Source of the DNA: Syncephalis fuscata S228
Taxonomy: Eukaryota; Fungi; Zoopagomycota
Reading direction: 5' to 3'
Length of the DNA: 64,000 nucleotides
Assembly (NCBI GenBank): GCA_025786725.1
Contig: JAHLTZ010000002.1
Span: forward strand, 931,841-995,840
A model generated the notes under the pieces. The model had not been told where the DNA came from, ran no database searches, and worked only from the letters and a program-made list of their open reading frames with translations. Made by a program: the position numbers and the translations under genes. This document shows positions 1 through 64,000 of the stretch, piece by piece; positions within the stretch are counted from its first letter, which is position 1, and every line of letters starts with the position of its first letter.

Positions 1-87
1 TACAACACTAGCAATAACGATAATATTTATGATCAATCTATAACATACTATATACTTACACAAACTATACATATATTGGTTGATTAG

Positions 88-177
88 GCATGGCCTATTC
101 CATCTGTGGTAGGCGCTACCGGTGGTTATACAGCTGGTCTATTAATCTCTTTACTTATAATGATGATATCTCCATAA
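88..177 (+). CDS. GPI11: GPI ethanolamine-phosphate transferase subunit PIG-F/Gpi11, last exon (gene starts before window)
   Basis: After acceptor ttag at 84-87 reads AWPIPSVVGATGGYTAGLLISLLIMMISP*, matching the PIG-F C-terminal WQxWPI..GA..GY pattern. Confidence 0.75.
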   Translation, partial: AWPIPSVVGATGGYTAGLLISLLIMMISP

Positions 178-509
178 TGCTAGCTATAGTTTGTTTTCAT
201 TTGATATAGTCATCGTTTTAAAAAGCATGCCTTGTACGGGGCTAATAAATAAGATAGCTTACTCTTTCTTAAGTAACTTTGTTATTTCATACAATTAATT
301 AATTAAATTCAATAAAATGATCCATTGTATATTTGCTTCAAAATAACAACGAAAGAAAATTTGGCAGACGGGAGTTATCCCCCGTTTATTCTCGCACGTA
401 CATGTCGCGTCCAAGGACAACGAGCGCACCATGTTACGTCCGCGCACTTAAGCAGTGGTTATAGTGACGAAAAACGATAAGCTCCATCAGTATGATCATC
501 TTTTATCGC

Positions 510-854
510 TTACTCAGACTTGGTAGCCTGACGCTTGCGCTCGAGAGCGGCAAGAGTACCGCGCATGGCAAAACGCTGGTTACGCAAGAACTTTGGGTCA
601 ACCTAAATACAAATAAAGATCATTCAAACAAATATATGCGTCAGTGAATAGTTATGAAAGCTAAAGCGCCATTCACGCTTATCCACACTTACACCCTTCT
701 TGGAGGCGTGACGGAAGCACTGTGGGCGCTTGATACCGTTGCGGTGCGCCTTGCGGTCTATAAATAGTATATTAGTATTGCTGTGTATGTATGAAAAATC
801 TATATGCAAACACTTACTTTGGTTGTGGTTGGTGTGGTTCTTGGACTTGGACAT
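510..854 (-). CDS. RPL29: 60S ribosomal protein eL29 (coding exons 854-818, 757-693, 602-510; 5'UTR intron 1229-860)
   Basis: Spliced product [64 protein letters not shown]; canonical GT-AG sites. Confidence 0.97.
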
Positions 855-2755
855 GACGTCTATGACAAGAGAGAGAGCGGATACACGCGAATAGCAATAA
901 TACGGTTAGTCATATGCTGTTGTATGTAGTATGTGGTCACGTTTTATCAACTGTTCTCATAGATAATCGCAATATGGCAAGTTGCTTTTCTGCTTACAGT
1001 ATAGACAACTGACATATTCTATCCCACATGTATATAGTCGTGATTTCTATGTAGCATTTATGCAGTTCACTATATGTTCAAAGCATGCTTCATTTATCCG
1101 TCCATCCTCTATGCATCTATCCATTTGTGCATCGGTTCATCCATTCATCTATCCATCCATCCATCCATCCACCTGTCTACTTGTCTATATAACAAATAGC
1201 CAGCATGTCATGGCTCCTATGTGAATTACCTGATGGAACTGACGTTCGACCTTGCTTCGCTGAGAATAAAGTAGAAGCGCTAGAGAAGGGGTAGAAAGAC
1301 GGAAATCAAGCCAGGCCACTGAATACACTCAATGTGATGGCCCTCGTCCAATCACCGGGCTTGATGATATTGAATTAGTACTATCAATATTATCACCACA
1401 TAATGAAATCACTATCATTTGACTTGTAATATTACAAGTGTTATCAATGTATATTTATACAACAGTAAGTAGCGTAGCTACTGCTAATTACTTATACAGG
1501 CATTTTTAAAATAATAAAATCTAAACATTGTTATTATAAACATATAATTTACTTAATATTTTTATTTTATTAAACGAGATAAATAGCCTTAAAATATAAC
1601 CTAGAATATGCATATATATATATTCAACGTACAACACAGTGATTAGTTAGCTACTGCTTCTTATATTTTTATTGGTCGAATGGCTAGATAAATAGAATAT
1701 CTATATGTATTTAGTAACAATATTTACTGAATAGGCTTTAATTGCTTAAATCACATGCTATTTAAACTTGTACTGGCTATTATTCGATATTAAGTATTGT
1801 TCTTTAGTTATATCATGCTCTGTTGCTTTGGGCTGTCGATCATATTGCAATGATGCAATTTTGCTTAATTCATGTGAGAGTTTAATTTAAAGCACATGTA
1901 GATACCGGTTTGAATTCACTATATGTCAGCTCTTTGTACACATGACTTTTAGGATATATTCTTTATCTTCCCAAGGCTTGTGTTATTTACACGCAGTACT
2001 CATAATGCAGTATTCTAAAAGAGCTACTGCAAATACATTCAAGTATTCAAATTGCTTATGCACATGCAAGTGCCAATTGTAAAGTTATACAATGCGCTGT
2101 CTGCCGTGCCCATACTGCCTTCTTGGTACATGCAATGCACGACCACCTGTTTAGGATATCATTGACTGATGGACACCAGTACAAGACAAGTTAAATGTAC
2201 GTAATACTGCTTTTTTATGAATTCCGCATTGACGGAGCGGCATGCCATTACAAATAAATAAATAAATATTATTATTCGATCTGCAAACTTGTGTATAGAT
2301 TTCTGTTTTTTATTATTGATTACTGTTCTTTATTCTTTGCGTCGTGTCAAATTGGAATTAGTCTTTATCTTCTCTATGAAACCATAGAGCTAACCATAAT
2401 ATAGAACCTGTTTATGCATTCACATTTTGGGAACACGCGACCAATAAAATACTGCACAAGCGGTGAGAATACAGTGCAGATTTTCGCAGCAACACACACA
2501 ATTGGGAATATTAGATGCACAAACTTGGTGACAAATTTATGGTATATCACGCTATTGCTGCACTTACTTTATATTATTTATCATCTGACTCACCATAATT
2601 ATATACAAGTTGCTGTTTTATACTTTATTATCTTCCACCGATATATACGATCATTGAACGCAATCCACCAAATTTACTCACTTTACGTTTACGCCCACTT
2701 TCTATTTAATCGCTAGCTAACTCTTTTCTAATTAATAGCTTGCTACTGATACGAA

Positions 2756-3746
2756 ATGTCGAACGAAAATATCTCCGGCAAATTAAACGGAATAGAATAC
2801 TGGGCAAATAGCGATGACATCACAGTAGTTCGTGAACGGTCTATCGCTGTACATATGCAAATTCTATCCAATGTAATGCTATTGCTATTATTTATACGTA
2901 ATACAAAGCGCGCTCTTGTTATGGTAGTACGTCGTTCCAACAAACTAGCGCCTTGGTGCTGCCTTATTGCCACTTCAATTGGTGTTTTATTCTTTGGAGG
3001 ATTTACGATGGCGCACCATATGCCCGGTGGTCCTTCCTGCATCCAAGTTATTTGGTGCTCTATCATCTGTCTAACTACATCGACTATTGCTGTCAATACG
3101 CTACTATTGGAGCGTGCTTATTTGGCACACTGCTGTAATCGTTGGGTACTGGTCATGGGTATACTTTTTATTGCACCTGCCCCAGTACTCATTTATCTAA
3201 ACTGGATAAAAATCCATGCAACATTTAGTCACAAGGCAGCCTGCTACGCCGATTATCCTCACTATTTTCCATATGTCCGCGCTGCACTTGATGCACCGCC
3301 CAATATTGTGTTTTCCCTATCGTTTATTAGTGTTATTTATCGACAATATCGCCGCTATGGTGGCCAATGCTGGGCAAATTTGGTACACGATGGTGTCGTT
3401 GTTATGATGTTGGTTGTCACTTCAAATTTAGTCTGCTTCATTGGCAATGTGATAAGTGTTTTTGGAGAAGCTACTGATTACCTTTATGTCATCGACTGGT
3501 AAGTTGTTGGAATAGTTGTTCTTTACTATTATAAACAAACACTAATAGATATGATACAGGGCCATCACAACAACTCTATTGGTACACAATGCCGAAACTA
3601 TAAGAGCTTCACCACAAACTCCAATAGTGGTAGAAAGACTCCCGATGCAAAGAATAGCAAATGTGCTTCCCTTCAATTTAACTCTACGCGATCTAGATAC
3701 CGACTTTTACACAACACAGAAAACAAATATTTCATCCTACTTATAA
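2756..3746 (+). CDS. Multi-pass membrane protein, putative 7TM/GPCR-like receptor (exons 2756-3498, 3560-3746)
   Basis: About six to seven hydrophobic helices, LLLERAY after TM3, Cys in extracellular loops; the intron splits a TGG codon and the frame continues to TAA at 3744-3746. Confidence 0.6.
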
Positions 3747-4066
3747 GTAAACTTTTTTACATTTGTTGGTTAGTCAATGCATAACTTTTGGTAACATTTG
3801 ACACTTTAATCACATCATTTAATACTATAATTCTTTGTATTATAATGATTCAACAGTAGCCTTTTTAATACTATACAATAAACTATAACATTTCATTTAA
3901 TTTATTAATGTTACTTTAGTTTGCTCAAACACTATTAAAACATTTACATAATTTAATGAATGGTACAATAGTATTTTGTATAATAAAAGACCACTTTATT
4001 ATCTATAGTCTATGATTCATACTAAATTAAATGTTAGGCCACTTACGAGTCGTGATATTGCTATGA

Positions 4067-4872
4067 TTAATCTCTTACCTTGCGCGCCTCCATGCCTTCA
4101 GGTGGCACTACGTCGACCTGTTTGTGGCCGACTTCCTCCCAATTGGTGCTTAATGATGTGCCGCCACTTTCTGTAAACGATTTGATCATAGCACGTCGTG
4201 TATCAGGGTCGGCGTTAGCGTAGATTTGTTGGAACAACTGGTTGACCTCGTCTCCTCCAGCTTCCTTATCCTGCTCCGTTTCACGGACAACTTTATCCCA
4301 GTTTGTTGTTTTACGCGCTGAAGTAGGATAGCTGGGTGGCATATCGGCTATGATCAATGCTGTGTCATCAACAATTTACTTGTAAATCACACACTATCTT
4401 ACCAGTAGCTGAATTGTACGTGGTAGACTGTGATGCATCATCATCTGCTCCCTCTAGTTTACTCCATTTTATGCCAGAAGTGGATTTTTTTAATTTGATT
4501 TCAATCTTAGAGCCAAGTATTTGAAAGAACTTTCTTGCTTGTTGACAGGATGGTTCAAAGGCTCAATATCTAGCACGTATTCAGATCCACTTGGTAAGCG
4601 AGCATTGATAGACAGCTAGTGGCCCGACTGTTAGATTGCTCTACACACAAATACACGCTACTTTTTGTTTATAATGCCTACCGACTGATGATTGATGGCT
4701 ATGTCTACATCCTGAGCTTGCAACTGTTTGGCAAACACTTCAACAGTGACGTAATCGTCACTTTGGTACCATTCATGTCTGTATTTCTACTGTGTAAGTA
4801 CAGGATTTGCCTCATCTAGACAGATGGCGATAGTGCAATTTTGACTTACCGGATTTTCGCTGAATCAGCCAT
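4067..4872 (-). CDS. SGT1: Hsp90 co-chaperone Sgt1 (CS + SGS domains, no TPR); one apparent frameshift at ~4522
   Basis: CS domain start KIRHEWYQSDDYVTVEVFAK, KIEIKLKK..GIKWSKLE; SGS motif NQLFQQIYANADPDTRRAMIKSFTESGGTSLSTNWEEV. Confidence 0.93.
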
Positions 4873-6402
4873 AATGAATAGATTCACAAGTAGTAGGAAA
4901 GTAAAGATAGATTAAAAAGGGAAAGCAGCTATCAACAAATAGGTTGATTTGATTAAATTGCACCATATATCAACTTATAGAAATTATAGCATATAACAAA
5001 AGTTCAAAGTAAAGATTAAATTAATCAATGTGCTATTGTTTTTATATTGAAATAAATAAACTTTTAGGCTTTGAATTCAAGTACTTTTATTATTACGTAT
5101 TGCCATTAAATCATGTGTCTAACAATGATCAGTTCAAAGCATAGCAATTCTTTAAAGTTATAGCTTTGAAACTTAATATACATGTGCCTTAGACAATAAT
5201 CTTTCTATTTATAAACGCAACCAGGTTATCCGATAACCATGTGGTACCTTTTTTATTATTGAAACTAAATACGCCAATGGTTTATCTACTTGTTCTTATT
5301 GTATACATGCCTTCTGAAAAGAAACTAAAGCCTAAATAACGGCTGAGGTGCCTTATAAGTGATGCACAAAGCTTGTCCATTTGGCTAGATTATTTCCATG
5401 CTAACAGTTTATGTTAAATTAATACTGGAGTGAATTAAACCAATAATCTTTTGCACTAGTCTATAAAGAGTTTAAATGTCTAACCAGCCTTTTATAAAGC
5501 TATAAGCTTTTGTTAATTGCTAAATAATTAACGTATTTTTGAGCAATGTAAAATATACCAAAAAGTCCACAGGATTGTTTCATTAAAACTGATACTGTAG
5601 CCTTTGTCGTACACATTAGAAAGATTTAGACGTTTTATTCGCATGTGTGTATTAAACATACCGTTTTTATGGCTAGTATCCATATATAACAGCAATTGAT
5701 TATTATTATCGGAGTTTATATTTAATTAATGCAATTGCAAGTGTGGGTTGCACTTTTAAAATTGTTTAGCTGCAGTGGCTACTTTTTAAAGCGTGTGTTA
5801 TAGAGAAGTGTACGCTGAACACATTGTTGCAGGTAGTATTTGACTTGCAGACGATGTACCTCAATATTCTTTATTAATTTTAAACCAGTAAATTTTAAAT
5901 AGTATTCAAACACGGAGTGTGGAAAAAGTTTTTGTCGCCTTGCCAGTCATTGCCATTTCAAAAAGGCCTGGACTCCGTGCCTTTCTTGCCTAAGTTAGTT
6001 CTTTTCTCGTGCACCTCTTTCTACATTGTTTCTAAGCCACATATTGTATATTCCAAACCCTAAGTACTCACCTCGTGGCTTTTAAAAAAAATCAACAAGT
6101 CTCGAGACTTTTCTTTAAATATGGAGTGTAAAGAAGCGCCTTTTGTGGCCAAGTATAACCACGCCCCTCCTGAATTTTCCAACTCTAATTCAAATCAACC
6201 TACAGCCGGACGACCCACTCTAGCCACTGCTGGTAACAATTCATCCCTATTACACTCAACAGATTCAGTTTTTCTTTTTGATAATCAAGATACAGCAAAA
6301 GAATACAATTATTTATCAAAGCAAGATTTATATTACCAAAACCGATTATCAACATTTTTCTTTAAAACAAAAAAGCGAATCAACCACTTTTACACGTATA
6401 TC

Positions 6403-7898
6403 ATGAATACCTTTTTTGCATACCGAATGGCGTTACCGGCCCTTCTTTCAATTGCTGGCATGGTAGCACTCGTCTATGGTAATGCCATTCCCGAGGCCAC
6501 GCTTACCGCTCCGTTCGACATTAATCAAGTGCCAGGCAGCAGTGCCGGCGGCGAATTTGGACTCCAAGGCTATGACTACTGCCAGGCCAGCTACCCAAAT
6601 AATACACAATACGAACCACTGTCGGCAACCGCCAAGCTAGTGCATCTCCAAACGGTTATCCGCCATGGTGATCGCTCCCCTGTATCGAATGTTTTGCCAA
6701 ATGAGCTGGCTGACTGGCGTTGTGACGACATGGTCGAAATGTCACGCACAGATGGCAGCAAGGTCAACGTTGATGTGGCCCATGGCCCAGATGTTGCTGG
6801 CTACAGCACACGTATTACTATTCCAGACAAAAAAGCCTATAATAACACAATTTGGTCAAAGGGCAGCTGTATCCTTGGCCAGTTGACCGGCAAAGGTGCT
6901 CGTCAGCATATGGATCTAGGCAAGAATTTCCGCTCAATCTACGTCGATCAGCTTAAATATTTGCCGGCCACCATCACTAAAGATGACCTTACTTGGAATG
7001 GCGAGCCTGGTGGCAATGTGTATTTCCGTAGCACAGATTTCTGGCGCACTAGACAGTCGGCTGCTTCTTTCCTTACAGGTGCTTGGCCCAGCAAGGATGC
7101 CCGTTCCGAAGATGCGCAAACATTCCCAATTGCCGTGTATCCAGCAGAGGTTGAAACCATGTACGGCCACATGAACGGCGACTGTCCTCGCCTTAAGCAA
7201 ATGAAGACAATATGCGCAAGACAGATCAATTCCAAGCTGTCTTTGCACGTCACAAGTCACTACGTGACCGTTTGGAAAACATACTTGGCACTGGAGGCAT
7301 AGCAAAGTACAAGGATACGTGGATTAAATACATGGATCCTCTCCGTGCTCGCGCTTGCCACAACATGGAGCTACCATGCCTTAAAGGCCAGTGTTTATCC
7401 GTCCGTGATGCCTACGAGTTGAACCAGGGCGTTAACGAGGAAACTGCTATGCTACGTGGTGCATTGCCCGATGCTCACGAGTACAATCGTCTTAGCTTGG
7501 GCTATTTCATGAGCGAATTACGCGACCGTTTGATGGATGCCGTCAATGGATTTTCAACGATGTCCGGTGGTGACACGGGCTCTGCAGCCATGCTACCGCC
7601 TAAATTCGAGCTATTCTCTGGCCACGACGATACAGTTTACGGATTAATTGGACTGCTACTTGCCAAGGATCTTCGCTGGCCACCTTATGCCTCTAACTTG
7701 ATCTTCGAGTTGTGGCAAGAACCAAAGCCAAACACGAAGCCACGTGATCCTAGCAACTACGTTGTCCGTATCATTTACAACGGTCGTCCACTTGCCGCTG
7801 ACTGGTGCGACTTTAAGGCTTGTCCATTGCCCAAATACCTGGAACACATTGAGAAGCATATTGAACGCGATCTGCCCAATGCTTGCAAAGCAAAATAA
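6403..7898 (+). CDS. Secreted histidine acid phosphatase (branch 2), intronless; apparent frameshift at ~7204
   Basis: Signal peptide, RHGDRSP catalytic motif, RSTDFWRT and FSGHDDT; two overlapping ORFs joined by one missing base. Confidence 0.9.
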
Positions 7899-8678
7899 TT
7901 ATACGATAAACTAATCATAATAATTCATGTTTTATTTTAAATAAATCGGTTTCTGTCACAATCATATTTAATAATATCAAGTATATAGTCTTTTTACTCT
8001 TCTAACATGCTTTCTATCTTTACAGCAGCTATAATGTTTATATTCTCAACTTTATACGTATAGAATAACTATTAGTGGATAGCTTATAATTAGATAATGA
8101 AGAATAGCAATAACATACCTTATTTTTACGATGATATTTTATACTTATTACATTTATTTTACTTGAGCATTATAAAGCATTAAACATGTTACGATTAATT
8201 ATATTTGATAAAACTATGCACTAATTACATACTATGGCATGCGTACCAACAATTTAACATTAATCGACTATATACTAACCAATTCTGCGTACTATATATA
8301 TGAATAACATACCATTAATAGGTCGTAGATGATATTGTATACGGTAGAATTATATAATGATTATGTAATATATATTATGTGTATTTATAAACATAGAATA
8401 ATTAGTAAATCTCAAACATTAGCATTTGTAGCATAGTTGGTTCAATAAAACAAATATTAGTTCAGTTGCATAATATTATTAAATGTAGTCATTTCATAAT
8501 AAAACTATGTTAAATGGCTGACTAATAAAGTGCTTATAAATAATGAAGTGCATAATAGTGTTAAATAAATTAGTTCCAATGTTATTTATTGCAGGTGCAC
8601 TAAAGACGACTATCTCACCGCTATTCTTATTGTCAAATCTACATGAACATCATTTAAATATAACTGGGTGCAATTTAT

Positions 8679-10222
8679 TCAATCAATTAGATTCAATTGT
8701 TCCTCCGTCTGTTCCTCCGGTAGTGGTAGACGAGGAGCCCACATATTTGGCGGCAAATAAACATAGGCAGCTGCATAGCTGACCGAACTTTCGGATGAAC
8801 GCATAACTCGGTTGGATTGTGCGTAGCGTGTAAAACGAATAGTTGGAATGTCGTCCCGATGATGTTTGTACCGGCTAGTAAAGCCTCGACAGCTGCACGC
8901 ATCTCGGCCGAAGGCTGTGGCCGATCACTGCCACTACTAACGCTGCTCGCATCGCCTCCTCCGCCATTACGATTATCGCCACGACTACCTTCTGCATCCT
9001 CAGGGCTGCCCGTATGAAGTTGAGACACCGCCCATAGCAATACAGCAATTGGATGGCGTCCACAAATAGTATTACGGGATCGCTTCAAATAATCGTGAAA
9101 GATGCGTGGATCCAATTCCTCAATAAGTCGCATACCTTCACGATCTAACCGTTCAATACACGAATGAATAGGTACTGTGTAGACCGAGAAGTGGCTAGTT
9201 GTACTCGGGGCCTGACTTGGTGGATCGGCAACCGTATAGAACGTGTAAGAGAATCGTTTACCCCTTTATAAGCATTATAGTAAATTATAAAATGGTTATA
9301 CAATTAATATACTATCAAATGCCATCATCATCATCATCATCATCACTTACCAATGGCAGAAATCGATGAAATGATAAATAGATTGGCTGGATCGGCAAGA
9401 TATGGTGCAAGTAATTTACCATAGAATTCTTCTCTTAATCGATTAAGTGCACCGATTAATATAGGCACAATTGTATACTCGTCCTTTTTACTAATTGACA
9501 GTTAATAACGACGATGCTACTGCTTGTCACAACACTTACCTTTCCATCATCTTATAAATATACGGCAAGTGCATTTCAATACTATGCTCATCTTCGTCGG
9601 TCCCTTCCGACATTATTTCAAACTGTCCCGTTGCTTTCAGCTCTTCAATAACTATACAATAATAAATAGGCTATTTTTAGTCAATTAGTCATGTTACCTT
9701 CTGAATCTAGCTTCAATGTCCCTAATGGCGTGCTATACTCTGTAAAACTCGATACAGCACATCCCGACATGTAGACATGATGCGATGGACCAAGAATAAA
9801 AATACGTTTTCTGCTTATCATTAATAAACCGCTATCTATAGGCTCATTAAAACTTACACAAAGCTTGGATCGATACATTTGTAGGCATAGGCGGCCGTCT
9901 CGCCACTGTAGGCATAGCCAGCGTGTCTATTGATAGCCATCATGAATATAGTCATTAGTAAACTGATGTCAGACAGCTATGCTGTTATTCCACCTACGGT
10001 GCTATAATCGCCCGTGCATTCTGTACCGGTACCGCTATATCCTCCTCGGTACGCGACGGCACGACCTGTAGCCACTGTTGCAATTCGCGATCTAGCTTGG
10101 TTGCTTGATAGACGCAGTGCCTCTTACAATAAGCAAGCCGAACCATCGTATACCTATAACGTCTGCTACCTACCATCATCGGTGTACCAAGAACCGGCAT
10201 GGGTTGCTTTGCGCGTAGTCAT
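8679..10222 (-). CDS. MEMO1: MEMO1-family protein (multi-exon); apparent frameshift at ~8881
   Basis: [46 protein letters not shown], and after restoring one base [16 protein letters not shown]. Confidence 0.93.
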
Positions 10223-10600
10223 GATGATAAAAACAAGCTGCAAGGAGTGTTTTAGTAAAAAAAAGTACCCCCACGCTAGTACTGTGACTGATACGACGAT
10301 GCTGTTATAACAGCAAAATACACGTCAAAATAGCTAGAAAGACTTGTCACTATCAAGTATGACCAGTTTAGAGATAGATATCGTATGGTTCTTCCATCCG
10401 CTGTTCTAACTGTGTGACGTACAGAAGTATAGTATTTGCCATTTCAGACAAATAGACAAATTGCCGAATATTCGCAATTTTACCGATAGCTATTACTAAT
10501 TTAAGGCCGGTGTATTATTAATGGCTTATCCATTGTTTCTGTATATTTTCTGGTCAGCGGAGATACAACGCTGCTCTGAACTTCCGACCATTTTTCCACT

Positions 10601-12575
10601 ATGACTCACGGCACAAGTGTGCGAACATTGTTTACTAAGCTTACTCTTTCGTATTTATTTGTTTGTTTGTTGTTGGTTGTTAACTTGTCTATTTGATTAT
10701 TGTGTTGTTGGTAGGAATGTCGTCCAATAGCCATAATAATCATGGTACTTTCAATAATGCCTTTTTATTTTTAAATGAAGAGGAAAATAGAACAGCTACA
10801 GAAACTCGTTTACCGAACCGTTGCTCTACACCGCCAGCCGAGGAGAAAGAAACGGCTCGACAGTTATTTGCACTGGCATTACGGGTACGTGATCTACTTG
10901 TACTGGCCGATACAGCTACAGTGGCAGAATGGCGCTCGACTGAATTGGTCGCATCATGGAAGCTTGTAATACGTTTCACTCAAAAACTGGCTTGTTTATC
11001 AGCTGCTCAGCGCTGTGCGCTTTGTATCCAATTACGTCCACATCTTAAGCCAAGTACAATATGCAGCGATGAAAATACAATTCAACGTGATGGCGATAAG
11101 CGTGAAGATAACAATCCATCTGGTGACTTGGTAAATGGTGTAACATTTTGCGAGTTAAGTCAAGCCGACAAGACATTGCAACGTCGGCTATCGGCCAATA
11201 GTCATTTGCGTAACTGTCTTTATGACCAGCTCCAGCGATTAGCAAAAACATCAACTGATCAATTTCGTGAAGTAATAGTTATGAGTACTAGTATCAAATG
11301 TTATCTAACTGCAATGATGATAGGCTGCAATACCAGCTGTTTTAGCTGATTGGGTGAGTGACTTTCAGGCAGAAATGCTAGTAGCATTTAGTGGTATTTA
11401 TCAACAAGCAAATCATCTTAAACAGTAGGTATTATTGATAATAGAAAGATAATTTATTCAAACTAACGACAATAGAACGATGAAGCAGCGAGCGCTTATT
11501 TTGGAATTGGAGTATAATCTATCGCGTCATACATCAATGAAGCGGGCATCTGCTACAATGTTGGCCTGTCGAATGCTGACAGAGCATCGAGTACAATCTG
11601 CTGCAGCTGTAACATTGACAACAACATCTAACAACAACAATAGTAATTTGAATGAACCTGTAATAAACAATACATTATGTGGATTCATGCAAAAATTAGG
11701 CAGGCTTTTAGATCATTCACCAGACATTTTGGTAATAATAATAATAATAATAATAACAATAGTTTATACAAAACTAATATAAAATTAAATAGGAAATTAT
11801 TTTAATGACTCTTTCCATTGGAGAAAGTGATTTAGCGTTGAAGAACTGTGCATCAGTGCATTGTTTAGAACCGAGTACTGAAACCATCACCGACAGTACA
11901 CCCAAAGATCTTAATGATGACAATCGTCAGAATAGTAGTTTGAATACAAAAGCTGTTACAGCATTGGAAGATAAATCAACAAAGAAAGAGAAAAGATGTC
12001 ATGTAGATTGGCAATCCTGTCGACAACAGTTACTCTATTGGCTATTAGCTCGATCAGATTCATGTAGTAGGCGTGTATATCAACTACACCCAGTTCTATT
12101 GGCCGAAGTAGCAGAGAGTCAACAGCCTTTTGCCAATGTCTATGCCGATCATTTATTAAAACTAACGAATGCTCAGTTAGAAGCAGTTCCTTCATCATTG
12201 AATGTTACAGACGCCAATGCAGCATCTATACCATCTAGAACACATATGGTATATTTATTACCCGGCATGATACCCACTACTGGTTCTGCCGCGTTAATCT
12301 ACGTTCCATTACGTGACTATTGGTGCTGTTTACTAACGAAGGGAGCACGGATGTGTCAACTGATTTGTCATCGCTTTACTCAGTTGTGTAGCTTATCATT
12401 AGAATCGGCCAACGAAACAAATACTAACACTACTAATACTACTACTGATAGTAATAATAATAATAATAGTAGTAGTAGTAGCCATAATAATGGTAGCTCT
12501 ATGAACGATCAACCAACTACCAAGATGGCTGCTTCATTAAAGCAGTATCTTATTAATCTTGGATTAGATTTGTAA
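10601..12575 (+). CDS. Probable Fanconi anemia group F (FANCF)-like protein, multi-exon
   Basis: Three blocks resemble human FANCF as recalled from memory: RVRDLLVLADTATVAEW, FCELSQADKTLQRRLSANSHL, LHPVLLAEVAESQQPFANVYADHL. Start codon and exon limits approximate. Confidence 0.55.
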
Positions 12576-13229
12576 ATGTTATTTGCCATTTGTTTTCATA
12601 CAATGATTAGTTTTTAGTATAATTAAAAATACTTAGCCATTTAATTAGTAAAAATATAGTAATAAATGCCGTGTTATAAATAAATGATTAATGCGATATT
12701 CTTGCTAGTTTTCCTATTAATTAAATTTGAATACATAAAATATAAAACAATGGAAAACAAGTAATTGAATGGCTATATTGCTATTTTTTATATGACAATA
12801 TAACGATAACATAGATAGTAAATGATGAATGACCATGTTATGACAATCACTATAGCATTAATAGGTGGCTCAATGACGAATAACAATTAACACATCACTA
12901 TTAGTAAATAATAATAATAGAGGATATGTAAAATGGCAATAATGTTGTGTGTTTGTAAGCATATCATTATGATGCATTAACTAATGCGCAAAAAGATGTA
13001 AAATTAGTCAATATCCTGATAAATTTGTCTTGTTTTCAAACAGTCCTTAGCTTGAACGATTATTGGAGCTAACCAGCTACCAATCATCCACGGTTCTTTT
13101 TTTAGACTCGATAGAATGTGGCACGTGTCTATACAACTCAGGTTATAAATCCACTTTTTAATTGGACCACCGCTCTCATTTACTCCCATCTTATCTATAT
13201 TTTCGTTTTGTTCTAAATTGTCTATCAGT

Positions 13230-14683
13230 ATGTTGTTGCAGACTTGGAATTTGCGTTCACTTATTCACGCATGTAAAGCACGCTGCTTTAATATACATGT
13301 CGTTATACTTTTAACCTTTCTTACAGCTAGCATATTAATTGTTATTACTCAGATACACACACTAATTGAACGCAGAGGAAAATTAGTAAATGATGTTCCA
13401 TTTTTTGATGTACCTCTATTTACAGCAAAAGAGCTGATAACTGCACCGGATGCTATTAGACTGGATTCGGCCGCGCAATTATTACCTACGGATTTCACGG
13501 TGACCAAGTCGCATGAGGAACGTGATAGCGTGGTGGTAGTCCGTAACCTTTGTCTGAATTCACAGTATGGTCTTTTTAGAATCGTTGATAATAATGGTGA
13601 TTCTAAAAAAATACCTACAGCAAATATTGTGACAGCAGGCGACTCTTACGATAGCTACTTTCAAACATCGACCGTAACCGTTAATGAGTTTGATGGGATG
13701 CGTAGCTTTTACGAACATAATGGCTACTCTAACCATTTTGTGCTGCTAAATGAAACCACCTTCTTTCTTATGGAAACGTACTTTCCAAGCCACTATTCGC
13801 ATTTCTTGGTCAATAACCTTATTCCATTATTAGAGGTGCTAAACTGGCACTATTCTCCAGAAAAAGACCGTCTCCAGTATACAACTACACTAGGCTGGAT
13901 GAAAACACGCCGCCATCTTTATATTCATGATAGAGAACTTCAAAAAGAAAAGTCGGATATTTTAAAGGGATTGACTTTAAACGTATTTATCGCAATAATG
14001 CATCATTGCTACCTAAAGGCACCACCGTTTGCTACAACAACGCCGTACTTGGGCTTAATAGTACTTGTCCCGTAGGTGGATGTGCCAAAATACCCGACCC
14101 AGCTTTGGGCACGTATACATCCCTGCGTCGATTGGTACGTGGACATTTTTTGAGCCATGACATGGTAAAGCAATTAGAAGTTAGCGATGCAGCTGCCATG
14201 AAATCAAAGAAGCTTGCCAACGGGCAACGGCCTCGTGTTGTTGTTGTTCAGCGTAAAGGTACGCGCGCCTTTCTCAATCTGGACAAAATACATACCATGT
14301 TAGATGGATTAGACGTTGAGGCGAAGTTTGTTGAACTCGAAGGGTACAACATGCAGCAGCAGGTTGAATTATTCTCCAATACCGATATATTAATAGCCGT
14401 CCATGGCAACGCTATAGGCAATCTGTTTTGGATGCCTCCTAGTGCGCTTATTATTGAAATCTGGCAATATGGATGGGAATCAAACTGGTTCAAGTATATT
14501 GCTGATCAATTGGTTGATGAGCGCAATCTACAACATCAAGTTATTTCGTGTAGCCTTCCAGAATGCGCTTTGCCAAGTCAGCGCGATCCTTCGTTTGATG
14601 CTAAAAATCGTGCAGTATATGCTCCTTTAGATAAACTAAAGAAATCGCTTACTGATCACGGTGTTAAATTAAAGCTGCAATAA
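13230..14683 (+). CDS. Glycosyltransferase family 61 (EOGT/POMGNT2-like), type II membrane protein; apparent frameshift at ~13971
   Basis: N-terminal TM anchor, SHYSHFLVNNLIPL, VVVVQRKGTRAFLN, QQVELFSNTDILIAVHGNAIGNLFWMPPSALIIEI. Confidence 0.85.
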
Positions 14684-14868
14684 AGTAGTTTAATATTTTA
14701 TTTTATTAATCATTATCAAAATACACAATTACATAAACTACTGTTTAGTTAAAATAGATTATAGTCACAATAGTATGTTTATTTGTTGTAAACTAAAACA
14801 GAGCTATGGTATAACAATTTATTGAATAAGCAATAGTATTTGAAATGATGTTTGGGAATATGTGCAAT

Positions 14869-17566
14869 TTATGGAGGTGCATGCGCATCTAAAAATGAGC
14901 CGTGACCAAAGGAAGGAATGATTGGCTGGGGCAAGTTGATCGAAACCAATTCAATCATATTCGATGCGTCAATAATGACTAATGAACTGGTATGGCGACT
15001 AGCATCATAAACGATAGTCAACAGCACACCATCATCCTCTTGTTCCGAAATAAACACCTCAGTACGATCGACATCAACATGACGATTGGGTACAAAGATT
15101 GGCTCGCTCGGATAGCAATTAGGACGTTGCCAAAAGGCTGATGTAATACGTCCATCCAAATCCTATTAGTAAATAATCAACATTACAATATTAATATTAT
15201 AAATTAATTAAATTTAAATAAACAATTGCTTACTGCTTTAACAATGGTATCCCACAGCGAACCAGCTCGATTGGATGCTACTAATGATGTGCTTACGCCG
15301 TAAACATAGCGATACGAACTACCAATATAACGTGGATTGACACAAGGTAGTTCCATACACGCATCTAGCATACGATCGTAGTAACACGGACTTGCTTGAT
15401 AGGCACCTGGAGCCAGCACAGTGATGCGTGTACGTTCCTCGCCAAGTCGCATCAAATCATATCGTCTTACCTCTCCCACTGGTAGTTGAGAGGCACGCTC
15501 TGGATTACGTAGATTTTCAAGTACAAGATGGCGTGTAATAGCATCATCTTCGTAGCAAATCATATCTACTTGGATACCATCGATTTCGTCTTCAAAGGCA
15601 TTCACATGATGCAATCTATATTCATCGTATATTCATTGGTTAATTGGTTATTTGTTAGCATTCTAGTATATACATGCATATAAATATACTTACGAAAAAC
15701 AAGCATCTGCCTTGTAAGAACCAATTAATTGACGTTCAGCTCTGGAAATAACGTAGAATGTTGTCTTTTCCTCCGGGTAATAGGTAAGCGAGTCGAGTAG
15801 CGATGAGCCCCAATAGTACTTAATACCCGACATATTTCCAAAGAACGGGAATATAACCAGAATAATATAGCGTGGCGTAATAGCAAAGCTATGTACAAGT
15901 GACGGACGTGGATGATTAACAGTGAATATCTTCTGTCCAGCCGATTTACCATCTCGAGTCGATAGAGCAATACAATGATAGTCAGTGCTATTATAACCAA
16001 CATCCATAGTTATCGTGAACAACTCGCCCGTACGAGTATCAAATCGAGAATGCGGAGTAGCTTGCGCGCCTTTAAAAGCCGGATTTAACATTTCCCATGA
16101 AAATATCTTTTTTGGTGTTAGATCACGTGGATCAAGCTGTTGGATAAGATTTGACTGATTCTGCGTGTAGATGAATTCAGTTTGACCAAATAGCGGAAAC
16201 CGTGTATGAATCATGGCACCGCACGCTTCAGCATCAGCCTTTGGCTTTTTGGGCGCTGATCGTAATAAACCGGCAAAGAAACTTTGGTTGGTATCACTAC
16301 GGAATAGTGTACCTGGTCGATCTGGTTGATAGCCACCATTCTCACGAATTTTCGATTCTAGCTTACGAGCTGTAATACGGCTACGATAATGTACAGCATT
16401 GCGACGACCATCAATTTCAAGCTTTTGTACTAGCGGTATACTAATAAATCAATTGTATTAGTAGATAAAATAAATAATATAGAGTGTAGCTATTTACGTG
16501 TCAAACCAATGGCCAAACGAATAATAACTATAGAAATATATTATTATTAATAATGTGGTTGAGTTAATTAATTAATTAGCTAATTGCTATTTATTTCTTA
16601 CCGAGTTTCTGAACCATTTTCTCCTTGCCGTGTATAAGATACGTCAAAAATACCTGGACCCACGGTAAATAGATCACCTTGAATCCATTTGGGTATTTCA
16701 CCAGAAGTAATATTTAATTGAGTTACTTGAAGTACTTCTTTACTATTTACAAATCCCTATTGTCCATTAATTAGTAATAAATTCTTAAGTTACTAATTAG
16801 TATATATATATTACTTTGGCATGTGTAGGAGGTGCCGATATTCTTGGCACTGATTCCTGTCGAGCATGCAGTACTGGAGTCGCTGCTCTTATAGCTGAGC
16901 TTGCCGCTATTGCTGACAGTGTACTTTTAGATGCATTATTATTATTACTATTATTAGTCTCTTTGTTCGTTGTTTCTTCAACAACAATCGCCATACTATC
17001 TGTTTTATTTTCTACTATTGTAGACTGCGACTGAGGCTTTGACAGTGTCCCACTTGTCGATATAATTGATTCATCTTCCAATACTTCTACAACCTCCTCT
17101 GTCATCATAAGTGTTTTTGTAGTTGTTGTCGTTGTCGTTGTCGTTGTCGTCTTTTTCTCGGATCCGGCTGAGTAGATTGAACTCATACCATCAACCATGA
17201 CCGATGCTTGTGAAATGCGTTCCCAGTCTGTTTCTGAATTAGACGGTGACGATATCGGCAGTCCCGTCGATCCTGAAGTTGCCAGCAGGCGCTTTCCACC
17301 CTCCATTGCTTCATGTTCATGTTTTGTATCCAATAATGAATTGGGCGTTTCCAATGGCTCTGCACTATCCACAGTCGAACCAATTGAATGTGTATCTTCA
17401 TAGTGATTGTAGACTTAGTCGCATGAACTTCTTCAATTTGCTTAAACTCGGCCTTTGTGCTTAAAGGCGGCGGTAGTGGTGGCCTAGTCATCACTAGGTC
17501 CTCGTCATCTCCACTATCGCCATCATTGGTTGCGGTGTGGCGGAGTAGTGCGCTTTCGACAGACAT
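14869..17566 (-). CDS. Carotenoid oxygenase (RPE65/CCD family) with long low-complexity N-terminus; apparent frameshift at ~17415
   Basis: GEIPKWIQGDLFTVGPG, HWFD, four Fe-ligand His contexts (TPHSRFD, VHSFAIT, HHVNAFE, GHGSF), PSEPIFVP..EDDGVLL. Confidence 0.9.
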
Positions 17567-19438
17567 ATCGCCAAATGAAAAATATTGTATAATTTATTTA
17601 CTGGATGCTTAAAAAGAAGTTAAAAGAATGCGAAAATAGGCTACGCAATAACTCAAATAAACGAATAAAGAAAGGCCAAAGGAGTGATGGTGGTGGTGGT
17701 GTTGCAAAAGGAAGTAAAGTAGGCGGAGTGGTAAAAATAAACGGATATTGATCAAACATTCATTTATGGCGAACTATTTCTATAATAGTAATAATGGTAG
17801 ATTTAAATTAATGTGATTATATTTCATTGTATTTTATCACCACCATAAAAGTAGTTTTAAATGCCAATGTAATTGGTTTATAGTGTAATAATAATAATAA
17901 CAATAATAACAATAACAATAATAACTATAGCGACGATGAAACGCGCAAGTCGCCTTTGTTGCATGCATTTGCTTTTCATATGATCAACATTACTAGAATC
18001 AATATCGTCTCTTCCTTTGCCAAATGTTTATTAATATTTATTTTGTACCAAACACGCTCAGTTGTTATTCTACTTGATTGTTTTAACAAATCGATATCAT
18101 TACAAAGCTTTTTACTATTGTTATCTGTATTCTTTTCTCGGTTTTATAATCAATACAACCATTATGGATGCCAAAACAAAATCGGTCCGTTTTAATGCTA
18201 TTGAACAACCACTTAAACTTGTTTAGAAATTAAAGTTGAAACTAATGTTAATATAATGAGGAAAATTAAACAACAATTTGATGAAAGTTTAGACTTGAAG
18301 AGAAGATTAGAAATAATGCGACAGTGAAGAAGAAGCCTGATCTTTCCAACTATTAATGGTCAACGTATCCAAGAAACTGGCACTGATGGTACTAATAAAT
18401 TATTAGTTCAGCATATTTTAAGTATATATTCGGCGAGAATAAAGACCATTTGATAACTACACCGTTTAGTCCATTTATATATAAAAGTTCCAGCCAGTGC
18501 TCCGGTTTATTCAGCTCTTAATTGGTGGATTCATTATATTAACAACAAACTCGTATTTATTTGTACAAACTAAGCTATATAAACATGTAGTAACAAACAC
18601 ATGATTTTATTCAATTATAAAATAATGAGTAAAACATTACTAGATCAGCGTGTACTGTAGGTTGTACATTCTATACAGCTATTTTATAATTCAATAATCC
18701 ATATTTAAAACAACTTATAAATATAAATATACGCACACTAATATATATATATTTATAACTTGTAATCTATTTATAATATGCTGTGTTATTAGAATATCCT
18801 ATCGTGTAGCAGTTTTGATTAAATATGCTTAACTAGTTTTATAGCTATAATTACCATGCAATGAATATGTAACGGAGTTAGGGTAATCCATCACACAAAA
18901 TGTCTGCGTCGATGGAAGGAAGAGAACAGATTTGTTTTACTCTTGCATATTCATAAAACAAATAACCTGGTTTTCTTACAAATATATCTATTATTAAATG
19001 TATAAGTCTGATTAGTAAAAGGCGCTAAGCCGTAACAATGAACGAATTAGTCATAGTTGATTAGTAGTTACTATGTTGCGCGTACATTCTGCCGTTATAG
19101 ACATCATTCAATAGTTCGGACAAGTTTTGCCGAATAATTAGCTCAAGTCCGAAAGCAAATGCAAGCAATTTAATTTAACCGATAAAACAATCCTTTAGTA
19201 AGATATACACTTTTACAAGTGTTCATAGCATTGCGCTTTATGGTGAAGGCAAAAGCCAGGAAACTTATAAATCGGACTAAAGTTACATATCTATTCCAAA
19301 GTATACTTGTTTCTCCGCTGACCAAATATAGCAACTGACTATCCACTTACTCGCTTCTTTCTTCCCTCTCTCTCTCTCTCTCTTGCTCCTACTACTACTG
19401 TTTTCAGCACTTTTCTTTCGTTCATTCTACTTTACAAT

Positions 19439-21114
19439 ATGTCCCAACAATTCACTACAAAAGTGTGCTGTATCGGTGCCGGTTATGTGGGTAAGTAATA
19501 CACTTTATTATTATTACTATGCCGAACTGTCATTAACACCAACTATAGGTGGACCTACGTGTGCTGTTATTGCCAAACAGTGTCCAGACATCAAAGTTAC
19601 TATTGTTGACATTAATCCCCAACGTATTGCTGCATGGAATTCAGATGATAAGGATGAGCTGCCTATTTATGAGCCAGGCCTAAGCGAGTTGGTATTTGAA
19701 TGCCGTGGCCGCAATCTATTCTTCTCAACCGACGTCGATGCTGCTATACTTGAGTCTGATATCATTTTCGTCTCGGTAAATACGCCCACCAAGAAGAATG
19801 GTGTTGGCAAAGGATACGCTGCTGATTTAAAGTAAGTTTATTTACAAAGTGTTTATTAATAAGTGTATTAACCCATATTAATTATCTAACGTATTTACAC
19901 ATAGATATATTGAATCTGCCACTCGTCGTATTGCCGAGGTTGCTACAAGCAGTAAAATTGTTGTTGAAAAGTCAACAGTACCCTGCCGCACCGCCGAGTC
20001 TATGCGTACCATTCTTGAATCAAATTCACGTGCCGATATTCGTTTTGATATTTTATCTAATCCTGAATTTCTTGCTGAAGGCACTGCCATTAACGATTTA
20101 CTTAATCCAGACCGTGTGCTTATTGGTAGCTTGAGCACTAAGGAAGGTCTAGAAGCGCAACGAGTGTTGGCCGATTTGTACGCTCGTTGGGTCCCACGTG
20201 AACGAGTCATTACTATGGGACTATGGTCATCTGAGCTATCAAAGCTGGTAAGTTGTCATCATTATAGTGAATTTACAGCTAATTTACTAATTGATCGATC
20301 GATCGATTGCTTAATTAGGCGGCCAATGCTTTATTAGCCCAACGTATTTCAAGTATCAATGCTCTTTCGGCCATTTGTGAAGCGACCGGTGCCGATGTTG
20401 ATGAGGTAGCCTATGCTTGCGGCCTCGACTCACGTATTGGTCCAAAGTTCCTTAAATCCTCAGTGGGATTCGGTGGCTCTTGCTTCCAGAAGGATATTCT
20501 TAACTTGGCCTACCTAGCAGAATCACTTCATTTGCCGGTGGTTGCCGAATACTGGCGTCAAGTAGTCACTATGAACGAGCATCAAAAGCTTCGATTTGCA
20601 GAAAAGGTTGTTTCCTCTATGTTTAATACGATTAATGGCAAACGCATCGCTATACTTGGCTGGGCATTTAAAAAGGATACTGGTGATACTCGTGAAAGTC
20701 CAGCAATCACGGTAGCCGAAGCGCTCTTAATTGAAGGAGCCCAGTTACAAGTTTATGATCCAAAAGTATCAAGCATTCGTATGCTAATCGATTTAGCAGA
20801 ACGTGAGACACTAGGCGATGAAACAGCCTGTAAGTTTTTAATACTGCATTAATAGTACCAATATCTAATACTTTTATGAATACTTTATAGTGGCCAAATC
20901 CATTACTATGTGCCCAGATGCGTATACCGCAGTTAATGAGGCCGATGCTGTTGTTGTCTGCACCGAGTGGGATGAATTCCGTACTCTTGACTGGCAAGCT
21001 ATTTATAACAGTATGCACAAGCCAGCGTTTGTCTTTGATGGCCGTCTTATTCTCGATGCTGCTGCATTGCGTGAAATTGGATTCCGTGTTGATACCATCG
21101 GTAAAAGTTCTTAA
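19439..21114 (+). CDS. UGD1: UDP-glucose 6-dehydrogenase (5 exons)
   Basis: [58 protein letters not shown]. Confidence 0.96.
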
Positions 21115-21771
21115 AGAGATGCATGTAAACGACATAAAATATTATTTTTATAATAAAATAGTGCTGAAGTATAACTAAAATAATATAATATATTTATTGC
21201 TAGAGTGTTATATAGCTGAATAGATACAATTAGACAAAAAGTGATAAACAGCTTTAATTTTTTGCTAAATAAACTGAATCTGTATTAAATTCATCACTTT
21301 AGTACAATAAAACATTAATATATCTAATTTATTAATTAAAGCGTATTTATACCTACTCATAACACCCATTCGATAGTGTTGATTAACCAAAGATCAAATA
21401 CTACATAATCAACAAATCTATAATTGGACTTCAACCGATCTATATTAAAAATACATAATTAATTGGATCAACTCACAAATCGTCAAAGGGTATTGGTTGA
21501 CGTGTCACTTTCTCGTCACTCCGATGGCTTCCATGGTCGTTTTCACTCACTGCTAACTGTTGAAGATTATTGCCACTGCTACTCGTTCATCTTAAAGTAT
21601 TGTGCTAATACTTGTCGTCATCTTTGCGTTTCGTCGTTTCTTTATTCTTCTTAACCAACCAAGAATTATTCGTTGACGAAGTAGTCGATTCGAACTGTTG
21701 TCGGCTGGTACCCGTGTATCTGTGCCAGTTTCTGTTCAATAGACCGCTTAAACGCGTCATTTAAAGCAAAG

Positions 21772-24700
21772 ATGCATATGCTAACAAAGGTAACGTTGAG
21801 TAGACAATCGCTGTATATGCCTAGCTGCAGTAATACTCATCTATTGCTTGTCTACAACTATTTAGTTTGAGTCTAAAAGCAATCGAGTCAAAGGCGTCTC
21901 GTTTCATCCAAAAAGACCATGGATTCTCGCCTCGTTGCATAACGGCTCCGTCCAGCTATGGGACTACCGAATGGGCACACTATTGGAGAAGTTTGAAGAA
22001 CATGAGGGTAAGCTTGGTATTGGCTAGTTGGTTTAGTCTAGACTGTGTAGTATTTGCAATATATACTAACATTAATGTGTGTGTGTGTGTGTGTATAGGT
22101 CCGGTGCGTGGTGTTCATTTCCATCCTTCACAGCCTCTATTCGTATCTGGCGGTGATGATAATCGAATCAAGTTGTGGAATTACAAGACACGTCGCTGTC
22201 TATTTACTTTTACTGGCCATATTGACTATGTACGCACTGTGTTTTTCCATCACGAACACCCGTGGATTGTCAGTTGTTCAGATGATCAAACTATTCGTAT
22301 TTGGAATTGGCAATCACGTACTTGTGTTGCAGTATTGACCGGTCATAATCACTATGTCATGTGTGCACAATTCCATCCCACTGAAGATTTACTTGTATCT
22401 GCTTCTATGGATCAAACAGTACGCGTTTGGGATATTTCTGGTAAGTCAGTAGATTCATTAATAGCATTAGTACTGATAGATGTTTAGGATTACGTAAAAA
22501 GAATAAATCAAAGAATGTAGTTACGGTTGAAGACTTGGTAAGCCGTGCTACAGGTCAGCCAGATCTATTTGGCAATTCAGACTGTTCGGTCAAATTTGTT
22601 CTTGAAGGACATGACCGAGGTGTTGACTGGGTCTCTTTCCATCCTACAAAGCCATTGATTGTTTCAAGTGGCGATGATCGTCAAATTAAACTATGGCGTA
22701 TGAGTGGTAAGTAAATAGTAAATAGTACATAATATTAATAATTAATGTTAATAATTAATGTTAATAATAATTAGATGTTAAGGCATGGGAAGTCGATTCA
22801 TTCCGTGGTCATATGAACAATGTATCCTGTGTTCTATTCCATCCAACTAAAGAGTTGCTTATTTCTGACTCTGAAGATAAAACTATTCGTGTATGGGATA
22901 TGCAAACACGTACAGCAGTACAAACATTTAGACGGGATCAAGATCGGTTTTGGGTTCTGTCTTCTCATCCAGAATTGAATCTATTTGCAGCTGGTAAGTT
23001 ATACATGGTTTATTAAAAGGTATATACAAATAATGAAATTAATAACTAACATGACTAATAGGTCACGATAATGGATTAATTATATTCAAATTGGATCGTG
23101 AAAGACCCGCTTCAGTGCAAAGCCAAAACTCGCTATTCTTTGTACGCGATCGTGTATTAAGATTGTTTGATTTTACACGCAATAGCGAACAGCCAATTAT
23201 GTCAATTCGTCGATCGGCCACGCCTTATATGCAGCCACGCTCTATTTCCTTTAATCCTGCAGAACGTGCTGTGCTTGTCTGTTCGGTAAGTTATTTAAGC
23301 ATTGAATGATATGTGTTAACTATAAATGCATCATTTGATTAGGCGGTTGATGGTGGCACCTACGATCTCTATCCATTGCCTAAGGAATTCAGCGGTGATC
23401 TACGCGATTGTCCCGAACCAAAACGAGGCAGCGGTACAACTGCCATATTTACATCGCGTACCCGTTTTGCCGTACTAGATAAAACAGAGCAACAGATCTA
23501 TATTAAGGATATGTCAAATACTGTTACCAAAACGATTAAGCCGCCACAACAAGTTACAGAAATATTCTTTGCCGGTGCCAATTATCTTCTATTGGCCACG
23601 TCTACTGCAGTTATTCTTTATGACACGCAACAACGACAAACGGTATCTGAATTGGCTGCGGCTAATGTAAAGTATGTTGCCTGGTCTGCAGATATGACTC
23701 ATATTGCATTGATGAGCAAGCATAGTAAGTGTTTAGACAGCACACTAATTAACTGACTAATTAATATTTAACTATCATTAATTAATAGCTATTCATATTG
23801 CTACAAAGACGCTAGAGCAGAAAACATGTATTCATGAAACGATTCGTATTAAGAGTGGTGTTTGGGACGAGAGTGGCGTGTTCCTTTACACAACTTTGAA
23901 TCATATCAAGTACACGCTTACCAACGGCGACCATGGCATTATTCGTACACTCGAACAGCCAGTCTATTTGGTACGCTCCAAGGGTGCAAGTATATGTTGT
24001 TTGGAACGAGATGGCGAAGTACATAGCATTACCATTGATCCTACCGAGTATCAATTCAAGATGGCTTTAGTACGCGAACGATTTGATCAAGTACTGCAAA
24101 TTATTCGTACTTCAAACCTTGTTGGCCAATCGATTATTGCTTATTTGCAAAAGAAAGGATATCCAGAGGTAACATACGTGAATACATATAATGAATAGTA
24201 TTAGATAGTAATTATTATTTAGGTGGCACTACAATTTGTAAGGGATACAAAAACGCGATTTGAATTGGCCATTGAATGTGGCAATTTGAATGTGGCCTTG
24301 GAAGAAGCAAAGAAGCTGGATCGTGTTGAGTGTTGGAGTAAATTAGGCACTGAAGCATTAAGACAAGGCAATACTAAGGTAACTATTGTATATATATATA
24401 TATATAGTCATTATGAACAGGCAACAATTAACACTCTATTTATAGATGATTGAAACGGCTTATCAGCGTACAAAGAACTTTGAACGTCTATCATTCCTAT
24501 ACCTCGCCACTGGTAATATTGAAAACCAACGCAGAATGTTAAAGATTGCTGAATTACGTGGTGATGGCATGTCACGTTTCCATAATGCACTCTACACGGG
24601 TGATGTACGTAATCGTGTACAGTTCTTGACTGAAATGGCCATGTGTAAGTAATATATGCGTATTATTAATAGTAGGACAGTTAATCATACCTATCACTAG

Positions 24701-26218
24701 ATCCATTGGCTTATTTAACGGCTAAATCTCATGGACTTGAAGAAGAAGCCGAACAAATACTTGAAATGGCCGGCAAGACTGAAGAAGAATTGACGGATAT
24801 TCCAGCACCAGGTCAGTTACTTCGTCCTCCAGTGCCGGTCAATCGTCGTGACAATACCAACTGGCCATTAAAGGAATTTAACCGTAATGCATTTGAACGG
24901 GCCTTTATCAGCGGCCAGTTGGAATCGGATACTATGGCCGATACAGAGGTTACTGCAGTCACTTCGTCCAGTGCCGGTGCTGCCGCCGCTTCATCATCCT
25001 CATTGGCATTTGATGCTATAGAAGGATTAGACGGTGAAGAGGAAGAAGAAGTGGGCGCTGGCTGGGGTCTAGGCGATGATATGGATCTACAGCTCGATGC
25101 CGATATTACCGGTGATGGAGCAGGTGCCAGTAGTACTGGTGGTACCCGTACAGTGGCTGAAGGAACACCAGAAACCGAGCTATGGTGCCACAATTCTCCA
25201 TTAGCTGCTGATCATGTTGCAGCTGGTAGTTTTGAATCAGCTATGCAGGTAAATTGATAAAGAATATATGCATACAAATATTTACTAATTTTTATTACTA
25301 TTTTAGTTGTTGCATCGTCAAGCAGGCATTGTTAATTTTACGCCACTAAAAGAGCATTTCCTTACCATCTACAGCTGTTCACATGCTTGGTTATCCGGCG
25401 TACCTACACTACCGCCCCTATCATTCCCTATGCGCCGCAATTGGGAAGAGACCGATTTGCGTAAAGTATTACCAGCACAGCCATATTCTCGTACTATAAT
25501 CGATACTACCTTATTGCAACCGGCCTACAAACTATTTACTAGTGGCCAGTTTAAAGAAACTGTTGGCCAATTCCGCAATGCACTTCATGCATTACTATTG
25601 ACGGTGGCCACATCAGTCAACGAAGCACAAGAGGTAGGTAGCATAATTACTTTATTTACTAGCATTTACACATACTAATCATCATTGCTACATTTAAACT
25701 AGCTGCGTCAATTAATCGACGAATGCCGTGAATATATTCTCGGTCTTTCTATGGAAGTATCACGACGTGAGATTGCCACGCAAGATTCATTTGAAGCGAA
25801 TAAGCGTTCGCTTGAACTGGCCGCCTACTTTTCGCATTGTAAAATGCGCCCACCCCACCAGATACTTACACTTCGAGCAGCCATGGCCCAAGCATACAAG
25901 ACAAAGAACTTTTTAAGTGCCTCTTCCTTTGCCCGACGCCTACTTGACCTTCGGCCAATGGCCAATCTGGCTAAACAAGCGCAACAAATCAAGGAAGTGT
26001 CCGATCGCACACCACGCGATGAAATACCTCTCGACTATGATCATTATAGCGAATTTATCGTATGTGGCATCTCCTACCTGCCAATCTACCAAGGAGACGC
26101 TCATGTACGCTGTCCGTGCTGTACGGCGATCTATCGCCCCGAACATAAAGGCAAGCTTTGTCCGGTGTGCGAATTGGCCAAGATTGGCACAAATGGCACT
26201 GGTCTACGCCAATTCTAA
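21772..26218 (+). CDS. COP1: Coatomer subunit alpha (alpha-COP), multi-exon
   Basis: MLTK|[10 protein letters not shown] start, WD40 repeats ([22 protein letters not shown]), [32 protein letters not shown]-terminal Cys-rich finger. Confidence 0.97.
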
Positions 26219-26362
26219 ATGTCTATCGTCTTTTATAAGTGGTGGCGTATGCGTTAAAGTGGTTTAATCTTTTGAATATAAATGAAAAAGAGCAATTTAT
26301 TACTATTATTCATATCATTGTTGTTATAATTGCTTTATTTGATAATGTGAGGGGCACACAAA

Positions 26363-27892
26363 CTACAATCGACGAATAATGATAGCTGTGGCAGCACCGC
26401 CACCATTACAAACGGCTGCACAACCATATTGGCCCTTTTCCAATTGGTGGGCTAGCGTAACGACAATACGGCAACCAGAGGAACTAGAATGATAATAGTT
26501 GTTGTTGATATTGTTAATAAATACATAGAAATAATAGATAGATGTAATTACCCAATAGGATGTCCTAGAGCTACGGCACCGCCCAATGCGTTGACTTTAG
26601 CTGGATCCAATGAAAGAATCTATAAATGGTTTAGAGATGTAAAATTAACATCTTTAGCTTATCAGTGTTTGTGTTAACTTGCCTGCTCGTTAACTCGAGC
26701 CACCACGCTAAATGCTTCGTTAAACTCAAATCGACTAATATCATCGATTTTAAGATTGGCACGGGCCAAAGCAATTGGTACAGCTTTGGAAGGTGCAATA
26801 GTAAAGTCTTTTGGTGCACAGGCTGCATCAGCATATGAAATAATCTCTGCCAATGGATTAATCGATAGTTCCTGTGCCTTGTCCTCGGCCATAAGTACAA
26901 CGGCACTGGCACCATCGTTAAGTGTGCTTGCATTGGCTGCAGTTACAGTGCCGCCTTGCGACTGAAAGACGGGTCGCAGTGTTGTAATTTTATCGAATCG
27001 TACACGTTTGTATTCCTCGTCTTCAGTAACAATTTCATCGCCTTTACGACCACGAATGTGCACGGGAGCAATTTCCGCTTCAAATGCACCTTGTTTCCAA
27101 GCTTCAGTTGCTCGTTTATACGAACTAATTGCATGTTCGTCCTGCGTCTCACGACTAATCTGATACTTGGCTGCTGTTTCTTCGGCACAATTGCCCATAT
27201 GGATCTGATTATAGACATCCCAAAGACCATCCTTTATAATGCCATCGGCCATTGTTTGATTACCATATTCCACACCACGTGGTACATAGAATCTAGATAT
27301 TTTGGTGTAAGATAAATAGATTGATAAATAAATATAACCACCTATATTAAATGTATGTAACTTACGGCGTATTTGACATGCTTTCCATGCCACCAGCTAC
27401 CATAATGTCACGCGTGCCAACTTGAATACCTTGTGCGGCTAGTGTAATTGCTTTCATGCCAGAAGCACATACTTTATTGATTGTAGTTGCTTCGGTCGTG
27501 TCGGGACAGCCAGCAGCAAACGCCGCTTGACGTGCCGGCGACTGACCAAGACCAGCCTGTAGCACATTGCCCATGTAGACCTCTTCAACCTGATCGGCCT
27601 TGATACCTACGATATTTAATATATTAGCAATAAAGCGAGTACATTATTTGATTAGTATTGTGTTTATGTCATTGTCGTCGTTGTCTAATCACCTGCACGT
27701 TCTAATGCACCACGGATGGCAAAGCCACCAAGATGAGGTGCAGCCACTTTGGCCAACGAGCCTCGGAACGAACCGACAGGAGTACGTGCTAAAAAATGAA
27801 GGGAAACAAAAAGCAATTAATAAGTGTTGAATGACGAAGATAGTACGCGAGACAACAGTACCTGCACCAGCAATAACGACGCGACGAATCAT
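26363..27892 (-). CDS. ERG10: Acetyl-CoA acetyltransferase (thiolase II)
   Basis: [35 protein letters not shown]|[16 protein letters not shown]; one GC-AG intron (donor 26682). Confidence 0.95.
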
Positions 27893-28917
27893 AGTAAATG
27901 TTTATTCTTTTTTAGTAAAAGTAGAAAGAAAGAAGAGGTGACGAAGGCGTGAGTAAATTCGGCAATTAATGCCGCTAATTATACTGACCGTACATTACTA
28001 ATTATGGTATAAAAACAGTGTATGGCATTATCTATTTAATTACATGTTGGATCTAATCTGTTTGGTAGATTAATGTCTTAATCAATGAGTTACGTTATAA
28101 TAGAATTACTAAAGACGTGCTTTAATGTAATATTATATATTCAGCTTGACACTATGTTATTTGATTTTCTATTTATAACTGAACGGAAATACAGTTATTA
28201 GATATACGGTGTTATATCGTGTAATTACTATAATGTCTACGTAAAGTAGTGTATTATGCATTGTCAGTCATATCACAGCTTAAAATTATGTAATTTAATC
28301 TTTGTAGCTAGAGCGAATAATTGCAATAATAAATACTACTCATTTCTAGTATTTTCTACATGAATAGAATAGTATGCAGCTTATTATGATGACCAAGAAA
28401 AAAGATATGTAATGAATGGAGATGATAATCAAAGTAATGCTAGCACATCAGTTGGTGCATAAGCCCCTTTTTGAACTTGATAGCATTTAAGCGTGGCGTG
28501 TATCACCTTAATTAATAATATTGAATAAATATACACTATAAGTAATTTCTTACATACAAATATAACTTGTTCATTTATTAAATAAACACTCCAGCTTTTT
28601 ATTATTAAATTGCAACTATATTTTTTGCATTTAAGCAAGCATTTGATTCTGCTTTTACTTTTTAAACAAATTAATAGGCCTACAGCTTACTTGTGTTTGT
28701 TGAACAGTTAGCTGGATATGCACGTTCACGCGGCTAATCAAATGAACCAAGACGCTGTAATTGGTGTCTTTTTGTATCACACAAACACGCAAACGCACAT
28801 AGCTATTTTTTTTATCAAATCCTGCTTTACTGGCATGCTTGCTATAAAATGCGCACCACTGCCATGTAGTCTCCTATTTCTTTAGCCTTTTTCTAGTTAA
28901 TTCTCGCCACGGCTTCC

Positions 28918-30398
28918 ATGTCTAGTCTGCTTGCTACATTAAAAGGAGCGCTACTCCTATCGGTAGTGGCCAACTCCGCACTGGGTCAAAACAACAGCAC
29001 CAACTACGTATACAACTATTGTCAAGCTGACTATCCTGCCAACCATACATATCAGCCTTTGGTAATTAAATGTTGGTTTAATAATTATTTTGCTAATTAA
29101 TATTGTATAAATAGCCGATGCACGTCTAGTACATGTACAAATGCTAATTCGACATGGAGACCGCTCTCCCGTTATGACTATCTTACCCAACGAAATGGCC
29201 GACTGGCGCTGTGAGGATGTGCACGAAGTAAACCAGATCATCGGTACAGACGGCAATCACCCGACCACTGGAGCTGTCAGCCAACGAGTCGTTATTCCAG
29301 CAAAAAAGCCTTATAGAAATGCCATTTGGTCCAGTGGCACTTGTATAATTGGACAATTGACCTCAAAAGGCGTGAGACAACACGTGGCTTTAGGGGAAAT
29401 AATTAATAGTATTTACGTAAATCGCCTATCGTATTTACCAAGACATTTGGACAGCACTACACTAGCCCAACGACTCTATATCCGCAGTTCAGATGTTTGG
29501 CGCACCAAACAGTCAGCTGCCTCGTTGTTAACTGGTTTATGGCCCATGTCACATCGCAATAAAGATGCCAAAGTATTGCCACTCCTGACCTACCCGGAGC
29601 CGATAGAAACAATGCTTGGTCATCGAACGGCTTCCGAATGTCCACGGCTCATGGAGCTATTCGAGGAAATGTATCGTACACCTGAATGGCAAGCATATCT
29701 AAAACGCTACCAGCCGCTTAGAACTCACCTTGAGACTGTACTAAATACGGCCAACCACTCAACTTACGACAACAGTTTTGCTTATTATGTGGATCCGCTA
29801 AGGGCCCGTGATTGCAACAATATGCCACTTCCGTGTCAAAATAATCAATGTATTACAAAATCTCATGTAGCCGAGCTGACACAAAGTGTTAATGAAGAAT
29901 ACACAATGTCATTAAATAGGCTGCCACATTCGAAAGAAGTGAATCGATTGTCCATCGGCTATTTTCTTGGCGAACTCCGGGATAAGCTGATTGATGCCAT
30001 TAATCTAATTCGTCAAGGACATAATCCTCGTAAATTTGAATTGTTTTCCGGACATGATGACACGGTACACGCAATTAAAGGTATGCTAAATGCATACGAT
30101 ATGCTGTGGCCACCTTATGTAAGTGATTTATCTTAGTATGATTTATAGTTGAATCTAAATGACTGCTTATCCGTAGGCTTCTAATATGCTTTTTGAATTG
30201 TGGCAATCGACAACAAATAACCGTTTAGGAAAGCAGTTTTACCTGCGTATTATTTATAACGGACGTATTTTAAAGACACCTTGGTGTGACATGAATGCCT
30301 GTCCCATAGAGGACTATTTTAACTATATAGCCTCGTATGTTCCCAACGATCTCTCCGCCGAGTGTCATACAAATCGTACAGCGCAACATAGTACATGA
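28918..30398 (+). CDS. Second secreted histidine acid phosphatase (3 exons), paralogue of the 6403 gene
   Basis: Signal peptide, YNYCQADYP, RHGDRSP, RSSDVWRT, FSGHDDT, WPPY|ASNMLFELW. Confidence 0.9.
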
Positions 30399-30737
30399 GA
30401 TATTAGTGCTATTATCATTGTGAACCATTATAGCTACAAATTTAACCAGCTTATTTGTTTGGCGATAAATAATATTTTAAATAATATAATTTTGTTTTGC
30501 TAATAACTCATTGCTTTAAAATTGTGTCCAAATAGCAAATTATACTTTAATATTTAAAGCATAAAAGAATTAAACAAGGTTATAAACATTAAAGCTGTTA
30601 AGAATTTAAAATCAAAGTATTGGGATTTAGCTATTTAACATATTGACATTTAGTAAATCCAATGTATTAATATTGATATACTCCAATATGATAATCACCA
30701 AAGATTTACTTTAATGTGAATAGTGTACGCCCAAACC

Positions 30738-33268
30738 AATACCTTTTTAATATAATTATTGATAAACAATAATATGCTTAGTTTAATATTTGTATAAATA
30801 AGTCATTCTAATTTCTTTATAACATTGAAATATGACCATTTTTTTTACAATTACTTGCTATATATAATGCATATTTTTTGATATTTCTAGTTTTTAGTTT
30901 CTTATAAATCATCGAGCTGTATTTTCAAATGTATTCCCACACCTTCAGCATGTTGTTATCATAAATAGATTATTATTATTGTAAAGCACATTAAGCATTT
31001 GAAAGTCATATAATATATATAGTCAGAATACGTATATAACATGCGCTTATTATAAATATGATTATATTGTTTATCAATATTTTGTTGGCTTTCAAATCAA
31101 TAATAGTTTATTGTTTTTCAGTCAATTGTTTTATAATAAAGTGTTTTATAATCGCTGGTTTCTTAGCCAAGTACTTTTCGATCAAGTCTTTTCTATCCAC
31201 GATAAAACATTTTGTTCCATCTTGACGTTCAAGCGTATCGATGACACTATCCTTTGGATTAAGCCCGAAAAGACTCTGTTTGTAATAATAAATATTAGTT
31301 ATATATGTTTATTACTATAAAAAACTTGCCTGGTATTTCTTAAAAAGGTCTTCATCTGAGTTCGAGCCTGGCCGACATGCAATCCTAACTGAGTCTGCAT
31401 CTTTGAATCTAAGATAATCTGCAACTTCTGGGCTAGCCAGAAGATCTAAAAGAACGTCCTTAGCCTGAAGCGAACCTATAAAACTCATGCCATCAACATA
31501 TTTTGGAGAACCTCTAAATCTGATGCCACGCTCGGTGAATGGACTAGCTGGATCATTGTTTTTATACCCCATGAATGCTACATAGATAATATTGTTAGTG
31601 AAATAAAATAAGTAGTTCGAAGTAAGTACTTACTAATATCGTCCATTCGATTAATAGGAGGAAGGCCAGGTGCGGATTGCGTGGCCGATACTAGCATAAG
31701 CGCGGTGGCAGCGATAGCAAAAATAGATTTCATTGTAAACATGGCTTTGTCAGGGTTCAATAGTCGAATGAGACTTTCTATGAAACTAGTGTGTGAAGAG
31801 AATTATAATATGATAACTAGACAAACAAATTTTGCTAAAGAAAAGCAGGTATTTATAGTAAAATACATCATGCAATAGTCAATATATTTACTATAGTGCA
31901 GGATAAATATGGTATACACGTGTCTGAGTTGAAGCTATAACATCAACTCATAAAAATAAATCGAAATCAGCAACCTCCATTATTCAAATACGGAATTTGA
32001 AAATATAAATGTTTCAGAGTAGCATTTTACTTCTATATATGTATATACTAGATAGTACAAAATGAGCAAAATGCAATTCAATGCAGTAATGCTATTTTTA
32101 TGTGGTTGTTATCTCGAGTACTGATATCAAAAAAATACGCAAAAAGCCTTTTTAGATGTGGATCAAAGCTATTTTTCATTACTATTAATTAATACCCAAA
32201 AAGCTGTAAATCTAAACACAGATTCTGATAACATGCATTGTGGTTAATTAGAGAGTATGTAACTTTTAAAACAAGACAAATGATTGTGATTATGATAGTT
32301 AGTAGTTTTGAGTTGTATCATTTAGTAATAGATTATCATTTGATTCAAATATCAGTATATACATAAAGTATGATGCATGAGTTTAGACATTATAGTATTA
32401 AGAGTTATAAGCCTTGCTTTAAAAGAATAATAAAATTAAATAATGCCGAATTGACGGCTCATTTGATAATATTATACTCTGACACGCAAAAAAGATTTTG
32501 CTTAAACTAGAAGGCTTAGAATGGCAATGGCCATGTTTAAGGAAATGGTTTGTTATGGAATTGGTTTAAGTTTACAATTTCAGTTTTATTCCTAGGCTTA
32601 TTTTTAGTAAAACATTTTGCTTTTGCATTTTTGCGGTCACCATATACAAATCTTAATGGAAATACTATTTTTACATTCTGTAAAATATTCTGTATACTAC
32701 AAATGTGTTAAATATTAAAATGGCGCATAATTGAATATACTAATATAGCCTAAGACTGGTTTACTACATATCAAACTCGATACAGTCAGCTTGTCAGTTT
32801 GAGCATTGATTGATTTGCTTTACTTTTCTGTAGTTTGAATAAACGACGCTCTTAAATTGTATAGTCTATTTGAGTTGGTGTTTGTTCTAGCTAAGCATGC
32901 CGATTTAGCCAAATTCCTAACAATTTAACGATTAGATTTGCATATTAGTTCACACAGTAAATCACTGTCCATTGGTTGCTTGTTAGGTATTGCAGGTCAA
33001 TCGGCGTACATAACTATAAATAATAGAATGGCTAGTTTGATGCGCCATACATAATATTTTATTAATAAAATATTCATTACCAATTGCATATATTTCATTA
33101 GTTGATTTTACTCCAATCCATGTTTTCTACGGTATTCTGATGCTCTTGTAAAACGTGGATGCATTGTGCAATAGTTTATAAAGTTGATTGTTTGTACAAA
33201 AGCTACTTTATCATGCTATTTACAGCCTAATATTACCTAACTATTGATACATGTGTAGGATTGTATGG

Positions 33269-33303
<35 letters not shown>

Positions 33304-33613
33304 CTAGTGTCGATCGTTTGTAAGATTAAGTATACAAATAGTTTATAAAAATAAAGCACAGTAAATACAGAAATCTTTGATAAACAATGATATAACTACA
33401 AAGCCATATATAATCAGTTTTAATTGATGTGCATTCTAGTGACGCTGTAATTTCTTACTTTAGATGGCATTATAATAAAATAACCTGTTTATACGAATAC
33501 AACTTTAATTCATGAATGTGGTACAGGGGTGAATGCTGGTTATATGGTAGAATTGCAATGGTGATATTACAATTGCTTATTGTAGTCTATTATCAATCTT
33601 AATTTAAATATTT
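30738..33613. repeat. Direct segmental duplication, copy 1 (~2.87 kb)
   Basis: Near-identical to 37257-40129 (offset 6519 at the left end; identical ORF-track entries), except for a diverged internal block at ~32055-32487. Confidence 0.97.
31108..31733 (-). CDS. Small secreted protein of unknown function (~171 aa), copy 1; exons 31733-31634, 31577-31330, 31275-31108
   Basis: Signal peptide MKSIFAIAATALMLVSATQSAP; one GT-AG and one GC-AG intron give a continuous frame ending ...KHFIIKQLTEKQ*. Confidence 0.8.
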
Positions 33614-34683
33614 TATTTTCATTATAAATACTTATAAAATGCAAAAATAATATTTGTTTTATTTGTACTAACAAAGAAGTAGCAATAGCTGTGTTACAGT
33701 AGAATACGGTAAACAACTTGCCACTGTTTTTGCTAGCAGCTCTTTGGTAGTGGATTGTATGTAATTGGTGGATTTAATCTATGTAAACCGGTTTTTGCCC
33801 GGAGTATGTTTTAGCGTTCCATATATCTGCATATACGTTTGCTATTCATGCAAAGTCGCATCGTGCAGTTATTCGCGTGTGACTATCAAATAGATAGATA
33901 GAATTGTATGGACAGTGCGTAATGGCCATTTAAACATTCTGCTATTTGAATAACTAACAATAAATAGAATGAGTGTAATACGCTTAGTTTTTTGACAAAA
34001 AGAAAGATAAAATAAATTTTGCACAATCGCTAATGAAAAAAAGCATTTTGAAATAATGTATCGCGATAGTGCGACATTCAAACATTCGGATAAATATCGC
34101 CGTTGATAATGATCATAGGTCATAAGCACACTGCAGTCACGCAGAGACACAGCGACGTCAGTGACGGTTGAGATGATGAAATGGTAGAGTAATGAATAGT
34201 GAGATGATGAAATATGCAGTGTAAAAATAGCAAAGATGTGCAGCCTTTGACAATGTCCGCTATTTATCCATTGCGGCGAACAATCCAATTATTCTTTAGA
34301 TGAATGGTATATTCGAGATGTCCGTTGATTTAATAACAATAAATACTGTTTTGTTTAATTATGGTTAGCGTTATGAACAATCAATTATATCTAGATTAGT
34401 ATAATGTCAGTGCGTGAGCAAATGGTGGACTTGGCTGCGAGTCATGTGGTACACCATGCATCGTCAGGGAAATGGAAGCACGTATGACTAGGCCCGGAGT
34501 TTCGGTGTAAAACATTAAATTGAATGGATTAATGTCACGGAGTATGTCTTCACACGACTATAAATGTGGCGCATTGTTAAGTAGGTCCTCGGGATGTTCT
34601 ATATACACACATACGCTTAACTGTGCTTTTCTTTTATAACACTCAAGTTACTACAACTAAACAATCAGTGTTATTGTGATAAC

Positions 34684-36667
34684 ATGTCTTCACTACAAAT
34701 ACTACTCAACAACATCCCATGGCTAGAGGCTTTGAGTTTGGCCAGTGCGGGATATATAGTTTACAAAGTAAGTGTTATTTATTACTATCGGACAGCATTC
34801 ATTGACATCTGCATAGCTTATTCAACAAGAATATGTAAGCCCATTGTCGAAAATACCTGGGCCACGTCCATCTGTATTTGGAAAGTTATACCTGGACTTG
34901 AAGCGAGCCTATAGACTTCAACGTTCAGACTTTCCAGAAGTTCATGAACGTTATGGCCCTATAGTTCGCACGGGTAAGCAACCATAAAGCTACATCTGGA
35001 ACTTCGCAATTAACTATAAATTACTATTCAGGGCCCAATACACTTTGGGTGGCAAGTGCTGCATCCATTCGAAAGGTCAACGGCTCGCATCAGTATGTCA
35101 AAGGTACTGATTATGCCACAAATCGTATTGGTGGTGAAAACGTGTTCAGTACCAGAGATGTTGATTACCATCGAATTCAAGTGAGTAAATGTGCTGATGG
35201 TTTCAATAAACTGATTTATTATTAGAAACGATTGATGATGCCAGCTTATACACCCAATGCACTTAACGAACTGGAGCCACTGATTTACGAAATCGGTATT
35301 GCTCGTCTTATTGAAAGACTCAATGAGCACGCCGATGCTGGACATTCCGTTGATTTGATGAATCTATTAAAGAACATGACTTTTGTAAGTAACTGCAATT
35401 ATAATTGTCGATTTCTTACATTATATCCAGGATACCATTGGCGAAGTTGGCTTTGGTAAAAGCTTTGGACTTCTTGAAGAGAAGCAAGAGCGCCATCCGA
35501 TTATAGATTGGATGGGTAACAGAATTCTATTTGCTGTTACGGTAGGTACTAATTTATCGCTTGTTACTATTTACTAATCAGCAATAGAGAGCCGTTTTTG
35601 GAAGATTCTTTATTTCCGATTTGTTCCCTAGTCTTAAGAGGGATATCAAAGCACTGGATGATGTAAGTATCAGAAATCTGCGCTTTATTTACTGTAGATT
35701 AACACTTCATTTAGTATGCGGTAGAAGCTATTGAAAAAAGAAGACAAATGGGCGACAGTGGAAGAAAAGATACATTGCAACAGTTGATCGAAGCTTTCGA
35801 TGCTGAAACTGGCACCAGATTATCGACTGAGAATATTATGGCTGAAGTAATTCTACTGATGTAGGTCATAGGCATTTTAACTTTATAGTCATCTAATGGA
35901 TACTGCTATTTAGGATTGCTGGTACAGATACCACAGCTCTTACTATCACATGGTAAGCAATACGCTTATGTTAGCTTGTTCAATTTTAACATATTCACTT
36001 TTAGGACCATGTATTTCTTAATCTCAAATCCCGAGTACTATCAACGACTTGCTGATGAAATCAAAAGTGTATATCCTGATCCAAATACCCGTGCTAGCCA
36101 TAAAGACACTCTGACCATGACCTACTTGGATGCTGTGCTTCACGAATCAATGCGCATTCGACCTATTGCTCCACATGGCATGCCACGCATTGTTCCTGAA
36201 GGAGGCACCACGTTAGATGGCTACTTTGTTCCCGGTGGTGTAAGTTAATGATTAGCTATAATATTGTTAGCATCCTTACATTTTACAATATAGACTACCG
36301 TGATGGTGTCCATTGGCGTTATGCAAATGAACAAAGATGTTTTCCCTGAACCACACGTGTTCCGCCCCGAACGCTGGCTTGATGCGTCGCCTGAGCAGCT
36401 AACTGTGATGAAGCAGCACTTTGCACCATTCTCTGTTGGCCCTCGTGCCTGTCTTGGCCGCAAGTAAGTAATATGATCAAATTACACAAGCTATACATTA
36501 ATGATATATTGATTAGTTTGGCCTGGATGGAGCTTCGCGTGACACTTGTTGAGCTGGTACGTCGCTTCACGTTTGTTGCATCACCCAAGAATGACATGGC
36601 ACCTCTTTACCGAGGTCCCGTATCCCCAAGAGGTAGAAAGTTTATAGTGGAGCCATCGCGTGCCTAA
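34684..36667 (+). CDS. Cytochrome P450, multi-exon
   Basis: N-terminal anchor followed by [16 protein letters not shown], ExxR (ESMR), PERW, heme motif [10 protein letters not shown]. Confidence 0.95.
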
Positions 36668-37256
36668 GCTTTTAAATGACTATATCTTCATCACTATTCA
36701 TTACTGTTTTTACTATGCATAAATCATAAATAAATGTTTGACAAATCAATATTACAATTTGAATGTTTGATTATCGTTGTTTTATTCGCTCTATACGATG
36801 ACATGCATACAGATGAAATGTAATTATAAATTGGGTTTTAATAATAAACTGCATATCAACTTGTAAACCAAGATGATACTAGTTATAGTTATTTATATTT
36901 GTAAATCCAATAAGTAACATTTGTTGTTTTAACTCGTATGTCTATCTGTATTTTATTATAAATATAGTAAATATCAATGGCATAAAATTGTAAGCATAAG
37001 TTGATTTATCTGCTACTAATTAGAAATACAATAAATATAACATTTAAAAAAGATTGTTTTACACTATGATTGGAATAAATATACATTATGCTTAAATCCA
37101 ATTGCAAATGCAATTTGTAACTTACTATCAAGTTTTCTAAAGTGTTTAAAAACCTTTTTTTTAATGTCAATAGAGCCATTTCCTACGGGAATAACATTAT
37201 TAAAGTTGGCAGATTATAATTTGCATTCTTCATCTCCAATGATGTAACTAGCTAAT

Positions 37257-40129
37257 AATACCTTTTTAATATAATTATTGATAAACAATAATATGCTTAG
37301 TTTAATATTTGTATAAATAAGTCATTCTAATTTCTTTATAACATTGAAATATGACCATTTTTTTTACAATTACTTGCTATATATAATGCATATTTTTTGA
37401 TATTTCTAGTTTTTAGTTTCTTATAAATCATCGAGCTGTATTTTCAAATGTATTTCCACACCTTCAGCATGTTGTTATCATAAATAGATTATTATTATTA
37501 TAAAGCACATTAAGCATTTGAAAGTCATATAATATATATAGTCAGAATACGTATATAACATGCGCTTATTATAAATATGATTATATTGTTTATCAATATT
37601 TTGTTGGCTTTCAAATCAATAATAGTTTATTGTTTTTCAGTCAATTGTTTTATAATAAAGTGTTTTATAATCGCTGGTTTCTTAGCCAAGTACTTTTCGA
37701 TCAAGTCTTTTCTATCCACGATAAAACATTTTGTTCCATCTTGACGTTCAAGCGTATCGATGACACTATCCTTTGGATTAAGCCCGAAAAGACTCTGTTT
37801 GTAATAATAAATATTAGTTATATATGTTTATTACTATAAAAAACTTGCCTGGTATTTCTTAAAAAGGTCTTCATCTGAGTTCGAGCCTGGCCGACATGCA
37901 ATCCTAACTGAGTCTGCATCTTTGAATCTAAGATAATCTGCAACTTCTGGGCTAGCCAGAAGATCTAAAAGAACGTCCTTAGCCTGAAGCGAACCTATAA
38001 AACTCATGCCATCAACATATTTTGGAGAACCTCTAAATCTGATGCCACGCTCGGTGAATGGACTAGCTGGATCATTGTTTTTATACCCCATGAATGCTAC
38101 ATAGATAATATTGTTAGTGAAATAAAATAAGTAGTTCGAAGTAAGTACTTACTAATATCGTCCATTCGATTAATAGGAGGAAGGCCAGGTGCGGATTGCG
38201 TGGCCGATACTAGCATAAGCGCGGTGGCAGCGATAGCAAAAATAGATTTCATTGTAAACATGGCTTTGTCAGGGTTCAATAGTCGAATGAGACTTTCTAT
38301 GAAACTAGTGTGTGAAGAGAATTATAATATGATAACTAGACAAACAAATTTTGCTAAAGAAAAGCAGGTATTTATAGTAAAATACATCATGCAATAGTCA
38401 ATATATTTACTATAGTGCAGGATAAATATGGTATACACGTGTCTGAGTTGAAGCTATAACATCAACTCATAAAAATAAATCGAAATCAGCAACCTCCATT
38501 ATTCAAATACGGAATTTGAAAATATAATGTTTCAGAGTAGCATTTTACTTCTATATATGTATATACTAGATAGCACAAAATGAGCAAAATACAATTCAAT
38601 GTAATAATGCTATTTTTATGTGACTACCATTCTCAAGTATTGATATAAAAATTACACAACTTTTTTTTAGATGTGGTAGATTGAAACTAGTTTTTAAACA
38701 ATACTAATTGATAATGGGATAAGGATTTTATAAATTTAAGCACATATTTTAATAATATAAATTGCGATTAATTAGTGATTATATAAATTTTGGAATAAGA
38801 CAGATGACTGTAATTATAGAAATTAGTAACTTTAGTTTACAGCACTTGGAAATAATAAGATTTCATTTAGTTCAGATGTTAATATATACATATAGTGTGA
38901 TACACGGGTTTAGACCTCATAGTATTAAAATAAAAGTATAAGCATTGCTTCAAAAAAATGGATAAATTAAATCAACGGTCCATTTAAGAAACAGCATGCT
39001 TTGCCATACCAAAAAGATTTTGCTTAAACTAGAAGGCTTAGAATGGCAATGGCCATGCTTAAGGAAATGGTTTGTTACGGAATTGGTTTAAGTTTACAAT
39101 TTCAGTTTTATTCCTAGGCTTATTTTTAGTAAAACATTTTGCTTTTGCATTTTTGCGGTCACCATATACAAATCTTAATGGAAATACTATTTTTACATTC
39201 TGTAAAATATTCTGTATACTACAAATGTGTTAAATATTAAAATGGCGCATAATTGAATATACTAATATAGCCTAAGACTGGTTTACTACATATCAAACTC
39301 GATACAGTCAGCTTGTCAGTTTGAGCATTGATTGATTTGCTTTACTTTTCTGTAGTTTGAATAAACGACGCTCTTAAATTGTATAGTCTATTTGAGTTGG
39401 TGTTTGTTCTAGCTAAGCATGCCGATTTAGCCAAATTCCTAACAATTTAACGATTAGATTTGCATATTAGTTCACACAGTAAATCACTGTCCATTGGTTG
39501 CTTGTTAGGTATTGCAGGTCAATCGGCGTACATAACTATAAATAATAGAATGGCTAGTTTGATGCGCCATACATAATATTTTATTAATAAAATATTCATT
39601 ACCAATTGCATATATTTCATTAGTTGATTTTACTCCAATCCATGTTTTCTACGGTATTCTGATGCTCTTGTAAAACGTGGATGTATTGTGCAATAGTTTA
39701 TAAAGTTGATTGTTTGTACAAAAGCTACTTTATCATGCTATTTACAGCCTAATATTACCTAACTATTGATACATGTGTAGGATTGTATGGCTAATATATA
39801 TATATATATATATATATAACTAGTGTCGATCGTTTGTAAGATTAAGTATACAAATAGTTTATAAAAATAAAGCACAGTAAATACAGAAATCTTTGATAAA
39901 CAATGATATAACTACAAAGCCATATATAATCAGTTTTAATTGATGTGCATTCTAGTGGCGCTGTAATTTCTTACTTTAGATGGCATTATAATAAAATAAC
40001 CTGTTTATACGAATACAACTTTAATTCATGAATGTGGTACAGGGGTGAATGCTGGTTATATGGTAGAATTGCAATGGTGATATTACAATTGCTTATTGTA
40101 GTCTATTATCAATCTTAATTTAAATATTT
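37257..40129. repeat. Direct segmental duplication, copy 2
   Basis: Matches 30738-33613; diverged internal block at ~38570-39009; the (TA)n tract is shorter than in copy 1. Confidence 0.97.
37627..38252 (-). CDS. Small secreted protein of unknown function, copy 2
   Basis: No differences seen from 31108-31733 in the coding region. Confidence 0.8.
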
Positions 40130-40570
40130 GCTTGCGTAAAAGGTGTTATAACATTAAATTATTACGACTACAAAAGCATCATTATAATAGTCATGTAATT
40201 CAATTAATCCCATATATACTTTTATTCAAAGTCTGGTACTATTTAAGTTATTGCCATTAAATATAAATATTACTAGTAGATATTAATTTTAACATTTTTT
40301 GTATAATGTTGTGTCTAAAATTACTCATTGCTATTAGTGTATCTAATACATACTGTTTTATTTTCTATTTATACTGGGTATTTAACTTAAACATCCATCC
40401 ATCTATAATTGAATAAAACTTTTACATAACTTATTGACGTTAACACAATTAATTAATTATTAAATGCTACTAATAACTTTATTATTAAAGACACTCGACA
40501 TCAAGCAATGCCTCAAACAAAATATTTATTTATACATTCCATGGTTACTTTGATCATCACCAGTAGCCTG

Positions 40571-42812
40571 TCATGCAACTGCAGCGCGAGTAGTACTATT
40601 CTTGCTGCTATTTCCAGCTGGCATCGGACGGGTGGCAGAACGGGAGCGGGAACGTGTCATAACACCACCGCCAATATTATTGATTGGTTTAGGAGCAGGG
40701 ATTCGGCTGGCTGGTCTACGCAATGGTGTACGCATGCGAGCAAGCGAAGAGGCGGTGGGTCGAGATAGCGTGGCAATACGACCTGGCTTTTGCGCTTGTA
40801 ATGGTCTAGCAATTGCCGTGCTGCTATTCTCTACACCTCGTCCCATAGTACGACCACGTACTGGCTTCACTGCAACATTAAGTTTTCGTGCTGGTATGGT
40901 ACGCGTAATAGCAAGTGCCGGCTTCTTAGTCAAAGCTGGCAAAACACGCTTGGCTTTGCTAATGGGGGCACGAGGAGTATTTGGGTTCAGATTTGCCGTA
41001 TCACGTAGTACACGCTTTGCACCAGTCAGAACACGGTTCCGAGCAGCTGGCTTTACCACTAATATCAAGAAGAGTAAGCGTAATGTTAATAATGTGTATC
41101 TATTCTCTTACCAGCACCATTACGGGTGCGTGAAGCCAATGGTACACGTGTTGCGCCAGCTGGCTTGGTAATAGTGGATTTAGTAGTTGGAGATGTGCGG
41201 AGTGGACGGCTTATAGTACGTTTAGCTGGCTGAATAGGTTCGGCCAAACGGCTGGTAGTAGTTGATTCTTTCTTGGCATTGGTGTCCAATTGATTAGCAT
41301 TGTTGTCTTCACTTGATGATGCTTTAATACCCAATGCAGGATATCTTTTTGTAAATTTAGCATTAATATTTTCAGCTATAACATTACTGCCATGGTTTAG
41401 CGACTCAGATTTTGTCGAGTGCTGAGATGAAGTGGACGAGGATGACGTGGGTGGAGATGGTCCCTTTGCTTTAACAGTTACAGCTAGTTCATCAGTGGCA
41501 CCTCCTGGTGCATGTGAACTGCCATTACTTACGCCATTCGACGTTGTTGGTCCATTATTGGTATTAGCTGTACTCGAATTGCTAAGATGAGATGAGGCAG
41601 TAGAACGACCATGATCGTTTAAATGTCCATCCTTATGATTATCACCATCGTCATCAGGCAAATTGCGTGCAGCAGGTAATTCTTGTTCTTCACAACGAGA
41701 TGAAGATGAAGGCTTCTTAGACTTGTCTTCGGTGGCAGTAGAAGTCGATGGATTTGTGTCAGCTTGGTTCGAAGGAGGCGATCCAACATGAATTTCAATG
41801 TCATCAGTATTAGCTGAAGACTCGGCCAGCTTTTTATGTTGCATCATATGCTGGCGGATGTTTGGCCTCCCAGTAGCTGAAGCGCCTGGACGTGCTTTAC
41901 CAGATGCTGATGGCTTACTGCCACCGCTTAATAGCTTCTGAGTACGTGGTTCTAGCGTTTCTATAAATCTATTTGCAGTGTTATTAATGCAACAAGTATG
42001 TTAAATATATACCTACGCTGGTACACGCTGCTCAAATAATTTGGCATACGCATCATAAGCTTTACGCGCCTCGGTACGGGCATCAGCGTCGGCATCGACC
42101 AGGCCAGCACGAAGCATTGCCTCAACGATAGTTACATGACTATTATGAAGATCTGTCGATGGAATCTTATGCAACACCATATTCAAACACTCCAGAGTAC
42201 AACGACGCATACCTTTGCTGGCCGCTTTCTGATTTTCAGCCAATGGATGCAGGAAATCAGGCAGCTGAGAGAACTGAATAGAACGATCCAAGCAGCTAAT
42301 GGCTCGTTTTACAAACACCTTGTTTGTGCGGGCACATAGACGAATGACAGGAGGAATCACAATATCAAACACTTGAATAAAGTCTTTACGTAATACTCGA
42401 GCCAAAGTTTGTACAAGCTCGACAGCAGTACCCGATAACTTTGTACGTTCAGTATTGATCTAGTAGGACATAGATTATTATTGACATTAGTATAAACTGC
42501 TATTTATGTTACTTCTATCGAGTACACCTACCGAATTAACAAACGAATCACGAATACTTTTAATAGCCGGAATAAAACTGGGCATCTTGTATGCACCGCC
42601 TAGACTAAGAGCACCAAGTCGATGGAGTGCCTCTTCCATTAGCATCCAATTCTGCTCCGTTTCCTTCTGATTCATAGTCGCTTTGATCTTGTCGAATTCC
42701 GACTCGAATTGGGCGTTACTTGTAACCTGTATAATGGAAATAAACCAGTAAATATAGATACGAATAATAAACAATCACAGTCGCTTACGTAGATAAGCTC
42801 CGACGTGTCCAT
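40571..42812 (-). CDS. STU1: CLASP/Stu1-like microtubule-associated protein (CLASP N-terminal TOG-like domain plus basic S/R/P-rich tail)
   Basis: KETEQNWMLMEEALHRL, NTERTKLSGTA, LCARTNKVFVKRA, GLVDADADARTEAR; long disordered basic C-terminus. Confidence 0.75.
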
Positions 42813-42949
42813 CTTGCCGAACTGTTATTGTAGTAGTAGTGAAAAGTGGTAGATAGTAGGAAAAGAAAACAGTGCCAAATCAAAGCGAAATAAAGTAAAC
42901 GACCGTGATGGCTGAAGTTACTCTTGGCTAAAAACAAATCAAGTGCTGG

Positions 42950-43111
42950 CTTCACGTGTAAGATGCGCGCGTGTAAAAACTTATGGCTATGTCGCGTGGC
43001 TATGTCGCGTGAACAATAGAGTGCTTAGCTGATCGCGTGCAGTATTCAACCGCAGTAATAATCACAAAGATTAAAACCGACAAAATACTTGGTTGTGGTA
43101 AACGCGCCAAA
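42950..43111. promoter_or_regulatory. Cluster of CGCG-core (E2F/MCB-like) elements upstream of the CLASP gene
   Basis: At least five CGCG cores within ~160 bp of AT-rich DNA, a TGGCTATGTCGCG direct repeat, and GCGCCAAA at 43104-43111 (TTTGGCGC on the minus strand). Confidence 0.4.
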
Positions 43112-44086
43112 GTGTTTTGTGAGGAACAGTAAAAGAAAATGGTATTGTGGCAAGTGTAGACACTTTTCTCTCCTATTTGTGGGTAAATACTAATGATCAG
43201 CCCTATTAATTGATCGATGACATGGCCAAAATGGCTTCACACATCCAACTCCGTTGAAAAGTAAACAAATTAAAACACGCTTTTTTCAACAACTGGATTT
43301 TTATTAACCCACAAGTACTTTATTAAGGTGTTTCTTATTAATTAATTATATACTTTTATTTGCTATCGCTGGTTGATTGATGATACAGTATAGATCCTTT
43401 TATTTAACTACACAGCTAGTGCTTATCAATAAAAGAATAAAGATCTATTGACCAAGTAATATGGCTTGTAAAGTACATTAGTTAAATGGTTAATATAAAA
43501 CTAGAATCGTAAAATAAATTAGCCTGTAGCTTGTCGTTTTAACTTGCTATAATGCAATGTTAATGTAAATTATGTTTTTAACCTTCTAGATATGTATTAT
43601 ATTTAAGAAATAATATTAGAGTACGTGCCAATAGTTATTTAATGTTTTGTAGCATTTATATTTAATTAAAATATAATATTATAGCTAAATCCATTAACGT
43701 AGTTCTAATTTAGCAGCAATACTATTAAAGTATTATATATAATTTGTATTTATCAATCAACAAGATGATTTAGTTAATTATACTTTTACTACATCCTCTG
43801 TCTTAAGTGTACAATAACAATAGTGTGTGCGTGTGTGTGTGGTAGTCTGTTATCTATATATACAAATTGACGCTTTGATGTAATATTTTGGTGGTAAGTA
43901 GTATTGACCAATCGTGTTCACGTTTACCATTCTATCTCACTTGTAGATCCACCCGGGTGTTATCGGTCAATTTTGCCCTTTCCTTTTTATTCCTTCTCAC
44001 ATTGTGTGGCTCGTGATCCGTGGACCGACCAACGCTTTTGTTGTTATAGCCACTGTGAATCGTTTTCGTATCTTTTATTTAGCGAT

Positions 44087-44763
44087 ATGTCTGCAGAAGG
44101 TGCTACCGCCAAGATCGCTCAGTTGGCCAACTCGGCTCGTGCCAAGGTCACTGCTAGTTTGAATGCTGAATCGGCACGCAAAGCTATTGATGCTGCATCG
44201 GCCGGTGCACGTAGAGTCGCCGATACCGCTTCTAACCGGGCACAGAACATGCCTGGTCGTATTGGTAGTAAGTAACAGTGGGGCAATAGTCGGATTAAAG
44301 TTGGAATCTAGTATTGGGTTTATCAGAAGCATATACCCCGCTACGTAATGCATATCGACGCGCGTCCATTAAATAGTCTATAGTCTGATATGGATATACT
44401 ATGCACACAGACAAGTGTATTCATTACAATTATATTTCTAACAATTTCAATCAATTCTACTGTTCAATAATAACAATAGGCTTTACACATCGATTCATCT
44501 ACCAAAGCAAAGTAGCAGCAGAGATTGCCAAGGAGACTGCTCGTCGCGAGAAACTCGGTATTCCTCCGGCTGCTGAATGGGAAGCAGCTAAAAAGGAATT
44601 GCTTGAATCAGCCAAGCAATACCAAAATCTACGCCAGCGTTTGTCACAACTTACAGTACGCGATTTTGGTCGTGCTGCTGTTGTAGCGACAGAAATCTAC
44701 GGATTCTTCCTAGTGGGCGAGATTATTGGCCGTCGCAGTTTGGTCGGCTACAAGTTGGACTAA
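44087..44763 (+). CDS. ATP20: Mitochondrial ATP synthase subunit g (2 exons)
   Basis: IYQSKVAAEIAKE..REKLGIPP and VVATEIYGFFLVGEIIGRRSLVGY. Confidence 0.93.
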
Positions 44764-45008
44764 TGGACGCGCGTTATATTGTTTGCAACTTGTTGTTCCT
44801 ATTGCACAATAATACCTATCCACATTTGCAGATCATTCTCTTTCGTGTTTTAGGCAAGTTGGCTACCATTAAAATGACATAACTGTCGTTTCTTGTCATA
44901 AGAATCCCCATTAAAACGTTATAATATGCTTTATATATATCTGTGTGTGTTTGCTTGTTTGTTTGTAATAATAAGCTACTAGTGTAAATCATTATACAGC
45001 AAATCATG

Positions 45009-45365
45009 TTATTTTGTACTGGACAAATTCTCCAATTCCGCCTAAATACGACCATGGTTTAATGTATCATATATCATACATATAATAGTTTAGACTCTAT
45101 ACACAATATACCGTAACTATATTTACCTGAGTCTTTTCACGCTTACGTTCCTTGGCAAGTGCCATACGTTGTTGAACTAATGAACCAGTCACCACCATAC
45201 CATAGACTATTAATAGTATAGCAACAACAGTAATAATAATAATAATATAGATTAGTCTACTGGCTCTAGTTGCGTGTTTATAACGATAAACTATTTATAA
45301 TTACCTGTAACTCCGGCCAAAGCAACGACCGTTGTACGATGAATAAGATCAGCAATAGAAATCAT
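45009..45365 (-). CDS. COX14: Cox14-like cytochrome c oxidase assembly factor (3 exons)
   Basis: Spliced MISIADLIHRTTVVALAGVT|VYGMVVTGSLVQQRMALAKERKREKTQ|AELENLSSTK*; D..HR..V..L...T.YG single-TM pattern. Missed by the ORF track. Confidence 0.7.
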
Positions 45366-45546
45366 TCTTCAAAGCAGTAAAGTTTAGTTGAAAAGTGAAA
45401 TAGAATAGAAAAAGAAAGGCTATTTTTCCCATACGAAATAATCAATACCGCTTTAAAACAATTTATTTTATTAATGTTTAATCATTGCTATACGTAAATC
45501 GGTTATTTAATGGCTGATATTTAATATAAAACTGGTTAAAAGATAT

Positions 45547-46622
45547 TTAGCTATTAATTGATTGATAACCATCACGACGTTGACGTGTTCGGTCTATAAT
45601 ACTGCTGCCTCGATTGCGTGTCATGGTATGGCTTTGACTAAAGTATCGAACATAAAGCCATGCTTCTGCGGCAGCTACAACTAAACTGACCAAAATTGCC
45701 CACAATACACGCTAATTAATTTACAAGTATACAAGTATACAAGTATATAAATAAATGGTTAATACATTAACAATTCATTCCTTATTAATTTATACTTACC
45801 ATAGCCATATCGTTGGTTATCATACCGGTGGCCCAGTATACAGCGGTAAATACACCGGCAATACTAAATAGCACATTAAGAATTGCTACTAGCTGTCTTT
45901 GTGTTTGTCGTGCTTCATTTCCAGCACTTTCATCAGTATTCTGATAGCCTGAAAGACCAAAACCGGGTGAAATGTCATGTACCATATGGGCATATTCTCG
46001 ATTGGCATGTTCAACACGAATGGCTTCTAATCTAGCTGCCAATTCAGGATTCTAATTAAATGGTTATCATTATTATTATATCAACTATATTAATACACAT
46101 TCATCTATTCTATTCATTCCCTTTAGTTACCTGAGGAGGGATGGGTAATGGAGGATCAATGACCACACCACTATCACGTAATAGTTCATGTAACCAATAT
46201 TGTGACTTTTCTATACTGCTATTAATGATTGGTATTTAACTATTTATTGCTTGGTACTTACCCATCGTCATACCAATGCTGCGTTCATAACTAAGCATGC
46301 GACGTGACAACTCTTCTAATAATACAAGGGGTACACCTTTTGTTCCAGTCGTGGTGGGTATTTCTTCAAATGTTTCGATGCTTTCATTTAATGCGCTTGT
46401 AGTAGATGCTTTTTGTTTATGGTCGATAGAGCTTTGTGAAGCAACGCTACGACGTCGCCCTCCTCCTGTGCTAGATGCTGTTTTGCGCATAGGTATGCTT
46501 GTGTCATTTATGCCAGGAATGCTTTTTTGTACTCGGCTACAGAAGCCAATATCTTTGTCAAGGCATAGAATGGCATTACGAGCAGCATGGCGAATACGCT
46601 CGGTTATTTGAAGCTGTAACAT
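45547..46622 (-). CDS. VMA12: V-ATPase assembly factor Vma12/TMEM199
   Basis: YWLHELLRDSGVVI..P, NPELAARLEAIRVEHANREYAHMV, QLVAILNVLFSIAGVFTAVYW, VVAAAEAWLY. Confidence 0.88.
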
Positions 46623-47013
46623 GTTGAAGACTGACAACCACTAGAATAGCCAGGTAGCAGCAATAACAACAGCAACAGGTACGTTTAAGGATGGCGTGTT
46701 AATAGCAAGGATAGTAAAGAATGGGACGTCATCTACAACGTTACATATATATTGTATTATATATTATATTTGTTGTGTGAGAATGAGTATCTATAATAGA
46801 ACTACTCTATAACCATCAACTATTGACAAGTTGACAGTTTTAACTAATAACTAGAAGTGTTTAATGGCTACATACCAATAATGGATGTGTGTGTGTGTGC
46901 GAGTCTACTTCTGGCTTTCATTCTATCGACTATTCTTTCTTTCGTCGTTTATCGGAAATCTACGTGTGTCTTGTGCCGTTTAGTTAGCACGATTCCAACT
47001 CTTTAACATCATC

Positions 47014-47323
47014 ATGGGTGGCTATTATTTGATTGCTGGTCGCAAGGTTGCCAACGAATACGTAAGTACTCGATCCAGGATTAGTTTAGCGTATGGATTC
47101 AAGGACTAATATAATGACGAATATGATACTATGGCGTGTCTAGCTTGCTATGGCTGTACTCGGCTCTATTGTTGGTGGTGTTACTTGGGCCAAGCTATCT
47201 TCTTCTCGCAAGAACGACATCAAGAATGGACCACCCATTACTGCATCGTCTAGCGATGAGGAATCGTTCATTCGTCAATTTATGGCGGCGGCCGAGGATA
47301 AGGAACAGCCTTCAAAGCACTAA
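47014..47323 (+). CDS. ATP19: Mitochondrial ATP synthase subunit k (2 exons)
   Basis: MGGYYLIAGRKVANEY|LAMAVLGSIVGG...PPITASSSDEESFIRQFM. Confidence 0.9.
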
Positions 47324-47673
47324 ATCGTAGCAAAGAAACTACAACCAACCATGTTAATGGAAATATAACATACGAAGATATTAACCATAGTTGACCTTAT
47401 TGTTGGTTATTTTTGCACTATGAATTTACAAGAAATAGAATAATCAGTTTCTTGTCTAATACGTTTAAATAATGTGAATACGTGTATTTTATATATTTAT
47501 ATTGATACAATGACAATAATGTTAATTAATTAATTAATTATTATTATTATTACATATAAATATTAATGTGGATTCTAATTAATTAAATGTAATTCATTTC
47601 CACTATCATAGAATAGTAATTTAATAATCATAATCATAATAATAATAATAATAATAGTAAAAGTGAAATGGGA

Positions 47674-49209
47674 TTAACGCCATAAACATTTAGTTTGTGG
47701 ACGTGCTTTATGGAGTTTTGCCGTAATAACTTCCCAGGCAGCCATCGATTCTTCATCATTTGGAACATCAATATTACCGGCTAGTTCCAATTTACGTAAT
47801 TGAGGCAATGCACCAGCTATCAATGCATCTACTAATCTTTCAAATCCAGATGTATCCACCTGGTTACTGCTTAGATCAAGGAGAGTGAGTGCGGTATTAT
47901 TAGACCATGATGCAATTTGATTAAAAATATTGGCCGATAATGTTATTTGATTGCCATAAAGTGTAATCTGGGTAATTGAAGATGAAGAGTTTAAAAGTGC
48001 CGCCAAACCAATATCGGTGATGTCGTTCTTTGATAAGTCGAGTGAAATACCCGCTACAGCAGCAGTAAGAATGTAGTCATCATTGGTATTTTTGGTGGCT
48101 GTAGCAATAGCACTTGGTAGTGGTGTGACTGATACTGCTAACTGACTGGCCCCTTCATCGCCCAGTGTATTTCCGCGTAATGTAACCTCACAGATCCGAT
48201 TACCAGGACGTGTAAGTAGTTGGGCCAGATGATTAGCACCTACTGCAGTTACTCCACATTGATCCAGTTTTATTTCTTCAAGTGCCAATGAAGTGGCCAA
48301 TACATCCTTGCTTGTTTCGTTTAAAGCCGATAAAAATGCATCACCAGGTGTTATATCTTCTGTGGCATCTTTGCTACCAACCTCTTTACTACTGCTTCCT
48401 TGTTCATTTTCTTTATTCTCATTGTCTTCCGGGGCTGTTGCATAACAATCGGATAGTATAATCTTACGACAAAGTGATGAAGGGTGCGAAAGTGTACAGC
48501 CTAGCTGTGTCATACCCGTCACGTCTAACTCGGTATTACCGGCTAGATTCAATTCTTGTAAACCGTGTTTTGACTTGTTGCCATCTGAGGGTAAAAGAAC
48601 GGTGGCAATATCGGTGGCAAAATCTACACCTAATTTGTTAAAGCTTAGATCTAACGCTATCAATGAACCTTGAGCGACTCTATTCGCTTTAACACCCGCC
48701 ATAATCGATTTAATGGTTGTATCGGTCAAATCATTCTCGGTCAGTATAACATGAGTTAGACTATGATTATTTGTTAGCATGCCTCGTACTGCTTCGGGAA
48801 TAGCATTGGATGCTGTTGCTGTTGCAGCTGCTCCAATGCCACATCGGCCCCAATCCAATAGATGGAGGGATTGATTTTTGCCAATAGCTGTACATAATGC
48901 TTCAAATCCAGTGGGTGCCCGCACGGCCAATTCGCGATCACCAAGTGTCAACGACTGTAGCGTATGATTATGCTGTCCTAGCGTTTGAGCGAGTGCCGAA
49001 AGAGACGCGTTCGACTGTGCATGTCCGCCACAATGCAGCTGAGTAAGTGTATGGTTGTCAGCAAGTGCAGCAAATAGTTGCGCAAACTGGTCAGCCGTTA
49101 AACGGCGCGCCGTCATAACATGCAACGAAACAAAATGAGAATCATTGGTATGTAGACGCCGAATCCAGTTGTCGACTGCTGTTTGGTTATCGTTGTTTCC
49201 CCAAACCAT
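47674..49209 (-). CDS. RNI-like leucine-rich repeat protein, intronless
   Basis: Repeated LxxLxLxxNxLxxxG units (LDLSFNKLG, VTLRGNTLGDEGA, LDLSKNDITDIG, LDLSSNQVDTSG). Confidence 0.85.
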   Translation of the reverse strand: MVWGNNDNQTAVDNWIRRLHTNDSHFVSLHVMTARRLTADQFAQLFAALADNHTLTQLHCGGHAQSNASLSALAQTLGQHNHTLQSLTLGDRELAVRAPTGFEALCTAIGKNQSLHLLDWGRCGIGAAATATASNAIPEAVRGMLTNNHSLTHVILTENDLTDTTIKSIMAGVKANRVAQGSLIALDLSFNKLGVDFATDIATVLLPSDGNKSKHGLQELNLAGNTELDVTGMTQLGCTLSHPSSLCRKIILSDCYATAPEDNENKENEQGSSSKEVGSKDATEDITPGDAFLSALNETSKDVLATSLALEEIKLDQCGVTAVGANHLAQLLTRPGNRICEVTLRGNTLGDEGASQLAVSVTPLPSAIATATKNTNDDYILTAAVAGISLDLSKNDITDIGLAALLNSSSSITQITLYGNQITLSANIFNQIASWSNNTALTLLDLSSNQVDTSGFERLVDALIAGALPQLRKLELAGNIDVPNDEESMAAWEVITAKLHKARPQTKCLWR

Positions 49210-49408
49210 GATAAACACGAACAGTAGTAGTATAGTTAGTGTAGATAGTAGAATGAATACTTTGTAATGATGGTAATAGTTGATTTCTCTTGTAACAATT
49301 TAATATTTGCTCAGTTTATTTGAATTAACATTCTGGTTATTTTCTTTATTAGTGTCCACCACATCCTACGACATTAATACAGACCTGTCTCTGTCGCTAT
49401 CCGTAGTG

Positions 49409-50955
49409 ATGGATACGGAGCCTGCCGACGTGGCTTGCCGTCGTAATCAGAGACCAGATTCTATGCGAGCTATTGATACGCTGCCAATACGTCCGACGCT
49501 GCGTGCGCGATTACATACCAATGGCTACCATACTGTAAAAGATTTGGCTATTGGCTACCACGAAGGACATATTACAACACGTAAATAATGGTCGAGAGTA
49601 GTATTTATTGCAGCTATATAGGCTAACTATTTATTTAGGTATGGGTGTATCTGAAAATGAATTGCTACAAATACAAGAGTATTTACGGTCATTAGAACAG
49701 AAAGGTAGGTCAAGGTTGTTATTTAGCTAGATAATTAGCAATTAAAAGCAATAAAATAAGAGTTAGGATCAAGTGGTGGTATAATGCATTGGAGATGCTA
49801 CAGCATGAAGAAGAGCCCAATCATCGTATTACTACGGGGATTCATCAATTAGATAGTTTGTTAGGTGGTGGCGGTATACCTTGTGGACAACTTGTAGAAA
49901 TTTGTGGCGAACCAGGCATTGGCAAGACACAGTTGGGGTAATTAAATAGTGAGAGCGATCGTAACACATATTAACAAGCACTATTAGAATGCAACTGGCC
50001 GTCAATGTTCAACTACCTCGAGCATTATCGGGTGTAGCTGGAGAAGCCGTGTATATTGGTATGTATTACCAAGTGTATAGTTAGTTGATGGGAATTAACA
50101 TATTGCCACAGATACTGAGGGTAGTTTCCGACCAGAGCGGGTACATAAACTAGCTGAATATGCGGCAAGACGTGCAAATGAACAGTTAAAATGTACGTGT
50201 CTACTGCATAATGTTTATAATTCTTATATTTATTTATTTGTTGTATTGACAAATAGTCGATGCAATGCGAGTACCAGATGTGTTACATCGTATTCATTAC
50301 TTTAGAGTACATACACACTTGGAATTAATTGCCTTAATTCATACGTTAGAAGAATTTGTACGATCACGAACCAAGGTATGTTTATGGCTGTTATTACTGT
50401 TGTACCAATATTAATTACCAAGCTAGATTCGTTTAATCGTTATTGATAGTATTGCTTTTCCATTTCGACAAAGTTTTGAGAATATGTCACAAAGAATACG
50501 CCTATTAACAAATATTGCTCGTTCTCTTTTGTCAATGGCTCGTCAATATCAACTTGGTGTAAGTAGCTAGTTGTATAGCAATAGATGGCTAATATCAGTA
50601 TAGGTATTAATGATCAATCAAATGACGACACAATTGAATCATGCTCAAGGAACATCTACGCTAGTGCCGGCCCTGGGAGATAGCTGGGGACATATGCCAA
50701 ATATACGTCTAACTTTATTTTGGAGACAGAATATTAGGTAGTTTGTACATCTACAATAATTATCATTTTGTAAAAATAACCAATGTAATAGATACGCGCT
50801 ATTATTCAAATCGCCACTTCTTGCGGATGCACTGGCAGCATTTACCATTACAGTACGTGAATGGGCATTAGATTGATTTACTTGATATTCTAACTAAATA
50901 ATTATGTGATATTTAGTCAAATGGATTAGTTGATCTAGATGTGAATACCATATAA
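49409..50955 (+). CDS. RAD51C: RAD51 paralogue, RAD51C-like (multi-exon)
   Basis: [16 protein letters not shown], Walker [65 protein letters not shown]. Confidence 0.88.
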
Positions 50956-51104
50956 TATTCGTATAATTTAAAGGCACCCAGTATTGTATAGTAACTGCTG
51001 TTTATTGATTAGTTGGAATAAAAACAATTTAAAATATTTATTGTTATTAAAATAAGAGGAAAAGTGCTACGGCTATTGCTGGATATGTCGCGCTGTATCT
51101 ATGT

Positions 51105-52251
51105 TTATTTTCCGCGACCACCGAAGCCAAGGCGGCCTGGACGAGTGCCAAGCGCCAACGCTGTACTAATATCATCCTCGACATCTTCTAAGATAGATGG
51201 GCCTGGTGAAAATATTTTCTCGTGGCTAACTGTCTTTCCTTCGGTTACTGGATCAATTACTGTATGGCCACCGCGCATTAGCTGAGCTGCTCGTGTATCA
51301 AAATGACCTGCAGTTTCGCGAACAGCGTGAACCGTTTTGTCCTGTGCAACACCAGCAAAAGCCGTACCAATCGTTTCTCCTAACAGCGAGGCACCCTTTT
51401 TGGTGATGGCATCGGTGATGGCAGGCGTGCCTATTGTTTTGAGCATGATTGCTCCACCAACAAGTCCACTAACGGCACCACCGATGATGTTGGGAATTAG
51501 ACCAACGGCGGTATCTTTAAAGCGCTGTTCCCGAGTACGTGGGTCAGCGGTGTCGTTGCGTACGCCAATGCCTAAGAATTTACGCTCGATAGCCGTTTGT
51601 GTACGATTCCAAACAACTGTACCGGCCACACCGGCTGCCGTGAAGGCTGGTACCGTTGCACCCATCACGCCAAGTACACCGAGACCGGCGGCAGTAGCAA
51701 CTGCGCCAGATACTAGAGAGGGGGCAAGGACTTTGGCTACATTTTTCATACGACTTGATCGGCGATTTGGCGAGGGAAATAGATCGTTTTCCACGGGTAC
51801 CGACGATGCAGGTGCAAAAGCGGTACCATTAGCGGCAAGAGCGGCGTTTTTTTTTTTTCTTGAAGCTCGGCCACTTCTACCGCTGTTAATGCGCCCACCT
51901 TGAAGCCGGTCGATACAGATCCACCTATTGTATCGGCAACATCGGCCCCCATTTTACCAAGTTGTAAGGCTTGGCCCAGTCCATTACTAATGAAGCCGGT
52001 TACCAAGCTAATGCCAAACTGATTACCAATTTCTTTGGCCTCTTTAACAACTTTCTCCTCCAAAGTAGTATGATTACTCTGGCCAGGCAGATCAATAAAC
52101 ACCGGCTTTCCAGGCAGTGAGTCTACCATAGTTCCATTATGACCTGATGCTAATGTTTACTATCACTGATGGGTACAGGGGAAGCAACAACAGTAGTGGT
52201 CACAGATTGTACTGTTAAAATACTAAATAGACATGACACTGAAAGCAGCAT
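51105..52251 (-). CDS. Secreted Gly/Ala-rich protein with several hydrophobic helices, unknown function; apparent frameshifts at ~52157 and 51847-51858
   Basis: Signal-peptide-like MLLSVSCLFSILTVQSVTTTVVASPVP joins the 127-aa and 229-aa ORFs if one A is restored in each of two A-runs. Confidence 0.6.
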
Positions 52252-54085
52252 CAAGGAATTTATGTGTTTATGTGGTAATTATGCTTGGAAATACCAAGTG
52301 CCAATTTTATATTCATTACCAGCTATTATGTGAAGATGTGCAACAACAATCAATAAATCTAGCAAATTATATCGCTATTAAATTAAGCAAGTCTTTAAAT
52401 AATAATAATAGGTTGATGATGATAAACAGATCGAAGGATCTGGTAGAAGACGTCACTAGCAGAAGATAGAAGAGAATAGATGGCGTTAATAAGACCTAAT
52501 AGATTGGGAAAGTAATGTTGGATAAACTTGAAGGTCATAAGACTGAAACAATCTGTTGTACTTAGCTTTATACCGGATGCAGATTGCACGATAACACAAT
52601 AAAAACAAAAATATTGCCCATTTATTAGCGGTAAAGATAGGTAACTGGACTATCTTTCCATGTGTTGATGAAGTCAACAGCGGTAGTGACTCACGTGGCA
52701 CCAAGTAATCGAACGCTAGTGCGTCGGTGATGATTTAGTGAAGTTTGTCTTTAAGCACGAGCGAATGACTGGTTATGGAAAAAACTACAATATATACCTT
52801 TGGGTACTCATGTTAATGCAGTTAATTGGCAATTGTAACTAGAAATTGGCACGTGAAGACAGTTATGGTTCAGCACTAGCCAATCGGAGTGAGGTAGATT
52901 AACTGATTAATATTAATCCATCAGTTTTACTAGTTCGGCATATGGCGGTGTTTGCGGAGATATAAAAAACGCGTGCTTCATATTTGTTTGTGAGTGTGCA
53001 AAATTATGCACCTACACACACGATACTATTGTTTCTATAACAACGACAAGAGTAACCAGCATGGTAACACTGTGCAATGGTATACAGCTAACGGAAATGG
53101 TCCAGGACACGTTATTTCAATAATTGCCTATGCTCAGGCATGAGAATACCTGACGTGGTAGGTAGTACAAATAGTTAAAACACGGTATTTGTGGTTAAAA
53201 TGGCGTCATTATTAAATAAAAACTATATTGCTAATTAGGTGCTGAAGGCAGTAGTTTACAATTTATTGCAACATCTAGTAACAATCTTTGAATGGTAATA
53301 CCAATCAAAATAGTTTTGTACCAAGTCTAATCATTCTTAAATGCTTTAATGGTCTGAATGTTATTTATAACTTTTAATGACCAGAAGCATAAACAATCGT
53401 TTTATTATGTATAATTAGTGGAGCGATTTTAATAAATTTGGCGTAAATGTCAGCCATACTTGTGTTTAACATGAAGTTAGCCGTTTAGTAATAGCACTAC
53501 ATTGGTGATGTTTGTTTTGTTCACTGTAATTAGTATGACTACGTTTGAGTGGATATCTAAAGCATTTTAGTTTTGAATCACAACTGGTTATTGTCTGTTC
53601 TATACTATTGTTTATAATACATTTACAAACTTCACATTATTGCGCTGAATATCTATCTCTACACATTATTTATAAAGATTAAAAATACTATCGCAATCAT
53701 ATTAATTAATCTATTAAAATAATCCTAATTTTAGATACCAAAAAGTATCAAACGTTTTTACGATCATTTTCTAATGACAAGGTGTGCTTATTAGCTAAAA
53801 CTTATTTACTTGTAAATAAAACGTCCAAGTGTAAAACATTTTACTACGATACATACAAGTAAATCTAATTGTGTCTGAGTAAAAATGTGGAAACGACTAT
53901 ATTAAACAAATTTAGATTCAGAAAATTCACAGTTTAGTGATAGAGATACAAGACAAGTACCATTACACTGGTTACCAATATTATTTGTAATAAAAAGACG
54001 CTGTTTCTTTGAAATGTTGGCAAATACCATTTAATCATATGTACGCGACTATTCAAATATACTAGTAGAAAAACTATTTTATACA

Positions 54086-54922
54086 ATGCAATCTTTTCTT
54101 CTAATTTTTGGAATATTGGCACTGCCATTTTTAGCAAGTTCTTACACTTGGGGGTGGCCTGGAACCAAGAGTAGCCTACTGCTTAATGAGGATTTCAAAA
54201 AACCATTGAATGAAAATATATGGAATTTTGATCTTGGTAATGGTTGCGAACAGAATCTCTGCCAATGGGGAAATGGCGAACAGCAAGTATACACCAAGGC
54301 TGGCATTCAAACAAATGCTGATGGGCACTTGAAAATTGTTGCTCGTCGCGAAAATGGCAAATGGACTTCGGGCAGAATCAATACAAAAAACAAGTTTACA
54401 TTCAAATACGGCCGTATTGATGTGCGCGCCAAATTGCCAACGGCTGATGGTGCTTTCCCAGCGATTTGGATGATGCCTCAAAACAGCACATATGGCACCT
54501 GGCCCAACAGCGGTGAAATTGACATTGCAGAGTACCAGTCTTCATGGACCAAGGACGATAAACGCGCTTCGCTTCAGACGCTACACTTTAAAAATCATCA
54601 TGGTGGAAATGCCATGGCATTTAGTACTTCGAGCGACCCTTCCAAATGGCACACGTACACTGTTATGTGGTCTCCCGATTATATCAAGTTTATGCGCGAC
54701 AATGAGTTCAGCGGAGCCTACACTCGTCCGAAGAATGCAACGCCCGATGCATGGCCATATAATCAGGAATTCTACATAGTTTTAAATCTGGCTATTGAGC
54801 CTTCATGGGGCAGCCGAGTCAAAGCCAACGATGACGTGCACACGCTTGAAATTGACTGGATTCGTGTAAGCGATAGATTGGATGCATCCTCGCTATCCTG
54901 TCGCACGCCCAATTGTCGATAG
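54086..54922 (+). CDS. Secreted GH16 beta-1,3-glucanase (laminarinase-type), intronless
   Basis: Signal peptide, WGNGEQQVY, WTSGRINTK, FKYGRIDVRAKLP, catalytic WPNSGEIDIAE, WHTYTVMW, PYNQEFYIVLNLA. Confidence 0.95.
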   Translation: MQSFLLIFGILALPFLASSYTWGWPGTKSSLLLNEDFKKPLNENIWNFDLGNGCEQNLCQWGNGEQQVYTKAGIQTNADGHLKIVARRENGKWTSGRINTKNKFTFKYGRIDVRAKLPTADGAFPAIWMMPQNSTYGTWPNSGEIDIAEYQSSWTKDDKRASLQTLHFKNHHGGNAMAFSTSSDPSKWHTYTVMWSPDYIKFMRDNEFSGAYTRPKNATPDAWPYNQEFYIVLNLAIEPSWGSRVKANDDVHTLEIDWIRVSDRLDASSLSCRTPNCR

Positions 54923-55499
54923 TTGAATATAAACCAAAAATTAAATTGCTTTTGTGCGTTGAAATGCATTATTTGTACTATTCGCTCGTTTGAACAAGAA
55001 TAAATCATTTCTAAAATTTGAATAAGCTGATACATGCATTATTCTATTATCTAGTAATGGCATTGTTTTGAAACCGACATTCAACATTAAAATTTAATTG
55101 TATGGATTACGTGTGATTCCTCAGTTCATTTTGGATGCAATTCGTACAGCAATGACTATGATGCTGAAATTGTTAACACCATTTCTTAATTTATACTATT
55201 TGTAAATTACGTAACAGAAAGCTACATAGAGTATTGCCTTCTTGTACTAATAAAAATTAAGATGAGCGTATTATTTTCAAACTATTTCTTTTAATCTTGG
55301 CATCACACAACCTTGCGGCAGTCCAATTCTATTTAATATAAATTTTTGCTAAAATAGCTTGTTCTATCAACATCATAATTTTTTCGCACATTGTTGATCA
55401 TTACTGTATCTATCAGTATTTTTATTTGCATAAGCATAGACCTATTCACATTTATATTGTGTTTGGTAATTGTGATTATCCAATTCTTTTAATACTAAA

Positions 55500-55965
55500 A
55501 AATTGTAATTGTGCACTTCACCAAAAATTGCTTTAATATGATCTGGATTGGCAGATCTGGGTATTACTGATGTATCGCGTGCTAAAGCCCAATTAATAAG
55601 CACTTGCACTGGCGTGCAGCCGTGCTTCTCCGCAATAGATGTGATAATCGGTCCCAATTGCAATATTGCACCCTGAGATCCAAGTAGACTATACGCCGTC
55701 ATGTGTATACCTTTGCTATGGCAAATTTAACCAATTCGTCTTGTGGCAACTATGGATGTAATTCGACTTGATTGACGGCCGACACCACGTGTGCACTAGC
55801 AAGCAAACGTCCAAATGGCTAATAATAAAGTTGGAAACGCTAATAGTCTTAAATTTGCCAGTTTCTAATAGATCATAATATATAGATATATGTGCATATG
55901 CTCAAGTAATAAAATGGTTACATACCTCCATTGCTCGCCAAGTATCGACAAAGTTGTTTTTGCAA
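55500..55965 (-). pseudogene. Aldo/keto reductase fragment
   Basis: FVDTWRAME, ISVSNF, AVNQVELHP*LPQDELV (in-frame TAG where Tyr is expected), frameshifts, TAYSLLGS, VIPRSANPDHI; no N-terminal half found upstream. Confidence 0.8.
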
Positions 55966-57382
55966 TAACTTCAATAAGCATTTTAGCTTTATTAGTATTT
56001 ACATCTTTATCATACTAGATAAATTAATGATGTAAATATGACAATTAAATACCAGCAACATCTGATTTGTTTAACATAGAAAAAAGCAAGGCATGGCATA
56101 AAAGATGGTGCAGTAATCACAATATATTTTTTATTTCTATTTTAATTAAAAACGGCTTTTTTTGTAGCCATTGATACATTACGATTGATCACATTAGATA
56201 CAAACACAATTGAACTATTCGTTTTAGCAATAATAGACATATATGCAGTGCCTATATTCAAGTAAAATGATCTAATGAATAAATTCTAGTGTTTTTACGT
56301 TATTTATGATCAATAAATCAACAACATCAATACTCGAGTCCAATGCTTCATTATTGGAAATACCACTATGCAACAGCCGATAATTAATAGCAGGAATTAA
56401 TTGGTAGTAATAAGGCCTAGATTAATGACTGGTAGCACAGGGCTAAAAATGAGCAGGTAATTCTTGTAGTTTAAGCGCAATGTAAAGTGGAATGACCAAG
56501 TGAACCAATTAATATACTGCATGCTTTAACAATTGCAGCTAGTTTATGCACAACAATATAGAAATGTAAAAAAAGTACAAGCTCGATTTATTAATGTTAG
56601 CTTGTATCGGTGTTGCGCTGCTTGAAAGAGAAATAAAGTAACTTTTATTGACCAGCTATTAATAAAACTTGTAATCATCTGTGAGGCAAAGAAAATGCAG
56701 TTTGTTGTCAAGATAAAACTAATTGTATAAAAAATTATACTGAGGTTTGTTCAAAGGCAATGCGCTATTTTACAAGTTATGTGCAGTTTGAAAGGATTCA
56801 GGTATTAGGGTCTAGAACGTTTCGGTGAAATCAATAGCAAAAGCACAAAGATACATCGCCCTTGCTTCCGTAGAACCAACCAATAGACTCAGTTTGCGTC
56901 GCATGGTCAAATCATTCACGGCACAGTAACGACTAGTACAAGGATTGCTACCATAGATGTTCTAGACAATTGAGATTATCGCTTCATCTGAGCAAAAACC
57001 AAACAGGCTGAATTAAGGGCCTGACTGCACATTAGCGTGCCATTGGTACATTGATATACGCATGCTTCAAATCATCATGTGCATACGTTTAAAGACTATC
57101 ATTGCATGTATAGAATGCACATTGCAGTTATTTACCTATGTCTGTTAAATTGTCATATCAATGCATTTTATTGGTTTACACTGTATTCAATGGTATATTC
57201 TATAAAATACACCGCTGGTGCTTTAGAATAAATATTAATATAAATAGCTCATAAAATACACACAACTAACCAGCAGTATCATCATCACATTCTGCTTTCT
57301 GCCAAATACTCACTCTACCTACTTTATACTACTATACTCTATCGTTCATTCTACTTATTTGTCTTAACAAATCAATCTCACC

Positions 57383-58793
57383 ATGAAGCTTTCTATTGCC
57401 GTCGTCTGCAGCCTCGCCGTGGCCTTTGTAGCCAGTACAACTATGGTGGATGCTAAGCCAAACCAAGTTCGTCGTGGTATGTTGTAGTTGTAATAGATTT
57501 GATATGTTTACTAACACTATGTTCAACCAACGATGGTATTAGCCGGTAAGTTGCGATTATCGACTCATTGTTCCAGCACTTACCGTATGTCATCCAAATA
57601 ATGGACATGGCAAATATAAGGTAAGTGTTGATTGCACATAGCTATTGGCATAATAACTGATCGTTGTTTTTAATGTAAAATAATATAAAATATATTGCTG
57701 ATACTGATATTCTGTATCTATACTAATAGAAAGTAAGTCATTGTTATTAACTGACATGCGCTAAATATATACCATGCATTTGCATGTTCAATAACTTGTA
57801 TTAATAGCTCGTAAGTGGCATTGTATATTGATTGGCTATGCACTAAATATATATACGCGCACTTTATGGGTTTATAACTTATATTAATAGCTCGTAAGTG
57901 GCATTGTATATTAATTGACTATGCACTAAATACATACCATGCATTTTGTGTGTTTGATGACTTGTATTAATAGTTCGTGAGTTATTATATATTGATTGAC
58001 TATGCACTAAATACATATCACGCACTTTGTGTGTTTATAACTTGTATTAACAGCTAGTAAGTGCATTTTATATTAATTGACTATGCACTAAATATATACC
58101 ATGCACTTTTGTGTGTTTGATGACTTGTATTAATAGCTCGTAAGTGGCATTGTATATTGATTGACTATGCACTAAATACATATCACGCACTTTGTGTGTT
58201 TGATAACTTATATTAATAGCTGGTAAGTGGCACTATATATTGATTGACTATGCACTAAATATATATCACGCATTTTGTTTGTTTGATGACTTGTATTAAT
58301 AGGTCGTGAGTAGTATTATATATTGATTGACTATGCACTAAATACATATCACGCACTTTGTGTGTTTGATGACTTGTATTAATAGCTGGTAAGTGACATT
58401 GTATATTGATTGACTATGCACTAAATATATATCACGCACTTTGTGTGTTTATAACTTGTATTAACAGCTAGTAAGTGGCATTTTATATTGATTGACTATG
58501 CACTAAATACATATCACGCACTTTGTGTGTTTATAACTTGTATTAATAGCTCGTAAGTGGCACTATATGTTGATTGACTATGCACTAAATATATATCACA
58601 CACTTTGTGTGTTTGATGACTTGCATTAATAGCTGGTAAGTGACATTGTATATTGATTGACTATGCACTAAATACATATCACGCACTTTGTGTGTTTATA
58701 ACTTGTATTAACAGCTAGTAAGTAGTATTATATAATGCTAACTTATATGTTAACACATAATATTTTATATATTTATGCATGATTATAGACTAA
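57383..58793 (+). CDS. Small secreted peptide gene built from fourteen 3-nt microexons (predicted 46 aa: MKLSIAVVCSLAVAFVASTTMVDAKPNQVRRAETPLPTPGPATPAN)
   Basis: Exon 1 57383-57476 (signal peptide, phase-1 donor GTATGT). YAG|NNN|GTRAGT microexons at 57543, 57730, 57808, 57891, 57974, 58054, 58137, 58220, 58303, 58386, 58468, 58550, 58633, 58715. Last exon AC-TAA at 58789-58793. Confidence 0.75.
57733..58723 (+). repeat. Tandem array of 12 units of ~80-83 bp, each one intron plus a 3-nt exon
   Basis: Consensus GTAAGTGGCATTGTATATTGATTGACTATGCACTAAATAYATATCACGCACTTTGTGTGTTTGATGACTTGTATTAAYAG-NTN; microexon spacing 83,83,80,83,83,83,83,82,82,83,82. Confidence 0.97.
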
Positions 58794-59477
58794 CCGGTGC
58801 ATTCAAGACATTAGCATTGATAGTATAATTAAACTGCAAGTTACATATATTTTAGGTATATATTTGGCAAGAATCAAGATCATTTGACAACTACGCCATT
58901 CGGTCCATTCATCTACCAAGTCCCAGCCAATGCCCCCGTTTATTCAACCTTTAATCAATGGACACATTATATTATCAACAAGTCTGTATTTGTCTGCACA
59001 TACTCAGCTATGCAAACTTGTAGTAATAAACATATGGTTCCAGCTTAATTATGCTTCATTAAGCTCTTATAGCTATGTTTACATTCTATTCGCTTACAAA
59101 GACTAGCAAACATTAATTAATTAATATATCGACAATAGATTTATTCAAGTGCGTTATGCTAGTGAACAATGTAAACTAAAGTAACTGTAATGCTATTATC
59201 ATTCAAATAACAATTTAGTGTTTGATTATTTACAAATTTACTATAAGTACTAAAATTAAAATATCAATATTTATCAATATATCTTAGTTCATGAGAATGT
59301 AATTAAATTATTTAAAAATATATTTTCCTTATTTTTGTTTGTGCTATTAAACAAATAATGTATAAACAGACTAATAGTCAACATATTGCGTAAATAATGT
59401 TGTATTAAGTTATCAAATTCACGATATAGCTAGCAATATAGTTTATTAATTTAACAGTTCAGCTGCCATTTGTGCTA

Positions 59478-60063
59478 TTATTTTTGGTTTTCTTGTAGAT
59501 GTTTCTGAAATAACTCCAATAAATGTTTAATGCCATCTTTAGCTATAATTGTTGCTGCTTTGCAGCAGCTTTAGTGACAATAGGCACAACAAGCGTGCTG
59601 ACAACAGATCCTGCGGCAAAACCAACAGGGCCAGATAATGCAGTGATACCTGTTGTAACTCCCATGCCAGCTGCGGCACCTATTGTAGAGCTTGTCGCAG
59701 GCGAAGCTAGCTCACCCTTGAACTGAATGGTCTTTTCCTTGATTTTTTTACCAATGCGGCGAAATGTCTCGTAAGCCTTTCTTTTGAACGATGCCATGTC
59801 ATTGGCATTTGGGTCATGAAAAGTATTGGCAGTAGGTAGATGTGACTTGCTGCGCAGCTGACTAGACTCTTCTTCAGCTTTATGACCAATAGTCTTGAAC
59901 ATTTGATCCAACTCGTTTCCAATCGAGCTAACAGCATTGAATAGCTGGGGAATTGTTTGAATTTCAAAACCCTTTGTGAAATAGGAGTTGCTCCTATGAT
60001 GGCAATTGAAGAATGGATAACGAGCAAAACTGCCAGCAACAAAAGACAATTAAAGGGAAGCAT
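59478..60063 (-). CDS. Secreted protein with C-terminal glycine-zipper-like hydrophobic segment; apparent frameshifts at ~59974 and ~59560
   Basis: Signal peptide MLPFNCLLLLAVLLVIHSSIAIIGATP joins the 168-aa ORF; IGAAAGMGVTTGITALSGPVGFAAGSVVSTLVVP. Confidence 0.6.
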
Positions 60064-61205
60064 ATTAGAAGAATGATAGCAGAATAATTATAATTATAAT
60101 TATCTAATATTTGTTTGTCAAAAATATTGGAAATTATTATATCACAAGCCTAGTGTAAATGTTGTAAAAGAAGTTAAATAATAAAGAAAAATTGAATGGT
60201 GGAGTCGTCACAGTTAATTCAATAGGCAATAATTAAAGTAGAATATAATAATTGAACCCGAAGCAATTACAGGCATTAATTTATAGTCTTTCAGTTTCAT
60301 ATTCAATTTTCTATTTAGTTCCAATCCACTAATAACAAATTTCGGTAAAATGAATAGACGGTTTGAATATACAGCCATAAAATCAAATATTGGCCTATAG
60401 CGGCTATTATTTGATTAAAATGAAATAAAAACATGATATTATTCAATAATATATGCTGTACACTCTCATAGCTTGCCTTAGAGATGCCTTTTGCTGACCT
60501 TACTCGTTTCTTTAAAATCATAAAGCAAATATTAAGGCCTATAATAATCAAACAATCAACAGCAATCATGTGCTGTAATTCTCTATTTCATAACTCGACA
60601 CAAATATTTTATTATTGCAAATAAGCAATCAGTTGCGTTCATATAGCAATTAATTAGCCCATTATTATGTAGATAGAATACTGCGTTAAAGTTTTAGCCA
60701 TGTCTATTGACAAACGAATAATTGTAGGTTTAATTCCAACACATGCCAGGCGTAACATACCAACTATTTGCCATGAAATAAACCGGTGACCTAAGCCGTA
60801 TTGATACAGTCGTTTAATACTAATAGTACACTGCTTCATCTTTATTGTAACACAATCATTGAATAACCAAAATTGATCTATTATTAGTAGTGTTACAAGC
60901 AAAAATGTAGGTGTCATTAGCTATGCTTGTAATTTAGTCAATTATTGGACACGATTGACACTATATCGATGCAATTACCATTAGTATGCATTATATAGTC
61001 TACGCTGTAAACCATACTATTCTAATAATATTTAACAATAAAATCATTGTGCCATTATGAATGTTAATTAAGTGTGTTTATTCATGCATTAATTCGTTAA
61101 ACTTAAGACAGACACTATTACTACACATCTACTTGTGAACACTATACATTATCACCATTAACTAACAAACCACTGTTAATCTGTTTATTAAACACGAGTA
61201 AATAA

Positions 61206-62631
61206 TTATATTTCCAAATCATCATCTGGATCTTCTTCATCAAAGTCATCATCGGAATCGGGTGTATAATATATGGAGGTAACTGCTCCTGCTCCAGTAG
61301 TAACAGCAGCAGTATGTTCTATGATTAAACTGATTAGTATTTGATTCAAATACAATGATTATTAATACGAGTAAACCAATTACCTTGGGCTTTCAAATAA
61401 GGAAGTAGCAACTTGTCTTTTGCCTCCCGTTGCTCATCGGTTAACGTAAGATTAAATGGTAAATGAGCGGCTGGATTTGACTATAGAATACAATAAATAA
61501 CACCATTATAAATAGCCATCACTGTATTACCTCTTTTTGAGTAGCACTATTACTACTATTGTCACCATCATTGTTTGCACCAATAATTGACACTGAGGGT
61601 GGTTCGTAAGCTGTCACTTGATCTATATCTCCCTGCGGCTCAAAAGTAATATGTGTTGTCTGTACTTGGTGTTATAGTCAAATTTATAAAACCTATTAAA
61701 CACTCACCTCAGTAATTACTTTTCCATTAGACTTTCTATGCGTTAGTGTACATAACAGTGCATCCAATGAATTACTAGACGATGAAAATCGTGGTACATG
61801 TTCTACTAGAAAGGCATCTCCTGTAATACCTCGTGCCTCAGTCAATGAATGGTTAGCAATGGATAGTCGCGTAGTGGCTTCTCGTTCCAAATTGGCCAGA
61901 AATGGAGCCGTCATTAATCTACTTGATGCATTTGGCTGATTCATTTGTAAATAGACATCAACTGGCAGATCTACATGCACACCCATCACCAATTGTCCAT
62001 TCATTTCTATACAATTGTTAATAGACGTCATTAACACCATTCACTTACTTTCTAGCTGCTGGCTAATTTGTTTTAATGTTAAAATAAAACTGATGATGAT
62101 GATGTATTCAATAATAATTCGGTTGTATTTTCCAAAACAACCAAAATATCTATATTTTACAGTTAGATCAATAAACAGTCTATTTGCATGCTTACTTTGA
62201 GTTGCTGTCATGTCAACATGCTGTTTCAATTCTTTAATTAGAGAAACGGTATTTTTACTAGATGTAATTGAGCCAAATTCACGATAGACTTTAACAATCG
62301 ATATATTACTATCTAGTAGGTTAGCCATAGTATATGTATAGCCATACAGTCGTGCAATTACTCACGCCTTTTCACTGGCCGTTAATCGTGCAAGTACACA
62401 TGAATTGAGATCAGTTTGACAGAATAGCACTGGCTGTTGGCTATTGATAAAAGAATGAGTTGGCTGGTTAGTTATAGCGATTCAAGCTAGCTACTAGACT
62501 AGTTACCGTTGAATGGCTTGTTGAATCCAGGCCCGTAGAATAAGAACACCCGACTGTTCAAGCGTATCTTCCACAGTGACCCACGCACTACTTTCTTTAC
62601 CGTTTAACAAACGATCTAGCCACAGTGACAT
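61206..62631 (-). CDS. ELP5: Elongator complex subunit Elp5 (Iki1)
   Basis: MSLWLDRLLNGKE..TVEDTLEQSG, AAHLPFNLTLTDEQREAKDKLLLPYLKAQ, C-terminal IYYTPDSDDDFDEEDPDDDLEI*. Confidence 0.9.
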
Positions 62632-62708
62632 GATAGCAATAGTTGAAATAAGAATAAACAACAAGTTTATAGTAAAATAGTTAACTATTTAATTAACTAT
62701 TTTATTTA

Positions 62709-63340
62709 TTAATCAAATAAAAGACCACCGCCACCACCACCTTGACCAGGCCGATTAGATTTATTCGTATATCATTTAGCGTATCGAATTCTGGCATATT
62801 CACAATCTTGCGGGCTGCTTTAATATCTTCACTCATACGAATCAACTCTTCTACACGGGCTAGTTTCTTCGCATCATGTCGTAATACGTATTTGAAATCC
62901 TCAACTGTTACTTTACTTTTATTGCTTGATAGACGTGATGCTTGGTGACACTAAACAATGATAGTCAATGTAATATTCCCTGTTAGTATTCAGCACTTTA
63001 ATCTAGCTCTATCCTAGCTACCATGTCAGTAATGTAGTCCACTACCATTTCCTCTAGCACGTTAACCGTGTCCAGATCGGGATGCGGCACATCGCCAAAG
63101 CCAAACATCATAAGGCGTACTACATCCATTGATATAAAAATAAGGATGAATAGTTAGCCAGTTAATTAATAAAAATGGCCATTGGTTCGTTCAATACTTG
63201 CAGTCTTTGGTGAACACTCGTTTACGGTTGTATTGCCCTCGAGAACTAGTAACGTTACCACTGCCACCATTGGCATGGGTCGACATATTATTGCTATTAT
63301 TACCGTTGGCGCTATGGCGTCCTTCGTAATGCTGGGACAT
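62709..63340 (-). CDS. TAF13: TFIID subunit 13 (3 exons, first intron GC-AG)
   Basis: RKRVFTKD|LRLMMFGFGDVPHPDLDTVNVLEEMVVDYITDM|CHQA..KVTVEDFKYVLRHDAKKLARVEELIRMSEDIKAARK. Confidence 0.93.
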
Positions 63341-63551
63341 GATAACAATAGCACGAATGAGAAAGAAAACTATGACGCAAACTGACCCTTTTTATCGCCG
63401 AATTGCCCAGAGGTCGTCATCTTTTCCTTTTTATGACGACAATTAGATTTGTCTTTCGGTCTCGCCCTATCTTTACTTTTAATTGTTTTCGGTCTATCCG
63501 CCATATGCTTTGTAACCTGTCTAGTCTTTTAGTTTATAAATAGCATAATTG

Positions 63552-64000
63552 ATGTCGCCACTGTCGTCGCTGGCTACATGCCCGCCTTTTCTGCCGATAA
63601 AGCTATGGTCTTCACTCTTAGCGCACCAAAAGGTGAAGGCGTGCCAGTGCTGGCAACAACACTGCCAAACACTGCTCAATGCACCGGCTGAGCCGTTTTG
63701 GTCGGCTATTTTCGAATCGCCTGCATTTCTACGCTTTCTATCAACATTTGTGTCATCATTTCGCTTTGTATTGGCATTTGAAGAACAAGAAGAGACGATC
63801 GACGAAAATGAGGCACAGCCAGTTAAAAACACCTTGCTCACGATAGGACGCCAAGTATTATTAATTTTACTTAGATTGACTGAACCAACTGAATTGGCCG
63901 ATGAGCAATGTGCGCCGGATACGGCAATAGACTATTTGATGAAAACGAGCGTATTTGACGCGCCCGGTCTATTTGATATGGCTGGCACTTATGGCTTCTC
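63552..64000 (+). CDS. ASCC2/Cue3-like protein, 5' part (runs off window)
   Basis: Open frame from ATG 63552 to the window end; LLNAPAEPFWSAIFESPAFLRFLSTFV, RQVLLILLRL and VFDAPGLFDMAGTYG resemble the ASCC2 N-terminal region as recalled. Confidence 0.65.
   Translation, partial: MSPLSSLATCPPFLPIKLWSSLLAHQKVKACQCWQQHCQTLLNAPAEPFWSAIFESPAFLRFLSTFVSSFRFVLAFEEQEETIDENEAQPVKNTLLTIGRQVLLILLRLTEPTELADEQCAPDTAIDYLMKTSVFDAPGLFDMAGTYGF

Follow-up and report, generated by a model that had tools for sequence, protein, structure and literature searches.

Arrays of three-nucleotide exons very likely encode a family of predicted secreted peptides in the fungus Syncephalis fuscata

The genome of Syncephalis fuscata contains a large family of genes for predicted secreted peptides, in which an exon encoding the signal peptide is followed by an array of triplets, each enclosed by splice signals. 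Judging from sequence comparison, it is very likely that these triplet arrays are real and spliced and, as far as such comparison can demonstrate, the microexons are ordered, frame-neutral and under coding constraint. One member had been described from the window, by which is meant the whole 64-kb stretch of S. fuscata DNA that was analysed. This preliminary description had proposed that the mature part of a secreted peptide is spliced from 3-nt exons, and at the level of the family the proposal is now well supported, by sequence evidence only. The layout of this member (57383-59030 of the window), referred to below as the array gene, is as follows:

57239-57246, forward strand: TATA-like promoter element, common to array-bearing and intronless members (from aligned upstream regions)
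57383-57476, forward strand: exon 1 from the ATG, encoding the predicted signal peptide and a short pro-region with RR at its end; phase 1 at the donor
57477-57542, forward strand: intron 1, 66 nt, with GTATGT, a CTAAC branch motif 29 nt before its end, and TAG
57543-57545, forward strand: microexon CCG, homolog of the first 3-nt exon of the paralogs and of the first triplet after exon 1 in the intronless L022
57618-57620, forward strand: degenerate microexon site, acceptor changed from TAG to TAT, donor intact (from comparison with paralogs)
57621-57729, forward strand: fused intron after a 39-nt deletion that removed a 15-nt family exon (..PLAKR pro-peptide piece)
57730-58717, forward strand: 13 three-nt exons with 75-80-nt homologous introns between them, 83-bp unit
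58718-58788, forward strand: last intron, 71 nt, of a type kept across the family
58789-58793, forward strand: start of the terminal exon, two bases (AC) that finish the last codon, then TAA
58794-59030, forward strand: 3' UTR conserved in the family, with AATAAA at 59025

Exon 1 comprises 94 nt from the ATG at 57383 and ends in phase 1 at the donor GTATGT (57477). It is followed by the fourteen AG-NNN-GT sites that had been reported, all with the triplets listed at the time; matches to [CT]AG-NNN-GT[AG]AGT are positioned at 57543, 57730, 57808, 57891, 57974, 58054, 58137, 58220, 58303, 58386, 58468, 58550, 58633 and 58715. Owing to the phase-1 end of exon 1, the codons of the array are split 1+2, taking one base from one exon and two from the next. 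The introns measure 66, 184, 75-80 (twelve introns) and 71 nt, and TRF scores 57745-58734 as a tandem repeat (period 83, 12 copies, 86%), in agreement with the repeat of about 83 bp that had been claimed. As predicted, the stop comes straight after the last acceptor, which ends at 58788, and the same NN-TAA start of the terminal exon was seen in all 16 array genes listed. Local translation returned the 46 residues previously given for the spliced product, in which the signal peptide would be followed by a pro-region with RR at its end and by a 15-residue tail rich in Pro, Thr and Ala. The preliminary description had mentioned neither the codon splitting nor the large gene family, nor the 39-nt deletion and a fifteenth site at 57618-57620. 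The latter reads TAG-NNN-GT in L002, L004, L007 and L016 (L and P numbers denote fetched genome or metagenome loci and public protein models, respectively), and the acceptor change of the array gene is also present in L006. In the array gene the site is probably skipped, or used as a zero-length AG/GT site. Both lesions, the mutated acceptor and the deletion, are frame-neutral. None of the triplets of the array gene ends in T, so that this gene alone gives no stop-avoidance signal, and its putative coding status rests on its intact signals and on the family. Exon 1 has no Pfam match and the array locus contains no long ORF. It is the only array in the window; in the fetched loci, arrays follow the family exon 1.

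Two orphan ORFs with Gly/Ala-rich hydrophobic stretches flank the array gene on the reverse strand (51105-52251 and 59478-60063), neither with a Pfam match above the cut-off. At 54086-54922 on the forward strand lies an intronless gene for a secreted GH16 glycoside hydrolase, with its closest matches in Zoopagales, the best of them in Syncephalis, and then in bacteria. In two other species of the genus, S. plumigaleata (L041) and S. pseudoplumigaleata (L042), the region downstream of the GH16 gene was not syntenic and held no array.

The window contains 18 N3 sites on the forward strand, 14 of them in the array gene, against 0-4 for other spacers or the other strand. The genome-wide motif count that had been proposed as a check gave 4,344 TAG-N3-GTAAGT sites, against about 500 for other spacers (N2, 518; N4, 464; N6, 503) and 307 in a reversed control; CAG-N3-GTAAGT accounts for a further 567 (control 181). 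The concentration of the window's N3 sites in the array gene, together with the genome-wide N3 excess, argues that the array sites are not due to chance. An excess of about 4,000 sites would fit some 200 genes of about 20 exons. Sequence searches were performed with exon 1 or intronless paralogs as queries, and 40 loci were analysed in detail. Of 341 candidates for exon 1 in the S. fuscata genome, 150 were scored as matches; these take in near-identical duplicates and intronless members, and the paralog count is at least 150. The number of 3-nt exons per gene in the family ranges from 7 to 48. The hydrophobic character of exon 1, a predicted signal peptide, is conserved in 17 aligned members. 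An exon-1 profile found 19 proteins in protein collections; the 16 whose source was traced all belong to S. fuscata or one metagenome contig.

Each public model that was checked proved to be an intronless member or a misreading of an array gene. That such genes are missed by gene predictors, as had been claimed, is borne out by P0125, whose model runs into an insert, and by P0127, which reads into intron sequence; both leave the microexons unused. P0130 and P0133 were considered as spliced models and rejected, their genes being intronless. Truncated or frame-broken members also occur (L023, L024, L025, L040 and L005): L023 retains exon 1 and its donor without an array, and in L024 the splice sites have decayed. 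Their sequences are consistent with birth-and-death turnover, and some of the 1-nt losses are possible assembly errors.

Among 258 junctions detected by flank similarity alone, AG is kept in 256 and GT or GC in 257, and a TAA branch-like motif at +34 to +36 is kept in 97-99%. Mean conservation is 0.78 in the flank columns and 0.33-0.52 at the triplet positions. Internal exons were modelled in 17 genes, four doubtful last exons being dropped; 363 of 380 are 3 nt long and the rest 6, 9, 12 or 15 nt, exon sizes thus staying multiples of three although the family introns are full of indels. Stop codons at phase-1 junctions were counted after L024, L025 and L040 had been left out on account of frame breaks and L030 had been cut at a 2-nt exon. 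One stop was found in 363 junctions, against 10.4 +- 2.5 in order shuffles (P 5e-5), and the 12 less related genes alone gave P 1e-4, both values being optimistic, as paralogs and tandem units are not independent. The single stop sits at a penultimate junction. In the phase-2 control there were 26 stops where 27 were expected. The middle base of the triplets is T or C in 81% and G in 5%, compared with 75% and 11% at third codon positions of the intronless members, and the GC content of the triplets is 53% against 27% for the introns. Besides, L037 and L038 are predicted to encode peptides with six Cys, spaced 2-3-8-5-3 and 3-5-7-3-3, a spacing that resembles those of the intronless P0130 (2-3-11-5-3) and L035. 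When the triplets were shuffled, the six-Cys pattern was recovered 0 (L037) and 1 (L038) times in 100,000. For one six-Cys member a fold of three short helices was predicted (pLDDT 84); the peptide had no usable match in Atlas or Foldseek searches.

Intronless members of the family are L022, L031/L032, one gene on L034, L035 and L036. In L022, exon 1 is followed directly by CTG, TCG, 15 nt and GAG, in register with the exons of 3, 3, 15 and 3 nt of L021, L026 and L017, and the gene enters the NN-TAA terminal exon at the exact boundary. The exact joins in intronless members, for which the evidence spans internal exons one to four and the junction with the terminal exon, suggest replacement in place by cDNA. 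About 400 nt of promoter are retained (L022 matches the intron-bearing L023, and L035 matches L037/L038), which led us to reject L022 and L035 as free retrocopies and points to a loss of all introns in place via spliced cDNA. Spliced cDNA would thus occasionally replace a whole array and give rise to an intronless member. No array parent that matches an intronless copy over its whole length was found among the 40 loci. An intronless homolog with the same leader, the PLAKR motif and related UTRs was also found in a more GC-rich organism (L043, ENA ERZ1505404); its stop lies three codons after KR.

Nine SINE/LINE-like inserts of about 350-820 nt were observed, all within intron bodies; therefore, reverse-transcription machinery has been active. 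SINE-like inserts are found in long array introns of L006, L007, L016, L026, L027, L030 and L038. The SINE is tRNA-headed, about 350-420 nt long and bounded by target-site duplications, and is inserted antisense in array introns of different genes at a nearly constant spot about 19 nt after the donor. One insert of 820 nt carries the 3' end of the SINE and looks like a truncated LINE partner.

Splicing, as we propose it, would take out about 15 short introns and leave the 3-nt phase-1 exons joined in genomic order. Short-intron definition would let the spliceosome excise the introns one after another, and the branch point is likely to be the TAA motif at +34 to +36, some 45 nt upstream of the AG. 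No support was obtained for a conserved hairpin between this point and the acceptor (mean z -0.28). The RR at the end of the pro-region is a probable Kex2-type site; the predicted peptides of the paralogs are Pro/Gly/Thr-rich or contain six Cys, after an RR or KR site. As for the origin of their diversity, intron identity is 0.76-0.80 within genes and 0.68 between genes, intron similarity drops with distance along the array, and whole units have been gained and lost between gene duplicates. The growth of the array by tandem duplication of intron and triplet units, as put forward in the preliminary description, is supported by sequence at the family level. Units that diverge by 1-3% in flanks or introns differ at 37-64% of triplet positions. 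Recent whole-gene duplicates show 3 triplet changes in about 490 bases (seven pairs), which argues that the triplets are not mutation hot spots. Variable triplets amid homogenised introns would fit intronic gene conversion and unequal crossing-over. Because the units are frame-neutral and the introns homologous, single triplets could be exchanged: such events would add, delete or swap one triplet at a time, and the peptides would be diversified at the DNA level. Syncephalis is a parasite of Mucorales moulds. From this lifestyle and the family size only, the peptides are likely to be fast-evolving effectors or antagonistic peptides directed against host moulds or microbes.

If the arrays are spliced, the 3-nt exons might still be skipped at random, as has been published both for the nank genes of Tuber and for schistosome MEGs, yielding many isoforms per gene. 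Every exon is frame-neutral, and in the array gene, L002, L004, L016 and L021, which have no T-ending triplet, any skip is stop-free. However, family-wide the products that lack one exon contain stops at the chance rate (10, against 9.9 +- 2.5) while the full chain avoids them, and the six-Cys spacing requires the full ordered chain. Since skip-one stops occur at this rate, we prefer full inclusion to a model in which most of the diversity comes from skipping. The family sequences give no sign of selection to tolerate exon skipping, and random skipping is a possible but doubtful account of the arrays; the two accounts are compatible, and some skipping may occur beside ordered inclusion, the best explanation. 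That the family is real and this copy a pseudogene, or a gene spliced differently (e.g. from exon 1 to later exons), is rather unlikely. It has lost the 15-nt exon, one acceptor is dead and its tail is of low complexity, so that it may be decaying, and the family does include broken members (L005, L024, L025, L040), but the 14 remaining junctions, the promoter, the terminal exon and the poly(A) signal are all intact, neither lesion disturbs the frame, and the reading frame is open in L002 and L006, which have the same deletion.

It is scarcely credible that the gene has just two exons and that the array in its one intron is a non-coding minisatellite, resembling splice sites by chance. The array does score as an 83-bp tandem repeat, and in metagenomes the motif is also matched by ordinary satellites and by CRISPR arrays; these false positives, however, have constant triplets. 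A minisatellite would leave unexplained the invariant AG and GT around a hypervariable triplet, the exon sizes in multiples of three, the frame-specific stop avoidance and the cysteine spacing, and the presence of the triplets in intronless copies, L022 in particular, strongly disfavours it. On the same grounds the earlier assertion that the array is no ordinary satellite holds. Mobile introner-type elements that entered ancestral genes without introns, one at each codon, would account for thousands of similar introns and for the existence of intronless members. This is nevertheless highly improbable, as similarity declines along the array, introns of one gene resemble each other more than those of different genes, all introns are in phase 1 at 3-nt spacing, and whole units are gained or lost between duplicates; moreover, splicing of 3-nt exons would still be needed. 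Splicing of the ordered triplets is therefore retained as the preferred reading.

A scan of metagenomes with a generic three-junction motif gave at least 120 stretches. Poly-GGA matches proved to be CRISPR arrays and constant-triplet matches satellites; L044, L062, L087, L141, L145 and L150 were rejected as CRISPR arrays; TAG-GGA-GTAAGT forms part of their repeat and imitates the motif, by which motif scans can be misled. After removal of both classes, 49 loci with variable triplets remained among the matches listed. Stops in phase 0 are avoided by 39 of these 49 listed loci (12 against 41 after shuffling by column, which is a weaker null), while in the ten low-GC loci listed stops are avoided in phases 0 and 1. 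None of the intron units matches that of Syncephalis at more than 0.62, which suggests independent origins. Phase-0 arrays of 3-nt exons lie directly upstream of HET-domain ORFs in L048, L049, L052 and L119, and in L096, L162 and L059 arrays of 3-nt exons follow NACHT-ankyrin ORFs directly or are found close to them, as in Tuber nank. L128, L063, L131 and seven further low-GC loci have introns of 82-94 nt in DNA of 16-26% GC, and the phase-1 array of L128 precedes a tyrosine-kinase-like ORF; from composition and kinase, our guess is that the hosts of the low-GC loci are arbuscular mycorrhizal fungi. On the reverse strand of L060 (forest soil) a signal-peptide exon ending in phase 0 is followed by at least 17 three-nt exons, apparently an independent version of a secreted-peptide gene. 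Introns related to those of L060, with Tyr/Asp-rich readings, occur in L070, L106, L120, L155 and L158.

With about 4,000 three-base exons in one small genome, exon size would be near its practical limit at scale, and the family offers a direct test bed for how the spliceosome handles consecutive 3-nt exons and in which sequence it does so. It exposes a large repertoire of predicted secreted peptides in a mycoparasite, of which public annotation catches mainly the intronless copies. It also suggests that protein diversity may arise through recombination in introns, with the codon as the unit. The metagenome matches imply similar hidden arrays in many fungal immune-type genes beyond Tuber. We are evenly divided on a broader reading, in which introns act as handles for codon shuffling, intronless genes are fixed through cDNA and such arrays arose independently in fungal non-self genes; it spans the 150 or more secreted peptides and the HET, NACHT-ankyrin and kinase genes of several fungal lineages.

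A search of the literature found no description of this S. fuscata family. The statement that no such array had been described in fungi was nevertheless too strong. The nank (NACHT-ankyrin) genes of Tuber melanosporum were reportedly treated by Iotti et al. in 2012. In the accounts available, these NLR genes contain tens of codon-sized microexons that are alternatively spliced (PMC4986451, PMC3689799, PMC10197012, PMC13449251). As far as those accounts go, the likeness consists in an expanded fungal family, tens of consecutive 3-bp exons and a non-self context, and the nank products are intracellular NLRs with large domains, from an ascomycete, for which alternative splicing is reported. The S. 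fuscata family, in contrast, belongs to the Zoopagomycota and encodes small predicted secreted peptides whose mature part is wholly microexonic; its exons are in phase 1 with split codons and show signs of full ordered inclusion, and NACHT and ankyrin domains are absent from the 46-residue predicted product. In Coprinopsis cinerea, 27 three-nt exons occur in 26 genes, and fungal spliceosomes handle exons of 1-3 nt (PMC12230235). This amounts to about one microexon per gene, compared with up to 47 consecutive ones and about 4,000 per genome in S. fuscata. With introner-like elements the family shares the many near-identical introns in one genome (identity 0.76-0.80 within genes).

Schistosome MEGs have a signal-peptide exon and, after it, 10-20 or more very short exons whose lengths are mostly divisible by three; the exons are mostly of 15 nt (6-81, rarely 3), the introns 0.1-5 kb, and there are 35 genes (PMC10526429). 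The analogy with MEGs that had been drawn stands for the architecture: both concern parasite proteins that are secreted or, in S. fuscata, predicted to be so, with microexons after a signal-peptide exon and difficult annotation, and as to exon number the array gene has 14 microexons and the 380 exons of 17 genes are, after exclusions, all of 3-15 nt. The exon-skipping diversification that the analogy implied found no support, skip-one stops occurring at the chance rate. Besides, 95% of the S. fuscata exons are of 3 nt, the introns are 66-86 nt long barring insertions and mutually homologous, and there are at least 150 genes; no sequence relationship to MEGs was found, nor any homology to MEG proteins among the 16 exon-1 profile matches of traced source. 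The S. fuscata family thus belongs to neither the nank nor the MEG group, alike as their architecture is, and differs from both in cargo, phase, intron homology and scale. What is new is a whole family of predicted secreted peptides, the splitting of codons between exons, and the combination of hypervariable triplets with homogenised introns on either side.
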